A stretch of DNA of 64,000 nt from positions 15,314,001 through 15,378,000 of the forward strand of contig NW_026889771.1 of NCBI RefSeq assembly GCF_033153115.1, written 5' to 3'. Positions 1 to 64,000 of this stretch are shown in pieces (the stretch's first letter is position 1; the number at the start of each line of letters is the position of its first letter). Made by a program: the position numbers and the translations under genes. The notes beneath the pieces were generated by a model, which saw only the letters and a program-made list of their open reading frames with translations, was not told the origin of the DNA and made no database searches. The stretch comes from Saccostrea echinata (Eukaryota).

Positions 1-3000
1 TGTCAATTGAAAGTCAAGAGGTCAAAGCCTGATACAGCCAACATCAATTGCCAAACAAATGCTCAGGAAAACATGCAATAAGTCTGAATCTTACCGTACA
101 TTCTGCTTCATGTCTGCAGTTGAATGGGAGAGGGACTATTCCTCACTTCCGGATGTTGACCGGCCTTGATCTTTCTTCCTTGTTCCTCTTCTGAGCCCCT
201 GAAAACATAAAACTGATAGAAGATTAGTAGAAATTCAAAACAATGCAGCTAAATGACAGAAATTCAAGGAAAAATATTATTACAACTAAATAAGTTGAAA
301 AAATCAGTTAGCAAACAATGACAGTTAAGTCAGGAAGAGGAATGTAGGGGAAAGGGGAGGAGGGTGGTTAGTTACGTTAGAATAGGGAGGGGGAGGGGAC
401 AAAGAAAAGAGAGAAAAGGGAAAAAGTCAAAAAATACTTCCATATTAGCTTCCATGGCTGTTGATGTGGCTCCTGGTGATGTTCCTTCTGAACTGCATCA
501 GCATCTCTACATCCTGTCAATTGAAAGTCAAGAGGTCAAAGCCTGGTAAAGCAAACATCAATTGCCAAACAAATGCTCAGGAAAACATGCAATAAGTCTG
601 AATCTTACCGTACATTCTGCTTCATGTCTGCGGTTGAATGGGAGAGGGACTATTCCTCACTTCAGGATGTTGGTTGGCCCTGGTAATCCTTCCTTGTTCC
701 TCTTCTAAGCCCCTGAAAATATACAACTGATAGAAGATTAGTAGAAATTCAAAACAATGCAGCTAAATGACAGAAATTCAAGGAAAAATATTATTACAAC
801 AAAATAAGTTGAAAAATCAGTTAGCAAACAATGACAGTTAAGTCAGGAGGAGGAATGTGGGGGAAAGGGGAGGAGGGTGGTTAGCTATGTTAGAATAGGG
901 AGGGGGAGAGGACAAAGAAAAGAGAGAGAAGGGAAAAAATCAAAAAATACTTCCATATAAGCTTCCATGGCTGTTGATGTGGCTCCTGGTGATGTTCCTT
1001 CTGAACTGCATCAGCATCTCTGCATCCTGTCAATTGAAAGTCAAGAGGTCAAAGCCTGATACAGCCAACATCAATTGCCAAACAAATGCTCAGGAAAACA
1101 TGCAATAAGTCTGAATCTTACCGTACATTCTGCTTCATGTCTGCAGTTGAATGGGAGAGGGACTATTCCTCACTTCCGGATGTTGACCGGCCTTGATCTT
1201 TCTTCCTTGTTCCTCTTCAGAGCCCCTGAAAACATAAAACTGATAGAAGATTAGTAGAAATTCAAAACAATGCAGCTAAATGACAGAAATTCAAGTAAAA
1301 ATATTATTACAACTAAATAAGTTGAAAAAATCAGTTAGCAAACAATGACAGTTAAGTCAGGAAGAGGAATGTGGGGGAAAGGGGAGGAGGGTGGTTAGTT
1401 ATGTTAGAATAGGGAGGGGGAGGGGACAAAGAAAAGAGAGAGAAGGGAAAAAGTCAAAAAATACTTCCATATTAGCTTCCATGGCTGTTGATGTGGCTCC
1501 TGGTGATGTTCCTTCTGAACTGCATCAGCATCTCTTCATCCTGTCAATTGAAAGTCAAGAGGTCAAAGCCTGGTAAAGCAAACATTAATTGCCAAACAAA
1601 TGCTCAGGAAAACATGCAATAAGTCTGAATCTTACCGTACATTCTGCTTCATGTCTGCGGTTGAATGGGAGAGGGACTATTCCTCACTTCAGGATGTTGG
1701 TTGGCCCTGGTAATCCTTCCTTGTTCCTCTTCTAAGCCCCTGAAAATATACAACTGATAGAAGATTAGTAGAAATTCAAAACAATGCAGCTAAATGACAG
1801 AAATTCAAGGAAAAATATTATTACAACTAAATAAGTTGAAAAATCAGTTAGCAAACAATGACAGTTAAGTCAGGAGGAGGAATGTGGGGGAAAGGGGAGG
1901 AGGGTGGTTAGCTATGTTAGAATAGGGAGGGGGAGAGGACAAAGAAAAGAGAGAAAAGGGAAAAAATCAAAAAATACTTCCATATAAGCTTCCATGGCTG
2001 TTGATGTGGCTCCTGGTGATGTTCCTTCTGAACTGCATCAGCATCTCTGCATCCTGTCAATTGAAAGTCAAGAGGTCAAAGCCTGATACAGCCAACATCA
2101 ATTGCCAAACAAATGCTCAGGAAAACATGCAATAAGTCTGAATCTTACCGTACATTCTGCTTCATGTCTGCAGTTGAATGGGAGAGGGACTATTCCTCAC
2201 TTCCGGATGTTGACCGGCCTTGATCTTTCTTCCTTGTTCCTCTTCTGAGCCCCTGAAAACATAAAACTGATAGAAGATTAGTAGAAATTCAAAACAATGC
2301 AGCTAAATGACAGAAATTCAAGTAAAAATATTATTACAACTAAATAAGTTGAAAAAATCAGTTAGCAAACAATGACAGTTAAGTCAGGAAGAGGAATGTA
2401 GGGGAAAGGGGAGGAGGGTGGTTAGTTATGTTAGAATAGGGAGGGGGAGGGGACAAAGAAAAGAGAGAGAAGGGAAAAAGTCAAAAAATACTTCCATATT
2501 AGCTTCCATGGCTGTTGATGTGGCTCCTGGTGATGTTCCTTCTGAACTGCATCAGCATCTCTACATCCTGTCAATTGAAAGTCAAGAGGTCAAAGCCTGG
2601 TAAAGCAAACATCAATTGCCAAACAAATGCTCAGGAAAACATGCAATAAGTCTGAATCTTACCGTACATTCTGCTTCATGTCTGCGGTTGAATGGGAGAG
2701 GGACTATTCCTCACTTCAGGATGTTGGTTGGCCCTGGTAATCCTTCCTTGTTCCTCTTCTAAGCCCCTGAAAATATACAACTGATAGAAGATTAGTAGAA
2801 ATTCAAAACAATGCAGCTAAATGACAGAAATTCAAGGAAAAATATTATTACAACTAAATAAGTTGAAAAAATCAGTTAGCAAACAATGACAGTTAAGTCA
2901 GGAAGAGGAATGTAGGGGAAAGGGGAGGAGGGTGGTTAGTTACGTTAGAATAGGGAGGGGGAGGGGACAAAGAAAAGAGAGAAAAGGGAAAAAGTCAAAA

Positions 3001-6000
3001 AATACTTCCATATTAGCTTCCATGGCTGTTGATGTGGCTCCTGGTGATGTTCCTTCTGAACTGCATCAGCATCTCTACATCCTGTCAATTGAAAGTCAAG
3101 AGGTCAAAGCCTGGTAAAGCAAACATCAATTGCCAAACAAATGCTCAGGAAAACATGCAATAAGTCTGAATCTTACCGTACATTCTGCTTCATGTCTGCG
3201 GTTGAATGGGAGAGGGACTATTCCTCACTTCAGGATGTTGGTTGGCCCTGGTAATCCTTCCTTGTTCCTCTTCTAAGCCCCTGAAAATATACAACTGATA
3301 GAAGATTAGTAGAAATTCAAAACAATGCAGCTAAATGACAAAAATTCAAGGAAAAATATTATTACAACTAAATAAGTTGAAAAAATCAGTTAGCAAACAA
3401 TGACAGTTAAGTCAGGAAGAGGAATGTAGGGGAAAGGGGAGGAGGGTGGTTAGTTATGTTAGAATAGGGAGGGGGAGGGGACAAAGAAAAGAGAGAGAAG
3501 GGAAAAAGTCAAAAAATACTTCCATATAAGCTTCCATGGCTGTTGATGTGGCTCCTGGTGATGTTCCTTCTGAACTGCATCAGCATCTCTGCATCCTGTC
3601 AATTGGAAGTCAAGAGGTCAAAGCCTGATACAGCCAACATCAATTGCCAAACAAATGCTCAGGAAAACATGCAATAAGTCTGAATCTTACCGTACATTCT
3701 GCTTCATGTCTGCAGTTGAATGGGAGAGGGACTATTCCTCACTTCCGGATGCTGACCGGCCTTGATCTTTCTTCCTTGTTCCTCTTCTGAGCCCCTGAAA
3801 ACATAAAACTGATAGAAGATTAGTAGAAATTCAAAACAATGCAGCTAAATGACAGAAATTCAAGTAAAAATATTATTACAACTAAATAAGTTGAAAAAAT
3901 CAGTTAGCAAACAATGACAGTTAAGTCAGGAAGAGGAATGTAGGGGAAAGGGGAGGAGGGTGGTTAGTTATGTTAGAATAGGGAGGGGGAGGGGACAAAG
4001 AAAAGAGAGAGAAGGGAAAAAGTCAAAAAATACTTCCATATTAGCTTCCATGGCTGTTGATGTGGCTCCTGGTGATGTTCCTTCTGAACTGCATCAGCAT
4101 CTCTACATCCTGTCAATTGAAAGTCAAGAGGTCAAAGCCTGGTAAAGCAAACATCAATTGCCAAACAAATGCTCAGGAAAACATGCAATAAGTCTGAATC
4201 TTACCGTACATTCTGCTTCATGTCTGCGGTTGAATGGGAGAGGGACTATTCCTCACTTCAGGATGTTGGTTGGCCCTGGTAATCCTTCCTTGTTCCTCTT
4301 CTAAGCCCCTGAAAATATACAACTGATAGAAGATTAGTAGAAATTCAAAACAATGCAGCTAAATGACAGAAATTCAAGGAAAAATATTATTACAACTAAA
4401 TAAGTTGAAAAAATCAGTTAGCAAACAATGACAGTTAAGTCAGGAAGAGGAATGTAGGGGAAAGGGGAGGAGGGTGGTTAGTTACGTTAGAATAGGGAGG
4501 GGGAGGGGACAAAGAAAAGAGAGAAAAGGGAAAAAGTCAAAAAATACTTCCATATTAGCTTCCATGGCTGTTGATGTGGCTCCTGGTGATGTTCCTTCTG
4601 AACTGCATCAGCATCTCTACATCCTGTCAATTGAAAGTCAAGAGGTCAAAGCCTGGTAAAGCAAACATCAATTGCCAAACAAATGCTCAGGAAAACATGC
4701 AATAAGTCTGAATCTTACCGTACATTCTGCTTCATGTCTGCGGTTGAATGGGAGAGGGACTATTCCTCACTTCAGGATGTTGGTTGGCCCTGGTAATCCT
4801 TCCTTGTTCCTCTTCTAAGCCCCTGAAAATATACAACTGATAGAAGATTAGTAGAAATTCAAAACAATGCAGCTAAATGACAGAAATTCAAGGAAAAATA
4901 TTATTACAACTAAATAAGTTGAAAAATCAGTTAGCAAACAATGACAGTTAAGTCAGGAGGAGGAATGTGGGGGAAAGGGGAGGAGGGTGGTTAGCTATGT
5001 TAGAATAGGGAGGGGGAGAGGACAAAGAAAAGAGAGAGAAGGGAAAAAATCAAAAAATACTTCCATATAAGCTTCCATGGCTGTTGATGTGGCTCCTGGT
5101 GATGTTCCTTCTGAACTGCATCAACATCTCTGCATCATGTCAATTGAAAGTCAAGAGGTCAAAGCCTGATACAGCCAACATCAATTGCCAAACAAATGCT
5201 CAGGAAAACATGCAATAAGTCTGAATCTTACCGTACATTCTGCTTCATGTCTGCAGTTGAATGGGAGAGGGACTATTCCTCACTTCCGGATGTTGACCGG
5301 CCTTGATCTTTCTTCCTTGTTCCTCTTCTGAGCCCCTGAAAACATAAAACTGATAGAAGATTAGTAGAAATTCAAAACAATGCAGCTAAATGACAGAAAT
5401 TCAAGTAAAAATATTATTACAACTAAATAAGTTGAAAAAATCAGTTAGCAAACAATGACAGTTAAGTCAGGAAGAGGAATGTAGGGGAAAGGGGAGGAGG
5501 GTGGTTAGTTATGTTAGAATAGGGAGGGGGAGGGGACAAAGAAAAGAGAGAGAAGGGAAAAAGTCAAAAAATACTTCCATATTAGCTTCCATGGCTGTTG
5601 ATGTGGCTCCTGGTGATGTTCCTTCTGAACTGCATCAGCATCTCTGCATCCTGTCAATTGAAAGTCAAGAGGTCAAAGCCTGGTAAAGCAAACATCAATT
5701 GCCAAACAAATGCTCAGGAAAACATGCAATAAGTCTGAATCTTACCGTACATTCTGCTTCATGTCTGCGGTTGAATGGGAGAGGGACTAATTCCTCACTT
5801 CAGGATGTTGGTTGGCCCTGGTAATCCTTCCTTGTTCCTCTTCTAAGCCCCTGAAAATATACAACTGATAGAAGATTAGTAGAAATTCAAAACAATGCAG
5901 CTAAATGACAGAAATTCAAGGAAAAATATTATTACAACAAAATAAGTTGAAAAATCAGTTAGCAAACAATGACAGTTAAGTCAGGAGGAGGAATGTGGGG

Positions 6001-6720
6001 GAAAGGGGAGGAGGGTGGCTAGCTATGTTAGGATAGGGAGGGGGAGAGGACAAAGAAAAGAGAGAGAAGGGAGAAAATCAAAAAATACTTCCATATAAGC
6101 TTCCATGGCTTTTGATGTGGCTCCTGGAGATGTTCCTTCTGAACTGCATCAGCATCTCTGCATCCTGTCAATTGAAAGTCAAGAGGTCAAAGCCTGGTAA
6201 AGCAAACAAATGCTCAGGAAAACATGCAACAAGTCAGAATCTTACCGTACATTCTGCTTCATGTCTGCAGTTGAATGGGAGAGGGACTATTCCTCACTTC
6301 AGGATGTTGACCGGCCTTGATCTTTCTTCCTTGTTCCTCTTCTGAGCCCCTGAAAATATACAACTGATAGACGATTAGTAGAAATTCAAAACAATGCAGC
6401 TAAATGACAGAAATTCAAGGAAAAATATTATTACAACAAAATAAGTTGAAAAATCAGTTAGCAAACAATGACAGTTAAGTCAGGAAGAGGAATGTGGGGG
6501 AAAGGGGAGGAGGGTGGTTAGTTATGTTAGAATATGCAGGGGGAGAGGACAAAGAAAAGAGAGAGAAGGAAAAAAATCAAAAAATACTTCCATATAAGCT
6601 TCCATGGCTGTTGATGTGGCTCCTGGTGATATTCCTTCTGAACTGCCTCAGCATCTCTGCGTCCTGTCAATTGAAGGTCAAGAAGTCAAGACCTGATACA
6701 GCCAACATCAACTGGCAAGC
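1..6720. repeat. Tandem array of ~514-bp units (about 13 copies, runs off the left edge) with two subtypes
   Basis: The same blocks recur every 513-514 bp (ORF-track hits at 364, 1391, 2418, 2932, 3960, 4474, 5501). Subtype X carries ccggccttgatctttc/ctgagcccc and subtype Y carries ttggccctggtaatcc/ctaagcccc. Confidence 0.97.
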
Positions 6721-7499
6721 AAAATATCACGAAAAGATGCAAGAAAGTTGGAATCATACAGTGCTGAGGAACACAAAGGCAATTCTACAAAAATTTAAAA
6801 TAGGCGCACACCCCTTTTGCATCGAAGAAAATTCCAGTGCATAAACAAATCACATCCCTGTCTCATTTCAATTCATTTGTCATACTCACAAATTACAATG
6901 TGGAGACAGAAAATTTCTTAAATAGGATGGAAATGCTCTGCTCAATAAATACCAGAGTATAGCAAAGGGCACAGCAAATGAAAACTTTTCAGGTCTTTAT
7001 AAAAACTATATCATATCAGGGCTTACTTTTAAAACAGGACCAAAATAGTTTGTATATATGCATAGATGTTCACTATACAATGTTCAAATGAACTGGAACT
7101 CAGGTGAGGCATGCTTCCAAATATTAAATTCATATATAAGGTATTAGCAAGGTAGACCCCCCACCTCGTAAAAAAATCAGATACAGTAAAGTATTTATGA
7201 ACAGAAACTACGGTACAGTACTTGTTTACCTATAAAATGTTGAAAATACATGCAAATAAAGAGTTCAAATAATTCATTTTGACATAAAATGTTACAAATA
7301 CTTGCAATGATTACAAATTAAGTAATACATTGTAGACATGAATTTATTTTATCTTAGATCTAAGGCAGATCACAGTAACTGAATATATTTATATCACAGT
7401 ATTAGAACTCTATACAGTGTAGTGTGCAATTTATAGAAGTGAAAAACTAGAAATATTTCCATAGGAATGAATGTCCCAACCAGGGTTTGTTAGTGCAAC

Positions 7500-8300
7500 A
7501 CAAAAATATGCATTAGTGTATGAAGTTTGAGTAGAATACCTAAAAAAAAGTTGTTTTTTTTTAACTGAACTTAATATTCGATAAATAGTAAAGTCAAAGG
7601 TCATTGGGAAGGTCAGGGTAAAAAAAAAATAAAGTGAGGTCAAGGTCAAAGGGAAGGCCAAGGCTAATTTTTGATGCAATTCAAAAGCATTCACCAAAAT
7701 GTTTTAGTGTATGAAGTTTGATTAAAATATCTAGACTTGTTTCTTTGAATCTTTGCTAAAATTTTTTGAAAACTTGAGAAAAGTTAGGGTCAAAGGTCAA
7801 ATTTCATCAAAAAATATTGATTAAGTCAAAAATATTTATCAACATGTATCAGCATATGAAATTTTATAAAAATATCTTAAAAGTTCTTTGAAGCTTAGCT
7901 AAAAACAAATTTTAGAAAGCTGAAATCAAGGTCAATGGAAAGTTCAAGATAAAAAAAATGTTGGAATAGTTGAATAGCTCTCATCAGTGTGTATCAGAAT
8001 ATATGGGTTTAATAAAAATATCTTTGATAGTTTTTTTTCTGAAACTAAGCTAACATACATTTTTTATGTGAGGTCAAGGTAAAAGGAAAGGTCAAGGTCA
8101 AAAAAATGTTGATGCAGTTGAATAACGCATCCATATTTGTATATGTATCAGCATATGAATTTGATAAAAATAACCTGAATAGTTTCTTTGAAATTGAGTT
8201 AATTGCAAAGTGAGATGGAAGGACAAATGGAAGGACAGAAGTTGGATATGACAAATACTATATGTCTGGGCCATATTCATGGTGAGGAATGAAAATATCA
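7500..8300. repeat. Degenerate Helentron/HINE-like element with ~150-bp internal repeats
   Basis: Recurring ggtcaaggtcaaa, gtgtatgaagtttga and gtatcagcatatgaa motifs at roughly 150-190 bp spacing. Confidence 0.5.
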
Positions 8301-8869
8301 ATGATACAGACACGGTTATATTTAATTTGTACAAAACCTCAGTTTCTTGGTTCAAGGGAAATGTATAAACAAAGCACAATCTGTCAGGGTTTTTTTTCAC
8401 TGCATCATTGTATTTTACCTGTGTCTTGGTAAATCTCTCTGCAACTATAATTGCTTCTGTTTCCAGTGATTCCGCATCTAAAAGAAATGGTTAAAATGCA
8501 CATTGCATATCAGCACTGATTTGTCATAACTTACATAAATTTATGCAAGTTAAATGCCTAGCTATACATTTTTGACAAAATATTTTGTGACGCTTAGGAG
8601 ACAGAGGGTGTCTGTCACTGAGTATCAAGAGTTTTTCATGATTAATCCCACCCTGGAATTCATCAGGGCAGCTGAGCTTCAGTTAACCCTGGGGTCTGAA
8701 GAATTTTACAACTTTGGTAGAGGATTAGCTCTTCATTATAATTATAAAATTTATCGATTTACCTTCAAAGTTTCCATAATGAAAATGGATCTGAACCCTG
8801 AACCAAGAGGCAGTGAATTTTAGAGTACAGTGTTGGTAAAGGATAGGTTTATTATGCAAACAATTTAAA

Positions 8870-9446
8870 CAGGTCTAGGGGGGTACGTTTTTAGAGGATA
8901 GGCAAAATTCCAAATGGCGGACAAATTATCGGAATCCCCATGTATGGAAAATTGAAATGCAATGTGCGATAGCTTATCCTCCGATTTTGAAGGATAACAA
9001 AGGTAATTTTCAAACTCCTTGTGCCAACCTTCAGTGGAAAAGTGCATGCACCAGAGTACATTTAAATAAAAGTTCATAAAGTATCGATTGTATGTGTAGA
9101 TCTGAGATTCTATGTCTAGATCTTTTACAATTTTTTTTTTAAGTTGGCACTTTTTGCACTCTCTTATTACAGTAAATTTCTTTTGCTTTATTATCATTTT
9201 TTCACCCTGTAATATTGGTCGGAGATTACTTTACTTTATCAATGTTATGTAGTTATCTTTTATTTTCTTTGGTTGAGATATCACTGTATGGTTTATAAAT
9301 CATTTTAAAAAAATGCAAGGATTGTTATTTGTTTGATTAAGGGTTAACTGCCCTTTGTTTTGAAAAGTCTGGTAGGTAGCAAGACCCCTATCCTCCGTTT
9401 TCTGAGGGTAAACCCTATCTTCCAAACATGGAGGTGCCTAGACCTG
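8870..9446. mobile_element. MITE with CAGGTCTAGG terminal inverted repeats and 5-bp TSD (TTAAA)
   Basis: caggtctagg at 8870 and cctagacctg ending at 9446; ttaaa on both flanks; partial subterminal match (gaggatagg / cctatcttc). Confidence 0.75.
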
Positions 9447-12200
9447 TTAAACGCTTCACGCCAAGTGAAAAGACAATTTTAAAAGGCCTAACCCTTCCCC
9501 CCCCCCCCCCCCATCTCCCAGTAATACATGCTTTCCATACTGGTAAATGACCATCTTAAGCCAACACTGAAGCCAAAACCATTGGCCTAGGAGTCATGAA
9601 TTTTATCATTTTGGTAGCAGAACTAATCTTGCCAACAGTTTGACTGCTTGGTTTCCAGCAGAAAAAATATTTTGCATTTCATTAGCCTCACTATGGATCT
9701 GGTGTCTCTACCCTTGTGTCATTAAATTAACAATTCCTGTAAACACTGGTAAAGGATTCACTGCATAATATAACCATGCCAACAAATTTCCACATTGAAG
9801 TCAAGCGGTAAAGTAGATTATTAAATATTTTCAATGTATAACATATATGCATTTTCACTACAATAGAAAAGTAACAGAGTAAATCTATTTATGTTACCCG
9901 ATTCACCCATTGGCGATAAGCAGTCTTTTTCCACAGCTGAAAAATACTTTGTCTTAAACACTATCAATTCATGCATCTGACTCCAACAAATAATTTTTCG
10001 TAGAAGACTTTATCAGAAAATTCAACAATCTCCTGTGATCGAATTTGCTGTTCGCGCCACATGTCAGAATTTCAAACTCATAATTTCGATCCCGATGCAA
10101 ATTTGACGGAATATAAACAAATAAAAAATATTAATTCCTTTGCCCCTCCAATTATAGAAAATTTCTGCAATAACCTAGAATATGTTCTGCGTCTAAACAG
10201 GATACAAATATTCATGCCTCAAGTCCGTCTTGCTATATAAGGGCCGTCACTAAGTTTCTGGGATGAGGTGCGGGGAGTATCTGAGCTAGACTTTTTTTTT
10301 TGAATGGGTACCATTTTGATGGATTCTGGTGCATTTTTAGACATTTTTTTTACATTTTAAATTAATGAAATATAGCAGTATACCTTAATTAAAACAGAAA
10401 AATGATTAGTCTATTTAGTCTCAAAAATCGTTTTTTTTTTCTAAAAGGATCAGATTGTTAACGATTTTCTTTTAAGAAACTTAACCAATTCGCAAGTATT
10501 ATTCATTAAAACGTTTACCTTAATGTTTGTTTATCTGGAGGCTCCTGTGAAACATTTTCCATACAAAATTGTATATCTGCAGCGTTAAGTTGCCTGGTAT
10601 TGTTTGTTACTGCTTTAATCAGTTAATTGCGAATTCAGTACTGAATAATGGTCAAAGACCTTGACTGAGCTCACGTGATTGAAGTACTATTCATTATCCA
10701 CTGTGGTCATTAGAGTGTAAAATAGTAAAATAAAGAGTACACAAACAAATATTTTGTTTTATATAGTGAATTTCAACTGAAATTCAGATTTACCCTCGTA
10801 TTATTATGTTTAATTTGTCGGTATTTACGCGGTAGTAGTATGTATACGTAAACGAATCTTCCAGGTATTTTAATAAATTACTTTAAAATAGGCCTACACT
10901 AAAAATTACAAAATTTATAGCCAAAGAATGACCTTAAACCTCCATAGAAAACAAGGACACATACAGTGTAGTAAATTGGTATGGAAAGTCACAGATATGA
11001 AGGAAAACGACTTGTCCTATAATTATCCCGAAATGAAACAAAACAAAACAAAACATGCGCTGATCCAGAAAGAGGTCCAGACCCCCATGGAATTTTGGAG
11101 TTATATCTGAAGAAAATTGACTCGGAAAGTGGCTTGTCCTACACTCCCATCTCCACCCCCAATTTAGTTGTTTTAGGTTTGGGCACGTTGTTTATATTTT
11201 TATATTTCCATATTTTCCAAAGAAAATTCCGGTGTATTGTTGTTATCCTGTTCCGTTCGTCCGCCACACTACCCCCTTCCTCAAACTACTCCTACATTTG
11301 ACATGTTTTAAGCAGTAACCAACCCATCCTTTGGAATGATTTGTGTTGCCCTGTACAGGTGCAAAAGGATGAGGAAATTTTCATGTTCACCCTTGGAAAT
11401 ATATTCACATTTTGGAATATTATTTCAAATGTCCTCTAGATGTGCAATAAGGTTTTGGAATTTAATTCATTTTCACCCGAAAAGGGGGGTGGGTTGCGGA
11501 ACAAAATACATTTTTCTCCTGAACTCCTCTTACATTTTTTGCAGTAGCCTATTCATTTTTTGGAATATGTGGTGTCTGTAGATGTGCACTAAGGTGTTGA
11601 AATTTTCATTTTGACACGAGGGGTGGGGGGGAGTGAGGTGTTAAAAAAAATGCGATTTTTTTTTCTACAAAAAACTTGATCCCTATACTCTTCTGATATT
11701 TTTCGTAGTACCCCATTCATAATTTGAAATATGTATTGATGACAAGTATGAAGCAAGGTAAAATTAACAAATTTTAGTAACATTTATCATCAGAGATTTT
11801 TTATACTCTAATGCTTACTGATCAGGAGAGCTAAGGACTATTAAATTTGGTTCTAAGAGGAATACTGCTCCCTACTCTTTTCATGCAAAACATAGTGAAA
11901 AATACCCAAAAAATCCCTCCAAGTATCAATGATTTTGATAACACAAAAATTGTTCTACACAAAAGAAATTAACTTCAATAACTTGAAACATTTAATGATG
12001 GTTCATAATATTTATTAAATGATCTGTACATTCAAGAGATGCAATTTCTGTATAAAGCATAAAATCCTTATGAATTTGATATCATATCCTTGGTGACACA
12101 CAATGTTGATGGTGAGATTCAAAGATGTTACAGCTGCACAAACGTCCCTAGACTTGGTGAAAATGACAAAATTGTTGATATTGATAAAAAGTCCCATATA

Positions 12201-50594: not shown

Positions 50595-51414
50595 TTTCCT
50601 ACAGACCAAGTTTAATGATAGAATTCGTTCCGTGTATTGGCAATGTTTGCAAAATAAACACGGGCCATAACTCAAACTCTGTGCGTTTTCTATGAACAAT
50701 CCAGAGAGTTCCGAATGTCAACATGGTGTTAAATTTGAAGCGAGGAAAAAACGTTGAGAAAATGAGTTGAATTTTCGTATTTATATGAATTATTTTTTAG
50801 GTTAAAAGGCATATACAATCTCAAAAAGGTTTGTTATTATTAATATGATAGTTATTTTCAGTGCAACTCATTTTGTATTCTTCGAAATTATTTTGGAGTG
50901 GATCCACTCCGATTTGCTACATTCAGACCTGTTTACTCTTACGATTTCGCCGTATTTTGTACGGATTTTCAGTCCAAAATACGTCTCACGTTTTGCTATA
51001 ATGAAAATACGGAAATCCGTTCATATGGATTTTAGCAATTAGTTTTCGTTATCTGTCTCAGTTTGAAGCTTTTTAATCGCTAAAAAAGAGAAAAATTTCA
51101 AACATTGAAGTTGCCAAAACACGGTGGTTTAAAAAAAAATGACAGAAATAACTCAAAAGAAAGCAGGGTATGATGTTTTGCTTTGTTATTAAAGCATGTT
51201 TTGGTAATCAGAAATGTAGTTGTTTTCTAGTAATATATGTAATTCGATGAAAAGTGAAATCTTACGGGCAAATGCCAAATCTCACTGACAAATGTAATAA
51301 AAAATACTGAGAGACAACAGTTAGGGTAAACAGGTCTGTACATTGCAAGTGTATGGGACGTATTCTAAATGTGGTGAGGGCTTGTCCCGAGACACAGTTA
51401 GTTTATTCTAACTA
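50565..51414. mobile_element. Non-autonomous DNA transposon with TAG(A/T)TAGAAT termini and 9-bp TSD
   Basis: ggtacgagc|tagatagaat ... attctaacta|ggtacgagc. Confidence 0.85.
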
Positions 51415-52271
51415 GGTACGAGCATGCACAGATGCTTTAAAATGTGCATATTTCACGCAAAAAGTAGGGGTTTACAAAAAACGCCGTTGCAAAGTAACAG
51501 ATCATTTTTTAAATGTAAAACCACTTGGAAATGATAGATTAAAGGTGTTTCAAGAGTTTGTATTTTACAAAAATACAACTTTATTGTACAAATCGGGATT
51601 TATTCACTGGCAAAGTTGGCGATCTTTTACTTGTTGACATCGAGGTATTTAAGATAAAATATGCGATAAATAGATATAAGCAACAAATATTAAATTGAAA
51701 TTATAAAAAAATATATATTATTCTGCCTTATATCTTTTATTTCTATAATAAAATGCATGAAAAAGTGGTGTTAATATTGATTTAGTTATGATCATGGGTT
51801 TCAGTCCGCGTTTCCTCTGACTAGCAATCGACGGTCTTTATTCTCGATAATCATGCCAAGGAAGTGTAACAAAAATACAGTTAAAAATAAAATTCAAATG
51901 CAATTTATCGTATTCATTGTCTTTTATATCTTATAAGAATTAAATAAAAAGTTAATTAAGCATTTTTTGGAAAATAAATACGATTGTTTGAGGGGAAAAC
52001 ACGATTATATTTTATTTTATTTAAAACTAGATTCTAAATTCATATTTTCCTCATTCTTAAAATATTTGTCCTTGTGTTTTAAATTCCATAATTTAATTAA
52101 AAAATCTGATTTGAGACGTCACACAAAATAATAAATTATTTCATGAAATGACGGGAGATATTACGTTATTCCTACAGTATAAATTCAAAATTAACTTGAT
52201 TTTTCTTCTGTTGACATTTTACCAAGTTCATAGCAGAAATAACAATATTATCGATCTTTTTTCCTAAGGTA

Positions 52272-52741
52272 CCGTATATACTTGCCAATAAGTCAATCTG
52301 CCTATAAGTCGGTTGTATTTTTTGAGGTTATTTTGGAGGGATTTGCTTTTGACCCACTTATAAGTCGGGACAACTTTTTGCCAGAATCAGTTGACAATTT
52401 CAAATCTATGGTCTAATGTTTTAACCTGGTTTTGATTAATATTTTCAGAAATGACGCCGATATTTAATTTTAAATCATTAATACATAATGCACACTTCAC
52501 ATAAAAATAAAGTTATCAAATTATGTAAATACTTATACTTTATGTATAATCTTAGAATACATAAATGATATAATATATACAGACTTTGTTCAATGATAAT
52601 CATGGGAAATGTTTATAAAATAACTATATTTCGCCGTCCAGTAAAATACTAATCTCTTTATGACTTGCCTATAAGTCGGACATAGAGTTTTGGATGAAAA
52701 TTTAACTCCCAAAAAAACGACTTATAGGCGAGTATATACGG
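52272..52741. mobile_element. Tc1/mariner (pogo-like) MITE
   Basis: ta|ccgtatatacttgccaataagtc ... gacttataggcgagtatatacgg|ta. Confidence 0.85.
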
Positions 52742-54553
52742 TAGATGATATGAGCAAGTTTGTTTATACTGGATACGGCAAGAGTTACTGTTCTTGCGCG
52801 TTGCATGACGGGATGGAAAACCCTCGTTTGAGGGTATACCCCCGTTTGAGGGTTCGACCAGACTGCTCCTGTCCTTCCATCCAAGAACCAATGATCTTCT
52901 CTCCTTCTATCTGTCCTTTACACTTTGTGTTTAGCTCAGTGTCAAAGAAACTATATTTTTCCCCTTCAAAATTAATTCACATGCAGATATATATGGATGG
53001 GAGCATATTCAACTGCTCATAACTTTGTGACCTTGACCCATTCTATGACTCTGTCCTCAATATTCCTCATCTTGCTTAGTTCTTTAATTAATTAGCCTAC
53101 TAATCAAGACATCTTCATCAAACTCTGTATGCACTGATAAGAATTGGTGAAAGCAGTTTTCTTACCTTTCTTGTGACTTTGAACTTCACTTTATGATTTA
53201 CTCAAACAATGTTACAAATTGTAGGAACAATTCAACAGCATCATGATTTTCTACCCTATAATGCATATGTATTATAGGTAATGTATATTTTATTTTTTTT
53301 TAAAGTTAATTTCTTAAATTATCCAGTCTTTGAAATAACCCGGGAGTCCTATGCTGGGGATCTGGTAAAGTTGTGGACTGACATCTAAAAAAAATGAAGA
53401 TTTGCATGCCTGTGGGGCATGTGTAATGTTTTCTCTATTGTAGACTGGCTTTTGCATAAATATTTTTATACAGTGGATTGTCTATACTTTGAGTTCTGAT
53501 CGACAATAAATGTGTACGTATCTTTATTTTCTTCAAGACTACCCTTTTTCTATTTTTGATAATTTCTGTTTGGTTTTTTGTTATGTGTTTAAACATGGTA
53601 TAAAGTAGGAAAGGAGCTTTAATAGTGAAATAAATCAAATCAAAAGAAAATATTTATATCAGAATTTATCATTACCCCCCCCCCCCTTTCCCCCACTCCT
53701 CTTTCAACATGTTCAAATGTTCAATAATCATGTACTAAATTCAAATTTCTTATAAAAATACCATTGATTACAAAATTGTTTTGAAGATTTATTGATCTTT
53801 CTTTAACATCTCTGTTTTTACATTGTTGTTACATAGTGCCATACATGCAATAGTCAATAGCTGGTCAAGTGAGGGGGTAAAATTTATTTTCTATATAGCT
53901 AACTATACATTGTAATTAAACCAGACAAGTACAAGAATGTACTTAATAAGTTGACCAAAGAAGTGCATACAGAGTTGAAATCAATTTCACAGGTGTCATA
54001 TTCAATGGACCGTAACTAACTAATCCCATCGTCTTTCTACTGTTGTTGTAATTCACGAAATAAACGTCATTCATGCCACATTGTGTATAGAAACTGTAAA
54101 TAGGATTTCTACACAGAATCCAAAATTCAGTATGTTTATAAACTGCAAAACATGAATTTATGGCTATGTATAGGTAGGCAGGCATTAGGTTTGTGGCTAT
54201 GAGCATGACAATTAACCTGAAAGAAATTGATTTTTTTCTTTTTTAATTCTTGAAAAATTTTGGGTGGCAGTCTTGTAAAAAGAGTTGTTCATGTGTCTCA
54301 CTAACACTGATGGCATAGTCAAAAAGGAGGCAATTTTTTTTCTTCATAAAACCGAAGTCAAATTTCAAGTAGGGCATGTAAAAATTGGTAGGGGTTTGGT
54401 AAAAGTAGTAGATGAACATGCCGAACAAGCATGTGTTGAAAAAAAATGTTGTGAAGACTGATAATCATCATGATACCTTGAATCATACCTCTGGCTGGAA
54501 AAATAATTTTTTCCCCTCTGTTTTATTAATACTTAGAAAGCGAAAGTGAAGAT

Positions 54554-57170
54554 ATGTGGTCAGATGAGGATGGAAGTAGTAGGGACTCAGTTGTAGATCT
54601 TACAGATTCCCCACCTCTTCAAACCAAAAAGAGGAAAAGGGACATAGTACCCACAAAATCAATAGGCTTAACAAAAGTAAGTATGGTATACACTGCGTAA
54701 ATTTTCTAGTGGCTAGTACCAAAGAGATCTTTTGATTTGATTTTAGAACTTACTTCAGTTAGTTTTAATGTTTTAAGGTACCTTGATAAATTAAACAGAA
54801 AAAACACAAGTTTTTAATTCATATTTTTATTTTAAAGAAGAGAACTTTAATGAAAAGGTTCTTTTGTTATGTATCTCATTAGATATCTAATTTAACTGTC
54901 GTGATTTGCAATTTCTGGTCAGCGAAAGATGAAAGAAAAAAAAATTGTAGAAGGAACTTTAATATGTTTGACACTATTTTATAGAAAGCTAGTTCCTCCC
55001 AGTGGGTGACTTCATCTTTTGGAGACTTTGAGGATTTTGGAAACTTGACTTCATCTACAAAGCAAGCAAAGACAAAACAAGCCAAACTGGTCACCAAACC
55101 TCTTTCTCAGTGTCCATCAAGGTCAAATGTGGTAAACAAAAGACCAGCTTACGAAGATGAATTATGGTCTGACAAACACAGTCCAAAAAATCTGGTAATT
55201 GAAATAATTTTTAAAAAGTTTTTTAAGGTCTGTTTTTTTTTTAACTCTTTACTTATTTGCATAATTATGCAAGTGTACTCTAGCTATTAGAAATTAACAT
55301 TTTTTTTGTGTTTTAAAAAGATTGATCTGATTTATATATTTAGTTAGATTTAGCTGTGCATAAAAAGAAGATAGAAGAACTGCAGACTTGGCTCCAAAGA
55401 CATTTGAAAACAGACTCAGTGGTATTAATTATTACTACACATCAAAATGGGAATTACTGTATAGAATTTACACCTCTTAATTCTTTGTGTCCATCTATTT
55501 CCAGAAGGATGTTGATCAAAATATTTCTTAAATTTTTAGCTCAACCAATCAAATATGAAGTTCAACAGGTCTATATTTTGTTGAATTGACCCATCCACAT
55601 TTAAATTACACAAAACTCAGTAATTTATCCTATATAGACTTCATATACTTGTATTATATATATACCAAGGCAGGGCTCTAATTGGCGCCTAAAAATTATG
55701 CTTGGCGCCTAAAATTTTTCTATAAGTCGCAAAATTGGTGACCACATTAAATTGGCTTGGTGATCGTCAAATTACTGAACTATAAACATTTTCAAATTTT
55801 TTTTAATAAGGAGCAGAAAAGAAGTTTAAAAGTTAGCAATGGACATGTCTCTATATATTGACTAATATCAGATTTTTAATTGGTGCCTAAGAAAAATTTA
55901 CCTGGCGACTAATTTTTTTTGATAAGGTGTCAGTTGGCGCCTGAAGTTTAGAGGTCACATAGAGGCCTGCAAGAGATTACTCTTTTCATTGTAGTGGCCA
56001 AAAAATGTCACTTAAAAACTTAAACTGTCACTAAAACTTAAGTTTGTCACAATAAACACACTTAACGATCCTTGGTGACTTGTTAGTTTTTTTGATGTGT
56101 ACAGTCATGAAAGATTGTTTGTGTATTTTTCATTTTTTAAATACTGTGATCATAATTAGAAAGTTTATTAAATAGTAAAACTATTATTGTGCACTAGTAA
56201 TATATATGTACATGTACATGTGATTGTCAAATTTTTCAGTCCAGTGAATTTGCATTATTTTCCAGAGATCTCCAATGGTACTTTTGACCGGCCCTGCTGG
56301 TGCTGGAAAAACAGCTCTGGTGCAAGTTCTGGCCAAGGAACTGAATTGTGAACTGAAAGAGTGGACCAATCCTGTGGCTGGCTCATATGAAGAGTCAGTC
56401 TTTGTTGACCAGAGAAATAACTGGTCAGGTATGATTTAAAAAAAATGCTGCACATAATCCAAAGCAATTACTGTTTATCATTAAAAACAAATACAGTCAA
56501 GCCTTGTTATCTCAGACACAAGGGGATCAAGATTAAACCGAGATATCTGAGGATTTGAGATTAAGGAAAAAGTGGTTGAGACAGCCAACTCACTTCAACA
56601 TATCCATGGTGTTTGAGATATAGGTGTTCAAGATAACGAAGTTCAACTGCATGAGGTTTCCTTTCATGAATATTTTATTACTATTATAAGTAGTTGTAGA
56701 AGTGACAAATGATATGCTTTAAACAAAATGAAAATTACTTTTATTAATCCAGATTACTCTAAAGTAGAAGGCAGCTATTCTGGTTCTCAGCTCTCAAAAT
56801 TCCAACAGTTTCTACTGAGGGCAGACAAATATAATTCCCTGGATATATTTGGAAGTGTATCCCAGAAGAAAATTATCCTTGTAGAAGTAAATAACTTTTT
56901 TAATCAGTACTTCACATTGTATGTTGCCTTGATTTCACTATTAAAATCTATAAATGTTATATATAAAGTATTACAGGCATTAGGAAGTCACTGGGACTTT
57001 GAATTTTGCTTCCTTATAACAGAGATTCTTTATATCCATACAAGAAACATAGTGAAAATTGTTCTACAGGATACATATGAAGTTCTTTATAATTTTAAAA
57101 TATTTCCTTATATGGGAGTTCTGAATAACCAAGTTTTACTGTGAATGCAAAGAAAACTTAGAAAATGAGT

Positions 57171-57233
<63 letters not shown>

Positions 57234-60200
57234 GAAAGATTAAAGGAGAAATGTGTGGAAATTATAAGGCTTTGAATAAACCCATTCTATTTGTTTATTA
57301 ATGATAATAAATATAATTTCCCTCTAATTTTCAGGAATTCCCAAACATTGTTTACAAAGATGCTGCATCTTTTCATGACATTTTGAGGTAAAATTAGATT
57401 TGAAAAGATTGAGAGAAAGAGTCAATGATATGTAAATACTGCTTTTGATGGTAATACTTGTGCATACCACAATGTTAGTGTGTCTCCTATCCTGGTGTTT
57501 GTGATATTAACAAGTTATGTGCAAATTGTATTAATATAACTGAAAATATATTTTTTTGCTTATTTTACAGAAAATACTCCAAAATTGGAAAATGCCCTCT
57601 CATATTTATCATAAGTGATTCCAGCAATGGTGAATCTAATGAAAGACTTTTGTTTCCTAAGCATTTACAGGAAGAACTTCACATAGAAAATATCAGGTCA
57701 ATTTACAGTGAAGTATTTGTGCATTTATTTAATTGCATTAATGGATCAAATTGTTTGCAATTGACAGTACATGTATTACATTTAATCTTTATTAATGGAC
57801 ATATTCATTTATTCAAATATATTTATTGTGTCATGCATGGAAAGTGATAAGAAAATATTAGATATTTATTATGTTATGTAAGTGGAGAAAACCAATGTTT
57901 AATTTGAAATGGTTTTAGTAATGAATTATTTATCATTTTGTTCAAATTTCAATTTGTAGCTTCAACCCCATAGCGGCAACAACAATGCTAAAAGTTTTGA
58001 CCAAAATAGCAACAGAAGAAGCTGATCATGTAATTATTATTTCTGACTCAAAAATTCAAGTTTCACTCTTGATGACACCATTTTTTGTATAAAATGATTT
58101 AGCAAATTTAGTGTAAAATGAGATTAAATTTACGTTGCAGGGTATGCATAAATTTTCCATCCCATCTAAGGCTGTGATAGAATCCATTTCCATGTCCAGT
58201 GCAGGAGACATCAGGGGAGCCATCAATGCCCTACAGTTTGCTTGTCTTAAAGGTTATTATTTATAGTCATTTACATTTTTAAAAGATTGAATTAAAATTT
58301 ATGAACTTTATCCTTGGTCAACTAGCAATGAATATAAAATTTAATATAAAGCACACCTTGACAAAGTGATGGCCAGAGTAATGAACCATTGTCAAAAGGG
58401 TGGGCTGACTTGTTTGTTAAAGGAAGCAACATCTGCTTTATTAATTTTTTTTGTAGGATTTTATATTTAAAACCTTTAACATTATTAATTTGACTTTGTG
58501 TAAAACTCTAACCATCCTAATCTCCCATATATAGATACACATGATCTGGTTCTCCCTACCACATCTAAAGGAAAACAACCCAAGAGTAAAACAACAAAGA
58601 AATCTCACAGGAAAACGGAAAACAAGAGTTCAACTGATCCAGATTCCACTCTGGCAGCCATTGGTGGCAGGGATACATCCCTCTTCTTGTTTAGAGCTCT
58701 GGGCAAAATCCTGTATTGTAAAAGTGAGTTCACTATTAATATAACACAGTTATGTGACTTATTTCAGTATATGTACAAATCTGGGGGGAAAAAGTTTGTC
58801 AGATGCATTTGTAAGTTATAAGCTTTGCTCAACCTGCTTTGAATTCATTTAATTTACTAGATTTTTTTTTTTTTTGAGAATAAAAAAGTTACAAAATTCT
58901 TCAATGACGAATATATTGGGTAAAAATTTAGTATGACCATTGCAGGGTTGTTCCTAAGATTTAAAATAGCAGGGTACATTAAAAAAGTAGAAGGGGTTCT
59001 AGGGTTCCTTCTTTAACAGAGAGATGAGGGGGAATACCAGAATAACCGTGGGATTATGTCATTATAGGTGGGTTAATTCCCCGGCCCCTGGGTCTTAGAG
59101 ACAAACCTACCAATATATATCAAATTTATTCCAAAGATTGTCCTGTATGCAGACTGCATTTCATTAAATGTAGAACCCAAGTCATGTTATGAAATACACT
59201 GTATTCATCACTCCATTAATGATCAAAATTTTCTGCATTTACTGAAGTGAAAAAAAAAACAATGAAAATTTTCAATTTGTCTCTATTCTATTTTTCAGAA
59301 CTTAACAACAAAAGTAAAAGTTTCCTAATTTATGTTTGTTTTTCCTATTTTGATTACAGGGGATGACCCTCTTAACTACCCAGACTTACCCAAGTTACCT
59401 CCACATTTAGCAGAACATGAGAGAGATCCACTTGCTCTTGTACCAGAGGTACATGCTGAATATAGTGTCTTTACCAGTACAAATTGTTTGTTTGGTTTAT
59501 GTGTGTGGAGGGGGTGGGGGTGGAGGGTCTTTTCTGTATAAACCTTTTGCTATTTATTAGGAACTAAACAAGGTAGTGACTAATTTCAGTGAAAAATTAC
59601 TGTACCTGAAATTTACAGACACTTTTTATCGATTAGACAAGAATCAAGGATAGGAAATCTATGTGTACCATTCTTGTTACATGGAAACATTTCAAAGTGT
59701 TCTGCTTGATTGCCAGTATACCATGAAATTTAATACAAAAGCTTAAGAAAGTTTTAATTACTAGATCTTAGACTCTATATTTTCTGACATTTGAGAGCTT
59801 AACAATATTTTTTGATTTTTGATTAAGACTCAAACATGTAAGTTGAGAATGAATTGAGGAATTTCATGCTCAGCCAGCATGCATGTTAATATGCAATGTA
59901 GTTACACAAAGGTAACTCAAGGTTACATGTGTGGGGAAATGAAGAATTTATCTTTCAAATGCAATCAATCACAGTTTTACCAATACTAATGACCTTTATG
60001 ATCATTTTCAGGATATAATAGAGAAATGTAATTTATCAGGAGACTACTTCAGTGCCTACCTGCACCAGAATTACCTTGAATTCTTCTCAGAAATAACTGA
60101 CGTTGTCAGGGCATCAGAATATCTCAGCGACTCAGACTTCCTAACTTTTGAGTGGTCTGTAAGTCATTTTTACGCAAAATTTTAATTCCTCTCAAGACTG

Positions 60201-62752
60201 ACTAAAACATGTTTGTAGAAATCCACTATCAAATTCAGGCTGTGTGGTTCTATATAAATATAAGAATTGCTTCTTAATATAAATTATGTCAAGGATTCTC
60301 TTTAGAAAAAGAAGAGAAAAACACCTCTAAATATTTCACTAAACAAGATATATCTTTAAAAGAAGGCAAATATGAACAATGTATATTATTAATGGAAGCT
60401 ACATGTATCTAATGAATATTTTCCAAAAGTAATATATTACTTAGCAATTTAAAACCCTTTTTTCCAGACAAGATCAGTATTACAGGAATATGCAGCCTCT
60501 ATAGCCACAAGAGGACTGCTTCATTCAAATTCTAGTCGATCCAAGTATTCAACAGGTGGATCCGGGCTGGGGTGGAAACCTCTTCACAAGCCTCAGTGGT
60601 ACTCCATTAGTAAGACTGTAGGTGTTTTTATTTAATGTACTATATGTACTATAATGTATTTAATGTACTGTAGTACATGTAATGCACTATTATTTGGTGT
60701 TCATACATTTAATTACCTTTGCAGAGATGAATGCTTAAATCTGTGAATTTTCTGGTGTAAGACTGTGAAAATGGACTGGTAATTGTATTTTCTCTTCACC
60801 CTTTCAGAATAGACAGAATTGTGATGTTGCAAGACACTTATTCAAAAGTAAGATTAGTAACTGGTTTGCAATTAAAAACAAAATATTGCAATAATCCAAT
60901 ATTTCAAATTTCTATTATGGCCAATTTCTGTCAAGATTATTTCTTTGAAAGTTACATGTATGTGTGTTAATGAAACTTGGTTTGACCAAGGACATACATG
61001 TACATGCTAAAGGGATAGGCAACTTTCACTAGTCTTGCGATATCTCGTAAGTTGTGGGATTGCTTAAGTCAATTCTAAAAATCATATATCTCTAATGATA
61101 TGAATTTTTAATGAACAAAACCTTTATCTATTAAAATTTTTTTTTTAGATTTGATTTTGCACTGTATATACTCCTTATCTTAGAATAATTACAGTACATT
61201 GTATATTCAAAATCAACACATGCTCCTCCAAGAATTCACTGACTTTGGTGGTACATGTAGGTTGCTTTATATATAAATTATTTTGCAACAATTGCTTTGA
61301 AATTTATTAAAAATCCATATAAGCAACAGGAACTGATTAATTTTTATCAGAAAACAAACTTTTTTACTGAAAATAATTGTAATTTGAAAAACTTGTATTG
61401 TTGTTTGGGATGTTTTGGGCAAATAAACATGGTGGTGAAGGAGTTGCCTATTCCATTATATACGTCTCTGATTTGACAGTTTGTTAGAATAACCTGCTTT
61501 TTATCTCCGTTGCTTTTCTTATATGTTACAGTGTACTTCAAGTACTATCTTTCTGTCGGATATTTTAATTGAGTACCTTGCTTAAGGTATATAAACCCTC
61601 GGCTCACTCATATAAAATATTATTTTAACTCGTATGATTTTCCAAAATAATTGTATCTTTAAGTAAAATACAAAAGATAGTATCATAGCTTGCGGGGCAA
61701 AATTAAACAAAAAAGACACTTCAACTTGACAAATTTAGAAAGGAATAATATCTCATTAAGAGTTATCTCTCTTATCAGAGGATCAATGAACCTTAACATA
61801 TCTACAGGTGGAATTCTGTAGGAATTATAATCCAAAATGCATATGTGATACATAATTATGGATATAGGCCAAAGCAGCGTACACTCTTAATAGAATTTTT
61901 ATGAACATAAGATGTTCTGGTGTCTGACCTGATATAAGTATATGTTTTTTTTCTCTCCAAAAGGTTACGCTTGTCCACCAGATGTTCTACAGACAGAGTT
62001 AATTCCCTTTCTTTCTCTCATTGATGTCACACTTCATGATCCAGGTTTGTTCATGTTTGATTTTCTTATTACAAGCATGTACCAATCTGAATTTTTTGTT
62101 GTTGCTGAAGCAGATTACATTTAATGCCACCAGAGGCATTTAATGAATGTAACCATTCAGCAGCACATTATGTCAAGTGCTACCTTGTTTGTTATGGACT
62201 ACCAACTTCTGCAAATTTTTCATGACATGCTATGCACTAAAGAGCTTTTTTTTCTATGCATTTACTTAGAGAGGCAAAGATTTATTCAGTTATGTGTTCA
62301 TGGTTTTATAAATTTATGTTTTCACTATGTCAGTATGTGTGCAAAATTCCAACTAAAATGAAATCACATCTTTTCCTTTTAGGGAATTCTTTCATTAATG
62401 TTTTGAGTAAAACTAACTCATTCTTTAATGCTTGGTGGGAAGGTCATTGATTTTCTGAGATTATTTTCTGTTTTGTACATTCAGTGCCATTTCTTACCCT
62501 AAAAAGTTTGAAAGGGAGTAGTGACATTTGAGTATTACACTTAAAGATCTTTTTTTTTTTTTAAAAAGAAAACTTGTCTGCTGTTGTATGTGATATTTAT
62601 CACTTTTTGTGTTAAAAGTGCCACAGTCTAAATATGATATCATCGAGTCTTTTACTCATTTAAGTCTGTGCTATTAATTTTTTTCTCTATTTTTTTTTAG
62701 GCCAAATATCATTTATAAATGAAATAACCAAATTCTCCAGTGCAAAGCTACG
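54554..62752 (+). CDS. RAD17: Cell-cycle checkpoint clamp loader RAD17 (3' end lies beyond the window)
   Basis: About 16 exons. Motifs: QWVTSSFGDF, LWSDKHSP, DLAVHKKKIEEL, Walker A LLTGPAGAGKT, KIILVEEFPN, FNPIA, GDIRGAINALQF, GRDTSLFLFRALGKILYCK, YLHQNYLEFF, WKPLHKPQW, LQTELIPFL. The start ATG at 54554 is inferred. Confidence 0.95.
55671..55969. mobile_element. CAGG-ended MITE with internal ttggcgcct repeats
   Basis: caagg|cagggctcta ... tagaggcctg|caaga (4/5 TSD match). Confidence 0.65.
57174..57230. repeat. (GA)n microsatellite
   Basis: About 28 uninterrupted AG/GA dinucleotides in a RAD17 intron. Confidence 0.97.
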
Positions 62753-62867
62753 GTAAGAGGTCTTCTACTTTAGAATAAATTTATTTTCTTGTATTAATGT
62801 TATGGATTAATTTTATTTGATTAACAAAGAGTGTTAAAGAATCAGAAAAATATTTCCGTTTTAAAGA

Positions 62868-63001
62868 ATTTTTAGCTCAATTGAGCTTTCTCACCTAAGC
62901 TGAAAGCTCAAATGAGCTTTTCTGATCAAAAATTTTCCGGTGTCCGACTGTCGTCCGGTGTCTGTCGTCTATAAACTTTTCACATTTTCGACTTCTTCTC
63001 A

Positions 63002-63032
<31 letters not shown>

Positions 63033-63507
63033 TCACAAAGCATCCTTGGGTGAAAGAGATTTAAGTTTGTTCACAGGAAGAGCTGTGCCCTCTTTGAAGG
63101 GGAGATAATTAAAAATTTGTGAAAATTTGGTGGCTTTTTTAAAAATCTTCTTCTTAAGAACCACTGGGCAAGAGAAGATGAAACTTAAGTGAAAGCTTCA
63201 TTACATACTCTAGATTCAAATTTGTTCATATCATAACCCCTGGGGGTACGGCAGGGCCACAAGAGGGGGTCGAAGTTTTTACATGGGAATAAATAGGTAA
63301 TGTCTTAAAACTCGTATCAATGTAGAAGCATCCTCTGTTAGTGTTGAATTCTTTTTGCTCAAACCAAAGCCCCTTTGTATAGGGTGGGGCCACAAAAATG
63401 ATCAAAATTCAACATAGGAATACATCTATATTGTGAAAAAAATCTGATGTAGAGCAGCAGGGCGAAAGTGACTCAGGTGAGCATTGTGGCCCATGGGCCT
63501 CTTGTTT
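62868..63507 (+). mobile_element. Helentron/HINE-like (CvA/Pearl-type) non-autonomous element
   Basis: Starts tttttagctca..ctgaaagctcaaatgagcttttctgatc; short gtcc/gtct repeats; repeated ttcttct..aagaaccact; ends ctcaggtgagcattgtggcccatgggcctcttgtt. Related end fragments at ~28985-29016 and ~34296-34335. Confidence 0.75.
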
Positions 63508-64000
63508 CAAACTACCATCTTTGTGATAAGTTTCAGACCCAAAAATAGGGCCTTAAAAATGCTGCAGTGTAAGTGAAAAAACTGTACACTGCTCATCAAA
63601 GATCTGTACAAAATATCAACCAAAAAAATCAATGTAAAAGGGTTATATTTATATCTAAATTTTAAATCTACAATAACATGAAGTGCTATTACTTTTTGCA
63701 GAATTTTTTTTTACATATATTGAAATAATGTCAGCAATGTTGAATTTTTCACAAACAATCCATGTACAGTGTACCATAAGAGAATGTAGATCACTGTCTT
63801 CAATCAGTCTGCATACATAGCATGATACTATTGCCCTGTTCAAAGGGAGAGTTTAATTCGCAGTAAATTAATGTGAAGTAAAATGATGCGAATTAAATTA
63901 ATGCCAATTAAATTGCATTCACACAACAGCTAATGCGAATGCAAATTATAATTTTATCTCTACAAAAAGGCTATTCAGTGAGGCTATTATGACGTCATTT

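Follow-up and report, generated by a model that had tools for sequence, protein, structure and literature searches.

A tandem exon-intron array in Saccostrea echinata lies within a spliced, probably non-coding gene that has about 20 family members

We analysed a 64,000-nt stretch of the Saccostrea echinata genome (contig NW_026889771.1, positions 15,314,001 to 15,378,000; here called the window) and found that the tandem array with which it begins is the middle of a gene, the locus belonging to a family of duplicated multi-exon genes with about 20 members. Across this family the splice sites are constrained and the reading frame is not, and the transcripts are therefore likely long non-coding RNAs; we consider it quite probable that selection acts on them as spliced non-coding genes. 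As to their role, we tentatively propose, on the strength of the analysis below, that they may be spliced lncRNAs acting as a multivalent scaffold or sink for STAR-family and branch-point proteins, in the manner of Gomafu/MIAT. A preliminary description of the window had recognised a spliced minus-strand gene with an amplified module, and this stands; it had placed the amplification in the 3' part, whereas the amplified part is internal with four exons after the array, and it had overlooked the family of about 20 loci.

The array is the internal part of a duplicated gene

The exon/intron parse proposed for the 514-bp unit (exon A 76 nt, intron 239 nt, exon B 104 nt, intron 95 nt) was reproduced in the 13 window units (Table 1). 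Exon A measured 76 nt in 13/13 units and exon B 104 nt in 12 of the 13 (105 in unit 2); intron 1 was 238-239 nt long with the donor GTATTT in all 13, and the second intron was 95 nt in 11 of 12 cases, the first being 81. The period was 513-514 (first, 499), and the A acceptor of unit 4 (5137) reads CAT instead of CAG. Because the array extends past the window edge, to a total of 48 units and 24.1 kb, about 95 junctions follow the stop of the proposed ORF, not about 24 as first claimed. Its units differ on average by 3.0%, with two unit variants interleaved, and polyadenylation signals numbered 0 in its 24,025 nt. The array escaped Tandem Repeats Finder, whose period limit of 500 is shorter than the unit. 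Alignment of the 514-bp and 690-bp unit types indicates that exon B arose when two ancestral exons fused, B' contributing its 5' part and C its 3' part.

Table 1. Features of the locus, in window coordinates unless stated otherwise
Feature	Position	Strand	Basis or remark
Tandem array of 514-bp units	1..6760, on to G000:C22:15296184	-	13 units in window, 48 in total
Exon A, unit 1 (76 nt), weak donor GTATTT	6588..6663	-	Unit parse; best-conserved exon of the family
Intron 1, unit 1 (238 nt), pyrimidine tracts and CTAAC motifs	6350..6587	-	Apparently mostly retained in RNA-like contigs
Exon B, unit 1 (104 nt)	6246..6349	-	Alignment of 514-bp and 690-bp units
95-nt intron, example (GTAAGA...GACAG)	5651..5745	-	B>A joints in all three runs; efficiently spliced
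Paired CTAAC, 9 nt apart (predicted Quaking/SF1-type bipartite element)	6517..6530	-	Identical in two deep paralogous lineages
Third upstream CTAAC	6457..6461	-	Motif scan of intron 1
Ordinary branch-point-like CTAAT	6374..6378	-	29 nt 5' of acceptor
Conserved upstream block 1, candidate promoter element	10083..10101	-	Exact pattern, 27 genome places
Conserved upstream block 2, GGCGCGAAC	10050..10058	-	Invariant in 21 aligned loci
Exon E1, probable first exon, putative start	9898..10060	-	Donor at 9897; GT in 18/18 loci
Exon E2 (59 nt)	8419..8477	-	Present in 15/22 loci
Outer end of duplicated block, this copy	11790..11798		Other copies reach 0.5-1.5 kb further

Among 22 loci examined, 20 bear arrays, and the first exon and the terminal exons are common to all 20, in the order E1, E2, array and, 3' of the array, four more exons (D1-D4). 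Each locus amplified its own module, of the 514-bp or the 690-bp type; the fully read arrays hold between 8 and 91 units, unit counts being incomplete for those read only at their ends, and 767 exact motif copies were counted family-wide. Arrays differ by 0.5-5.5% within a locus and by 5.7-17.9% (mean 11.4%) between loci, units have been exchanged between loci, and the trees of the family are star-like. The copies are dispersed over five contigs in both orientations. As homogenised tandem arrays they have the hallmark of satellites, but gene architecture, splice joints and splice-site constraint do not fit a plain satellite. A six-frame genome search with exon D3 returned only family members (20/20 matches) and no intact coding parent. 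Outside this genome, neither protein searches with the single exons D4, B' and D3 extended to 40 codons, which are weak searches, nor a metagenome scan for the exon-A end (0 matches) found relatives, and a literature search, with subscription papers largely outside its reach, returned no description of the family.

Upstream of the array, the two exon candidates were reproduced, as was the 89-aa ORF that they had been proposed to encode, with a stop located in the first B exon; the uniqueness ascribed to these exons was not, the stretches 9880-10320 and 8400-8500 having 25 and 14 genome matches, respectively. The splice sites of E2 are kept (AG in 11/12 loci, GT in 12/12), and E1 retains no reading frame across loci. 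The TATA-like word noted near 10235 varies among loci; nearly invariant instead are blocks 1 and 2 (10101-10083 and 10058-10050), suggesting that the upstream region may be used as a promoter. The exact pattern of block 1 occurs 21 times in family loci (control, 0). Its six further matches were considered as family members and rejected, since they lie in unrelated sequence, five of them in one other repeat family. The invariance of block 2, which we take to resemble an E2F site, includes three loci with barely alignable flanks.

The short intron is spliced and intron 1 appears mostly retained

The RNA evidence consists of assembled contigs from one study and at most two samples whose RNA status was guessed: three runs were used, none of them recorded as RNA, and they contain 6% of the sampled words. 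B>A splice joints, as predicted between units, were seen in 3/3 of these runs, with depths of 7.3, of 272 and 229, and of 25 and 42; each depth pools about 770 units, and the deepest joints represent variant forms that belong to other members of the family. The B>A joint occurs nowhere in the genome as intron-less DNA; this, together with a donor GT found in 145/145 cases (see below), puts the exon/intron parse beyond chance. The 95-nt intron is spliced in the RNA-like contigs, with one contig (X2 record 16, depth 14) unspliced at a short-intron boundary.

The behaviour of the 239-nt intron is different. The A>B joint reached a depth of only 4.5, with 22 nt on one side, against 272 and 229 for B>A, and this does not fit the 180-nt ladder expected earlier as the main product. 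The contig behind the depth of 272 (X2 record 14) is spliced from B to A and then continues 49 nt into intron 1, and X3 records 21 and 23 also cross intron-1 boundaries. These contigs from one study weakly suggest that intron 1 is mostly retained, and because it is mostly contiguous with its exons the 180-nt ladder is probably a minor product. Intron-containing contigs, however, could be nascent RNA or DNA, which counts against the scaffold proposal. E1 and E2 are almost uncovered in X2 and X3, and the junctions 9898>8477 and 8419>6663 were absent among the joints listed (15 of 23).

Splice sites, and not reading frames, are constrained

Across loci, splice AG/GT changed in 6/577 alignment cells, compared with 745/9014 for all consensus AG/GT of these alignments, a roughly eightfold lower rate, the cells not being fully independent; the divergent locus C10:9.01, in which the exon-A GT is lost, is excluded from the splice count. 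In single-copy exons alone the figure was 2/325. The donor GT is present in 145/145 exon-by-locus cases covering nine exon types, and exon A is 76 nt long in 19/19 loci, with 3.0% of cells differing. Exons changed in 1126/16183 cells (7.0%) and flanking introns in 2106/17372 (12.1%), and the most constrained sequence of the family is that around and inside the 239-nt intron. Coding constraint is absent: pooled dN/dS for the three frames was 0.90, 1.04 and 0.87, values that do not differ from 1, and stops and frameshifts are scattered through the family exons. This absence is a trait of repeat-built architectural lncRNAs, such as PNCTR, HSATIII and hsr-omega. Between the two products first envisaged, a lncRNA scaffold and an NMD-sensitive microprotein, a non-coding RNA is therefore the most likely; the microprotein finds no support in a dN/dS of about 1 and a first exon that is open in 1/18 loci.

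Splice-site constraint without coding constraint is also typical of host and precursor genes. It is thus conceivable, if not especially likely, that these non-coding genes are spliced for another reason, as piRNA or other small-RNA precursors or through a local chromatin role of transcription. Under this explanation the CTAAC motifs described below would be splicing signals of a regulated intron only, and the arrays would come from unequal crossing over; the tandem repeats of other kinds present in the terminal exons would fit. SNORD115/116 and Bsr are non-coding hosts of tandem exon-intron units with conserved splice sites. The oyster family has such units and such sites, but its introns hold no detectable snoRNA or miRNA: nothing came near threshold among Rfam small-RNA families (window 5100-11000 included), the best 100-nt window folds at -8.6 kcal/mol with no pre-miRNA-like hairpin, and by inspection C/D boxes are not in the right order and H/ACA hairpins are lacking. 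Oysters do have stage-specific piRNA clusters, but the accessible part of that source describes no spliced exon-repeat clusters (PMC6128900).

The scattered stops and frameshifts, the insertions and the loss of E2 in several loci could also mean decay. The family would then be a decaying or selfish duplicated block, in which a dead gene and its satellite-like array were copied as segments and are passively transcribed and spliced, now without function, and the roughly tenfold variation of array length, the ragged block ends and the poor cover of the unique exons in contigs are consistent with this. We nevertheless judge it unlikely given the eightfold reduction of change at splice dinucleotides, which extends to single-copy exons, the better preservation of exons than of introns, and the persistence of the two upstream blocks despite diverged flanks.

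A coding function is very improbable. When fully spliced, each unit yields an ORF of 57 codons that closes with TGA, an in-frame ATG lying two codons further on. It could be imagined as a micropeptide chain or, with selenocysteine read-through, as a repetitive protein; the 89-aa microprotein is a separate coding candidate. The unit frame is intact in 41/46 unit-to-unit joins at this locus and in 5/7 parsed two-exon loci, and in one unit a cysteine codon is replaced by TGA; mollusc SELENOP is a repetitive selenoprotein. It is intact, however, in just 3/12 three-exon loci, two of them near-identical, its dN/dS is 1.5 in exon B and 0.9 in exon A, it requires the rare A>B splice, and the three single exons had no protein relatives in the weak searches above. 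The importance attached to 180 nt being a multiple of 3 is lost as well, since the commoner three-exon module is 260 nt long, which breaks read-through, and 2/7 parsed two-exon loci have 176 and 178 nt. Because the 260-nt module does not preserve the frame, dN/dS is near 1 and the searched 3' regions (L013, L014, L023) gave no SECIS match, selenocysteine and stop-restart readings were dropped. The 89-aa microprotein fares no better, its 79-nt open first coding exon being found in 1/18 parsed loci and E2 in 15/22, again with dN/dS near 1. Least probable of all, carriage of the gene by a large non-autonomous transposon, of Helitron-like or cut-and-paste type, would suit dispersed copies in both orientations on five contigs and a star-like tree, but the outer ends are scattered on both sides, the 5' ones about 1 to 3.2 kb ahead of E1 and the 3' ones about 5.5 to 12 kb past D4, with no terminus common to the copies, no common end motif among the aligned 5' ends listed (11 loci), and a sharp boundary, at 11798, found only in this copy.

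CTAAC motifs in the repeated intron and a possible scaffold

Intron 1 carries 3 CTAAC motifs against 0.25 in shuffles (p 0.0008), and in the family consensus the pair lies 181 and 172 nt from the acceptor. The upstream motifs changed in 3/285 cells, compared with 90/1938 in the conserved 3' half of the intron. They are identical at 15/15 positions in two paralogous lineages that are otherwise 75% and 80% identical (p 0.013 and 0.033), a test picked after inspection of the alignment, in which 46/201 intron 5-mers are identical in all three lineages. Each unit mostly holds CUAAC/ACUAAC, plus one UACUAAU, and a fully read large array contains about 190-360 CTAAY. In the window's array the second motif is GCTAAC in 21/47 units, a form that should weaken STAR binding, and ACTAAY alone was not enriched in the medoid unit (p 0.10). 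A gene with a STAR-dimerisation domain was found in the genome.

Returning to the scaffold proposal, the short introns would be removed while the weakly spliced 239-nt intron would mostly stay in the RNA, and because it mostly stays, each transcript would carry CUAAC elements in the tens to hundreds, together with pyrimidine tracts. Such an RNA is predicted to be a nuclear multivalent scaffold or sink for Quaking/How and SF1; we infer full-length transcripts, nuclear retention, protein binding and any effect on splicing. A more speculative extension, which we regard as doubtful, is that about 20 architectural lncRNA genes tune free Quaking/SF1-type regulators by copy number through about 770 retained-intron STAR-binding cassettes; modules would have been expanded per locus and swapped between loci, and nuclear-body capacity would follow array length. 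If the scaffold proposal is true, the family would be a multi-gene, copy-number-tunable mollusc counterpart of Gomafu-type RNAs, with natural length variants of 8 to 91 units and one short motif available to mutate. Even if it is false, these loci offer a clean example of non-coding genes with measurable splicing constraint, and of satellite arrays arising repeatedly from exon-intron modules inside genes. A repeat catalogue would class such an array as satellite DNA and mask it, and a gene finder would discard it, although its splice sites are under selection.

Comparison with known systems

Gomafu UACUAAC repeats bind SF1 (PMC3116199), and Gomafu/MIAT is also bound by QKI (PMC11483029). The oyster family resembles it as a spliced non-coding RNA with conserved, repeated branch-point-like motifs; Gomafu/MIAT, however, is a single vertebrate gene with 3-7 exonic UACUAAC (PMC3116199), whereas the oyster family has about 20 loci with the motifs inside a repeated weak intron. 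The oyster motifs are CUAAC/ACUAAC rather than tandem UACUAAC, the likeness is one without demonstrated sequence homology, and binding in the oyster is a prediction.

Tandem ACUAAC elements 9 nt apart lead to splicing repression via QKI, and RAI14 intron 10, a QKI-repressed intron with a dual branch point, likewise has two CUAAC 9 nt apart and is poorly spliced (PMC11483029). There the acceptor belongs to a coding exon and the two elements are 34 and 43 nt away from it (PMC11483029), whereas the oyster pair lies at 172 and 181 nt in a non-coding repeat, and the oyster intron, unlike RAI14 intron 10, adds an ordinary branch point at 29 nt. Introns with distant branch points and AG exclusion zones (PMC1431707) share the motifs, the pyrimidine tract and a consensus that is AG-free to the acceptor (p 0.017 for the oyster family), but in the oyster AG gains are not suppressed and 47/47 introns of the window's array hold internal AGs, 1-3 in each. 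Across loci, 10 AG gains were observed against 8.6 expected, so that AGs are not selected against and a maintained exclusion zone was rejected; because new AGs are not suppressed, the pair is not being kept in use as a distant branch point.

The chicken LL2R array is similar to the predicted oyster transcription unit in being transcribed from one strand, with splice signals, incomplete splicing and no polyadenylation signals, but it has unbalanced predicted donors and is transcribed by retrotransposon read-through (bioRxiv 10.64898/2026.03.19.712899). The oyster unit, unlike LL2R, is a balanced exon-intron module, and the gene around it has first and terminal exons of its own and recurs at about 20 loci.

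Gene structure and gene family

The preliminary description had read the 'satellite' as a tandemly amplified, spliced two-exon module, and this exon/intron parse is correct, with 13 minus-strand units counted within the window. Exon A measures 76 nt in all 13 units, exon B 104 nt in 12 of 13 and the second intron 95 nt in 11 of 12 cases; intron 1 spans 238-239 nt and has a weak donor, GTATTT. One A acceptor, at 5137, is broken. The full array runs past the window edge and comprises 48 units (24.1 kb), followed 3' by a diverged terminal module copy and four exon-like segments, D1-D4. Two variants of the unit follow each other as ab and abb along 47 B exons (window 1-6760 and stretches L011-L012), which is an incipient higher-order repeat.

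The window array is one member of a gene family and no lone gene. The promoter/first-exon stretch has 25 genome matches spread over five contigs, and 22 loci were put together from retrieved stretches, 20 of them with an array between the first exon, E1, and the D exons; C10:9.01 (loci are named by contig and Mb) has only about one diverged unit and the retrieved part of C10:5.96 has zero. The 3'-terminal 19 nt of exon A plus donor have 767 exact copies in the genome (control 0). Arrays covered end to end contain 48, 91, 27, 26 and 8 units. At 8 loci the unit has two exons and a length of about 514 bp, and at 12 it has three exons (A, B', C) and about 690 bp; the window exon B is a B'-C fusion that arose by deletion. 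Unit divergence is 0.5-5.5% inside one array versus 5.7-17.9% among loci, between-locus counts leaving out C54:35.79, perhaps an allele of C16:4.13. These two loci are near-identical, flanks included, and together with equal-scoring STAR matches on C38 and C44 they suggest that some haplotypes are present in duplicate in the assembly.

Whether built from the 5' flank, the unit or the 3' flank, trees are star-like. In both flank trees the well-supported branches require no fewer than three changes of unit type, which points to exchange of units among loci. One further array (L067, L086) contains units of both 690 bp and 514 bp, and an exchange may be under way there. The terminal exon D4 of stretch L013 leads into another tandem repeat (period about 71 bp), which is also found at the matching place in other loci and varies widely in length. 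Exons D1, D3 and D4 (L013), B' and C are weakly alike (a D1 search matches D3), so the gene seems to have grown out of earlier duplications of exons. It may have had a coding ancestor, but a six-frame genome search with exon D3 found none.

The short intron is removed

Assembled contigs from three runs of one study (X1-X3, RNA by presumption) were placed on window 4700-11000. The repeated junctions expected earlier were recovered in part: B>A joints, across the 95-nt intron, occurred in all three runs, whereas the A>B joint, across intron 1, appeared once, at depth 4.5 and with a 22-nt side. X1 had an exact B>A joint with CT..AC ends (depth 7.3); those in X2 (depth 272, 229) and X3 (25, 42) were variant forms from other family members. 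Neither B>A junction type is present as DNA in the whole genome, so these joints are splices and the short intron is removed, with one contig (depth 14) spanning its unspliced boundary. Contigs also cross intron-1 boundaries: X2 record 14 (depth 272) is B>A spliced and then carries 49 nt of intron 1, and X3 records 21 and 23 cross its acceptor and donor. Taken with the single A>B joint, this suggests that intron 1 is mostly retained, although some of the intron-containing contigs may come from nascent RNA or DNA. X2 and X3 hardly cover E1 and E2 at all, and no joint of either exon is among the 15 listed of 23.

Constraint on splice sites

Across loci, splicing is under constraint and coding is not. 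In alignments across loci, 6 of 577 splice AG/GT cells were off the majority, whereas the share was 12.1% of cells in the flanking introns, 7.0% in the exons and 8.3% when all consensus AG/GT were counted. Single-copy exons alone gave 2 changes in 325 (3 by direct reading), and the GT donor was present in 145/145 exon-by-locus cases. The splice count leaves out C54:35.79, C10:9.01 (where the exon-A GT is gone) and C10:5.96 entirely; for exon C it also omits C10:9.18, and for D2 and D3 it omits C22:14.01. Because cells have common ancestry, the Fisher p-values make the case look stronger than it is; given the star-like trees, most lineages are nonetheless nearly independent.

Intron 1 and upstream blocks

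Variability in the module is lowest at the exon A end and in the 3' half of intron 1, parts in which no snoRNA or miRNA signal was found. Intron 1 contains three copies of CTAAC versus 0.25 expected in shuffles (p 0.0008). They lie 181, 172 and 112 nt upstream of the acceptor; an ordinary branch-point word at 29 nt is additional. These three changed in 3/285 cells (19 arrays) versus 90/1938 in the conserved intron half, in a test picked after the alignment had been inspected. The upstream motifs are 15/15 identical in the terminal paralogue and C10:9.01, which elsewhere match at only 75% and 80%; that 46 of 201 intron 5-mers are equally well conserved counts against a special status. The first two, 9 nt apart, are a predicted core plus half-site of Quaking type, a spacing that in RAI14 represses splicing via QKI, as outlined in PMC11483029; GCTAAC at the second motif in 21/47 window-array units counts against this reading. 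The genome contains a STAR-dimerisation domain gene. Consensus intron 1 is free of AG, resembling distant-branch-point introns as sketched in PMC1431707; AG gains across loci are unsuppressed (10 observed, 8.6 expected), so such a mechanism is not maintained.

Two upstream blocks are nearly invariant across loci, unlike the TATA-like motif proposed near 10235, which varies. Loci were selected by the first block, which is also found in an unrelated repeat, so a promoter function of the blocks is putative. A different block (L122-L136) of at least 13-21 kb has four copies that are about 99.8% identical, three of which lie close to contig ends, and an older copy at a fifth place; it bears a 19-base motif identical to that of the family's upstream block.

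Proposed product and alternatives

Most likely, transcription would start from the conserved upstream blocks and pass through the array, which has zero polyadenylation signals; the strong short introns are removed, and processing would stall at intron 1 owing to the weakness of its donor and to STAR proteins bound there. The product would be a long RNA with about 190-360 CTAAY (the range in the two largest fully covered arrays), staying in the nucleus and binding Quaking/How or SF1 many times over. It would act like Gomafu/MIAT and LL2R, as these are portrayed in PMC3116199 and bioRxiv 10.64898/2026.03.19.712899, yet be a member of neither. Repeat-built spliced lncRNAs are a known kind; new are about 20 genes, each amplifying its own exon-intron module under splice-site constraint, and literature searches turned up no account of a family of this sort.

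A small-RNA precursor, or some other use of splicing, is a possible but less probable reading, and functionless decay appears unlikely. That the genes are coding is very doubtful: for the most open frame, dN/dS pooled over seven exons was 0.90, and the remaining two frames gave 1.04 and 0.87; no frame differed from 1. The 89-aa ORF described earlier was reproduced in the window, but its 79-nt E1 segment is open in 1 of 18 parsed loci, and E2, which it also needs, is seen in 15 of 22 loci. In an alternative frame each unit has a 57-codon ORF, with 41 of 46 unit joins intact at the window locus; this frame is intact in 5/7 parsed two-exon loci versus just 3/12 three-exon loci, a survival that we estimate to be about that expected under neutral decay at such divergence. 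Searches found no SECIS in the 3' regions of L013, L014 and L023 and, in weak single-exon searches (D4, B', D3), no protein relatives. A transposon is scarcely credible, since copies of the duplicated block break off raggedly on either side and have no common terminus, which fits segmental duplication better.

Neighbouring genes

An acidic, lysine-rich multi-exon gene, two open stretches of which had no Pfam match, apparently ends some 400 nt short of the duplicated block, and its transcription possibly reads through into the family member. Other neighbours are ordinary.

Positions of features in the window and the whole genome (G000)
Feature	Position	Strand
Window	G000:C22:15314001-15378000	
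First upstream block	window 10101-10083	
Second upstream block	window 10058-10050	
Acidic, lysine-rich gene	window 12200-14010	-
Pfam REX1-B	window 21060-21425	-
Pfam GWT1	window 24331-26003	+
Pfam thiolase C-terminal	window 44403-45218	+
Pfam DUF3429	window 48726-49595	-
D4 and following repeat (L013)	G000:C22:15288750-15289390	
Mixed-unit array (L067, L086)	G000:C22:11.41-11.46 Mb	
Near-identical loci	G000:C16:4130632, G000:C54:35791803	
Different ~99.8% block (L122-L136)	G000:C12:9483, C13:6886135, C28:12514401, C54:195163, C13:876443
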